DNA from: Pavona decussata
Lineage: Eukaryota
Reading direction: 5' to 3'
Length of the DNA: 64,000 nucleotides
Assembly: GCA_977016875.1 (NCBI GenBank)
Contig: CDRNST010000104.1
Span: 4,836,001-4,900,000 of the forward strand
The position numbers were made by a program, and so were the translations under genes. This document shows, piece after piece, positions 1 to 64,000 of this stretch (positions are counted from its first letter, which is position 1; the number at the start of each line of letters is the position of its first letter). A model generated the notes under the pieces. The model was given only the letters and a program-made list of their open reading frames with translations, ran no database searches and was not told where the DNA came from.

Positions 1-724
1 TAGTCTGTGGTAACTCAATTAATGGTAATGGTAATGCATTAGAGACGAAAATGTTTTCAATGCTTTGCCTACAAAACATGATTTGGTACTTTTCAGGATT
101 CTAAATCTCAACATTTTTTACAAGCACAACCATCACTTTTGGTAGGAGTCTCATACTGTATTCTGTGGGCTAGTAGATCAAATTTAAGACCTTTTTTTAA
201 TATAATAACTTTTTACTTAAGGTATGTCAACACCTTTAACTATTGAAGAGTTTATAGTGATTACTTCGAGTTTTAGAATGGCGATGATAGGATTTTTTTA
301 GACTGCATTGCATTGTGTATCTGCCAAGAAAAAGAAAATATATATCTAGGTACCATTATTTTCCTCTGGAGTTTACCATAAAGTTTATGATTAGGGAAGC
401 TCTTTATTTCAGCACCCTTAAATGTGCCAGTACCATTAATTTTGCTGTGCAGAACTACCCCCTCCCCCCTCCCAATACACCCAAGGCTGTTTCAAATTAG
501 TGTCTATCACTATAAAACATTTTGAGAATGCTGCTTGTTGTGATAATCAGTGTTTGTGCACTTTGGATGAGGCCATGCAAAGGCACATGTATGTAGCATG
601 CTTATGGTGAAGTTGAGAGGAGGCGCAGAAAGATCATAATGTCAGGAATAAGCTTGGTTAGAACAATAGGTAACTAACTAGTGGAAAGGTACAGCTGTAT
701 TCAGCTAAACCATGACTGTTTGGT

Positions 725-920
725 TATATAAACAGAGCTGATAAGGTAATTTCACCACCGTAAAGAGATTCCAGAGATTCGAGTACTGACGACAGCACTC
801 GAGTCTTTTTATATAGTGTAGTCAAATGAATTTATCTTATCAATTGGCGGATAAAACCAAACATTCGTTTCTACTCCCTCACCGATCAATGCAGCACCAG
901 TTTCTTTCAAAAACTCTCTT
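725..920. repeat. Degraded Penelope-like terminal-repeat remnant
   Basis: CACCACCGTAAAGAG...CTGACGA...GATAAAACCAAA...CACCGA..GCAGCACCAGTTTCTTT resembles the coral Penelope pLTR as recalled. A related fragment lies at about 55020-55105. Confidence 0.4.
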
Positions 921-1078
921 ATGATCTATTCAGCTGAACAGTTGTCTAACCGTAAAGCTAGAGCTGAGTAGTCCTTCATTTCGCTCCGGGATAGTTGCGT
1001 TGGTGCTCATGTGAGTGCATGAGTACAAAAAATGCCTCCTACCAGGAGCAGTATTGATACCCTAATTTCTTGTTACAG

Positions 1079-2212
1079 TTTACCAGAAGTCATAGAGCAG
1101 GCTCATCCTGACGGAGTGTGCAAATTTAGGTAATTGAGTTTCTCTTAAGTGTTCTCTTTTTCAATTCAGTTCCCATTGTACACATTTGTTAAATAAACAT
1201 ACTTTCTCACTGCAGGTGGTCAAATGTACACGAGAATCTATTTGCTACAGCTGGTCGTCCAGGCAACCAAATCAACGTTTATCACATGGAGCATCACAAG
1301 GTTAGTTTTTTGGTATACTCTAGGTGATAGAAATAATAAATCTAGAACACACAGATAAACTGGAGTGCTTATGAATAGTATACTTCTGTTCATTTGGCTA
1401 TATCAAAATCACCTTAAAGAGTAGTTTCAATCTATGGTGTACGGTTCTTCTTTGACAACTCCCTCATTGGAACTTGGGGTGCATACATTGGGCTATTTTA
1501 GTGCTGTCCTGTGATCATATGTATTCAGTAGAATTAAGTCAGTCATGCATGGGTGGTATATCAAAGACACCAAATATGTCTACCGCAATGGTTGCATCGG
1601 CTTGTTTAAGTGCAATAAATATGTCATGCTAACAACGACATACTTAGGGACCATAGTCAACATCATCACCATCCCAGAAGTGGTCTAGGATTTTTTTCAC
1701 CAGCGAAACCAGGTCTGGGGAGGTAACCGACACAACACACGCACAAAAAAGGGTATTACTAGAAACTTAAACCAAATAGAAATCCATAACTCACAGCATG
1801 TGAACATAAACCTTTGACCCTGTTGAACTTAAGTTATTTGCTTCTGAACAAGACTGCATGCTGCTACCATGATTGAGGACAGTAAAAAAGGAAGCAATGG
1901 TTGGGCCATAAAATTTAGAGTTCAGGTATCACTGAAACTAACCTGCAAGCAAAGATCCCTTTGATCTTCCTAGATTGAAGGGATCTCTGCTCGCATGGTA
2001 CACTGAAAGGCACAGTGAACAACATCCTTCAGCTTTTGTAGACAAGAGAAGAACTTCCCCAGTGAAAGACCTAACATTTTCATGCATTTTCTTGACAGAT
2101 GCCAGTTTCATGTACAATGCCGATTGGAGGTGGTCTGTCATGGCATCCATCTCTACCAGTGTGTGCATCAGGTGGTGCAAGGAAGGTGCACTTATGGTTT
2201 CTAGAAGTATAG
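1079..2212 (+). CDS. NUP37: Nucleoporin Nup37 (WD40), last three coding exons: 1079-1129, 1216-1300, 2099-2212; upstream exons not found in window
   Basis: Spliced translation LPEVIEQAHPDGVCKFR-WSNVHENLFATAGRPGNQINVYHMEHHK-MPVSCTMPIGGGLSWHPSLPVCASGGARKVHLWFLEV* with AG/GT boundaries in phase. It matches the recalled Nup37 C-terminus (FRWS..ENLFAT.G.PG; GLSWH..LPLC..GGD.K..FW..EV). Confidence 0.88.
1939..2000. mobile_element. 62-bp hairpin non-autonomous DNA element with 9-bp TSD (Academ-like termini)
   Basis: TAACCTGCAAGCAAAGATCCC...GGGATCTCTGCTCGCATGGTA is flanked by cactgaaac/cactgaaag. Same family as 45873-45929. Confidence 0.7.
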
Positions 2213-3148
2213 CTGCAAGTGGATGAAACTTCATCAAGGACCAGAAAAACTGTTTTGTATCAGTATCTTCAGCCAATAATGCTTATTGGGGATTTTACTA
2301 CAGAGGAGGAGAAGTTGACAATATTATTATTCTCCTTGGGTAGTGGAAATTACTGAACAACGAGATACCAAAATCAAGTATTTCTCTGTTAATTTCCCTG
2401 GCAGCATTTGTCCCTGTTGGCAAGGCTTCATAAAAATAAGGAATAAGGATGGCATTGCAGTGTAAAAGTTTGTATAATAATATTATTATACAAAACAAGG
2501 AGCTGCTGTTCTTAACATTCCACTATTTATTTCTAATATTATTGCCTGCCCAATGATTTTTAGATTTCAGGAGCCAGATTAACAAAGTCCTCTTAAGTGA
2601 AGATGAACCCTAAGTATTTTTTCTTGACAAAAGACTATCATTGTTGGACTAATAATAGCCTATTGTTAAGAAACTATGCTTAAGATATATCAACTCGGGA
2701 GAGCTTCAAGAATTTAGCTCCTGAGTTATTGTACAGGAAGTTTGTTAAGAACAAAGAAACAAACAGTTTTCACAAATTTACTAAAAATCAGTCTTTCATC
2801 TTACAATAAACTTCAAGACACAAAAAGCACATCTCTATTTCAGATCCCTTGTTTATTCGGCTTTCAGATGGCCAGATTATTTACAGATAAGAGGTTCTGC
2901 CCAAGGACTGCTAACTCTGAAACTAACAAGGGGCATTACTTTAAGTTTCTAGAATTGTACAGTGGGTGTAAAGATATTCTTACAGTGTACAAGCCAAAAA
3001 TGGACTTGTTCCATCCTTGACACCAGTTCAACATGTCAAAGATAATATATAATAAGATTTTAACCAGACATTCTGTAAACTGGCTAAACTTTCATTTGCT
3101 GTTGTTCTATTTATGTAACAGCACTGTAATGAAGAAGCCTTACTCATA

Positions 3149-3552
3149 TTAAGGACGGTGCCTACTTTTGTTACTGCGCATACGTTCTGTGCTTCTCAAG
3201 ATACTAGGGTTTCCTATGGGTGGTGCCTACTAATATAGGGACATTTTTGCACGGTTTAAAACTATGCAGAGAAAGCAGAACTTAGTAAGTGCTCTTGGTA
3301 TTTAAAAAGAAAACTAGGGGTAACCATGCATTTTTGAGAGAGAAAGCTTCAATTTGATAAGAAATGCCATACATTGCTTTGTATTTTAGCACTGTTTAGA
3401 ATAATTGTTTCTTAATTATCTCTAAGGAAATGAATCAAGTGGTTACCCCCAATTTTCTTTTTGGATTCCAATGGCCCTTGCTTAGATCTGCTTTTCCCGA
3501 ATAGTAATGAGCTGCACAGAAATATCACTGTATTGGTAGGCACCGTTCTTAA
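3149..3552. mobile_element. TTAA-flanked MITE (Kolobok-like), copy 1 of 4
   Basis: TTAA-GGACGGTGCCTAC ... GTAGGCACCGTTC-TTAA terminal inverted repeats. Homologous copies at 28520, 51500 and 55817. Confidence 0.8.
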
Positions 3553-5358
3553 GCCCTAAGATTTCTCCTTAGGCTTCCTCACCACTTCCTTTAGTTTTCT
3601 TCTTTTCTGTTGTATTTTAGACTTGTGTGTGCATGGTGAATTAGATAAAAAGGTGGTTCAGCTATAGCAGGATATGGTCTACATGTAAAAGTGGCTTAAA
3701 TATTTAAACTACAAGTTCAATGCTCAAGACTTTACTCTCATGTTCAGCTAACTTATTGTCCTTAATTGCTGACCTAGCAGTCAAGTTCTTGAAAGATGAC
3801 TAGTACCGGTACATGCAAATAACAGCATTACAATACTTAATAAAGAAAATTATACACAGATTAATCACCAAAAATCGTTACAGAGGGGCCTGGATATAAT
3901 TTTTCCTATTAGGATGTGGCAAAAGAACTAAATTATAGATAACTAAATAATAGCATTGTATAATGTGCATTGATTTCATAGAAAGTGATTTCTAGAAGCA
4001 ATTTCTGGAATATGGTCCAACAGTACATTGTAGTTTCAAGGAAATTCTAGAAAACCTAGGTTATTACAGTGGTAGATACCTCTTTAAACAAGTGTTTGTT
4101 TATAAATGTCTCTTTTTCAGTCGCATCACTATATTTGAGACCATGCAGACAATCACTTCTCCTTCGTACCACTTTAATTCCAGTATTATAGGTGTAGCCC
4201 ACAAGTGTATAAATCCCATTTTTATTAATTTTCTGTAATTGCTAACTTAACTTCCCATTGAAATTGAATTTAGAGTGAACAAGATGACAGAAATTCAAAA
4301 AACTGTTTCAAAACATCAACATCTCTTAGGTTAGTAGTTGTTAAATTTTGAGGTGGGAAATTGCTAAATTGATGAGCAATTTAAAAAAAAACTGTTGGGG
4401 CTAGGAATGAATCAGAATAACGTAAAGAGGAAGAATAAGACATCTCAAGTCGTTAAGACGATGTCTTATTTTTCCTATTTTCTTTAATCACTTAGTTGTT
4501 GCCAAATTAATATAGCAACCTTCAGGTGATACTATAGTTGAAAGTCATGCCTAATTTAAATTATTAGTTTCCCTGGCAAATAAACTACCTTCAAACCTTT
4601 TGTTAATTGAAAGAAACAATAAATTAGATATAAACAACAACATCCACCTGTTGTCAAAACTAAACATGCACATTTAGCTGACTGTGGTCTAAAGACACAT
4701 TTACACAATAAACTAAGCCTTGCAAACTGTTAGCAAATACAGTTGCCCACAAGAACATCACAAAAAAAGGTTTTGATGAAAAGAAAAAAAAAAAAAAATG
4801 GTCCTGCACATTTGATAGACATCTAAATACATTTTCACCTTCACATTTTCTCCCACCACTACCTCCACAGCCAACTACATGCACAACATGGACATTTCTT
4901 TCTCTGCACTAGAAAGCCAGCATACTTGGGCTGGATCTAATGGTAAGATGTGTCCTCACTATGATTGAATGCAAAGCCTGTTCTTAACAAACAATACTTA
5001 GAATATACTTTTATAGGTCCAACCCCTGAGTAGTGCATCCACTTTAGATAAACTGAACATGATGGAACAAGTACACAAATTCACTTTTTAACTTAAGCAA
5101 CATTTTCCTTGGTATTACCATTGTATTCACTTAAATTCCCAAATGTTTGAGGACAAAATACTATTCAAGATTACAGAAGCAATATTGAGGCTACTGCATA
5201 AAGTCCGTCTAATGTTTTCTTGGAAGGCCACACTAAACTATTTGTACCCCTAACAGACAGTTAAAACGATTTACTATCATCAAAAAACTGAACAAGTAAT
5301 ATCCAGAAACTTGTATTCCATGTTTCTCCTTTAGCTGTATATGGCCGATGATATGGTG

Positions 5359-6372
5359 CTACACCTTTGGAGTTTTAAGCTTAACTTGCAGCGGATATTG
5401 ATCATGTGTATATCCATTCAATGCTTGGATAGCAGCTTGAGCTTCTGGCAATGTAGCCATGGTGACAAAGCAAAACCCTTTGCATTGCCCCTTTTCCCAA
5501 TCCCACATAACATTTATCTTCTTTATCTCCCCATATGGCTGAAAGAGTTTATAAACTGAAGCTTGTGTTGCGCTAGTCCCAATGTTGTAAACAAACAGAG
5601 TAAAGCCTGCACCAGTCCCCCCAGAATACGACATTTGGTTAAACCCTGTCATGGAAGGCATTGGGGGTCCTCCAACCATAGGGTTGAATCGGTTGGCACG
5701 ACGATTCATCAGCGCTTGCCCCATGGGACCAATTGCACCCTGGTGATGTTGTGGACCAAGATTGAAACTTGCTCGTTCAGGCATACCAACTTGAGAAGCA
5801 CCCGGTGGGGGTTTTATTTTGGAGGTGTTATCGTCAGCAAAACGAACCCACATTATCTCTGTTGCCCCAGCAGGAATGGTGTTATTTAAGGCACTGATAG
5901 CAGCTTCAGCTTCCGACTTCAGATTGTAAAGAATAAACCCAACGCCTTTTGAGGACCCTGACATTGGGTCAGTGAGAATCTTGCTGTTGATGATGTTGCC
6001 ATATGGTTTAAATAGCTCCCTCAGGTCCTCTGACGTCCAAGTCTTTGAGATGTTACGGACGTACAAGTTAGCTCCCTTGATCCTCTCTCCTCCTTTCCTT
6101 GACAATGCAACCTTAATAAACTTGCTTTGTATTTGATGACCGTTGAGTTTATCGATTGCCAACTGAGCATGCTCGGGTGTGAAGTATTCCACAAATCCAA
6201 AGCCATAGCTGTATCCTGTTGCCTTGTGTCGGCAAATCTTGCAGGATTTGGTTGGGCCAATTTTTTGAAATAGAACCTTAAATTCTGCATCAGTGAAATT
6301 CTGTGGTAGATAGTTGATGATCAAGTTGGTTTTGTTTTCAAGTTCCGTACCATTGTCTCCTGCTTCTGCCAT
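5359..6372 (-). CDS. ELAV/Hu-family RNA-binding protein with three RRMs and Sex-lethal-like RRM1-2; single coding exon
   Basis: RRM1 TNLIINYLPQ..TGYSYGFGFVEY; RRM2 ANLYVRNI..KGVGFILY; hinge NRFNPM; RRM3 LFVYNIG..KGFCFVTM. Probable ATG at 6372 (accATGg). A 5'UTR intron lies at 6464-6916 (AAG|GTGAGC ... U17-ATCCAG). Confidence 0.92.
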   Translation of the reverse strand: MAEAGDNGTELENKTNLIINYLPQNFTDAEFKVLFQKIGPTKSCKICRHKATGYSYGFGFVEYFTPEHAQLAIDKLNGHQIQSKFIKVALSRKGGERIKGANLYVRNISKTWTSEDLRELFKPYGNIINSKILTDPMSGSSKGVGFILYNLKSEAEAAISALNNTIPAGATEIMWVRFADDNTSKIKPPPGASQVGMPERASFNLGPQHHQGAIGPMGQALMNRRANRFNPMVGGPPMPSMTGFNQMSYSGGTGAGFTLFVYNIGTSATQASVYKLFQPYGEIKKINVMWDWEKGQCKGFCFVTMATLPEAQAAIQALNGYTHDQYPLQVKLKTPKV

Positions 6373-6916
6373 GGTAGAACAAAATTTAAGCAACGGATAC
6401 AAAAATTTGGTATAGCAATGCGGCAGAAAAACGATTTCTGGGACTTTTGGCTTTAATTACTTTCTGGATAAAAAAAAAAAAAAAAAGAAACACAAGTAAG
6501 ATCTAGTCATCTAGCATAAATAAAATCATGATAAACAACTGCAATAAGCCAAAACAGTACAACGTTTTTCCGGAAAAAGTTAACTCCACATGTATGTTTC
6601 AAAACAGCTGTCAAATTTCAACACATGTATTCAGCCAGTTTTTTTAACAGACGCTACGTTCATAACCCAACGCCGACTTAGCTACTGAATTGACCATTAA
6701 ATGTAAAAGTTGTTTTTAAATATTTTAGACACAGACCTTCAGAATTTAGCACACTGGTAGTTTCCTCAGTTTGGCTTTAATATGTGTGACAAACAAAATG
6801 GTCGACTTGTCAACGAAACGCGAAGCAACACAAAACGGTTTATTACAACCTTTTCTCGACCATAAACATGGTTTTAAGTTGGCAGTCACTACTAAGGGTA
6901 ATACAATAAAGCTCAC

Positions 6917-7172
6917 CTTTTTATAAAATGTTCTCTACAATCATAAAACATCCAATTCTTGTCGCTTTTTCACCAAACCACATGGATGATGGAGGTCGCG
7001 ATGGATGGTATATTACCCAGAAGCCTTAGCGACGATTACTACGTGCGCAAAGGATTCTGGACTAGTAAACAGTTATGGCGGCCGTTTGCAGTAGGTTTCT
7101 GTTTACACTTTGTTTCTCGAGCTGTAAATGAAGGAAATGAAAGCTATTTGATCATTCAACAGACTCTAGGCG
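6917..7172. promoter_or_regulatory. Candidate bidirectional promoter shared by the Sxl/ELAV-like gene and germ cell-less
   Basis: Only about 256 bp separate the minus-strand first-intron donor (6916) from the GCL ATG (7173). The stretch is CpG-richer and has a YY1-like ATGGCGGCCG at about 7075. Confidence 0.6.
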
Positions 7173-10100
7173 ATGGGTTCCACGATATCATCCTTAGGTA
7201 CTTCAATAGGTGGAAAAAGAAAATATTCTGAATGCGAGGATAGTGAAGATGGCAGTCGAACTGAGGAGGACGCTGTGGTGGACGTGGTTAAGAGGTTTGA
7301 TATTAACGGATATTGTTTATAAACCTCTGAATTTCTTTCGAGCTTCTTTTTGTGGAAGGCGTGATGACCCAATGGTCTCCCGATCGAGCGGTCCCATTCC
7401 GTAGATGCAGCAGATAGAAACAACTTGTTCTTTAAGGAAGACATTTTAGTTTCACGTTTGCCAGCTGGCGAACTTGCTGGGGAATCCTGACAAATTGCTG
7501 GGAATGGGGGAGGGAGTTAATCTGCCGAGCAACTATAGAATACAGGGCCACTTTCACTTTGGTCCAACTCGTTTACATGTGTTGGCATGTTTTGAAGAAC
7601 GAGGCATAAACACAATAGATGCTATTACAGTGAGATTTAGTGGCCCTGTATTCTATATTTTGGCCTGATCTGTGATGGCTAGGATCCGATCAAGAGGAAG
7701 AAGCAATACTCTGAGATAAGCTTCTGTATTAGTGGGCTACCACGCCCGGTGGGACTCCCCTATATATAAGCTATGCAAGTATGTGCAGCACCAAAGGGTT
7801 AATGGTTCAAGAGCTGATTTGGTCTGAAATAGGGTATAGATTTTACTGTTTTGGTCTGAAAGTTGGTATGGATTTTATAGAAAAGGGTATGAACTCTAGA
7901 AACCAGGTCTGAAAATGGGTATGAAGTTTTGGAAACCAGGCCTGAAAAAGGTGCCGGAAACTCACATATTCTGGTCTGAAATAGGCTTTGGGTTTTGAGA
8001 ACTGAGCTACATGTACGTACAGACTAGCCTGACCCACGCAGTCGTTGTTAGGGGACTCGTATTACCTCCTCCCCACAAACGGCTGCTTACCCAAGCACCA
8101 CATTCCTTCCCCATAAATTTGTTTTACTCCCCGAGGACCCTAGCCAGTCACCATTGAGGCATTGTCTTATGATATCAAATCAAATTCCTGGTTACAACAG
8201 CCGCTTCCGTTTCCCATGAGCTTTGTGCAGTCTCTGGTACAGTCTTGAGAGATGCGGGAGTTAAGTGGGAATATATATTTTCACTTCTGGAATGGCTGGT
8301 CATGGCTGAAACACCAAAACAAATATCGAATGTGAATAAAAGCGCTTCTTGTGCGACATTTAATTTTGACACCATTATCTGCTGGGAGAGTCAAAATCTT
8401 CGGGAAAGTGTAATCGATCTTCCCCGCCTGATCGAGTTGACAGTTGGTGAAGATATCACCTCTTACGGGTACGGAAACTTTGGAGCAAATTTCTTTGTTT
8501 GTACGAAGTGCTACGACTAACGAGAGACTACCTCGATTCGAGAAAGCAAAGAAGAATGTGGAAGGTATCAAGGGGAGATCTGCAGTATTTATCAGTCCTT
8601 TTAAGACTATTAACGGAAAGTTAAACGACAAAGAGCGGATCAACTTGTGGTCCTTGCGGAAAATGTCGCACATGCCCCGAACTGAAATTGCAACAACAGA
8701 GCGAGTTTCAACTGCAAAATCTTTAAAGTTTACCAGCATATCAGGTAATATTTCATTTTCCTCCACACCGGCAAGGTCGACAAGACCGAAGGCAAAGCTT
8801 GATATATAAAAATATTAAAGCGACTTTGCGTAACCAGTCGGCAAATTGACGAAAATATCCCATCACGAATTCTTTGATTGCAGTCAGTTGATGGGCATTT
8901 AAACGAGAAATTTTGAACATAGGGCACTCGGTGCGTGGGGTGCTACGTACAGACCCTTACCAAAAATTTCAAGGAGTAGTCCCCCCCCCGCCCCCCAGGC
9001 TACTATGCTCTTAAAGACTTAACCTATTCGTACCTTTTCTTTTCTGCACTGCTTTGTGAGTTTGATGCTGTGAGCTTAAACATGCTTTTACTTTTGCATG
9101 TTGTAAATTTTTTAGGAAAAGGTTGAAGGGCACTTGTGACTACATTTACCAGACGCTCTTTCTGGATGGTGAAGGAAGTGACGTTACAATACATGCTCTT
9201 GGTTAGTGTTTTCAGTAGTTATCTTTACAGTATGACACTGCATTGGTATGTGAGTCGACTTTGTGTTAACATGGTTTCACAAATAGCGAGTTTTGACCAA
9301 TCTCAAAGGGGAAGTGTCATGGGGTTTTTGACCTCTTTTGTTAAAAATGGTGAAATAAGACCTTCGCTTTGCTACAAAATAATTCTAGAACAACAAGAGG
9401 AGAGAAATCAACTCAATTCTTGAAAGGAACAACTCGTACTCTGTTCTAGGGCATTTTGGAAACAAAAATACAAAAACTTAAAAAATATTAAATAAACATT
9501 TTTCGAGTTTCAATCCATTCCGACCTACTCTGTCTCAGAGTGGCCAAAGGCACTAATCGACAGTTTTATTGCACTGGGCCGATAATTTTTTACAAAACTA
9601 CACAATTATTTTTTTGTTTCTGTTGTCAGACAAACATTTTCGGGTTTTGAAATGATATCAAATTTTTGTGATACTAATTCCTTTTCAATTCAACCTTGCT
9701 TCCAACACAGGACTGTGACTTGAGAAAATAAACCTGTCCCAACTGGTTGACATAATATTTTATCATGCAATAATTATTGCAGCATTTCAATGGAAATGAT
9801 TATTTTTTTTATCCATACTAATCCTCTCATAAATAAAAAGACCTCTTGTTAGTTAAGTAATATTTTTACAAGACAAAGTATTTTTATTGTTATTGTAAGT
9901 TAATATTGTTGAATTATTAAGAAAATCACAAAAATGACTGGTAAGATAATTGACATCCATTCAATCAGTGGTTCATTCATTTTTGAGGTAACCTATCTTC
10001 TCTTTGTTTCTACATTACAGGAAAAGATTGGAAGCTTCACAGAATATATATGTGCCAGGTAGGTCTCCTGTCTGTCTCCTCATAAATGTCTTGCCTTGGA

Positions 10101-13100
10101 CAAATTAGTCGAACCAAGCATGCATTCGATTAATGCATTCTCTTAACAATTATAAACACGCTAGTATTTAGCAAATTATTTTATTTTAAGCTGCTATAGT
10201 TTATTTCACATGACAGTTTGTCAAAATAAAGCTACTGTAACCAAACAAATGTACTTTTTTACGTCCATTGTGCGCATCCGCCATCAGATCAACACTGACT
10301 TGCACAATATGAAAATAAATGGGAGGGTAAGCGTTATAAGATATTAAAAAAACCCTTTCTGGCTTGCTGGTATGTCAGCCGATAATGTCCTTGGCTAAGA
10401 GATTGTCCTTAAAATTTCACATTTGCCCTCAAAGCTTCGCTTCTCGGCAAAATATTTATTTTTAGAACAATCTCTCAGCAGCGGACATTATCAGCTGACA
10501 TACCAGCCGCCTGAAGGGGTTTATTTACTAAATAAGAGATGAGTGTAGGGTGCAGAGTTCCCAGTGTCAGAGTCTATCTGACTTATGCCGTCATTGGTCT
10601 TGGTGGGTTGGGTGAGATCATACAATGTATGTGGACTGAGGCGGCAGCCAGAGACGCCTTCTATATGCTGATGTCTGATCTCACCTCTCTGGTTCCTCCA
10701 CAATTCAACTACTACATGTAGCTGCGAGTGAGGAAAAGTGGAACCAGATCTCTCTTTCTTGCTCATTAATTCATTTATGTTTAAGACAAGAATTCTCCTT
10801 CCAACATGTCAGTTTGTTTTTCTATTGTCAGTCTGCATATTTCCAAAGTATGTTTAGTGGATCTTGGAAGGAGTCCAACGAAGAACATATTACTTTGGAG
10901 ATTCCAGATTATAATATTGATGTTGAAGGTAAGGAAATATCAAGGGTTTTGGAATATTATTGGCGTTAAAGATTTGCATGTAACATACATGCTCAACATT
11001 ATTGATGATAGGGCCAGAAAGTCATTAATACAGGCCATTCTAAACACAGAAATCATTATCATCATCAGCGTCATCATCATCATCATCCTTCATTCAGTGA
11101 TGTAGCGCCCAAGAGCTTACAAGCTTGTTCAAAAATGTATGGTCAGTAATGTACCAGAATGAACAAGAATGACCTGTGGGGAGCAGGAATGGCGCAGTGG
11201 TGAGAGCGCTCACCTCCCACTAATGTGGCCTGGGTTCGATTCCCGGACTTGGCGTCATATGTGGGTTGAGTTTGTTGTTGGTTCTCGTCTTTGCTCCGAG
11301 AGGTTTTTCTCCGGGTACTCCGGTTTTCCCCCGTCCTCAAAAACCAACACTTCTAAATTCTAATTTGATTTGGAAAGTGTCCCCAATTAGTGCTCTGCAC
11401 TAAAGACATAGACACTTAAATAAAGTGTTTTTTTTTTTTTTTTTTTACTGGAATTAGATGGAAAGGGACCAAAATGAACTGCTGATGCAATAAAGCTATT
11501 AGAAATTAAACAGGTCTGAATTTCCTGTCAAGTGACCCAGGAATTCTGTGTCATTCTGGTGTATCTGTAAAAGATGGCAAGCATGATGGCATGTTTCTAA
11601 ATCTCTCTTTGTAGCACTGAATACAGCGTTTGGTTCCCTGTACTGTGATGAGGTCACAGTGACTCCAATTAAGGTTGTACCTCTTCTAGCGGCTGCAAAT
11701 TTGCTTCAGTTGGTAAGTGATTATGTCCATCCTCAGATACACACTCAGGAGCAGGTAGTCAGGAGAAGACAAAGATAGCCGGCAGAACAGGCGCTAGTTT
11801 TTTGCAATTTTTTCTTTTTTTTTTTTTGGGGGGGGGGGGGGGCAAGTGGAGGCAAGCTTGACAGGAGGGGCATTGTGCTTGCCTCTGCCTGCCTGAAAAA
11901 TGCCCAAAAAAATTATGCCTGTTCTGCAGGCTAAGACAAATTAAGATTGCGCATTCCAGAGTTCAAATGAGACTGGGGACCAACTTTTAAATTTTCATTT
12001 AAACAGAAATTAGAGTCCATCACAAGAATTAAGCTCACATTAAAATTAGTCAGTTTACCATGTTTGAGGTTCTATCATATTCATTAGATTGCAACCATTT
12101 AGAAGGCGTTCAAAAATCAGAAAAATTAGAGACTTTGTATGGGTTTGGGTTCTAGAACTGATCTGAAACTAGTTGGTTCCTGCAGGCTTCACCTTTGGCT
12201 CTCGCCTTGTCATGGTGACGAGCCTTGTGTGTCTCCCTGACCCTAAGAGCTATGCTGGTTGGGACCTTGGTCCCTGGTAGGTCTAACCGTGGTCAAGGGG
12301 TAGAGGCTTGACAAAGAACTGCCCTTAAGTAGTGCTCCTAGTCGGGGGTGGGGCAATAGGTTAATCACCCAGCCCCATAAAAAGTCAGCAATTACTATAC
12401 CAAAACCTTAGACATGTTGAGGTGTTGTTTGCCATTTGGCATGAAGAAGTTTGGTGAAGGGGAAGACCCATGGGCTTTTTCCCTTCCTTGTTATCTAAAC
12501 TTTCTCTACTGCTTTTCCCAGTGAAGTCTTTGTCGTGCTAGACTATCTGCCCTGGGTCTCTAAGTTTAAGATGGATCATGTCCTACACAATTTTTTTCGT
12601 AGCTCTATTTGCTAAAAAACAATGTCATGTGGAACTGTTTCTTACATAACATCCAATCTGCTAAATGAAACAATAATTTTGTTTCAACTTGCAGACCTTG
12701 CTTATTGTGCAGTTCTCGAAAATATCCATACTCCCCCATGGGAGGTTTTTTTGTTTTGCACCCCCCTCCCTCCAGGAAATTCCAGTTTAGGTTTATACTT
12801 TGCTTCTAAACTTTTGAATTTTTTAGACTCCCCTCTCCCCAGGAATTTCTGATGACCTTCCATGGGGTTGGTATGGATTTTTTCTGGAACCGCACGTTGA
12901 GAATTGAGGCCGAACATTAATCGTGCATTTACACCAGTCCTGCTTGTCACCTCTGTTGTATTATTTGCAGGAAGGTTTGTCTCAGCAGTGTGCTGAGGTT
13001 ATGATGGAAACAATAAATCGAGCAACAGTGTGTGCGTATCACGTAGCAGCCACACAGTACTGTGAGGTGCAGGTTCAAAACAAGTGTGTGGAGTGGCTTG

Positions 13101-16100
13101 AAAGAAGACTTACTTCTGAGACATCAGTTTCTCTTCTGAAAGACATCAGGTGGGTGTAGCTTGGGATTGGTAGAATCCTAGGCACGATTAATAGCTTGTT
13201 TTTAGGGAAGAACTTGGGGTCCAAGAGAGGTAGAAATGGTACCCACATAGTAGAACATCTTCCACTTTCCGCGCAACAATCTTTTGGAAGTATCTTGACG
13301 ATTCAAATGAAAGTTACTGATCAGTATTTGAATCCTGTGGTATCGTTTATTGCGCTATACAAGATGGCTCTCCCTTTCGAGTCCTTGGATGAAACCCTAA
13401 AATATAGCCATTCATGTGAAAGCTACTAAGCAATACTTTATTGCTGTCATGTCGATTATGTTATACATTAAGGCAATTCTCAGTTTTTAAAATCCTGAAG
13501 TGAGGTCATTCAAATTAAGTTATGTAGTGGTAATCTTCCTGTGACACTGTCTATTATGACTTACAAGACAAGTCATTTTGACTTCTTAGTCTGTGGATCA
13601 AATGAAAGCTGCTGAGTAGTTATTTCCACTTGTTCTATTTGTTCATCAACTTTTCGATGCTGAACGACTATTTAGAGGCTTGTCTCGTCTGCTTCTGTTG
13701 CTTCAGATTTACAGCAGCCGAAGCAAGTAATTTTCATTGCTGTTTCATTCCAAGATACGGGCAGTATGTTAATACATTCTCTTACTCTTACAAGGAGCTT
13801 CATGTCCATTACTATACAGTGTGCGGATAAATTAACATTTTTAAAGTGAATAAGTTTTTTTCTGTCTTCTTTTGTAGCACAGAGCTGATGAGTGAAGTAG
13901 TGAATTCTCTAGGATTATTCGTTATGCAGATTGAAGTTGACGTTTATAATTTACTGAAAGTCTGGACCTACGTTCATCTTTACCCTGACTGCACGGGAAG
14001 CTGGAAGGATGTACGCACACAAACCAATGCGTATTTTTCATCACGAGAAAGCGATTTGAGCTTTTTAGAGACTGAAGACGGCAAGGCGTTTGTTCCTGCC
14101 TTTAGAGCTATCAGGCTTCACCACGTAATAAATGACTTGCGTTCTGTACAGCTCTTGGACACGGACAGAATTATTCCTCAAGGCAAGCAGTTCTGTTGTG
14201 TGAGGCATATAGTTGTTTTATAGTCAGCTGCATTAGCGCTCGATAAACCTCGTGTATGATTGCTAGCATGAGATGCTTGAGATTTGGAAAAATACTGTAC
14301 ATCAGCTCCAATGTTTTATCCCATGCTTTGTGCTTCGTGTGCAATAAAAACCTATGATGATGGACAAGATTTCCGTTTTTATCAAAAAGCGAAGTGCAAA
14401 GCAGTGGATAAAACATTGCAGCGTTTCCTGAACGAATTCAAGGCCACATGCAAAAACTCTGTTGAATCTGAGCTAAAACAGCAAAACGCGATCTGAAGTT
14501 CAACATAGGTCGGTTATGCACTGAGCTTTTCAAGCACAATATTGAAGTACATCAAGGTCTAAGTCCTGGCCGTATCCAACCTACTTTTTTTCCAGGTTGG
14601 CTTTATCCATTGTACAAGTCCCAGTGGGCATGTATGCTACTGATGTCCCAGAGTCGCGATCTAGGACCTTCAGTCGAGAAATTTGGACATGGAGCTCTCC
14701 GGTGTGGTAGGATATTGGAAAGGAGCTCATCGGTGAGTTAGTGTCATATCTGGCCGAGCGCTAGACTCAGGGGCACCCAACGGATCGTTTCGGTAAAGTA
14801 TCTGTTCGGAAGGCCCTTAATCCCCTACAATTTTCTAAAGGGAATTTTCGCCACGAACTTTCGTGATATGGGAAATTTAAGGCCTAGTGTTTTCGGATTA
14901 ATAAAAATGTTGTTTCGGGTACCAAAAAAAGGTCAGCTAAGATTTTCGGAAAGGAAATAAGACCTAAGGTTTTCGGGAAAAGGACAAAGATGCCCTACTA
15001 ATTTCGAAAAGACTCAAGTTCCCCTAGAATGACCGAACAGATAAAAAATATTATAGCGCTGCCTTAAATGAACCTATAGAGCTTTAAAGCCACTCCAGAT
15101 CGCCTAAAATAACGTTTCAAAGGATCTAAGAGAAAATTGTCGTTGGGTGCCCCTGTAGACTGCCGGCATTAATTAGTTTTCTCTAAAAGTAACAGAACAT
15201 CTTTTGCGGGAATCGAAGATCACCTTAACTGAATTCTTGACTCTCGCATTCCCCGGGCTCGCATCTACTATCTTTGAAGAAGCTAAGAAAATTGACTTGA
15301 CTCTCGGACTACGATCTTTGAAAAAGCTAAGAAAATTAAACGAATTCCCGAAGTGTAGAGAAGCACTCAAAACAATTCTTCCCTGCCATTTTTAAAAGTA
15401 GTGCAGATGTGAGGTGAATTGTGGACAGGGTTAGGTTACTTTCCTAAATAAGCTCTGCAATGTGTTTCTTCTGTCACTGGGTACTGGTCTAGTAGCTGTT
15501 TTATTGTTCAATGTGGTATAGAGTTTTGCACTTTGGGTCTGTAAATAATAAAAGTAACTACGATCTTCGAAGAGAACTACAGTGTGGGAATAGGTCATGG
15601 GTTTTAGAGACCTGCTGGAACTGAGAAAAGGCATCATAGCTTTTGAGTAGAACTGTCTTCTGAAAGGGTTTGTCGAGTTTAGGTGTGGTATTTTTAAGTA
15701 GGCATGCTTGAGGATTTAAGCTGATGTTGGATTTGATTGGCCCTGTGATTCCTGTTTGGGTTTATTGTCTAACTTTGTACTTTTGTTATGGAAATTACAT
15801 TGGTGGTCCTCCACTTGTTATTGTCAAGCATGTAGGTATGTTTTCGCACATTGAGTTAAGCAGTTGAGTGTGAAACTAGAGCTCCCTTGGTCAGCAAACC
15901 CAAACATGTCTACAATTATGGTATATAGAGAGGTTCGCAAATAACATTAGGTGTCAGTTGTAAGTCAGAGCTGTGCTACTGAAGGAATAAAGATTTGAAT
16001 CAAAGAAGACTTCTGGTTCCTCCGTTGCATTTGCAAGCGGGTTGCTATTTTACATATTTGGTGGAGAAGTTTACCTTGTTGGATACTCTGTGAGTGGAAC

Positions 16101-18476
16101 AATGTTCTTTTACTTTTATGCACCTAGCCATTGGTCGAAATTTGCTTTGGCAGGTCGATAATGTTCTTGAATTTATTCAAGTTTGTCATGATTTTATGGC
16201 GAGCGAACGATTTCTTCATGACATTTTTCGTGCTACTTTCTCGCCGGATTATTGTTACTCGTTTAGAGAAAATCAGTTTTGTGAGGTGTTGTTTTCCTTG
16301 AAGTCATCCGGTTACGTTAGTCTAGCGCGGAACCTCATGTCTTTTGCGTCAATCCAGTACGAAGACATTTTTGTTTGAAGATTTGGTGTCAGCTGCCAGT
16401 GTGGCTGCTTTTCGGTATTCGGTGGACCGCCGTTTTAGTGGGTTGGACTAAAGTTCATTGTTGGAGTTTATTTTACTTTTATTATTGTTTTTATTGTTGG
16501 TATTTCGTCAACGTTTCAGGAAGTATGGATCGCGTTCACCACATTGCAAAGTGGATATGTGTTTTCTGTTTTGAGGAGAAGAGCTCAGTGGTATATGATT
16601 GGACAGTGTTTCGGTGCAATCATTTGTTGTGTTTGTCATGTTTTAGAAGTAGAGCCAAGGAGCTCAAGAGAATGTTTGAATGTCTGTGTGGGGCTCAGTT
16701 CCCGCCCGAGAGCGCGTATGATTACGTGGTGACTTTCACGTCTTCTGCTCGCGAAGAGGCGGAACAGATGTCTCGTTGAACATATACATTCGCCGGTTGT
16801 ATCTTCATCATTAGAAACAGTGACTTTGTCGCCACATCATTTTGTTTAGGGGCGTAAATAACTGTAAAGCGATCTATATAATGGTTTTTAACGTGTTATG
16901 TTAATCTCGTTGGCCTATTTTAGTTTTTGAGTCATACAGCATCGGGGACGATGCCGAATTTAACAAGGGGAGTATGTTAGAAAGTCAAAAGGAATCATTT
17001 TTATTAGAACGCTTTTTAGTAGTTTCAATTAATGGGTTTACGTTTAAATGAATTTCTCGATTAGGGTTTGTTCTTTGTTTAAGGTCATTCAAGTTTTATT
17101 CAAGTTTGAGCCCGTAGAGGCATTTCCTTAGTTTTTGAGGAGTACTGTCTTCTGAAAGGGTTTGTCGAGTTTTGGTGTGGCATTTTTAAGTAGGCATGCT
17201 TGAGGATTTAAGCTGACCTTGGATTTGATTGGCCCTGTGATTCTTGTTTGGGTTTATTGTCTAACTTTGTACTTTTGTTATGGAAATTACATTGGTGGTC
17301 CTCCACTTGTTATTGTCAAGCATGTAGGTATGTTTTCGCACATTGAGTTAAGCAGATGAGTGTGAAACTAGAGCTCCCTTGGTCAGCAAACCCAAACATG
17401 TCTACAATTATGGTATATAGAGAGGTTCGCAAATAACATTAGGTGTCAGTTGTAAGTCAGAGCTGTGCTAAGGAATAAAGATTTTGCTTCAAAGAAGACT
17501 TCCGGTTCCTCCGTTGCAGTTGCAAGCGGGTTGCTATTTTACAATTATAAGCTTGAAAGAGCGTTAGGGTTTTGAAAACTGGCCAATCCAATTCCACAAA
17601 GAATTGAAGGATTGAGAGGATAACCGACCTAAATGCATTTCATGTTGGTTTAGCTCAGATTCACCGTAATCTTTGCATGTGGCCTTGAATTCTTTCAGGA
17701 AACGTTCTCCAATGTTTTATCCGCTGCTCTGCGCTTCATTTTGTGATAAAAACGGAAATCTCAACATAATCATAGGTTTTAATTGCAAACGAAGAGCAAA
17801 GCAGTGGACAAAACATTGGAGCAACTCTATCTTCGATGAATGGGTTTGAATTTGGGCGATGTATCATGCGTTGCATTAAAGTGGAATAAATTAATTCTTC
17901 TCTTACTTCGTGCACCATTTCAGTTCTTCGTTTTCTTAACACCAGCCGTTGGGCGAGAGGGGGGGAGGAGGGCTTTTTTCTCAGAGGGTGTTAAATCGAA
18001 GGTGGATGCTTTATCGAGGATTTTCTATAAGCCGGTAACGTGAAGATACCTGACAAACGGTATACCTAAGCATAGAAACTCTGCTGCCTTGATAGAACTG
18101 TACAGTCTTAGTACATTTATGGTTGTGTTTCCTTTTGTATTGACAGTATTGCTGGCGTTGGACAGGATTCTCCTATGGTGTTGACATCATCATGACGTAC
18201 AGCCCCAGAGCGAGGCAATTCTTGCTGCGACGTAATACCAACACGCACCCGGTTGGCGGAGTAGTGTGTCTTCATCAACAGAGAAATCTTGTAGTGCGAG
18301 TGGCCGCGGCCTCATTCGATTCTAAGGGTTGTACGAGTTATTACAAGTGCTCTGGACTGTTAGATTTGACGCTGGATCCGGACGAAGAAAAGGCTGTCTT
18401 GCAACTCGACCGTTCAGCCGTTTTTCCCCTGAGTGTCAGTGTTCATATGGCCCTTGTGTCGCCATCAGATGTTTGA
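7173..18476 (+). CDS. GMCL1: Germ cell-less protein (BTB-BACK, CUL3 adaptor); exons 7173-7294, 9116-9201, 10021-10058, 10832-10928, 11615-11712, 12971-13149, 13878-14182, 14596-14732, 18147-18476
   Basis: Spliced protein: MGSTISS (myristoylation motif)..KRK..YIYQTLFLDGEGSDVTIHALGKDWKLHRIYMCQSAYFQSMFSGSWKES..LFVMQIEVDVYNLLKVW..FLETEDGK..LRCGRIL..YCWRWTGFSYGVD. All blocks match recalled GMCL1 and all junctions are in phase (intron 7 uses a GC donor). Confidence 0.93.
7745..8990. mobile_element. CCC-terminal non-autonomous element (EnSpm/CACTA-like) with GGTCTGAAA subterminal repeats, interrupted by a second element
   Basis: Ends CCCGGTGGGACTCCC ... GGAGTAGTCCCCCCCCCG. Repeated GGTCTGAAA(TAGGGTA) units at about 7820-7990. 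Confidence 0.5.
8025..8945 (+). mobile_element. 921-bp TAGCC..GCTA element with perfect 9-bp TSD, carrying a broken zinc-binding (ZAD-like) ORF
   Basis: TSD CGTACAGAC at 8016-8024 and 8946-8954. Termini TAGCCTGACCCACGCA / TGCGTGGGGTGCTA. ORF remnant from 8302: MAETPKQ..SASC..VCTKCYD*..RFEKAKKNVE. Confidence 0.78.
10348..10524. mobile_element. Palindromic MITE
   Basis: AAACCCTTTCTGGCTTGCTGGTATGTCAGCCGATAATGTCC is mirrored by GGACATTATCAGCTGACATACCAGCCGCCTGAAGGGGTTT. Confidence 0.65.
11178..11427 (+). mobile_element. tRNA-derived SINE with V/Meta-type conserved core
   Basis: A-box TGGCGCAGTGG, B-box GGTTCGATTCCC, core TTTTCTCCGGGTACTCCGGTTTTCCC, and AATAAA followed by a T-run. Confidence 0.8.
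11776..11933. mobile_element. TAGCC..GGCTA element with degenerate 9-bp TSD
   Basis: TAGCCGGCAGAACAGGC ... GCCTGTTCTGCAGGCTA; flanks agacaaaga/agacaaatt. Confidence 0.7.
12200..12400 (+). mobile_element. Probable RTE-clade LINE 5'UTR remnant
   Basis: GCCTTGTCATGGTG..GAGCTATGC..GGGGGTGGGGCAATAGGTTAATCACCCAGCCCCATAAAAA resembles RTE/BovB-type 5' leaders as recalled. Confidence 0.45.
12705..12895. mobile_element. MITE (TGTGCAGTTC..GAACCGCAC family)
   Basis: Inverted termini TGTGCAGTTCTCGAAAATATCCATAC / GTATGGATTTTTTCTGGAACCGCAC. Confidence 0.65.
13295..13640 (+). repeat. Degenerate ~100-bp tandem repeat (3-4 units)
   Basis: Recurring ATTCAAATGAAAG(C/T)TACTGA.CAGTA.TT..CTGTG...TTTATT...TACAAG...GAGTC..TGGAT units at about 13300, 13410, 13508 and 13598. 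Confidence 0.6.
14305..14533. mobile_element. Partial palindromic MITE; inverted relative to the copy at 17604-17825; full copy at 55119-55475
   Basis: Shared TTCCTGAA.GAATTCAAGGCCACATGCAAA..TGAATCTGAGCTAAA..TAGGTCGGTTAT block. Confidence 0.75.
14768..15155. mobile_element. hAT-like MITE with apparent 6-bp TSD
   Basis: Perfect 15-bp TIR CAGGGGCACCCAACG / CGTTGGGTGCCCCTG, flanked by TAGACT on both sides. Confidence 0.8.
15408..17543 (+). mobile_element. Non-coding LTR retroelement (Gypsy-type ends, TRIM/LARD-like)
   Basis: About 410-bp direct repeats (15640-16053, 17133-17543) ending TTTACA. PBS TGGTGGAGA at about 16058 (tRNA-Ala-complementary). PPT TCGGGGACGATGCCGAATTTAACAAGGGGAGTA precedes TGTTAG at 16975. 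TATA-like and AATAAA signals lie within the repeats. No gag/pol motifs internally. Confidence 0.8.
17604..17825. mobile_element. Partial palindromic MITE (reverse complement of 14305-14533)
   Basis: Reverse complement aligns by eye to 14305-14520. Confidence 0.75.
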
Positions 18477-20026
18477 TGTATTGGATAAATTAATATTTGA
18501 ATAAATTAATATGGGTATGAACCGTACCGATCCCCGAAGTAAGAAAGCAGACTAGTAAGTTATGTAAACTTCAAGGCGAAAACTTGCTCCAGGAGCAAAT
18601 ACGATATCAGACGTTTTTGGACTCTTTGCCAAAATAATTAATTAACATACTAAATTATAATACTAAATATATAAAATTCATATTTTGTATGTAATACCAT
18701 AATCATTCGTTATTATTCTGAATTATAATCAATAGTGAAATAATTGTTTAAAGTAAATGTTGAAAGCAGAATTGTCTCTTTCTTTACCCATGGGTCCTAA
18801 GCGAATCGTTGGGCATCTATAGCTCTGCGTTTCATGTTACTCGAATGCTCACCTATTGTAGCTGTCAAAGTTCTTGTTCGGCCGACCTCCTCTATATAGC
18901 CTGCAGAATAGGCGTTATTATTTTTTAATGTGTTTTTAGAATAGAGTAAGAAGTGAGCGCGAAGCTTGAGGCGAGGGCTACCTCCAGAGGTTCTTCCTTC
19001 TTTCCACTCTTCCTTTTTTCCTTGCGCGTTCCAGAGGAGAGCTTCAATCATTACCAACCTTTTTTCCCTAGGTGTAAATTCTCCTCTCTCTTGTTAGTTC
19101 GAAGGCGTTAGTTTTTGTATAAAATTGTCTCAACACTTTTGTCCATGCATATGATTGTTGCCTGGTTACGTTGTTACATGGCCAGAATACTTCCATTTCT
19201 TCCTTCTGATGTGATTAAGCATTTTCTCTTGATCTGTTGCTGTCCACAGATCTTCATTTCTGATTAAATTCGGCCATTTGACTCCAAAGATGTAGCGTAC
19301 GAATCGATTTACAAAACCTGTGACCTGTGGTGTTTTTACCACCGGTCAGGATCAGTTGTCTGAATTTCTCAGCGTTAGATTCTTCCTTTCGCAGAAAGTC
19401 AGACTGCTCGCGTTTAGTTTGTTCAAGGATGGATGCTTCGAACTTTTTTCTCCTTCCCAATAAGGTGACGAATGAATCTTGACGCAACCTGGAAACTGTT
19501 CCACGAAAGTACGGCTGGACAAGTATTGCGTCGTTCGCTTAGTAAGCAGACAGTACGCAAACTTATCTGGCTCAAAGAAAGGGCACTCCCTGGATTCGCT
19601 TATTCCTTCTAAAGGTAAATATAATAATTTGGATAAGGGAGAATCAGGAATTACAGAGAAATCCTATGAAATCTTCGGACTCCCGTACGAATAGCAAATA
19701 CAAGTCGCCGTGCGGGTGCCGTACGAATAGCCACTGGGTTTTCTTTTTTTTTTTGTCAGTAAGAGAATTCCTCCGAATTCGGAAAAAAAAGCCTCTGACC
19801 CCCTGGGTACCGGTATTGTGGCGTTTTTGCTGGCTCCACCCCTCCCTACAGGGACTAACTTTAGTCATTTTAGTTACCAGTTCTTCACGTCTGAAGAAAA
19901 AGTTGTCAAAGCTTATGTCAAAGCACTTGTCAGAGTAAACATGGATTTGTTCCGTTCTTGCGCAAGTTGAATACTTTTTCCAAACGTTACTGAAGAAAAA
20001 AGATCCAAGCAGTCACGTAGATTGGA

Positions 20027-21481
20027 ATGGGAGGGTCTCTTTCGCGGAGTCCGAGGCAGAAATCCGAGAAAAAAGATAAAGCAAATGGATCTGTGCGAGC
20101 GACAGTAGTTGCGAATCAAAGTGACAAGGGAATTAAAGCTGGAAGGCGCGAAAAAACTGCTGAAGGGACGGACAAAGAAGCAGGCGGTTTGGAAAGAAAA
20201 GACAGCAGGGATTTCTGGATATCGCATATGAGAAAGAACTCTCGAGATGCTCTAAATTCTCAAACCACCAACACACAAACACCGCGCTCGAAAACTCCGC
20301 GGGAGTTAAGCCCTCAGGGAAAACAACAAAATGGCCAACACGTTGAGGTGCGTTCCGTCCCAGGCAAGAACAACAATCTAGCAAGCCCAGATAGTCCTTC
20401 ACTGAGTATTCAGACGAGTAATAACGAGGGAAAGCGCGTGTCGATGAATGGTGCAGCTGCTCATGTTGTCGGGCCTGAAAATCGAGATGTTCGAGGTTCG
20501 AATTCCATGGTTGTCCCGCATTCGCCTGGATTGCTTCCTGGGCAGGTTAGCGGGAGCATTGATGCGTCAAATTTGATCACAATCAACGAACTGTACAATT
20601 ATTTCTGGGACGGAGCGATACATTCAAGTATCTTCGATCCTTCTTATATGCTTGTTGTAGATGCTAGACCTCGAGCGGATTACGATCGCGGTCATATTAT
20701 TCTAGCACGCTGCTCGGCTTCTCTGCACAATGATTTAACTTCCGCAATGTATGGTTACGGTTACAGCACAGGTGGCGAAGAGGTGATCGCTAATCGGCTT
20801 AGTGAGTACACACACGTCGTTGTATACGGCAACGCAGTCTCGGACACTAGAAATGAAGATCTACCCGAGATTAAACTTATGAGGGAGCTGATGAATTATG
20901 AATTAGTGGAACCCCTTTTTCTGATTTCTGGATTTGAGAGCTTTCAACAAGCTCTGCCTTTTATGTGCACAACCAAGGATCTGACAATACGCCGTGACCA
21001 TAAAGAAATCACAGTATACCCTTCTGTGATTTTGGAGAACCAGCTCTATTTGGGTCGAGGCGAGCAAGCAACCAATAGCAAAATAGTATCAGATTTAAAG
21101 CTCACACATGTCATCAACATTGGAAGTGAGCATGCCTCGCCGTTCACTGATCGCATTCAGTATCTTAATATCAAGCTGGATGATAATCCTTCTAGTGATT
21201 TGAAAATTTATTTCTCAAAGGGTTATCAGTTTATAAGCGATGCACTGTCTGCAGGTGGACGGATCCTGGTACATTGCAATCTTGGCGTTAGCCGCAGCTC
21301 CACAATTGTAATTGCTCACTTAATGAAATCAAGACAGTGGACCCTTAAAGTGGCTCACAACTACGTCAGAGATAGGAGGACCTGCATTCGGCCTAATCGT
21401 GGCTTTTTACATCAACTGTCAGACTGGGAACAAAGTTTATTTGGAACTAAGTCTACTGATCCTGATGAGTTGTGGTTTTAG
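20027..21481 (+). CDS. STYXL1/MK-STYX-like rhodanese(CH2) + dual-specificity phosphatase with intact catalytic motif; single coding exon
   Basis: 484-aa ORF with ELYN..DPSYMLVVDAR..YDRGHI (CH2); YPSVILENQLYLG..QA...KI..DLKLTHVIN; general acid LDD; VHCNLGVSRS; AHLM; RPNRGFLHQLSDWE. N-terminus MGGSLSRSPRQKSEKK. Confidence 0.9.
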   Translation: MGGSLSRSPRQKSEKKDKANGSVRATVVANQSDKGIKAGRREKTAEGTDKEAGGLERKDSRDFWISHMRKNSRDALNSQTTNTQTPRSKTPRELSPQGKQQNGQHVEVRSVPGKNNNLASPDSPSLSIQTSNNEGKRVSMNGAAAHVVGPENRDVRGSNSMVVPHSPGLLPGQVSGSIDASNLITINELYNYFWDGAIHSSIFDPSYMLVVDARPRADYDRGHIILARCSASLHNDLTSAMYGYGYSTGGEEVIANRLSEYTHVVVYGNAVSDTRNEDLPEIKLMRELMNYELVEPLFLISGFESFQQALPFMCTTKDLTIRRDHKEITVYPSVILENQLYLGRGEQATNSKIVSDLKLTHVINIGSEHASPFTDRIQYLNIKLDDNPSSDLKIYFSKGYQFISDALSAGGRILVHCNLGVSRSSTIVIAHLMKSRQWTLKVAHNYVRDRRTCIRPNRGFLHQLSDWEQSLFGTKSTDPDELWF

Positions 21482-24054
21482 CTGCTTCAACATTGCCAAC
21501 ACCACAAGGGTTTTTCTTGGCGATTGAATTCAACCAAACAGAATGTCGGTAGTTGAAAAAGATGGCAACTAAAACTGAAGGTGAAGTTGCAAGGCTTCTT
21601 TGATAAAAGAGCACAACACAAATATACAATTATTGTTCTTAAAAATGTTGTGCTTTTTTTGAAAATCACTGTTAGTTTGCTGTTGTCAGGACCTCTTGGT
21701 TGATAACTGGTGTGTTTCATGTGTGTGGGAGTTGAATTGAATTGTGAAAATGTTACTCCCAACAGTATGTTAGATTTCACAAACAGGTGCCTGGATGAAG
21801 AGAGAGAACATGGAACAATGTCTTGTCAAAGCTAGAACAAGAACTTCTTCAGATTTCATGTTTGCCACATATGCAATCGTAAAAAAGTGGTTATACGATT
21901 AATTTGCGTTACAATAAAAAAATTTGTATTGAACTGGTAATAATAAGAGTTCAATTCTTTTCAAGAATCATCTTGTATTTAGGAAATCATTACTCCTTCC
22001 ACCCAACGTTTCTGGTGATACCTGCTTCAGCTAGGAAATTTTTTTATTACTAGAATGCATTTCAGTGTCTAGGATCTGTACATGTATATATATTTACTGA
22101 AGGGTATAAATTTGATGTGTGCTAAGATGTTTTAATATTTAATTACAAAGATGAGATGTAAATACCAGTAATATTCTGTTGCTAGATTTTGTTTATGTTT
22201 GTCTAAGAATATCCCTCAAACGTATCAGATATGGTGGTTTGTGAATTAAGATTGTAATAATATTATTCATGAAGCATGTGGTAATATCCCATGCTCCTGA
22301 CTGACTCAATCTTTTTCTTTGCTTATTAAACCCTCTTCCCTTTAGAGTAATTTTTGGGCCTGAAAATTTATACGGGCACCCTTTCTTTTAAATAAGGAAA
22401 AAGGCGAGTCCGAGAATAGAAATCATCGCAGAACCAAGTTTTGGTTTATGTAAGATTTAATGAAGAAGATACAATATTTCAACTCTATTCCAGAGTCATA
22501 GTCATGTCATGTCACAAGGATGTTATACCAGCAGTATTTATACCTAAGATAATTAGCATATGGTACACAATGAATAAAGTTCTGAGAACTTGGTTCTGCA
22601 ATGATTTCTATTCTCAGACTCGCCTTTTTCCTTATTTGTTCAAAACTGTCGGATGGATCTGGATTTAATACCCTTTCTTTTGTTTCACATGAGTAGCTTA
22701 TACAAGCATCAGTGTTTTCAGATACAAGTAAACAAAAACCTGCTTAAGCCATCTGTGAAAAAAACTAAGCAAGAGACTTCTAAAACAATGGAAGGATTTT
22801 TATGGGAAACATTTCTTCTGTGGAGCAAGACTTTGCAGCTCTCCAGGATGTGGTCTCACAATAGTACATTTTGGGACCAAAGTCATTGCTTGGATCAACC
22901 TCAAGCATCAATGATTATTTAAATCAATGTGGAAAAATTGAGTTGCTTAGTGCTTGGGTATTTACCCAGACTGCAATTATATTTATTTTTTGTACTATAA
23001 GTCGAGTTACATTTAATGTACTTTTTCAAGGTTTCGTAAGCTTGCTGATAATTAGGTACCAAAGATTTGGTTACATGTAAATTTCCTCAAAGGAATACAG
23101 TTTACCTAGGGCTTTTAATGTTCCAGTACATTTTGCTATTTATCAAATGAATGTAATTTTTAATAGTCATGGCACTGCAACAGTTTTCCCAGTGTGTGGA
23201 TTTTGATACAAAAGCAGTGCAACTTATTTGTGATCATATATTTATTTAGGTATGTAAATATTCTTTTTTGGTCATGATTGTAAGAATAATGTTTGGTGTA
23301 AATAGTCTTTCACCCTAATTTACTATTTGAAGACAGTATAAAATTGCAAGCAGCTATTTATTTGATTATTGCATTAAATTTTTATAGCTTTGTAGATAAT
23401 TGATATTTAAAAAATACAAATGATTTAGAGGAAGATGATTGACTGTTCATTTCTTTGAGTTTCCCGATACTGTTTTTTTTATTAATCTGTGTGTAATTCC
23501 TGTTAAAAAGTGAGTCTTTGAGCTAGACATCTAGTTGCCCAACAATGTGTAAGGTTTGGCATACAGACTTACCTAATAAGGTTAGCCTTTTTTGTCAAAA
23601 CCCTATAATTTTGAAGATTCTAAGCAATAACAAAATGGGGCTAAAAAAAACCCTGATCTCTCAAGACAGACATCTTGCATGAAAAAAAAACAAACAAACA
23701 GAGCTCTTAGGACAAGTGTGGAGATCACCCCCCCCCCCCCCCCCACCTTGCATATTATCTGTAACTTGATTGGCTGAAGAGGGAGCAAACTCATAGTTAT
23801 GGGGTAAAGGTGGGGGGGGGGGGGGGGATGGAGGAGTGTGGTGTTTGGGTGTCTGAATTATATGCTTGCTGTACCCTTTATTCCAGATTACTTTGCTCTA
23901 ACTTATTTAGTGGCTCCCCTACTCCTCATGCTATTTCAAATATTATTAAACATTGCATTTTGCCTTGTTCTTTCCATGTCTGCCATCATGAACTCAGCTT
24001 CCTTCCTTCCCTTATCTCCTCCACTCATATACCTCCTATTCCCTTTGTTGCCAC

Positions 24055-24057
24055 TTC

Positions 24058-24089
<32 letters not shown>

Positions 24090-24200
24090 TTTATTTATTT
24101 ATTTAATTCAATATTTTTTCAGGGGCATCCAATTTAGCAGAGCTAGTTTAAATGGAGCCCTGACACAGTACAAGACAAGCATTGAAACAAAAAAAAAAAA
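24055..24200 (-). repeat. (ATTT)n microsatellite plus probable LINE 3'-end remnant
   Basis: ATTT run at 24057-24106 followed by CAGGGGCATCCAATT...GGAGCCCTG stem-loop typical of L2/CR1-group 3' ends in antisense. Confidence 0.4.
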
Positions 24201-25186
24201 ACTAGACAATTAATTAAGTTATACATGCTGCATGTACGGCAGGCGTTATTGCGCGTGCCTAAACTCTGAAAGTAAGTACGAAGGTGCTATTCCATGAAGA
24301 CATTTATGGACTAAAAGGCATTTGAGATAATTTCTGCGTGCTTGTAGGTTGGGTCAACCAAGTGTTGATTTTAACACAAATTAGATTACTTAGAATGCTT
24401 CCATTCCCTCTCCAGGTTATGGGATATTTTAATTGGCAACATATGACCTTTATGCACCCAGTTGAAACACAGATACTCTTTTAAATACAACTATCTCATG
24501 TCCTCAGACCTTGTAAACACTCAATTGAAAAAGTTATAAAATGTCCAGTGCAAAGTGTAAATTGTAAACGATGTGACCTGGTGTGATTATGGGGTGATCT
24601 AATAGCATACATATATTTCTTGTTTTTTTCCTTTGTCTACAGAAATGTGTAAATATTTTTAAGCCTTAAAAACTGCATGCACTTTTATTTTGTAACAAAA
24701 ATGCAAATAAGCTCATAGGTCAAATGCTTGCCAGAAAATTTTTGTGTCTTATCATACATAGTTTATACCTCGTACAAGGTAAGGTTTTTTTCAGTTGAGT
24801 GCAGAAAGACTGAACATGGCCATTATTAATGACAGGCAGGGGCAGAGCTGACCTGGGGGCTAAAATCTGTGCATTCAGCAGTGAGCAAAGCAGTACTCTA
24901 TTCACGCAAGACAACACACAAATAAAGGTAGACTCCTCTGAAGTAAGGGCTCCTGTCCTTTAGTTAGGTTATTTTCAAATTTACCCTCCAACTTAAAATC
25001 TACCCCCTGGCCCCAGCTCTAGCTAAGAGAGCTTGCCCCAGTTCCTCCCCCAACCACCTCCCCAACAAACCATGGGCTCTGGCCTGATAGTGAAAAGGAG
25101 GGGGGGACTGGGTCTGTGTAAGGTTCACTGACACCGCCCCCAACTCCTCCCACCCAAGATAAGATCGCCAGGTCACTAAGGCAAAG

Positions 25187-28100
25187 ATGGCTAACAAGTT
25201 AGCCATGAATTGTAGTTCGTCTCTTTTTCGAGGAATTCGACATCTTCGTGGACTCACTGCTCTTGAATGGAAACCTAACACAAAGTGTTCGACATGCAGA
25301 TACATGTCATCCATTTTAGACCGTAAGTTTCTGCGCGTTTTAACTTAGAAATAATGACGTAAACCTCATTGACATTTTATACTTTGGTAGATATACATGC
25401 TTTGTACCATTAGATAATGATTCGATTTTATAGCGCCCGGTCGCGCTCGCGCATGGGGCTAATTCTGGGGTATCCAAGCTAATGAAGTGGAAGATCGATG
25501 ACAATCAAACACCACCCATACCAATCAATATCAGTTAATCGATTGATGTTGATAATTTATAACCAATCGATGAAGGTTTGTGTGACCTAGTTTTATCGAT
25601 TGCCATCGATTTCCAATATCAATAGACAGCTGGTATCAATTGATTGCGCATATTTTACTACTTCAGAGTATCTAAGCCGATGGGAATAGGCACTCAGTAA
25701 TATCAGACATTACATTTCAAAAATTATCATTTAGTCTCTTCACGTTCTACTGTCTTCTTACAAATTACAGTAAATAGCTTGCCAATATTTACTGAAAAAT
25801 TGTAATCATGTGGTGATATCCTTTGACTAGGCATCTTATGGAGAGTTGAACTTCTTGCATACTTGACCCAGACATTCTCTTGTTGTCTGCCAATTCATTT
25901 AGTGTTTTATAATGGGTGAGCGGCAAATTGTGCACATGTGTAACAAGGTATATCCTTTGGATTGAGAAAAATAAGTTCTACTTGTTTTGCCAATCAATGA
26001 ATGGTTTGTGTGTGACTGTTGAGTGGCCATCGATTGATCAATACCAATCAATTTCAATAAACTGGTATTGATTGCTTTTGCAACCATTGATTTTTTTACT
26101 TTTGGTACCTCAAGGGAATTGGAAGGCAGTTGTATTGGAGAGGGGTGCTTATTAACTTTTTGATTTTGGCGTCAGAATGTTAAAATATGAGAAGTTAAGA
26201 AACAACAACAAAAACATTTACGAAACAACTGCAGTGATACAAATTCGCATAGCCATAATAGCGCTAAGTCAGTAGACTGTAATATTATTTTCAGATAATG
26301 TCAGTACTAAAACATAGAATTCACAAAATGTTAGCAGCTCTCTTTGTTACCCTTCCCACCCCCCTCTCCCCACCCCCAAACTTTCCCATTCTACCACTGC
26401 TGGTAAACTTTAGACCAGTTTCAATTCAATCCTTTTCATATTTTTGCCAGCATCACTGGGGCTTACAGATCACCAGAGAGAGTTCCAGAAAGTGGCTACA
26501 GATTTTGCGAAAAATGAACTTGCACCTGAGATGCAAAAATGGGATCAAGAGGTTTGTAGCGTGAAGTCTTTCATCCCACAGAAGTATGGACCACTAATTA
26601 ATTAGATATATATCACAAAAATAACACAATACTTGTCTGATTGTTTTTCTCAAGAATCACACAATCATGTGCCCATCCATGGGCACATGTTCTTTTTTCC
26701 CAAGTGCATTTTTTTTTTAAATTGGCAGACTTTCTTCATGTTTTATGTACACCGCAGCCAACTATAAATAGTGACATGCTCTGATTCCAGTAAATTTCGG
26801 CTCAAACCATGAGATAACATTGGTGTGACAGATTGGTTTACAGATAGTTTACTAGATTGGGGCAACTGCCATCTGGTTATGTAATGTATAATTATTGGCC
26901 TTTTTGCCTCTCTTTCCCCAGGAAAAGAATGTGCTATAAATTGCTAAATAATAACATATTCATTAAATAAATTCACACCACTGTAAAACTTAAATCACTG
27001 TATTGCTTAATTTTAAAATGAGTAACAGTGTCTTTTCCAGTTATTGTATTTAGGTTTTGAAGTTGAGTAAAGTGCTTATAATAACTTGACTTATTGTGTA
27101 TTTTTTCAGGAGATATTTCCTGTGGATGTGTTAAAGAAATTAGCAGGCCTGGGATTTGGAGGTAGGTAGGGCAGGTTACTATTTCACCCACATCCAGAGG
27201 GTGGAGGGGATAATGACATTCCTGGTTGTCTCATGCCAAAAAAGCCAGGTACAGTTCAAAATGTGTATGCCACCTGTGGTCCAGCCACAAATAAACTTAG
27301 GTGTCATGATCACACTGGCCCCCCATTGGTGATCTTAATAAAGACTGGTTCCCCTGCATGGATTTATAGTACATGTACACATTATTTAGCATGCGAGATA
27401 GCTCACGTTTCCATAAAAATAACACTAACAGTACCTGAGCCTGCTCACAGTTTACACTTGACTCATTCTAGTGGCTTGTCTTTCAGCAATCTATACTAAA
27501 GAAGATCATGGTGGTAGTGGATTGTCCAGACTAGATGCATCAGTGATTTTTGAAGCTCTGTCTTCTGGATGTGTAAGCACAACAGCATATCTCAGCATTC
27601 ACAAGTAAGATCCACTGGCTATATATATTGTCAAATTATAATCATGATCTGTTTCACCTTTGCATATAAGATTGTAACAGCACTGCAAGTTACTGAGCAC
27701 CTAATGGAAAGGACAAAACTGTTTCACACGATACATAGACCGAGTGCAAAGATAGCTGACATTTTAGTATTCTTTTGTTTGCATTCAAATTAGCCTTACT
27801 AACCTCATTCCTGAGTTCAAAAATCAAAAGAAACTTTCACCTTGAACAAGGCTAGTGAGGCTAATTTGAATGCAGACAAAAGAATATTAAAATGTCAGCC
27901 ATTTTTGCATAAGGTCCATAAACTTTACAGTCTCTCTGTATGGCAGGCAATCAACTACTTACATATTTTTTCTTGGTTTTACTGTTCACTTTGCATGAAT
28001 CAAACTAAAACAGTTTTCCTGGACTGTAAATGTGCAATAGTAATTAATTTTTTATAATTTTAACTTGTAACTTTCCTTAACTTACTTAAGTTTCTATTTC

Positions 28101-31100
28101 TGAAATCACAGGTTTCTATTGTCAAATAATATTTAACTCTTTATAGGGTGGACATCTCTCATGGAAGTTAATAATAAAAATAAAATCTTTATTTTACTAG
28201 AAAAGAAAAATGGTATGCTTTTAATAATTATTATTAAAAGCATACCATTTTTCTTTTCTAGTAAAATAAAGATCATTTAGCTTTTCATCGATATTTTCCT
28301 ATGCTGGTGCATGATTTAATTTGAAATTTTATAAGGGGAGTACTTTTTCTAGTTTTTGTTTTATGGACGACATGGTTGTCATTTTAAATATTTGTGCTGA
28401 TAATTTTTGTTGTTTTTAATATTTTTAGTATGGCTGCTTGGATGATTGATGAGTTTGGTTCTGAAGAACTTAAAGAAAGATTTATCCCTGAATTAGCATC
28501 AATGGAGGTATTAAGTTGTTTAAGGACGGTGCCTACTTTTATTACTGCACATATGCTCTGCACATCTTGAGATACTCACTGGCCTCCTATGGGTGGTGCC
28601 TGCTAATACAGGGATATTTTTGTGCGGCTTAAAACTACGTGGAGAAAGCAGAACTATTAGCAAGTGCTTTTGGTACAGTAAAAACCTGCAACTAATAACT
28701 TACATTTTTGGGAAGTAGCCTAAACAGGTTCTTATATAAATCCTGAATGGTAGTTAACACAATTTTAAGCTACTTAGGTTCTTAAAATAGGTTCTTAATT
28801 CTAGAGAAATGCAAATAAAACTCACCTACAAAACATCAGATGGTTATTGGCCTACTTTCTATTTTCATATTGCTGTGTAAATTATATGATAATGTCTTGC
28901 ACTCTTTTTTATTAGAAAAAAACTCATTTTTGCAGTAATGAGAATCTACTTTTTCTTCAAATACGATTCTTGCACTGCAGCTGTATCCAAAACGAAAATG
29001 GGAGGGGGGGGGGGGGGGGGTAACCATGCATTTTTAGAATAAGTGTTGCTTAATTATCTCTGAAAAATGCCTGGTTACTCTCAATTTTCTTTTTGGATTC
29101 TGATGGCTCTTGCTAAGATCTGCTCTTCCTGCATAGTCATAAACTGTGCAAAAACACTTCAGTATTAGTATTAGTGGGCACCGTCCTTAAAAGATTTGAA
29201 TTTGTAGATGTTATTGATTGATGTGAATGTAATAGAAAGTGGAAACTGTGCCATTACATTTGTTTGTGTTTCTTTTTTTAGAAATTTGCATCTTATTGCT
29301 TAACAGAACCTGGTAAGTGTTTTCCTAAGAGAGTTTTAAGGCTGTTGTAGAACTTTTTAAACATAATAATATAGAGCTGTCATTAAGGGCCGTAATCCGT
29401 AACACCTGCTACGGCTGAATAACCTTGAAAGAACCTTGATGTTATGTGGGTGATCAAGATGGTTGTAGGGTCATTGTAAGCAACACTGTTATGGGTGTGA
29501 AGCGGTTGAAAACTAATTAATGACAGACCTGAATATAATATAACAACTATCATTCCCGCCACAGAAAAGTCTTGTACATAGCTTTGATACAAAATACTAG
29601 CCGGCCAATTCCTCAAAATCGATTGACACATAAGCTCATAGCTAACATTGTGTGGTGCCAAGCTGGTTTCTGAGTTAATATACAAATTAAAATTGATTGA
29701 GTGTAATATAATTATTATAATGGTTTTTACTAATAATTATACAGACAACTCCAGTACCATGAAAAGTGCTAGTAGTTATAGATAACTTAATGATGACAGC
29801 AACAGCAATGAGAACACCACAAAACAATGGGAATGGGTTTAATACATTTCTTTACCATCCAAGTGCTGCAAAACAACAATGTGAAATGACAATATTGTAG
29901 AGAACTTGGAAAAAGAACACCAAACATGATTGTCTTTTCTGTGACAGGTAGTGGAAGTGATGCTGCTTCATTATCAACATCTGCTAAAAAGGATGGAGAT
30001 TATTACATTCTGAATGGCTCAAAGGTTATTAAACTTGGCCTGATTTTAAATTCATGTGATGTGTAATGGTGCCATTGTTTCAGGTAACAAGTGAACACAA
30101 AATAATGTAATCAAAACTTGCAATGTTGTCTTCTTTCTTATCAGGCCTTCATCAGTGGAGGAGGTGATACTGATGTGTATATAGTCATGGTCAGAACTGG
30201 AGAACAAGGTATCATCAAATAAATGTTTTGCCAACTGAAGGAAGTTAACTGTAATAATTTAATATATACAGCTCAAAGAAAACTTGTATGTAATAAAGAG
30301 GGATGTGTTGGCTTCACATTTGGGCACGCCCGCAATTGTCTGATTGGGACAGCGGTAGTGGATTTGTCTCAGAAGTCAGTTTAACAGATGAGCGAGCTAT
30401 TTTGATGTCTTTACAACCAATAACATGGCCATAACCTGCGTGTTCACTTGTTTCGTTATACAAATACAAGTGGTTAACAACTACTGCAGGTTTGGGATCA
30501 AAATCTACTAAAATGCACAGTCTGTTAAGTGCCAGTTGAAAACAGAAAACTCCCAAGGAAGCATGCCCTGTACAGACCTCCTCACCCTCCCCTCCCCTCC
30601 CCCAACCATCATCATTGCCATCATCAGCATTTTTTAAACACAGATAAAAACATTGGCCTTTAATACAAAATCGCAAAGTATGACAAGGTGTAAAAGACCT
30701 TCCAATGACATTGGACCAGCAACTTTCTCAAATAGTGGCTACGTCCCTGAAAAAACTCAAAATTCCACATTCCGGGGGCACTTACATGTATGCAACTTGA
30801 GCTAATATTCCTTACTTTGTCCAAAATCACAATCAACTTGTGAGCCCCGTTTACCAGAGAAATGTCTGAATTACTCAAAACAGTCATACAGTGTACAACA
30901 CTTGCCAAATACTGTTAAAAAGGTAAGCAAGAATTCAGAATTCTGTCAGTTCAAGTCATGAATTTGGTTGTAGGTCCTAAAGGAATTTCAACACTTGTTG
31001 TTGAGAATGGAACACCAGGATTGAGTTTTGGCAAGAAAGAGAGAAAGGTATTGTTAGAGCATGTGATGTGCTGAATTGATGCAAATCATCTTACTTACAT

Positions 31101-34100
31101 TTATTTTTTTTAAAAATTTAAAATCTTCTGTAAACTAACTAATATTGCCCTTGTGATATTTTGTGCATCCATCAACTGAAGTCTGATTGTACGTGTTGTG
31201 TTGGATTAGGTTGGATGGAATTCCCAGCCAACAAGAGCGGTGATATTTGAAGATTGTAAAGTACCTGTTTCTAACAGAGTTGGAGATGAAGGACAGGTAC
31301 ATCATTGATAATAATTATTATTAATAATATATTATTGTTATCTATGCCAGCTCAGCTGCCTCCTTGCCAAGAATAAGCAACATCTGTTGAGTCTCTCTTC
31401 AATTAATCACTGTGACTTGTAAACAATCATCTTTGTAGAATCCATGTGTAAGATCTTTTCTCAGGCAAACAAGTTGTATTATGAATCTTTTACAAGCTTA
31501 TTCCCATCGATGAGCTTTATGAAAATTGAAGGGCTAGGGGCATATATAACCATTGTATAGTGCATTTCAGGTCATTTGTTTGTTTTCCTCAGATTTGCTA
31601 TGGCCTTCAGTTCATTCGGAAAACATTGTTCTGTATTTATTTTTATTTATTTTTTATTTTATTTTTTTGCTAATTCTTGCTTCGGAATGCAAAAAAACAA
31701 GTTTAATCTCTTGTTGGTACCTTTTGGAGATCTTTCGTTGAAGAAACCTTTGTTAGTCTTATGATGTATGTAGCATGAAATCTTACTTATGATGACTCTG
31801 ACTATCAAATTTGAATGCTCGTTTATAACAGAGCAGTGTCAACCCACATGTAGCCTGCATTAAGTAATTTCCTCTTTTTAATGTTTAGGGTTTCAGTATA
31901 GCAATGCATGGATTGAATGGTGGACGTATCAATATTGGTGAGCATTAGTAATCATTCAAATTATATGAAAAGTTTTGTACGTATTTTTAAAAGGATTTCT
32001 TGATTTGTGATTCTTTTTAAGTATAGATCTGTGTAATAGGCAATTCACAGAACAAGCATTTTAATTGCAAAAAGAAATTTGGGAATCAAACAGTTTGGGC
32101 TATAAGTCCAACCTTTTGATCCTGATGTTTAATAATTTTCAGCCATAATTGTTTTCTCCAATCAATTTTTTTAGCATCATGCTCATTGGGAGCTGCTCAA
32201 TCATCCATTGAACAAGCAATTGAACATGCTAAGGTGCGGAAACAGTTTGGTCGACCCCTTGCAGACAACCAGGTATCAGAAGATTGATCAGTTTTCTCTG
32301 TGTGTGAAGTTTTATGTGATATAAATTATACTTTATGTCATATAAGGTCCATCTTGGTTCATATGCTTAACTTCTACATGAACCAATGAAATCAATAATA
32401 ATAATAATAATAATAATAATAATCGAATATTTATCCAGGATAACCCTTCAGTATAGAATACTGTTATCAACGGGGTCCTGATGACTAAAAATTAAAAACT
32501 TACAAATAAGAATAATTATGAACTGATATGTAAAAGCAAAACATGCACTAATTTAGAACTACAGTAAAAATTTACAGATAAAAATCGTCCAAGGCTTTCC
32601 TGAATAAAAATCTAGAATTAATGCTTCTCAGACTTAAAGGTAAAGAATTAAATGTCGAGGCACCTAAAAAATAAAAACTATGGCGTGCAAAATCTAGTTT
32701 GACCTTGGGCAGTTTTGCTGCTTTCCCATTGTTTCTAGTATTTAAAGCGTTATGATTCACTCGTTGAAAATAATTCTTAAAAGGAGAGCATACAGTTCCA
32801 TTAAGGCAGTCAAATACCAGACAGTATGCTTTCTTTTGTAAAAAGTTGTCAATTGTTAAAAACCGAAGATCACAGTTCTGCGGACTGCATTTCGGGGAAA
32901 TGATTTCGAGACTTCGTTTCTCAATGGAGCGGATCATGCGTTTACAGTGGACTTTACGGGATTCCAACCAACCAAGACTATTATAGCCGCAATACGTAAA
33001 TATTGGCATAATCATCGACTGGTAAATTCGTTGGGCACTAAAAGTATCAATGTTAGAGCGGATGCGCCGTAAAAGGTTCACTCTTCCTGCTGCCTTCTTG
33101 TAAATTTTGTGAAAATGCGTTTCGAAATTAAGTGTCGGGTCCAGATGCACGCCAAGGTACTTATAGCATGTAGTGGTGTTGATGGAAGAACCATTGACCG
33201 AGAGGTTGACTTGACGGTCATGAAACAGACTCAACCGTTTACTGGTACCAAACAGCATCATCTCAGTTTTTCCCTTTTTCAAATTCAATGAATAAAGTTG
33301 GCAAATAATGACGTACAGAGTCAGAATCAATTTGGAATCTAGCTGATCTACATGTAATTCCAATCTGAATCAGCACAGCTACACTCTCCCTGCCTAGCTC
33401 AGCTAGGAATAACAGCTGGGGTTCTACCTTGGCTGAGACACTGAACTTCACATGAGCTCATGTGAAGTATTTATTAATTTGTACTGTAGCCTGCAAGCAA
33501 CCTCTCTAACATGGGTCTCATACAATATTTATTTGGGGCACACGTGGGAGCAACGCAAAAGTCGGCAAAGGATTTGGGAGGTGAATGCCCCCAACCCAAT
33601 CCTCTTATGGCTTGCCTTGCTCTCTGCTCACACCTCAAATGAGTCTTGCGTGACACCAAATAGATAGTTTGCTCACCAGCTATCTGTACTGGGCCTAAGG
33701 TAAAATCTCATGTATGGGCCCAAGGCAAGTTTACATGGTGTCTGTAGCATGAAGCAACTACAGCTGTAGGGATATTTGTTTTCCTGGATTGGACGCTAGT
33801 CCATTTCAGGATTAACCCTGGGCAGTACATCTAGCCCGCAAATGCAGATGTATTTCTGGCTGTCGCTTACGGCCGGAAATACATCTGCATTTGCAGGCTA
33901 CAGTACATCGCAAAGTTTTCCTTTTCAACAAAATTCTTATCTGGTGCCCATATTTACACCTGGGTGAAGAAAGATAAAGTGGAGTTAAGTTCCTTGTCCA
34001 AGGAAAGAGTAGCACAATTCAGTGACCATGGCCAAACCAATGCCCTTCAGATCAAAAACTGATTCACTAACCTCCAGATCATTGCAAATGTTTCAGCACA

Positions 34101-46400: not shown

Positions 46401-47674
46401 CAGTTACCTTGGCGGGATTTCCAAATATTTCATCCTCCATGTCTTCATCATCATCCTCTAAAATAGAACCATTTCTGGAAAAAAGAACAGAAAATTATTC
46501 CCACTTCTTACTGGCAACAGGTTCCCTTCAAAATGTTAAAATTTAGCTGAAAGTAAGCTCCAGAGGACAACAAAGGATACTGGATTAGCAAGTTTATCCA
46601 CTTTTGTTGTTCCTGTTCTCTATGTAGCGTATCAGAACAATTTAGGAGATTAAGCATGGGCCCTTCTGCATACAAATCCTGTAACGCTGAAACGGTGCTT
46701 GTTTGGTTTGCAGTAAAATTTGACAAAATTGCCCAACATTTTTCTCATACTTTGCAGCTGTCTCGTCAAAATAAAAATAACGGTTGCAGATTTTTGAAAT
46801 AACCGGATACATTTCTATGAAAGTTACAACGTACTATAGTTTCCTAATTTGGACAAAGGTTACATAATAACTGGAAACTGATTGATTACCAAAACTAACT
46901 AATTAGAACCTGATGATCCTTCAAAAGGCAAGCCACAGAAGCCCTCAAAGGTTGTTTATCATGAAACGTATGGGAAATCAACAAAAGCAAGAAGTTTAAG
47001 ACATTCAGCATCATAAAATTGGTGCTTTATACAAACTACATGTAGTTGGTATAACACCACAGACAATTTGAGTTCTATTTTTTTTTTTTTTTGTCTTAGA
47101 AATTAAGTGGACAATACTGAGAAATTGCCAGTTTACATCGTTTCAAAAAGAAAACAATTCAGACTTCTCACCTTCCTTCGCCATTTCGAGTTCTCTTTGC
47201 ACCGATGGCCGCAGCGTCCGGAGTGAAAGGATTTATGTTTGCTGCGACTTGCCGAGATCGCGGCCCCATTCGAGGTTCGCTTTCAAATCCGCGGCCTTTC
47301 AGTAAACCACGGCGCAATCTTGAAACAGGCCTCTTGAAATCTATCGTTCGATTCACTGCTGACGAGCGCTCAAGCAGACTTTTCGGCGTTTGTGGCGAGT
47401 CAAACAGACGTAGGGCTCCGAGCGAAGGTGGCGAAAGAGGTGGGGTGGTTGGACTGCTAACTTCGCTTTTTACTGGCGATTCATCCGACATAGAATCTTT
47501 AAAAGGACTCGAAAAGCCAAGATCCCAACCTTCGTCTGTAAATTCAGGCGACATTGGTTCGACAAGCCGAGACAAACTATCTTTCCCTTTGCTGACATTC
47601 AGCTCCGTCGAAGATCTGTCCGTTTCTTCCAAAACGAATGGAAGCTTTCCCATGCGACTTCTAATGAAAGCCAT
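37432..47674 (-). CDS. WEE1: Wee1-like CDK1 tyrosine kinase; about 15 exons (47172-47674, 46408-46474, 45532-45643, ~44510-44566, ~44259-44381, ~42973-43067, ~42807-42857, 41910-42026, ~41130-41216, ~40875-40937, ~40192-40241, ~40003-40060, ~39474-39563, ~37713-37768, 37432-~37564)
   Basis: Wee-box NINPFTP; [83 protein letters not shown]; HMDIKPGNIF; [11 protein letters not shown]; EEGDCRFL; KADIFALAL; ELNAEKFKN; [13 protein letters not shown]. Confidence 0.95.
37810..38993. mobile_element. hAT-like non-autonomous element with apparent 5-bp TSD
   Basis: CAGGGCTC ... GAGCCCTG termini, repeated TAGGCGC subterminal motifs, CAATG on both flanks. A minus-strand [12 protein letters not shown] remnant resembles a transposase N-terminus. 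Confidence 0.72.
42193..42580. repeat. Degraded MITE with TCGA(C/T) subrepeats
   Basis: TGGGATCA ... TGATCCCA inverted ends, with many GTCGA/TCGAT/TCAAC units. Confidence 0.45.
44773..45375. mobile_element. TTAA-flanked MITE (Kolobok-like, second family)
   Basis: TTAAAGTGCCTA[CATGTA]TGAAGTGAAAATTG / CAATTTTCGCCTCATAGGCACTTTAA, with long imperfect inverted arms. Confidence 0.8.
45873..45929. mobile_element. 57-bp hairpin TACCC..GGGTA element with perfect 9-bp TSD
   Basis: TACCCTGAGAGCGGAGATCCCTTT / AAAGGGATCTCTGCTTGCAGGGTA; TSD CAACCAAGT. Confidence 0.85.
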
Positions 47675-47858
47675 CGAACCGAGCTCTTGCAGAATGATCT
47701 TTGTACGTTTTGAGAACTATTTCGGCTGCAAATCTGCAATAAAACCTGAGCAAAATGCCACTAAAATCCAAGGACAATCGAGAGAACGAAGGAGTGTTGA
47801 TGAAATGTGCAAAAACTTGCAACGGTGCGGTGAAACAAACACAAAATGTTTGAGCCAG

Positions 47859-47905
47859 CCAATGAGAAGCTTCCAACTCACGTGACCTACTAATTTGGCG
47901 GGAAA
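47859..47905 (-). promoter_or_regulatory. Wee1 proximal promoter motif cluster: CCAAT box, E-box, E2F site
   Basis: CCAAT at 47859-47863, CACGTG at 47879-47884 (TCACGTGAC) and TTTGGCGGGAAA at 47894-47905, 185-230 bp upstream of the ATG. Confidence 0.7.
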
Positions 47906-49702
47906 CTGTCAATAGCGTTCTCACCCTCCCCTGCTGTGTAAAGCGGTGTAACGGAGTCATTACCCAGCAGGGGACTAGTGAGTGAATGTATTGTCAGAAA
48001 TACCGGAACTTTTTGTTATTGTCTAGTTTTAAGTCTACATCTACATTTATTTAGTCGGTAAAATCTATACAGATATCGCACCAACTATACTAAATATTAA
48101 AAAGAAAGGAACAGAAAGAACTATCAACAATGCATGCAATAAAATAATGACTAAAAAATGGTAAATTAAATAGAAAGTAAAAAGTCTAGCAATTCTTAAC
48201 TAATAAGCAGCTACTCGGTCGTTCGTCTAGAAACTAGAATACTACAAGTATAGTATATTTTGTCTCAAATTTTGTTTTACGTTTTTTGAGCTTACGAGTT
48301 CGATGGTTTTTGTAACTCGTTGCCCCCTCCAAAATTTCTTTCTTTTTTTTTTTTTTTTTTCAGAATTTTGCATTTTAGCTTTTTTATTTTATATCCATGT
48401 CATTTTTATCGTATATCATACCCAATAGAGGAACGTTATTTTCTCATAACAACACTAATTTTTCATAATAAATTTTAAGCGACAATACGAAACAATATAG
48501 AATATACAAATTGCAGTTATGTATACTTCTTGGCAAGGTGTAGTCTTGCCAAATTTAGAGTTTTGAAAACATATTTTTCATTTTCCAGAATCATACGTCA
48601 TTTTTTTATTCCATAGGCTTCTGTGTTATATAATATGAAAAAAATATGGTCGTTATTTGCCGAATTAAGATATAATTAAACACAAATTTAAAATAAAAAG
48701 CGAAACAGTTTTGAAGCCTTTTGATGGACCACATTTTACATAATCTTGCAAATGCTCCTTCCATTTTCGACTCAGCAAACACATCAGTCACTACCTATGG
48801 ACTGTATGGACTCAGTAACGCAAAATTAAATACGGAGATCTAGCGAATTTTTGAGAAGGTTTTCGATGAAATTTTGAGCCGCTTTTCGTGACCGAAGCAC
48901 GGGTTTCGTGATTCCAATAAGGTTCTGAATGACGCAAAATAGAGAAGAAAGGTGAAAAAAGAGAAAGAAGAGGGGGGAAAGACCACAACGTGACCTTTTG
49001 ATTTCACTCATTGACGACCTAGTGGAGTTTTGAACGACAAAAAACAATTTACGCCGTACTCTCAAAGAAGCATTATTTGAGCGGGTCTGTTTTCAAAAAT
49101 TCAGGTTTACATAGTTCTTTTCTTGTTTCCATCTGGAGAATCAGCTGGGGCCTGTGTAAAAAAAAAATGATAATGATCGCTAAAAAAAATCGATGACAAG
49201 AAGATTTTTTTTTTTTTTGCACAGTTTTGACTCTGGATAATTGGTAAAAGTCTTCCGATTGAAATTAAGTTATACTAAAAATTGTTATTGAGTTTGTGCT
49301 CAACAGAGGTATATAAACCCAAAAACTACAAGACGAAGCCTAGGATGCGTTTCTAAGATCATGTGAAAAGCCTTAAAACGGGTTTTTTCACAACAAGATA
49401 CGCTTGAGAAGGGATACATGTAAATTCTGGAGGTTTAACATCATCACGGCACAAATTTTTGCCCAATCCACAGTATATACCCACTAATTACTTTATGAAA
49501 ACATCCAAATGAAATAAATTAGCGAAATAATTCCTCCCAAATGCCATCACATTGTCGACCCGGCCGGAGGAACTGGGGACCAGTGACATGCCAAGAATTA
49601 TCCCTCCACCCAAACCAACCTACCAAGTTTACACCAAAGGGATTCGCGTCGAAACAAGGTTGCTTTCTGTTATCCACGCTCGCTTTTGTAGAATTGAGAG
49701 AT

Positions 49703-52700
49703 ATGGCTAAGCCTGGGGATGCCGACAAACAGTACAAGCTAGTTGTGGTAGGCGGTGGTGGAGTCGGCAAATCCGCGCTTACAATTCAGTTTATTCAGTC
49801 GCATTTCGTAAGTGACTATGACCCGACCATTGAAGACAGCTACAGAAAACAGTGTGTCATCGACGAAAGAGTCGCCCATCTAGACAGTAAGTGAGCGAGT
49901 TTTGTTGTTTTCGGTTAAACTGTAGAGAAACGGCGCTTAAATGTAAAACGCGAAAGTGTCGGTTGATCTGGGAGTGTCGGAGTTCTCTGTGCTCGAACCT
50001 AAAAGAGGTGTATCAAAAATGTACGGTCGTATATAACCGTACATTTCCAGCATTTTTTAGGGGAGAGTTGACCTGTATTTATAGGAACATTTGTATTATT
50101 GTGTTTCCTAGCATTCTACATTAATACAGAAGTATTTGGCATGGAGTATTTTAGCTGCAGGCTATGTGTAATGCCTAATACCACGGAAATGAAATCCTTG
50201 TCGTGATCGATCAGATCCATATTTTGGAAATAACATCAAATATGCTTGCCCGTCAATTGATCTGTACAGACCACAACAATATCTTTTTAATGGGAAATTA
50301 CAGCCTGATTGTGTACTTATTGAAGACCTACATTAACCACAAATCTTAACCGTCGTTTTGTCGATTAAAACAACAGAGGAAACGAAGATTGGTTGCTGAA
50401 ACTACGTTGTCTATTATTGCTGCATAGTTTCAGTAAATCCGTTCACTTACAACCAAAGCTGTTCTTGGCGTTTTAGCTGTGTAAAACAGTTTTTGATTAT
50501 CTTGAAGTAACACATCTTCGATGTGTCTGTTATACACTTTTCCTCTTTCGCTGATTCGTTTATAAGGGTGGCATCGATCAAAAGGAAAATGATCGCTGAA
50601 GAATAATTCTTATGTTGCATGTGAGTGCCGATTAGTCTCCCGTTTTACCTTATCACACCTATAAATAAAATCATTATATTTGACACAAAAGCATGAAATT
50701 GTAAAACCGTGGAAACACAATGAAATTTGATGTTCTAATAATATTATTGTCGTCAAACAAGCATCTTTTATGTCCCAAAAGGAAGAAACTTTCTTTGAGA
50801 ATATTCCATTTCATTTTAGGAATATTATTAATAAAATTATAGCAAATGAACTCGATGTCTTTTGTTTGATTCCAATTTGTCGCTTTCTTGCTTAAACGAA
50901 TTAGCTGAATGTAATGGTGAACAATGTCTTTATTTCAAATTATGAATCAAATAATTTTTAATTCACTTTTGATACTCAAAATATCTTTCTCCATCCTTTA
51001 TTACAAACAATATTTCGTTCTTACTTATTTAGTTCTACGTGTTTATAATTTATTTGTAACAATTATTTTTTTTTCATGAAAAGCCTAAAATTCTCATTGG
51101 TCGGTTCAGAATGTATATATTACCGGTCAATTTCTTGAGATATTTATCTTGTTTCTCAAGATATTTATCTTGTATTTAATATTTCCTGCACATTATTACT
51201 TGCACCTGCTAAGGAAGAATTTTAATTTTGTGTCCTATCAAAAAACATTTCTGAATGACTATTCTTACGGCCATTACATTTTTATAATGGCCTGTGAGTT
51301 TTCACCTGTGTGAGCCATTTGCCTGTTTAGTGTGCACTAGGTGTTCTAAGAAATAAAATTCACATCTAATTCAAAAGAAAACAAACCTGCAAAAGGTGTG
51401 GTGTTCATCATGTCTCAAGCATGGGACAAGAGTTCTCTGAGATGAACCCATGATCTCAAGTCATACAGTGATCAGATGCTCTAACCACTAAACTGACACT
51501 TAAAGGACAGTGCCTCCAAGTACAGACATATTTTTGCTTGTTTCATGACTATGCAGGGAAAGCAGATCTTAGCAAGGGCTACTGAAATCCAGAAAGAAAA
51601 TTAGGGGTAACCACATATTTTTCAGAGGTAATTATTAAATGACAATAATTCTAAAAAAGCTTTATAAACAAAACAATGTATGGCCGCCTTCTTTTCCAAA
51701 CTGAAGCTAAAAGTTATCTCTGAAAAATGCATGGTTACCCCCAGGCCCCAGTTGTTCAAAGGCCAAATAACTTTATCTGCTGGATAAGGCACTATTCAGG
51801 GTCTAAAATATACTTCACGTAAAACCTTTTCCAAGGTTTTCGTACACTCCCAAACTTAACTGTGGTAAGAGTGTGCATATTCGCTTGCACAAGAGGAAAT
51901 ACTGAAATCTTTGCACAGATTGGAACTGACGGATAGCGACTTATCCACTGGATAAAGTTATCCGGCCTTTGAACAACTGGACCCAGTTCAATTACTATTA
52001 TAGCCATTACTAAGATCTTCTTTTCCCTCATAGCCATAAACTGAACAAAAATACCTTGGAAATAGTAGGCTTGTTCCTTAAGAAATTAATGAGAGTTTCT
52101 CAGACCATCTTAAGATGCCAAGAACATATGCGCAATAGCAAAAGAAGGCACCATTCTTAAATTTATCTCATTTGTGATACATGTATTTTTTCAATCAGTG
52201 ACAGGCATACTCAGGAAAACAAAATCCTAGTGCTCCTATCAGGAGTCGAACCTAAGACCTTCCGATTACTAGTTTGGATGCTCTACCACTGAGCTACAGG
52301 AGACTCGTGGGAGCTAAGGCCATTAAACTAGGTTCATGTGACAAACAAACACATGTATAGTATTTCTGGGGTAACGTGACTTTTTTCGTTGAATCCTGTT
52401 CAATATACCTTGATGATTTGTTTCATCGTGAAAACAACTGGCTGTGACATAAAAACAAAGCTCTGGTTATATCTACAAAATACACTGCTAGTGCAACTGT
52501 TCTATTTCAGTGTGTGCAATGGCGTGTGCTGTCCAATTACATACAAATTAGGCATGACGCATACACTGTCCTATTAATTCTCAAATCATGGCTGCTTATA
52601 GCCAACCAGATTTGAGAATTTTGTCATAGTACTGTTATGATTAGTATTGTCACAACCCTCTTCCCGATATGCTATCTTTTTTATTTCTTATCTATATGGC

Positions 52701-55700
52701 ATTTATTTTTGTTAGATTAAACTTGTACTACATTAAGGTCAAGAACCTTCTGAATTAACTCTGTCTGATTGCAAACTGGCTGTTTTACCATGAGGGATCT
52801 AGAGTTATCATCAAAATGATGATGCCACACCTCTCTCTCCCCCCTGTAATGGGCTAAAGATATGGAAACATGTATTGAATGTTAATTGTTTCTGAGGGAA
52901 CATTACTTCTTTAATTGAATGCATAATAGCTTTGATTGTTATCCCTGCCGTAGTGATCTCATAAAATGCAACATGTGTAACTTGTGAGGTGAAATTTCAA
53001 GTTCATCGAGTTATGACTTGTAGCTGTCTTATTCAGCGTGTAGGGACTCCTTATCAGACCAAATGGCTAGGAAATGGTAAAAATGGAAAAATAGAAAGAA
53101 AAATAAGGAAACTGCAAACAGGTCATGCAAAGATGATGAGAACACAGTCAGCTGTAGATAAGATCTTTTTCAGCAGATGAAATTCCCCAGCAAATAGTGC
53201 TTGGCTTAGCTATACCTCTGTTGATACAAGTGGTTCCCAAAATTTTAACAGTTCCATAAATTCCCAGTATAGGCCCACAAAATCTCAATAATAAGTCCTT
53301 AAGCTGGTAGACTGTTTGCGTTAACTGTTTTTAGCGGTTAACTTAGTGTTTTAGGCTGTTTTTATCACCAGGCCCAGCCAATTTCTCTCCGATAATAACC
53401 TCTGTTATAAAGTTCTCCCTGAAAAAAAGGCAAGTTTTGAAAAGTCCCTTGAACGCTGGGATTGTATTCAGCATTTTAGAGTATTTCATTAGATTAATCA
53501 TTTTTTTTTTCTGATACATTATTATAAATTAATATTAATATTTCCCAAAAGCTGAGTCTTCATATTTATTTAATATTTATGTTTTTCTTACCCACAGTTC
53601 TTGATACAGCTGGCCAAGAGGTATGTTTGTTGTTTTTGTTGTTTTTTTAAATTCTAAATTTATTTGTTATACATGTATATCTAGATGAGAAAATATTCAA
53701 ATTTTATTTATTGCAGACCACAGTAATGTAACATAAAGTTTCGAGCTTGTCAAAACAAGAGAACCATTGTTGGTGAACTCCTCCCCTAAATGGACTCTTA
53801 GGCCCAGGTCAAACCTCGAAGTTCACATGTGGCTAACTTGTGTTGAAAAACTTCAATCATGAATCATCTTGAACTTGGCGTCGATTCAAATGCAGAGCAA
53901 AAATAAAATTTTAGGCCAGCAGAAGTTAAAAGAAAAGAAAATAATATAATAATTCTTATTTTTCTTTGTCTGAGTTGACTCATAAAAAGATTGACATTAG
54001 TTCTGAAGATGATCTTCAGGCATTCTGTCCGTCTAAAGTAGACAGATAAAACGTTTTGGTTGATCCAAACACAAAGGGGGTGGGGGAAGGATGTGTTGGC
54101 CCAGGCTAGGCAGAACCTGAAGTCTACCTCAGTAACTAATAAATTCTTATAATAAGCAGTTTCACTCCAAAGCAGTAATTCCCACCGAAATTCAAATCAA
54201 ATGTGGTTGAAACTTATATAATAATGTTATGCTCTTCCAGGAGGCAAAAGAAGAGGAGTGTTTCATGTTAATATGTTTTTGTTTTTGTTTTTGTTTTTTG
54301 TTTTTTTTGTTTTGTTTTTTTTTTTTTTTGAGAATCTTCCTGGTGCATCATTGATGAAAATGATTAAGAACATCATATTAATTTTTTTTCTGGATGAAAT
54401 TTTTTTAGTTAAATTCACTTCTTATTCCAATCCTTCTTTTTAGCATTATCCATTGTAAAACGCCATGAGGAAGTATTGATTTAGCACTATATAAGTATAT
54501 GTTTTTATTGTTATTGTTATCGCCTTTGTGTCATTGAATATTTAATTTAGTCAGCTATTTATTTCATTTTAGGAATTTAGTGCAATGAGAGAACAGTACA
54601 TGAGAAATGGTGAAGGATTTTTATTAGTTTTCTCCGTCATAGATCGTTCAAGGTTTGTAACAGCATTGCATTCATTCGCATCGTTGTCCTCTTTGTTTAT
54701 TGACATGACATCATGCATGTATAAAACCGTGCAAGTTTTTAAATCTGTGTTAATTCCTCTAACTTAACTTTGCAACTTAACTTTGCAGCTTTCAAGAAAT
54801 TCAGACCACATTTCACCCGCAGATTCTACGAGTTAAAGATAGGTATGCATTTTAGGGGCAGTCTTTAATTTCTATAAAACAAAAAAGAATAGAGAATTGC
54901 TGCTGTGGTTGTTTTGCCTTATGGTTCTGTTTATTTGTATCTGTTAGATTTCTACCTGTGGATTCTCAGATTGGTTACGAATGTTTGGTTTTATCAACAA
55001 AGTTTAGCGCTTGAATCTGGCCAAATTGCCTTGTTGATAAAACCAAGTATTTTTTCCTCTCCCCACCAGTGCAACACCACAGTTTCGTTAGGAAATAACC
55101 CCTACCTTTATCCTTAGATTGAAAGGCTCGGAGCATAACCAACCTATGTCAAATTTCAGATTGCTCTTTGTTGTTTTAGCTCAAATTCACCAGAGTTTTT
55201 GCATGTGGCTTTGAATTCCTTCAGGAAACATTGCTACAATTTTTTTCTGCTCCTTTGCTCTTCATTTGCAATAAATTAAAAACCAGGCTATGATTATGGG
55301 CAAAATTTCTGTTTTTATCACAAAACGTCAAGTGCAAAGCAGCAGAAAAAACAAATTGGAGCAATGTTTCCTGAAGGAATTCAAGGCCACATACTAAATT
55401 ACGGTGAATCTGAGCTGAAACAACAAAGAGCAATCTGAATTTCGACATAGGTCAGTTCTGCTCTGAACCCTTCAATTTCTTCTTCTTCATTATTGTCGTT
55501 GAATCACTTGGTTGCAGGTCAGAATTCCCCATGATGCTGGTTGGAAACAAATCTGATTTAGAACCAGAGAGAACAGTAAGTTATTGACAGTAGATTTCAA
55601 TCAACTCATTTATTTATTAATAATTTATACATGTATATTATTTTGTTAATTTTTATTTGATTTCTGTCATTGTTCACAGCACAAGGTGCCAATGGGCCAA

Positions 55701-58700
55701 GCATTAAACTTTACAAACAAATAAGTCAGTTTAATATTTCTGTGTGTTAAGTATTTAGCTAAAGAACTGGAAAAGATCTTAGAACTGTGTTGACTTGTTC
55801 AAAATTTAGATCCCTTTTAAGGACGGTGCTTACTAATACCGAAATATTTTTGCAAGGTTTATGGCTATGCAGGAAAAGCAGATCTTAGCAAGGGTTATTG
55901 GATTCAAAAAGAAAATGGGGGGAAACCATGCATATTTCCTCGCGAAGCGAGGGCCGAAGGCCCGAGCGTAGCAAGGTTAATAAATTTGTCGGGCCGAGCA
56001 GAGCTAAGCCGCGCGAATTCAAGCGAAAAATATATTTATATATATGTATGTATGTATATTTGTATATATATTTCGTTGAAGGTGTCCGCACTGGTGCCTA
56101 GCAACAGTAAAAACAAAGTATGAATGACGTCAGACTGTCTGGTGTCGTCTGGAGCAAAATTTGCATACATCAGGAAAGTTTGTGTGTCGGATTAAATTTC
56201 AACAATATTCACTGAATACAGAACTATCTCTCCCGAATCTTTTCCCTTTTTTCCAGAAATCTTTTTTGTGAAAGATTGCATTGAAGAAATTACACGTTTT
56301 GTGGCCGCGGTAAAATAATTTCCCGTGGGAAATAAATTCATTGAACACAACAGCGCTGCACGCCTGTTGTACATTTCGTCGCCTCAGAAATAGATTTTCA
56401 ACCACAAACTAGCCTGTGGAACTACGAAAAGACCATGCTCATCAAAATAGTTGCTATGTCCAGAAACCTTTTAATCTCCTCATTTGATGCTACAATATGA
56501 GTAAAGAGGTCTTTCCACCCAGCCCCAGCTTCGCGAGGTTTTGCGAGTCACGTATTTCTAGTTTAGAGATAATAATATTGAGCGACAATAATTCTAAAAA
56601 GCAACAAAATACAAAACAATTTAAATAAATTTTTTTCCAAATTGAAGCTTAATTATCTCTGAAAAATGCGTGGTTCCCCCTAATTTTCTTTTTGGATTCC
56701 AATAACCCTTGCCAAGATCTGCTTTTCCCGCGTAGTAACAAACGGCGCAAAATATCTCAGTTTTAGCAGGCACCACCAACAGAAACCAAACTTTCTCGGA
56801 CCATCATGAGATGCACAGAACCTATGTGAAGTAGCAAAAGAAGGGGCCATCCTTAAAAGCCCGCCAAAATATCTAGAAAGACGGAAGACTGAAAATGACA
56901 TTTTTAGTGTTTTGTTGATGAGATTTTTTTTCAGTGTTTGGTCTTGATGTACATATAAGTTGTATTGGGGTATAAAGTTTATTTTTCTTTCCTGTTTACC
57001 TTTTAGGTGTCGACTTCTGAGGGCCAGGAACTGGCAAATGCTTTTAAGGCAAGTAATGAAAGGGCACCGATTTGAAAACTGCTGAAGCTGTCACTGGGTT
57101 TAACATAAAACCAGGCTTACTAGTTTGGTCTGATCTATAATTGAAAACCATTCATGGGCAGGGATGAACCAACCAGCAAAAAAATTGGATGGAGTGGGAG
57201 TGCATTACAGCCACATTCTTTCTACCAGGGCCCAGTTCAAAGACAAGTATTATTAAGCTAATCATAGGTTTATGGAACTTTGATTCAAGTTTAATTATGA
57301 ATCAATAAACTGAGATTCTTCATGAAGATTTTTATACCTCAGATTCGACTAAGACTTTTCTAAAGTCAAAATTTAGAACGCTAAACCTTGTTTAACCTTT
57401 TAATCATGGATTAGCATTAATTGACTTTCAAACAACTGGCCCCAGGTGGCTCATTTTCCTGACTTATTCGCATAGCTAAACCACTCACAAGAGATTCTTC
57501 TGCATGATACCAAGAAATGAACTTCCAAGTTGTGTACTGTAGATTTCCATGCACTCAAGAGAAACAATAATTAATGTGAAGTGCAAGTTTGAAATGGCCA
57601 GCAAAACTTACACTGTTAATGGTATCAAAGAGAAACAAGTTTCTATAATATTTCAAGATAGCTAGAGGTTTTAGACTGAGACAGTTGGTATTCAAAGGAG
57701 TCTTCAAGAAAGACTGTTTCCAAAACATGCAGGGAATAGTGTTTGTTTTTGAATTTTTGTAAGTTCAGTGAAAAGCAGGGGTTCCCTCCAGGTTTTGGGA
57801 AGGGTGTGTACATTGGCAAGCTTGTGGTTGGTTGGAGTCAGTAGCAGACACATGATGGCAGTAACAGATTTATGCCAGGAAGGGCTAAGTAAGCCCAGGG
57901 GTCAGATTCACAAAGTCCTTCTTAGTTTTAAAAGATATATCCTAAGTATTGTTTCTAAACAATTGTCTATTGTTATGGTAACAAATGGCTGTGAATTTGG
58001 CTCCAGGGGCCCGTTTCTCGAAAGTCCCGGTAACTTACCGGGCCTGTTAAGTATATTTTTAAATGTTTTTTCGCCTATTACAGAACGATTACAGACATGG
58101 TACTTCGCCAATGTTTTCATAGAATTATAAGATTTTAAAATTTAGTATTCAAAGCTAACAAAAATTGACTTCTGTTAAGAAACATTTATCACTAAAGACA
58201 CTTATTGGGCCCGGTAAGTTACCGGGACTTTAGAGAAACGTGCCCCAGGCTCCTTACTTATTCTCAGGGAAAGTGAGGCCCCTTACTGAATTTTTTCTTC
58301 TGGCTGAAATGTTTTCCTTCAGTCCCAAGGGCCCCCATCCTACATGATATCATGGATCCACTACTGGGGGAATCGTCCATCTTTGGTTCGAGTACTGTAA
58401 CGAAGTTGAAACCATTATAATTACCGAGTCCAGAAGCTTTTGTTATTGACCCTGGCTAAAACAAGATGTTTTACTTGGGCAAGTGACAGATAGACTCTGC
58501 AAAAATCCAGTAACCCTGGGCTTGTGGGCTTCAATTAATTATTCTGTTTGCACACTGCAGTTTGGAGTGAGTATTTTATACCTTGTCAAGATGTGTCCAG
58601 AAATGCACGCTAATGAGATTCATGAACTGTTTGACAGATATCCATTAATTCTCACTAAAACACACTTAATTCTGTCAAACATGAAATCATGTATGAAAAC

Positions 58701-59695
58701 GACAAAAAGGCCTGTTTTATATTAAGTACCCCAAATTCAGGGTTAGGTGCATTTCTGGACGAAAGAGACCTTGTCCCCTTTCATGTTTTACCAAAAACTT
58801 CATTTCATAATTTTCATTTAAATTTCATTCTAAAAGCCAAGATTGGAAAAGGTGTATCAAGCTGTGCCAATTATATGCAGCAAAAAAATAACTTTACATG
58901 TAAATGATGTGTTTTCATTTTATTTGCAGATTCAGTACATTGAAACCAGCGCTAAACAGAAAACCAATGTTGATCAGGCATTTCATGACCTTGTAAGAGC
59001 TATCAGGTATGAAAGACATACAGTTCTGTGTAACATTCTATCATTAAGTGTGTAGAGGTGGTAGTCTGCGACATTAAAAGCAAAACATTTTCTGTAAACT
59101 TCATTCAATCTGCCACCTCCCTGGTCAGTTTTTTGTAAGAGTCGGATGAGCATTGAGGAATTTTGCATAAAAGTGAGACGTCAGTCAGTGAAACTCGGTT
59201 TGTGGCAGAGAAAAGTGTGGGAATATTTTTGACCGGAACGACATTGTGCATGGGTTAGTTCACCTGATGTTTGACCAGGTCCATAATCCAAGAGTTACCT
59301 CTTTTGTTAAATGACAAAATATACGGAAATCAGAGCTAAGCTTAAAGCCTGGTTTTCACTAAGACATAAGCATAAGAATAATCTGCAACATAAGTGTAGG
59401 CACAAGAAGAATGAAAATGTTCGTTCTTCTTGTGCGTATGCTTATGTCACAGTTTTCACTTATGAGAACGGGGGCGACATAAACATAAGGCAGTCAACCG
59501 TATTGTTGGCCATCTTGCGTAACACTGGGGGGAGCTGGTATCAAGAATTCCGTCAGGAAATGGTTTTCTGTGCTCGCGACTGCCTTTATGCTTTTGTAGT
59601 TAGTGTTCTCATTTGCTTGTCTTTATGCTTATGCTTATGCTTATGCTTATGCTTATGCTTATGCTTATGCTTATGCTTATGCTTATGTTTAGATT

Positions 59696-59730
<35 letters not shown>

Positions 59731-60532
59731 AGATAAGATAAGATAAGATAAGATAAGATAAGATAAAATAAGATAAGATAAGATAAGATAATTTATTAAA
59801 TGTCAGATACACAGGGGGTGATCTCCCAGTCCCCCGAGCCATTGGCTCATGATAAAAGTGTTTGACAATATAAAAGAAGCTAATATCGTCAATAGCTACT
59901 GATTAAATTAAAAAATAACATCTATCTATAAAGATAAATAAAAATAAATCAGGTCAAAGGCAATTGCTGCATTGACAGCCAATAAATTAATTTAACTTAG
60001 TTAAAAGTCTCCGAAAGGATGGTGCATTAGGTGCGTTTTTTACAGCATATGGCAACTGGTTCCAGGCATGTGAGATCATGTATGCATATGAGCCATGAAG
60101 GAATCTACTATTGTATGAAGTTTGTACAACATTTAGACCATTGCTTCTAAGATTATATGGTGTAACTCAGGGTTTGAATAAATTGACTACATAGCCTAGT
60201 AAATGTATATCCTAGTGAAAGCCAGCCTATAGTGCAAGTCATACATGAGTCGCACTTAAGGCTGGCTTTCGCTACATCTAGGCCACTTTGTGACGTGTTA
60301 AACCATGCCTATGAGGCATGAGTGGATGATCTTTAAAATGGCTTTTTTGTATGCCTTTTTTCACTTTTTCAAAGTCTATAATAATATAATGGTTACACAT
60401 AAGTTAAATGCACTTAAGACAAGCCGTTCAGTTTGTACACATGTACATTTATTCCTTTGCAGGAAATTTTACACCCAGCAGGAGGAACAAAAAGGGAAAC
60501 CCGGCAAGAAATCCAAATGCTTAATATTGTGA
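49703..60532 (+). CDS. RRAS2: R-Ras2/TC21-like small GTPase; exons 49703-49886, 53598-53620, 54573-54652, 54789-54842, 55518-55575, 57007-57048, 58930-59006, 60463-60532
   Basis: [117 protein letters not shown] (polybasic + CaaL). Confidence 0.93.
51500..52160. mobile_element. Kolobok-like TTAA MITE copy 3 (reverse), with nested Harbinger-like MITE at ~51745-51986
   Basis: Homology to copy 1. The insert has GGCCCCAGTTGTTCAAAGGCC / GGCCTTTGAACAACTGGACC termini flanked by CAG. Confidence 0.72.
52231..52303 (-). pseudogene. tRNA-like (Thr-AGT-like) cloverleaf embedded in an interspersed repeat
   Basis: Minus strand TCTCCTG TA GCTCAGTGGTAGAGC A TCCAA ACTAGTAA TCGGA AGGTC TTAGGTTCGACTCCTGA TAGGAGCA. 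A and B boxes intact, 8-nt anticodon loop. A degraded sibling lies at about 51410-51497. Confidence 0.65.
55119..55475. mobile_element. Full-length palindromic MITE (family of 14305 and 17604)
   Basis: TTGAAAGGCTCGGAGCATAACCAACCTATGTC / GACATAGGTCAGTTCTGCTCTGAACCCTTCAA with long inverted arms. Confidence 0.8.
55817..56856. mobile_element. Kolobok-like TTAA MITE copy 4, with nested Helentron-like element
   Basis: TTAAGGACGGTGCTTAC ... GGCCATCCTTAA; homology to copy 1 resumes on both sides of the insert. Confidence 0.75.
55938..56562 (+). mobile_element. Non-autonomous Helentron/DINE-1-like element
   Basis: Subterminal inverted repeats CCTCGCGAAGC (55938) / GCTTCGCGAGG (56528), 5' hairpin GGGCCGAAGGCCC, internal TA/TATG microsatellite, short 3' stem-loop and TTTCTAGT end, inserted in a T-run. 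Confidence 0.65.
57228..57445. mobile_element. Harbinger-like MITE (GGCCCAGTT..AACTGGCCC)
   Basis: CAG-GGCCCAGTTCAAAG ... CTTTCAAACAACTGGCCC-CAG. Confidence 0.55.
58007..58245. mobile_element. Harbinger-like MITE, CAG-flanked
   Basis: GGGCCCGTTTCTCGAAAGTCCCGGTAACTTACCGGGCC / GGCCCGGTAAGTTACCGGGACTTTAGAGAAACGTGCCC. Confidence 0.8.
59343..60230. mobile_element. MITE with (TTATGC)n array, interrupted by a 5'-truncated LINE
   Basis: AAGCCTGGTTTTCACTAAGACATAAG ... TCCTAGTGAAAGCCAGCCT inverted ends; (TTATGC)n at 59623-59686. Confidence 0.65.
59690..60195 (-). mobile_element. 5'-truncated LINE (CR1/L2 group) 3' end with (TTATC)n tail
   Basis: Minus-strand [48 protein letters not shown]; (AGATA)n at about 59700-59790. 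Confidence 0.75.
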
Positions 60533-63500
60533 CGGAGATTACTTCTCCTGTTAGGACTTTATTGTTGAAATGTTTATTTTAGAGTGTGAAATGATTTGAA
60601 TAGTGTCAAATTCCAAACTTTGATATTGCCTGCATGGCCACAAACAGACAAGTGCTTGTCAACAAACTATTATAGTGATTCAAGTTATTTTTGTACAAAT
60701 CCTGTATGTCATACGGTCTCTATTGTAGAGGTTCTTTTGGCTTGTCATGCAGTCGACCAGGAAAAGACTGCACGACAAAGAAAATGAATTTCTGCAGTGG
60801 ATGGTACATTTGATATCAAAAAGAAGCATAGTAGTTAAGCAAAAGTTTCAATGTTAAAAGAAATTTCTCATCTTTGCATATTTAGTATTATGTAGACATG
60901 TTTTTTTAGTTAACAGTTAAAAGTGTATTTATCAAAGGGTAACAAACATTTTCTTATTCAGTATACTAAATATAATATGCAGTGCTCATCCAAGGCAGTA
61001 CTGGGTGAGTAGAATGGTTAAAAGATCTTGTTCACGCTACTGTAGTTGATTTTGTTACTGTTGATTTCGTTGCTATGCAACCTTCAAAATTGAAACCCAG
61101 TTAGCAATAGTCTTCCGTCAATCAAGCATACCATACCTTATAAGGAAGAAGTGAACTGACTCGCTGTTATGGCCCTCGACAGAATGATAGATTATTAGTG
61201 TCCGTTGCGAGACCAAAAGTTTTGAAAACCCATGTTGAACAAAAGGCTTGAAGAATAGTCCAGGGACGATGCGTTCCGGAAGAGAAACACAAAGTCAACT
61301 GATAACGATGTTGCAATTCAAGACCAACGCAACAGAAAATCAAAGCAGTTTTTATCCCGAAACTCAGTTCAGTGTCAAAGCACTACTTTGCTGAACTCCA
61401 CAAGGCTGCTGCCTGCAGATTCTTGAAGTAAATAAACTGTACTTCAAATAATGGGCGAAGATTAGTTTCTTCCCGACTTTTTTGCTGAGGTGACAACATA
61501 GAGTATGAGTCTGTAAGTTGATTTCTCTGCTTTGTACTCAAAATCCACCAACCACTTGCAAACAGAGATTATCTCTCAACACCAATAGCATGTTCAGTGA
61601 GCTGACCTTTAGTACTTAATGGATCTTTACCTCCTTAGGAAATAAATCCATTGCCATTTTCAAATGCAAAATCCCCACAAAAAAACAACGACTGGAGGTC
61701 AATGTAGCTATGTTCAATGCATGAGGCAATATTTCGCTGGCAATCGTATTCCGTATGAAGCACTGGTGCTGTTTGATTGGCGGAAGTCCATGGCCACACA
61801 AGTTTTGTCTTCGAAGGTCTTGTTGTAGTGAAATCAATGGTGAATTCTAATGTTCTTAAAATTATCAAATAATTCATAAGGGTCAAAAGCGAACAAAACA
61901 CTGCACTCAAATTTCACATTACTTCTAAATCTGAATGCTTTGGAATCACTAGTTCACAGTGACGCCTAGTCTTCTGCCGTTTGGGGGGGGGGGGGGCGTC
62001 ACGCAATGCTCCCTTTGGGGGAAGAACATCGCGTGACAGGAGAAACATTGCGTGACGACCAAAGAAGTCTGTCCGAAAAACTCCTTTGCGACATCTTTGG
62101 TACCTCTCAAAGGAACATAGGCAAAGGAGAAAAAAGGGTGTAAAAAATGCACCTTTATTTATATTTAGGTCGCTCTTTTTACAAAACAAAATGTGTCCCA
62201 AGGGAGTTTTTTTGCACGCTGAGTCGACTGGGAGCATCCAAATGTGAAATTACCAACCTTTCAATATACTCAGCACTGCTGATAGGAGACTTCAGTGAAG
62301 CCAAGCAGCAACAAATTTCATTTGCCCAAACGAAGAACATAACTCTTATATTTTTAGGGAAATGTTTTTCACCCGAAGGTCATTTAGCTGTGAGTGGAGT
62401 GCTGGTCACAGAGAGTAGACTTTGTTTCACTGATTTAGACAACATTGTATTACTAATTATCAATTACTACAGTAACGGTTTGTTCTAAAATACATAAATA
62501 TAATATTTTTTTAAGATTAATTGATTGCTGAGTTAGACTGGGTGTAAATTGACCGTTGAAGTTAATTATGATCGCTTTGATTTGGGGTTCTTTGCTGACT
62601 TTAGCCTTGCACTATATGACCACACAAAACATAAATGAGACAGTGCTAGCAAATTTTATTTTTGCAAATTGTCAAACAAAAAAACAGTACCACAGGAAGG
62701 TACTGCTCAGTAGCTTTCAGTTTGATGGTTGGTCTGAAGATATTTAGAATGTCGTTTGCGGTAAACGGTAGAAATGACCACGTGACTATGATTATCGATT
62801 GAGTTTCAAATCAAAATCAAAAAAACTTTGTCGCTCGCCGTTTTCAGTTTCTTAAAAAAAATCGGTAATTTTGCATTAGCACAAAAGGCCAGAATTATAT
62901 TGCACTTTTGTCATCTACGTACTAATTTTTTTCAAGAAAACAAAAACGCGAATCTCACGTTTGCCATGAACGCGATTCTAGATCTCTTTATTATTTCGTG
63001 AGTAGGGAGTTAGCTCTGAAGCAGAACCAGGAATTCATTATTTTTTTTAATATGAGTGGTCCAAATATTACCTTTCAAACAGCAGACACCAAGGCTATGT
63101 CCACATTTTATTGGTAACAAACTTTCATGGTTACGAACTTCTCCGGTTCAGGTTGGATCCTATCAAAAGTAACACGTTATACAAATCCTGCAAGGTGTTC
63201 ACACTGCACCAGTACAGATTTGAGACCGACAGGTCCAAAACTGTTGCTGTTTCTGTAGGAGTAGGTCTAAAACTTGCAGGGTTATAAGATCTGAATACTG
63301 GATGTAGTTGTACAGTATGAAAAGGGCCGGGGCTACTGACATTCATTTTGCATGCAAGATTAAAGTATATTTCGAAGAGATCTTTGAAACTTTGTTCTTT
63401 TGAGTTAGACTTCGAGCACGTCCTCGTTTCTGCGAAGGATCACTGTCATGCGAACGATCACGTGATCGAGTACAAAAATGACAACCCGCGAGGAGCGCGC

Positions 63501-63609
63501 GTTGCGGCCTCTCGTGGAAGGTGATTTTTGCGCACTCTCGCGTGTTATGCGCACTCGCGTGTAGGACTAGTTCCGATCCGCCATCCTGTACCTGCCCTCA
63601 TTTACGATC

Positions 63610-63641
63610 CTTTTTATTTATTTATTTATTTATTTATTTGT

Positions 63642-63680
<39 letters not shown>

Positions 63681-63780
63681 TTTGTTGTTTGCGTTCCTTT
63701 TGCTTTTATTTTGTTCTGTGTTTTGTTTGTTTGTTTTGTTTTGTTTTGTTTTTTGTTGTTGTTGTTGTTGTTGTTGGTTT
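63610..63780. repeat. Compound microsatellite (TTTA)n/(TTTG)n/(TTG)n
   Basis: Directly visible tandem units. Confidence 0.9.
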
Positions 63781-64000
63781 TTTAAAGTATCACGCAAATT
63801 TGCTGTCATTCAAAACCCAAAAATGTTTGTCTGTCAGCAGAAACAACGAAATAATTGTCAAGTTTGTTATAAATTATCATCCCAGTGCAATAAACTGTCG
63901 ATTAGTGCCTCTGGCAAGAGACAAAGTAGGTCGGAATGGATTGAAACTTGAAAAATGTTAGGCTAATGTTTTTCAAGTTCTCGCATTTTTTTTCCAAAAT

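Follow-up and report, generated by a model that had tools for sequence, protein, structure and literature searches.

The window analyzed here, a 64-kb stretch of Pavona decussata DNA taken as a whole, holds an ELAV-like gene on the minus strand and germ cell-less (GCL/GMCL1) on the plus strand, arranged head to head. GCL acts as a germ-cell factor in Drosophila. An earlier note on this DNA had described the minus-strand RRM gene as Sex-lethal-like and the two genes as having a common promoter of ~250 bp. The locus raises the question of whether one promoter drives both genes and whether that promoter belongs to the germline. The divergent arrangement was upheld, as both genes are real and the same pairing was found in 7 related loci, a recurrence which places the pairing beyond chance. 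The positions on which it was based were also right: the donor lies at 6916, the unbroken ORF at 5359-6372 and the GCL ATG at 7173. Read from the sequence, the distance from the donor G at 6916 (minus strand) to the GCL ATG (plus strand) was 256-257 bp. This spacing leaves 256 bp at the most for a shared promoter and puts the putative TSSs within the <1-kb criterion for bidirectional pairs, with exon 1 use taken from Acropora RNA.

The germ cell-less gene

The GCL model runs from the ATG at 7173 to 18476 on the plus strand and has 8 coding exons with 464 codons. Exon 1 (7173-7294) begins with MGSTISS, a start of the N-myristoylation type, and ends at a GT donor; tblastn identity of this exon was 97.5% to locus L004 and 68% to Acropora. 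Exon 2 (9116-9201), in which the predicted BTB domain starts, has AG and GT sites in matching phase and was recovered by tblastn in 7/7 loci. Exon 3 (10791-10928) encodes the predicted BTB core and was placed by a weak Pfam BTB match, by its phases and by tblastn; of all boundaries in the model, its acceptor is the least secure. Exons 4 (11615-11712), 5 (12971-13149) and 7 (14596-14732) were each defined by tblastn together with splice sites and phase. Exon 6 (13878-14182) fits in phase when a GC donor (AAG/GCAAGC) is used, and exon 8 (18147-18476) includes the stop codon. A GT donor at 14198 is an alternative end for exon 6 and also keeps the frame. A further GCL exon upstream of 7173 is possible.

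The exons were searched singly; the Pfam BTB score refers to exon 3 alone (E 0.0056, 17.3 bits) and was under the cut-off of 20.5; the annotated Nematostella GCL orthologue has PF00651 BTB. Among solved structures the exons matched GMCL1 only, and the GCL-specific C-terminal region was found. The coral protein is like known Germ cell-less/GMCL1 proteins (Drosophila GCL, human GMCL1, PDB 9ijj) in its MG start and in the succession of a predicted BTB domain and the GCL-specific C-terminal region, but at the length of the model it is shorter. Starts of the type MG[SG][TV]xx[ST], with (V/P)KR downstream at the splice site, were seen in all orthologous loci (7/7), the N-termini being MGSTISS in the window and MGSTVSY, MGSTISG, MGSVLSN, MGGTNTK and MGGTLSG elsewhere. 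With MG at the start and a small residue at position 6, GCL carries a predicted N-myristoylation signal.

Family identity of the minus-strand gene

The minus-strand gene has a complete single-exon coding sequence (5359-6372, stop included) for a 337-aa three-RRM protein of the ELAV/Hu family, as indicated by the unbroken ORF, by three Pfam RRM_1 domains (E 6.9e-57) and by TIGR01661. The score for TIGR01661 (ELAV_HUD_SF) was 283.5 bits, above the cut-off of 279.1, and orthologues scored 283.8 (Acropora P0006) and 257.6 (Nematostella P0021, partial). In contrast, the sex-lethal model TIGR01659 gave 219.5 bits, less than half of its cut-off of 486.2. Structure matches pointed to HuD/HuC for RRM1-2 and to RRM3 of Elav and HuR for RRM3 (residues 249-336). 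Pfam and structure matches placed the third RRM at residues 252-332, whereas Drosophila Sex-lethal has only two RRMs, RRM3 being absent. The two proteins are alike in RRM1 and RRM2 (164 bits to the Sxl structure vs 171 to HuD), in keeping with Sxl being a sister branch of the ELAV family. No Sxl-named protein occurred among the named ones in the best 120 relatives. With three RRMs, an RRM3 of the ELAV/HuR type, TIGR01661 passed and TIGR01659 failed, the description as Sex-lethal-like was not borne out; judged by its sequence, the gene is a member of the ELAV/Hu family and not Sex-lethal. The regulatory logic of Drosophila gcl and Sxl does not carry over to an ELAV/Hu gene, and the parallel with the fly is coincidental.

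Three RRMs with a hinge before RRM3 are common to the coral protein and the ELAV/Hu family (Drosophila Elav/Fne/Rbp9; vertebrate HuR/HuB/HuC/HuD; lophotrochozoan Elav2). Identity was 45-50% to mollusc and annelid Elav2-type proteins and only 37-39% to the other two ELAV paralogues that this coral genome contains. The ELAV proteins of the paired loci formed one clade (support 99/90). The ELAV genes studied so far in Nematostella are NvElav1 (neural) and NvElav-like (single ectodermal cells). Published primers for these two genes (supplements of PMC4284808 and PMC4968017) were not found in the Nematostella locus at <=3 mismatches, in a weak test with one usable NvElav1 primer, and the orthologue is probably neither of them. 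It would be a third, unstudied ELAV-family gene, nearer bilaterian ELAVs than the coral's other two paralogues.

Leader and transcripts of the ELAV-like gene

Upstream of the coding sequence (minus strand), positions 6373-6463 form the 5'UTR portion of exon 2. The acceptor reads TTTATCCAG/AAAGTAAT, so that exon 2 starts at 6463, and Acropora RNA contigs start exon 2 at the homologous base. The 5'UTR intron (6464-6916) has GT at 6916-6915 and AG at 6465-6464 in agreement with the splice consensus, and removal of the homologous intron was observed in Acropora RNA contigs. Non-coding exon 1 ends at the donor TATAAAAAG/GTGAGC (minus strand), which is kept in an alignment of 5 species. Its minimal extent is 6917-6980, as aligned to positions 9437-9499 of the Acropora locus L001, an exon present in RNA contig L020. 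In the Acropora RNA contigs L019 and L020 this homologous exon 1 is spliced to 9883 onward. Splicing support came from public Acropora RNA contigs (n=3). As the Acropora-aligned exon reaches at least ~6980, ~192 bp remain in the window to hold the core promoters of the two genes together with the GCL leader.

The third Acropora contig, L003, carries on the same acceptor another leader of 30 nt, which was not found in 10 kb on either side of the locus, and a second, distal TSS of the ELAV-like gene is possible. The leader is exactly one nucleotide below what we take to be the assembler word length (31), so it may be an assembly artefact. Ten further contigs (L009-L018) were ruled out as transcripts; they are genomic, come from a sister species and run collinear with positions 3562-7838 of the window at ~90% identity.

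Conservation of the gene pair

By tblastn, GCL exons lay head to head with the ELAV-like gene in 7/7 loci examined: L001 and L002 (Acropora), L004, L005, L006 (Nematostella), L007 and L008. The Nematostella locus is scaffold DS469562.1, in which a 484-aa BTB gene is annotated. A linkage unique to this lineage would, by the earlier note, have refuted its idea; the pair was found in Acropora, in several other relatives and in Nematostella. A phosphatase gene lies 3' of GCL in corals and 3' of the ELAV-like gene in Nematostella. From this gene order, the ELAV-like/GCL pair appears as one unit that is inverted relative to the phosphatase gene between anemone and corals. The loci of Nematostella, L007 and L008 had 1.3-2.5 kb from ATG to ATG, and their promoters may be less compact.

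The pairing is kept from Scleractinia to Nematostella. In three bilaterians (chiton, annelid and tick), a search from the ELAV side found no GCL in the 10 kb around the nearest ELAV gene. The neighbours of human and fly GCL are not known to include ELAV genes.

The intergenic region

The interval 6917-7172, which includes both leaders, is the candidate shared divergent promoter, as supported by its CpG content and its conserved blocks. The observed/expected CpG ratio was 1.04 in this interval vs 0.56 in the whole window, and sequence blocks could be aligned with the sister species, L004, Acropora and L005. Two mirrored CCAGAA(G/T)CCTT(A/T)GCG boxes, Staf/ZNF143-like and one toward each gene, were found at 7017-7060. 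The pattern CCAGAA-N28-38-TTCTGG has its single match in the 64 kb there (0.05 expected). The mirrored CCAGAA...TTCTGG occurred once each in the Acropora, L004 and Nematostella loci, always between both genes; L005, L007, L008 and the sister species lacked the exact pattern and had nothing beyond looser SBS-like matches.

A second arrangement at 7065-7106, read from the sequence, consists of the YY1-like box ATGGCGGC (7075-7082) between the inverted pair GTAAACAG and CTGTTTAC. It is kept in the sister species and L004, and YY1-like GCCAT boxes were also present in the Acropora, L007 and L008 promoters. The vertebrate extended motif ACTACANNTCCC was rejected, since an ACTA stretch lies beside the Staf/ZNF143-like box at a different spacing.

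The Staf/ZNF143 boxes were scored by a rule derived from vertebrates (PMC3082894), and the assignment to this factor comes from vertebrate data. The GCL-facing box, TACCCAGAAGCC on the plus strand, fits the NNCCCR + C12 rule. The 18-bp rule (CCCR at positions 3-6, C12) also holds for ATCCCAGAAAGC and TTCCCAGAAGTC in Acropora and for TTCCCAGAAGAC in Nematostella; the ELAV-facing box of the window has TCCA, not CCCA. A random region yields 0.008 Staf-box matches at <=4 mismatches. In human, Staf/ZNF143 sites are enriched in bidirectional promoters and are sufficient there for two-way transcription (PMC3082894). Like the vertebrate promoters of this class (TMEM186-PMM2, C11orf10-FEN1; PMC3082894), the coral region is CpG-rich and TATA-less, with predicted divergent starts <<1 kb apart and at least one 18-bp box with CCCR core and C12 beside YY1-type boxes. 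Unlike them, the coral boxes form a mirrored pair ~40 bp apart that is kept from coral to anemone. The mirrored element resembles the Staf/ZNF143 sites of vertebrate bidirectional promoters, and its boxes are putative sites of this kind. The high CpG together with SBS-like and YY1-like boxes gives the region the look of a broadly active promoter and not of a germline-specific one.

Discussion

The locus is best explained as an old divergent pair driven from one compact TATA-less promoter, which we consider probable. Both TSSs would fall inside ~190-256 bp of CpG-rich DNA, where the Staf/ZNF143-like boxes and the YY1-like box may recruit broadly expressed factors and fire transcription both ways. 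Either gene, if moved off, would be cut from its promoter; this would account for the survival of the pair as a unit through rearrangement. Transcription of the two genes together would be basal, probably broad or maternal, with any tissue bias coming from other elements. A germline-specific module would be unnecessary for what is seen.

How the pair arose is a matter on which a compatible proposal can be made, concerning origin only, although we regard it as unlikely. An intronless ELAV retrocopy would have landed just upstream of GCL in an anthozoan ancestor, come under the reverse activity of the GCL promoter and acquired its 5'UTR exon and intron in that place. Such an origin is consistent with the unbroken coding sequence, with a sole intron in the 5'UTR and exon 1 inside the GCL promoter region, and with a pairing confined, among the loci examined, to the anthozoan-type clade, the nearest chiton, annelid and tick ELAV genes having no GCL beside them. 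The unbroken coding sequence, however, is common to 3/3 ELAV paralogues of the genome and to the examined chiton, annelid and tick genes, so that the lack of introns predates the pairing and does not point to recent retrocopying. On these grounds a recent retrogene was rejected.

The first reading of this locus was a co-regulated germline or gametogenesis pair; the promoter would then be active mainly in germ cells or oocytes, with the GCL adaptor and the RNA-binding protein acting together. We find this quite improbable. A gonad transcriptome of Euphyllia ancora, a coral, includes Gcl transcripts (PMC7579821), but their presence there is uninformative on specificity, and in Acropora digitifera expression of GCL-like 1 increases between blastula and gastrula, as in zygotic embryonic expression (PMC4824149). 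Germline specificity does occur in the ELAV family, where flatworm melav2 is testis-only and needed for spermatid differentiation (PMC2795745), and the weak primer test separates the Nematostella orthologue from the studied neural ELAV genes; the analogy with Sxl fails, as the RRM gene is ELAV/Hu. High promoter CpG fits a region unmethylated in the germline, whereas the promoter motifs are of a kind seen in broadly active bidirectional promoters. A narrower version, to which we give slightly less credit still, is an anthozoan functional module in which GCL, as a membrane-anchored CUL3 adaptor, would be co-activated with a non-neural ELAV-type protein in germ cells or oocytes by the mirrored element conserved in Hexacorallia. 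If true, cnidarians would employ an ELAV protein in the germline, in parallel with the insect gcl/Sxl relationship yet independently of it.

That the genes are mere neighbours with independent promoters, the ELAV-like gene being transcribed mainly from a distal exon 1 and the closeness having no regulatory meaning, is very unlikely, as the L003 leader on which this would rest may be artefactual, the proximal exon is the one used in 2/3 Acropora RNA contigs, conservation extends to the proximal donor and promoter blocks, and the pairing outlived an inversion as a unit.

The analysis corrects a tempting gene name, Sxl, to ELAV/Hu and draws attention to a probable third, unstudied ELAV-family gene in Nematostella. 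The element at 7017-7060 is short and well defined, and could be used to test whether two-way promoters of the Staf/ZNF143 type predate the cnidarian-bilaterian split. Fine-scale gene order in cnidarians is widely held to change fast. Against this background, a pair that stony corals and Nematostella both retain, in spite of an inversion, is a clear case of gene order probably held by a shared promoter.

Identity of the two genes

The minus-strand gene (5359-6372, ATG included) was a single unbroken reading frame encoding a 337-aa protein with three RRMs (Pfam RRM_1, three stretches, E 6.9e-57). RRM1-2 were about equally near HuD (171 bits), HuC (167) and Sxl (164). At residues 249-336 stood the third RRM, a domain lacking in Sxl; its structural matches were RRM3 of Drosophila Elav and RRM3 of human HuR. 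Among the NCBI curated models the protein passed TIGR01661 ELAV_HUD_SF (283.5 bits, cut-off 279.1) and fell short of TIGR01659 sex-lethal (219.5 bits, cut-off 486.2). Among the best 120 of 576 relatives from a word search, the named proteins were ELAV-like, Elav2 or generic ('hypothetical protein'), and the name Sxl was absent. On the third RRM, the missed sex-lethal cut-off and the names of these relatives, the Sex-lethal-like identity proposed in the earlier note was rejected, and by sequence the gene is assigned to ELAV/Hu. Two more ELAV-type genes with unbroken coding sequences, 37-39% identical, were found on another contig of the same genome (C171; L022 and L023). Since the coding exon was intron-free in 3/3 coral paralogues and in chiton, annelid and tick genes (L025, L026 and L027), this appears to be an old and common condition in this part of the family.

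The plus-strand gene is, as judged from its exons searched singly rather than as a joined spliced protein, germ cell-less (GCL). The exons matched the GMCL1 structure (PDB 9ijj) with E 4.9e-23 and 4.7e-21, covering chain residues 254-355 and 404-510 of 524, and the BTB match of exon 3 alone was weak, under the Pfam cut-off. Eight coding exons made up the model; their acceptors were AG and their donors, except for one GC, were GT, and the reading frame closed at 1395 nt. Exon 1 (122 nt, plus strand, ATG at 7173) encoded MGSTISSLG...VVK and was followed by a GT donor. Exon 6 (13878-14182) ended at a GC donor at 14183 (AAG/GCAAGC), an apparent GC-AG splice of intron 6; a GT 15 nt further on would be an in-frame alternative donor. 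The boundaries placed with least certainty are this donor and the acceptor of exon 3. Intron 7 contained a plus-strand ORF of 152 aa (16321-16776) with a RING-like cysteine pattern (CVFCF...CNHLLCLSCF). On either side of this ORF stood near-identical plus-strand repeat copies about 1.5 kb apart (15712-15864 and 17204-17356), which may have arisen by tandem duplication or belong to a mobile element.

First exon and 5'UTR intron of the ELAV-like gene

The donor of ELAV-like exon 1 (minus strand, G at 6916) was of consensus type, TATAAAAAG/GTGAGC. The acceptor of exon 2, which runs from 6463, was strong, with a T-run followed by ATCCAG/AAAGTAAT about 90 nt 5' of the ATG. Re-reading of the donor, acceptor, ORF and GCL ATG bore out the coordinates and the 256-bp donor-to-ATG spacing of the earlier note. 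The Acropora orthologue P0006 (ELAV-like protein 3, Acropora cervicornis) was 80% identical to the window protein and was encoded on genomic contigs L001 and L002 and on three short contigs from runs SRR27038688-90. In two short contigs, L019 and L020, positions 9437-9499 of L001 were joined straight to 9883 onward with 100% identity; because the intron is missing from both, they were taken as RNA-derived. The intron removed began with GTAGGG after ...AACAGAAAG and ended with a T-run and ATCCAG, and its donor and acceptor aligned with those of the window. These Acropora contigs support the 5'UTR intron predicted for the window. Alignment to Acropora would extend exon 1 to at least about 6980, so that about 192 bp remain up to the GCL ATG. 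In a further short contig, L003 (run SRR27038689), a different 30-nt leader (positions 1-30) was joined exactly at the same exon 2 acceptor, and no copy of it was found in L001 within 10 kb in either direction. This leader may stem from an alternative first exon farther away, or from an assembly artefact of length k-1.

Conservation of the divergent pair

For six relatives of the ELAV-like protein, the DNA surrounding their genes was searched with the GCL exons of the window. GCL lay upstream of the ELAV-like gene, on the opposite strand, in every locus: Acropora (L001/L002), L004 (ELAV-like identity to the window 88%), L005 (71%), Nematostella vectensis (L006, scaffold DS469562.1), and L007 and L008 (49% and 52%). 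The L006 record carries a 484-aa BTB gene annotated at 2750-8009 on the minus strand. In each locus the first GCL exon had an MG start and a (V/P)KR end, and residue 6 was small. The two ATGs stood 630-800 bp apart in coral-type loci and 1.3-2.5 kb apart in L008, Nematostella and L007. By maximum likelihood, the ELAV proteins of the paired loci grouped in one clade (support 99/90), with the two other paralogues of the genome far outside. The wider conservation for which the earlier note had proposed a check thus held from Acropora to Nematostella in all six loci; approached from the ELAV side, no GCL was found within 10 kb of the nearest chiton, annelid and tick ELAV genes, whose orthology is uncertain. 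No mention of this pairing was found in the literature searched. The ELAV-like gene and GCL are a genuine, ancient and compact divergent pair, of a known kind.

The window and Acropora had a dual-specificity phosphatase gene (DSPc; 20027-21481 in the window) downstream of GCL, whereas its Nematostella orthologue (L006 12682-14070; Rhodanese and DSPc in the record), 39% identical over the full length, lay downstream of the ELAV-like gene. Since the phosphatase stands on opposite sides, the pair was inverted as one unit; the three genes, linked in both lineages, appear to form one block with an inversion inside it. L001 (19588-20082) and L005 (17909-18394), both coral-type loci, each had an HLH-domain gene of 161-164 aa at 7-9 kb from the ELAV-like gene on its downstream side; the homologous position falls beyond the start of the window.

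A mirrored element in the shared promoter

At 41% G+C, the interval 6917-7172 reached 1.04 in CpG observed/expected, compared to 0.56 across the whole window; no suitably placed TATA box was seen in it by eye. Alignment with four relatives revealed conserved blocks, and the standout was a pair of mirrored boxes at 7017-7060, CCAGAAGCCTTAGCG and CGCAAAGGATTCTGG, separated by 14 bases. The pattern CCAGAA-N28-38-TTCTGG matched once in the 64-kb window (0.05 expected) and once per locus in Acropora, L004 and Nematostella, always between both genes. The Nematostella element consisted of TTCCCAGAAGACATTGCA, 23 bases and GGCTTCTGGGA. Enrichment of Staf/ZNF143 sites has been reported for human bidirectional promoters, where they suffice for two-way transcription (PMC3082894). 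The coral and anemone boxes agree with the rule published for the 18-bp Staf/ZNF143 site, C at position 12 and CCCR at 3-6 (PMC3082894). A Staf consensus matched with ≤4 mismatches in 5/8 promoter regions, where 0.008 matches would be expected in a shuffled region, and YY1-like GCCAT boxes were seen in the promoters of most lineages. We infer Staf/ZNF143 and YY1 as putative factors at the promoter of the pair.

Implications for function

The suggestion of a germline co-regulated pair drew on Drosophila, in whose pole cells gcl keeps Sxl silent. Because this link rests on the Sxl-like naming, which is wrong, it is not applicable here. Gcl transcripts were reported in the gonad transcriptome of Euphyllia ancora (PMC7579821), and in Acropora digitifera GCL-like 1 went up between blastula and gastrula (PMC4824149). 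The germline idea is not absurd, since the ELAV family does include a germline-specific gene, melav2 of a flatworm testis (PMC2795745); a germline function of the ELAV-like/GCL pair is speculation. None of the published primers for NvElav1 and NvElav-like was found in L006; the Nematostella orthologue is thus probably a different gene from both, and would seem to be an ELAV-family gene not yet studied. The outcome is the description of a conserved mirrored promoter element and the correction of one gene name, from Sxl to ELAV/Hu.

Follow-up and report, generated by a model that had tools for sequence, protein, structure and literature searches.

Does the stony coral Pavona decussata keep a catalytically active STYXL1, or does its STYXL1-like gene belong elsewhere among the phosphatases that join a CH2 (rhodanese-type) domain to a dual-specificity phosphatase (DSP) domain? 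The question arises from an open reading frame in the 64,000-nucleotide stretch analysed here (the window), which a preliminary description had read as an active member of the line of STYXL1 (MK-STYX), a pseudophosphatase. We consider it likely that this reading frame is a functional gene, free of introns, which encodes a predicted Cys-based dual-specificity phosphatase, and that its family is the probable sister of STYXL1. As judged from sequence comparison, the encoded product, hereafter the window protein, is a paralogue of STYXL1 and not an active STYXL1 orthologue.

The reading frame of 484 codons is by far the longest in the window (the runner-up encodes 347 aa), an in-frame stop precedes its ATG by two codons, the start context is ggaATGg, and an identical ENA contig carries the same ORF call. 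Orthologues of 484-486 aa share 57-95% identity with the window protein at 100% coverage, and full-length orthologues of 453-486 aa are found across Anthozoa. Comparison with a coral orthologue of 79% identity gave a dN/dS of 0.055 in the domains, 0.36 in the N-terminal extension and 0.14 overall, indicating purifying selection. The blastn match to a 2.5-kb contig carrying an orthologue of about 80% identity (L028; 79% over the whole match) continues for 188 bases 5' of the ATG. The features of the locus are collected in Table 1.

Table 1. Features of the CH2-DSP phosphatase gene, in window coordinates.
Feature	Position	Strand	Basis or remark
Conserved 5' flank (5' UTR and/or promoter)	19839..20026	+	Colinear with the CDS; blastn against contig L028
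Complete single-exon CDS, CH2-DSP phosphatase	20027..21481	+	484 codons plus stop, ATG start
M-G-G-S-L-S-R start, N-myristoylation-type (Gly2, Ser6, no Pro7)	20027..20047	+	Cnidarian conservation; putative lipidation
Disordered N-terminal extension, residues 1-175	20027..20551	+	AlphaFold2 pLDDT 34-55, no secondary structure; dN/dS 0.36
Basic cluster RSPRQKSEKKDK, directly 3' of the lipidation motif	20045..20080	+	Read from the sequence
Conserved island E56-RKDSRDFWISHMRKNS-72 within the extension	20192..20242	+	Two basophilic-kinase-type R-K-x-S sites
Rhodanese/CH2 domain, ~residues 183-315	20573..20971	+	Pfam; without catalytic Cys and without Arg-cluster kinase-interaction motif
DSP catalytic domain, ~residues 331-469	21017..21433	+	Pfam DSPc, structure match
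Asp386 codon, DUSP general-acid position (L384-D385-D386)	21182..21184	+	Asp in 114/114 aligned family members
P-loop V415-HCNLGVSRS-S425, nucleophile Cys417, Arg423	21269..21301	+	Alignment of 114 sequences
C-terminal tail PNRGFLHQLSDWEQSLFGTKSTDPDELWF	21392..21478	+	Common to STYXL1, not MKPs

Pfam places Rhodanese at residues 207-307 with an E value of 1.7e-4, just over the cut-off, and DSPc (PF00782) at residues 340-469 (E 2e-35). In the AlphaFold2 model, the CH2 region has a confident alpha/beta fold that aligns to the CH2 domain of STYXL1, and the DSP domain lies within an rmsd of 1.1-1.3 Å of the catalytic domains of DUSP5, DUSP7, DUSP14, MKP-2 and SSH2. The stretch equivalent to the kinase-interaction motif (KIM) of MK-STYX and of the MAP-kinase phosphatases (MKPs) is IILARCSASLHND, which has a single Arg, as is the case throughout the family; the CH2 domain had already been described as free of an Arg-cluster docking motif. 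The motifs quoted in the preliminary description (NELYNYFWDGAIHSSIFDPSYMLVVDAR, YPSVILENQLYLGRGEQATNSKIVSDLKLTH, PNRGFLHQLSDWEQSLFGTKSTD, VHCNLGVSRSS at 415-425 and L384-D385-D386) are all present in the ORF, and its reading of the catalytic residues H416, C417, R423 and D386 as intact extends to the family: these four residues and G420, S422 and S424 are unchanged in all 114 relatives aligned. The window protein has the HCx5R(S/T) signature, the general-acid Asp and the DSP fold of the Cys-based DUSPs, and it is apparently an active phosphatase. Human MK-STYX gains phosphatase activity once its His and Cys are put back (Hinton 2010, PMC2873733); since these two restored residues suffice, a STYXL1-type scaffold supports catalysis when both are present. 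At its very end the protein carries RPNRGFxxQLSxWE...G...TDxx(E/D)(P/L)x(F/Y), which is found in its catalytically intact relatives (the active family) as well as in bird, marsupial, starfish, acoel and coral STYXL1, whereas the MKPs have PN(F/L)NFM(G/R)QLL in this region and unrelated tails thereafter.

The MGGSLS start, the basic cluster and the disordered extension of about 175 residues that had been reported are all present, with AlphaFold2 pLDDT values <55 for residues 1-175 and >90 for most of residues 180-484. The stretch G-G-S-L-S-R matches the N-myristoylation pattern, G-{EDRKHPFYW}-x(2)-[STAGCN]-{P} after Met1 (PROSITE PS00008), this being a pattern match and not the output of a dedicated predictor. 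Among 15 cnidarian orthologues M1, G2 and S4 never vary and S6 and R7 hardly do, consistent with the myristoylation predicted earlier. The hexacoral consensus over the start and the basic cluster is MGxSLSRSPRQKSxKKxK, and RSPRQKSEKKDK may serve as an electrostatic membrane-binding patch. In the wider family, 66 of 131 members begin with MG...[STAGCN], many as MGSC(I/L)SC or MGC, and starts of the type MGSC.SC, MGC or MGxxxS recur in the sponge Oscarella, the choanoflagellate Hartaetosiga, amphioxus, Styela and teleosts; the MG start is absent in about half of the relatives collected, many of which are apparently fragments or doubtful gene models. Further along the extension, the same 15 cnidarian sequences have E56, R57, D59, S60, W64, H67, R69 and S72 invariant within the conserved island. 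The place that matches its R-K-x-S is RRNS in octocorals and RRAS in Hydractinia, and the R-K-x-S sites of the extension are candidate phosphorylation sites.

The active ('HCNLG'-type) family can be described by a V/I-H-C-N-L-G-x-S-R-S-S P-loop (looser in early branches), a KIM-less CH2 domain, the STYXL1-type tail and, usually, an N-terminal MG motif, and the window protein has these traits and falls within the clade. Its members come from a choanoflagellate, a sponge, cnidarians, bryozoans, rotifers, echinoderms, amphioxus, tunicates and teleosts, with none from tetrapods among the matches examined. Throughout the analysis, each exon of coral STYXL1 and of the MKP genes of the coral entered as an individual sequence. 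In a careful tree, the STYXL1 proteins that lack the catalytic pair (dead STYXL1) form one clade from ctenophore to mammal (100/99) with the window protein outside it, and the window protein sits in an active animal clade (95/89) together with sponge, choanoflagellate, echinoderm, amphioxus, tunicate and teleost proteins. The two clades unite against the MKPs and protist Rhod-DSPs with moderate support (89/91), against an MKP outgroup that is thin, with two full-length MKP-like proteins and three single exons. The dead clade recurred in a larger quick tree (95) and in the tree of the set used for the AU test (100), both times excluding the window protein, and the active clade was supported there at 85 and 99, respectively; the sister grouping of the active family and STYXL1 was left unresolved by the larger quick tree, at 56. 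A HMMER search with bird STYXL1 returned, as the first matches beyond STYXL1-type proteins (mostly short and with a dead P-loop), members of the active family at E 1e-35 and weaker, with MKP-type proteins appearing only from near E 1e-18. The active family is thus predicted to be a catalytically intact paralogue, probably the sister, of STYXL1, and the duplication that separated the two seems older than the animals, because active-type proteins occur in both a sponge and a choanoflagellate.

A separate STYXL1-type gene is also present in the Pavona genome. It has about 10 exons (G000:C206:614157-623339, minus strand), a dead P-loop, LLSSTLGISRS, and a tail, TDISEPDY, that matches the bird tail; compared with Orbicella faveolata STYXL1 (XP_020613844.1), exon identity ranges from 59 to 90% and reaches 80-90% in three of the four exons that matched. 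With the active-type window protein as query, the coral genome yielded no second copy. For STYXL1 this was a false negative, owing to the strong divergence of that gene and its division into about 10 exons; it surfaced only with jellyfish and other dead-type queries. This separate dead gene, together with a dead clade that excludes the window protein, makes the window protein a paralogue; the genome search that had been suggested as a check was positive, and it counts against the window protein as an active member of the STYXL1 orthologue line.

The STYXL1 pseudophosphatase did not die in vertebrates. Dead STYXL1 was seen in ctenophores, jellyfish, an acoel, octopus, a flatworm, starfish, the coral Orbicella and teleosts, with F/Y/S/V-S (and other substitutions) at the place of the P-loop H-C of the active family, and no sampled lineage, from ctenophore to mammal, has a STYXL1 with the His-Cys pair. 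The P-loop IFSTQGISRS that had been ascribed to vertebrate STYXL1 in general is that of the mammal-type sequences examined (also Hinton 2010), whereas birds have VFSSLGISRS. As STYXL1-clade proteins had already lost His-Cys in ctenophores, cnidarians and acoels, the non-catalytic role of STYXL1 must be very old. In mouse and bovine axonemes, STYXL1 belongs to the stalk of radial spoke 3 (RS3), where it binds CFAP91 and MORN5 (bioRxiv 10.1101/2025.05.19.654877; PMC11779644).

Several observations would fit the earlier reading, in which the window gene is the coral STYXL1 orthologue, still active, which would imply that activity was lost in vertebrates only: STYXL1 is the top solved match by sequence and by fold, several relatives are named STYXL1 by NCBI and JGI, and a first tree built without invertebrate STYXL1 placed the bird proteins within the active family, on a long branch. 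That placement was dropped after the HMMER search with bird STYXL1; AU tests on the same first data set gave p 0.31 for fish plus birds and, for birds plus MKP exons, p 0.20, with short MKP exons only. The orthologue reading is made very improbable by the multi-exon dead gene in the same genome, by the joining of invertebrate and teleost dead STYXL1 to tetrapod STYXL1 with the window protein left outside, and by the AU test, in which a clade of tetrapod STYXL1 and chordate active proteins was rejected (34 rows, LG+G4; delta lnL 193, p 3e-48); LG+G4 rejects true clades slightly more often, which is immaterial at a delta lnL of this size. Gene neighbourhoods also differ, bird STYXL1 lying between MDH2 and TMEM120A and the teleost active gene between ECD and P4HA; in the coral, none of the ECD/SGT1, TMEM120, P4HA and MDH-type genes shares a contig with the window. 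A related proposal, that the teleost 'STYXL1' with an intact Cys marks a loss of activity on the tetrapod side, was rejected because of this difference in synteny, the presence of dead-type STYXL1 in the teleosts Fundulus and Knipowitschia, and the AU test.

Could the window protein instead be a classical MKP (DUSP1/2/5/10/16-like) that dephosphorylates MAP kinases? It shares the CH2 plus DSP architecture, NCBI names its orthologues DUSP2-like, DUSP5, DUSP10-like and DUSP16-like, and the bird STYXL1 plus MKP grouping was tolerated in the AU test on short MKP exons mentioned above. Against this, the Arg-cluster docking motif is absent, HCNLGVSRSS stands where MKPs have HCxAGxSRS(A/V) and PNRGFLxQL where they have PN(F/L)NFMGQLL, and this coral has, as separate loci, three MKP-type genes of its own (L002, L004 and L005), whose exons fall in an MKP clade (99/99) without the window protein; the DUSP phylogeny proposed earlier, with STYXL1 and MKPs included, accordingly gave no clustering with classical MKPs. 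Over an identical 80-residue segment, bird STYXL1 scores 63-77 bits with the window protein versus 40-53 bits with the coral MKP exons, and we regard MKP identity as unlikely. The single exon, whereas the other DUSP genes of this genome and its STYXL1 are split into exons, might also point to a retrocopy or to some other ORF that looks intact without being functional. This is hardly credible in view of the low dN/dS of the domains, the full-length orthologues across Anthozoa, the uninterrupted full-length ORFs of many relatives on ENA contigs, the conservation 5' of the ATG and the equally compact active-type gene of amphioxus (1380 bp for 397 aa). The coral gene is an ordinary, conserved member of an uncharacterised DUSP family.

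STYXL1 has a living, predicted catalytically intact sister family that is apparently unstudied: none of the papers searched describes this active CH2-DSP family or gives biochemical data on any member. The database names given to this family are inconsistent, ranging over STYXL1 (NCBI and JGI) and the DUSP2-like to DUSP16-like labels listed above, and under 'STYXL1' NCBI holds both the dead-type protein of Fundulus and active-type proteins of Anabas and Engraulis. Annotation that mixes the two families can distort comparative studies. Very high between-species MK-STYX distances have been reported with 26 fish included (PMC8907265), and these may be inflated if paralogues were pooled under one symbol, which is a suspicion and not a result.

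The protein starts with a lipidation motif and a disordered, presumably regulatory extension, to which the KIM-less CH2 domain and then the DSP domain are joined, and this layout suggests how it may work. Gly2 would be myristoylated co-translationally, and the myristate and adjoining basic cluster would hold the enzyme at the cytoplasmic face of a membrane, where substrates would be recruited by means other than the classical MAPK docking motif and Cys417, Arg423 and Asp386 would hydrolyse phospho-Tyr and/or phospho-Ser/Thr on them. The R-K-x-S sites of the extension might receive kinase signals, with the possible effect of weakening membrane attachment or adjusting activity. A more speculative scenario, to which we give a low probability, is that after a duplication predating the animals STYXL1 has been a dead RS3 scaffold ever since, while its lipid-anchored sister, retained from choanoflagellates to teleosts but not seen in tetrapods, keeps the ancestral reaction and performs it at or near the cilium, for example by opposing RS3-anchored PKA. 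The link to cilia is pure conjecture, built on the location of STYXL1, the dual-acylation-type N-termini and the conserved R-K-x-S sites; if the scenario were true, the active family would give direct access to the ancestral STYXL1 substrate. The family occurs in tractable animals (zebrafish-type teleosts, amphioxus, sea urchin relatives and Nematostella-type cnidarians), and substrate trapping with its members is a realistic route to the former target of the STYXL1 scaffold.

Among known systems, STYXL1 (MK-STYX, DUSP24) is the closest, and the kinship claimed at the outset holds at this level. It is the best solved relative by sequence (9d2f_H, E 2.6e-28, residues 187-481 against 10-318, spanning both domains) and by fold (9fqr_Xs and 9d2f_H, Foldseek TM by target 0.82-0.85). 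The two proteins share the CH2 and DSP domains in the same mutual arrangement, ELYN at the start of CH2, the LGxSRS core of the P-loop, and the RPNRGFxxQLSxWE...TDxx(E/D)(P/L)x(F/Y) end, and neither has the Arg-cluster docking motif of the classical type. Unlike the window protein, STYXL1 opens with the CH2 domain itself (M..LCEP) and has neither lipidation motif nor extension, and in the coral it is multi-exon; the window protein is the product of a separate gene and has kept His-Cys-x5-Arg, with a 175-residue extension and putative lipidation. The classical MKPs (DUSP1/4/6/10/16 groups) likewise have a CH2/rhodanese domain followed by a DSP domain and the Cys, Arg and Asp triad, but the window protein differs from them in having no kinase-interaction Arg cluster, in its P-loop and PN...QL motif, and in its clade. 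DUSP15 (VHY) and DUSP22 (JSP-1) are N-myristoylated atypical DUSPs, which resemble the window protein in combining an active-type DSP domain with an N-terminal Met-Gly signal, a signal whose lipidation is putative in the coral protein. Their similarity to it in the PDB comparison is far below that of STYXL1 and the MKPs, and in contrast to the window protein they have no CH2 domain and carry the lipid anchor directly on the catalytic domain.

The phosphatase gene of the window is an ordinary representative of an old family, as yet unnamed, of CH2-DSP proteins that keep the His-Cys P-loop (here, the active family). Its 484-codon ORF, the longest in the 64-kb window, is uninterrupted and starts at an ATG in the context ggaATGg with an in-frame stop two codons upstream. 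The source is a scleractinian coral with a 602 Mb genome in 1180 contigs. Orthologues, including Desmophyllum pertusum OS493_022729, are 477-486 aa long and 57-95% identical to the window protein. Comparison with an approximately 80% identical coral orthologue on a 2.5-kb contig (L028) gave a dN/dS of 0.055 across both domains, 0.36 in the N-terminal extension and 0.25 in residues 1-75; the 188 bases 5' of the ATG were colinear and conserved. The gene is under selection.

Positions of the phosphatase, its domains, neighbouring features and compared loci
Feature	Located on	Position	Strand	Remarks
CH2-DSP phosphatase ORF	window	20027-21481	+	
N-terminal extension	window protein	residues 1-175		disordered, pLDDT 34-55 (AlphaFold2)
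Two-domain body	window protein	residues 180-484		confident, pLDDT mostly > 90 (AlphaFold2)
Rhodanese domain	window protein	residues 207-307		Pfam, just over cut-off
DSP catalytic domain	window protein	residues 340-469		Pfam, E 2e-35
RNA-binding gene, 347-aa ORF	window	5359-6402	-	three RRM_1 domains (Pfam E 8e-57)
Direct repeat, ~415 bp	window	15637-16054 and 17129-17543		95.7% identity; upstream of phosphatase gene
More diverged relatives of direct repeat	window	near 14305-14483 and 55169-55477		
Inverted repeats, 51 bp	window	22390-22440 and 22587-22637		96% identical; ~1 kb past phosphatase stop codon
tRNA-like sequence	window	52230-52303	-	Rfam tRNA 43.2 bits, above gathering score
Dead STYXL1	contig C206	~614157-623339	-	about 10 exons in a row; loci L046 and L047
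Active-type gene, Anabas testudineus	locus L031	10001-12250		flanked by ECD/SGT1 and P4HA
STYXL1, Zonotrichia	locus L032	10001-20952		flanked by MDH2 and TMEM120A

The direct repeat is probably a dispersed element, because diverged copies occur elsewhere in the window. ARAGORN could assign no anticodon to the tRNA-like sequence, which could be either a degenerate tRNA or a repeat derived from one.

All motifs quoted in the preliminary description were found in the ORF, and its account of the protein's architecture held. In the 114-sequence alignment that served as AlphaFold2 input, H416, C417, G420, S422, R423, S424 and the general acid D386 were invariant in 114/114 relatives, in line with the intact active site it had reported. 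The CH2 stretch matching the kinase-interaction motif of MKPs and MK-STYX holds a single Arg, as expected from the claimed lack of an Arg-cluster docking motif, and the extension of ~175 aa was predicted to be disordered. M1, G2 and S4 never vary among 15 cnidarian orthologues, and S6 and R7 hardly do. Hexacorals also keep an island in the extension, E56-R-K/R-D-S-K-x-F-W-I-S-H...R-K-N-S72, the last site of which reads RRNS in octocorals and RRAS in one hydrozoan.

Word-based protein searches retrieved some 150 relatives, of which almost all carry VHCNLG(V/I)SRSS; many begin MGSC(I/L)SC, MGAC.S, MGQVLSS (amphioxus) or MGNGSSK (Styela). Their database names include STYXL1, DUSP2-like, DUSP5, DUSP10-like, DUSP16-like and 'probable rhodanese domain-containing DUSP'. 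Since these searches had left STYXL1-or-MKP membership unsettled, an exhaustive HMMER search was run with one bird STYXL1 as query. Its first ~48 matches were mostly ~300 aa, with several fragments or longer models, and were dead-type (His-Cys replaced), with P-loops such as VFSxLGISRS, IYSNLGISRSS, AFSVLGISRST, IFSDLGISRSI and LSSTLGISRSV. Most of those beginning at Met start right at the CH2 domain (M..LCEP). The active family ranked below all of these (E 1e-35 and weaker, cnidarian members first), and MKP-type proteins were reached near E 1e-18. Cluster look-ups traced dead-type proteins to the acoel Convolutriloba, the jellyfish Sanderia, Octopus, the flatworm Macrostomum, the ctenophores Mnemiopsis and Bolinopsis, the starfish Asterias, the rotifer Adineta, the coral Orbicella faveolata (XP_020613844.1) and the teleosts Fundulus and Knipowitschia; thus both kinds are present in echinoderms, rotifers, teleosts and cnidarians.

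An early reading, drawn from a first tree that nested the birds, on a long branch, within the active family, held that STYXL1 is active everywhere except in tetrapods. NCBI-'STYXL1' teleost proteins indeed carry an intact VHCS(M/L)GRSRSS, with VFSSLGISRSS in birds, and AU tests on that data set gave no decision either way. Against it, the bird gene is flanked by MDH2 and TMEM120A and the teleost active gene by ECD (SGT1) and P4HA. An AU test on 34 rows strongly rejected a clade of tetrapod STYXL1 and chordate active proteins (delta lnL 193, p 3e-48). NCBI gives the name STYXL1 to two distinct teleost genes, dead-type in Fundulus (P0283) and Knipowitschia (P0308), active-type in Anabas (P0227) and Engraulis (P0334).

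Once invertebrate STYXL1 was included, separate dead and active clades were stable across three analyses. Support for the dead and active clades was 95 and 85 in a quick tree of 83 rows (MKP clade 94, deep order unresolved) and 100 and 99 with LG+G4 on 34 rows. A careful tree of 45 rows under a site-heterogeneous model gave 100/99 for dead STYXL1, 95/89 for the active animal clade, which contains the window protein, and 99/99 for the MKP clade, which includes the coral's own three MKP exons. The window protein does not cluster with the classical MKPs, an outcome that would have counted against the preliminary description. The dead and active clades join at 89/91 against MKPs and protist Rhod-DSP proteins. 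Oscarella (sponge, 96/75) and Hartaetosiga (choanoflagellate, 81/40), both beginning MGC, lie just outside the active animal clade, and the dead clade has a protein of the holozoan Pigoraptor as its sister (99/96). This unicellular P. chileana protein (EukProt, P0060) has the P-loop VFCNMGVSRSS, with Cys kept and His lost, which may be an intermediate state toward the pseudoenzyme. The coral's three classical MKP-type genes (L002, L004 and L005, on contigs C175, C263 and C77) have an intron splitting the DSP domain near Pfam position 66-69; a single-exon atypical DUSP lies on C237 (L003).

Dead-type queries, among them jellyfish sequences, revealed a separate locus in the coral genome, on contig C206, which a search with the active window protein as query did not detect. 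Its P-loop exon, DGRTVLLSSTLGISRSVSVAIAYYMW (LLSSTLGISRS), has Ser at both the His and Cys positions, and its last exon ends MQPTRGFIEQLSRWEEKMFGSIVTDISEPDY (TDISEPDY) before the stop, where bird STYXL1 ends TDVSEPNY. Its exons were compared singly: the Orbicella STYXL1 fragment matched four of them, three at 80-90% identity and one at 59%; the trees were built without a joined model of this locus. Two candidate exons both encode a 'YL.L.D.R' stretch (QYPRLSDPNYLLLL, YLSFADTRERQDY), and the exon model is provisional. Judged by sequence, this locus is the genome's true STYXL1 orthologue. The preliminary description had assigned the window protein to the STYXL1 lineage. STYXL1 is the closest solved relative both by sequence (9d2f_H, E 2.6e-28, both domains aligned) and by fold (9fqr_Xs, 9d2f_H; TM by target 0.82-0.85), but the search for a second, dead STYXL1 that the preliminary description had proposed came out positive, which turns 'active STYXL1' into 'active sister of STYXL1'. 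On sequence evidence, the active family is a catalytically intact paralogue of STYXL1 and probably its sister.

A myristoylation signal followed by a basic cluster is a classical set-up for reversible membrane binding. The MGGSLS start matches the N-myristoylation pattern with a basic cluster next to it, and would allow the window protein to bind membranes reversibly; relatives with Cys at positions 3-7 might also receive palmitate. Substrates would probably be recruited otherwise than those of MKPs, because the CH2 domain is without the MAPK docking cluster, and the conserved R-K-x-S sites are candidate kinase inputs. Catalysis is very likely, since signature, general acid and fold are intact and human MK-STYX becomes an active phosphatase once only His and Cys are restored (PMC2873733).

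At the family level, the comparison gives STYXL1 an ancient sister that still exists, dates its catalytic death back to early animals, and exposes the annotation confusion between the two. In the literature searched, the active family was neither described nor separated from STYXL1, although Chen, Dixon and Manning (2017), in their phosphatome paper, may separate both; an evolutionary study of MK-STYX from 2022, with 26 fish among its species, relied on gene symbols (PMC8907265). In mammals, STYXL1 belongs to the stalk of axonemal radial spoke 3, where it binds CFAP91, MORN5 and CFAP61 and adjoins the AKAP14/PRKAR2A hub (bioRxiv 10.1101/2025.05.19.654877; PMC11779644), and its loss in mice causes male infertility (PMC10761714). 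A link of the active sister to cilia is a bare conjecture, and one of low probability. Sequence characters agree with the trees: STYXL1 and the active family share the terminal RPNRGFxxQLSxWE...G...TDxx(E/D)(P/L)x(F/Y) tail and the LGxSRS core, found in no MKP, whereas MKPs have an HCxAGxSRS P-loop and PN(F/L)NFMGQLL.
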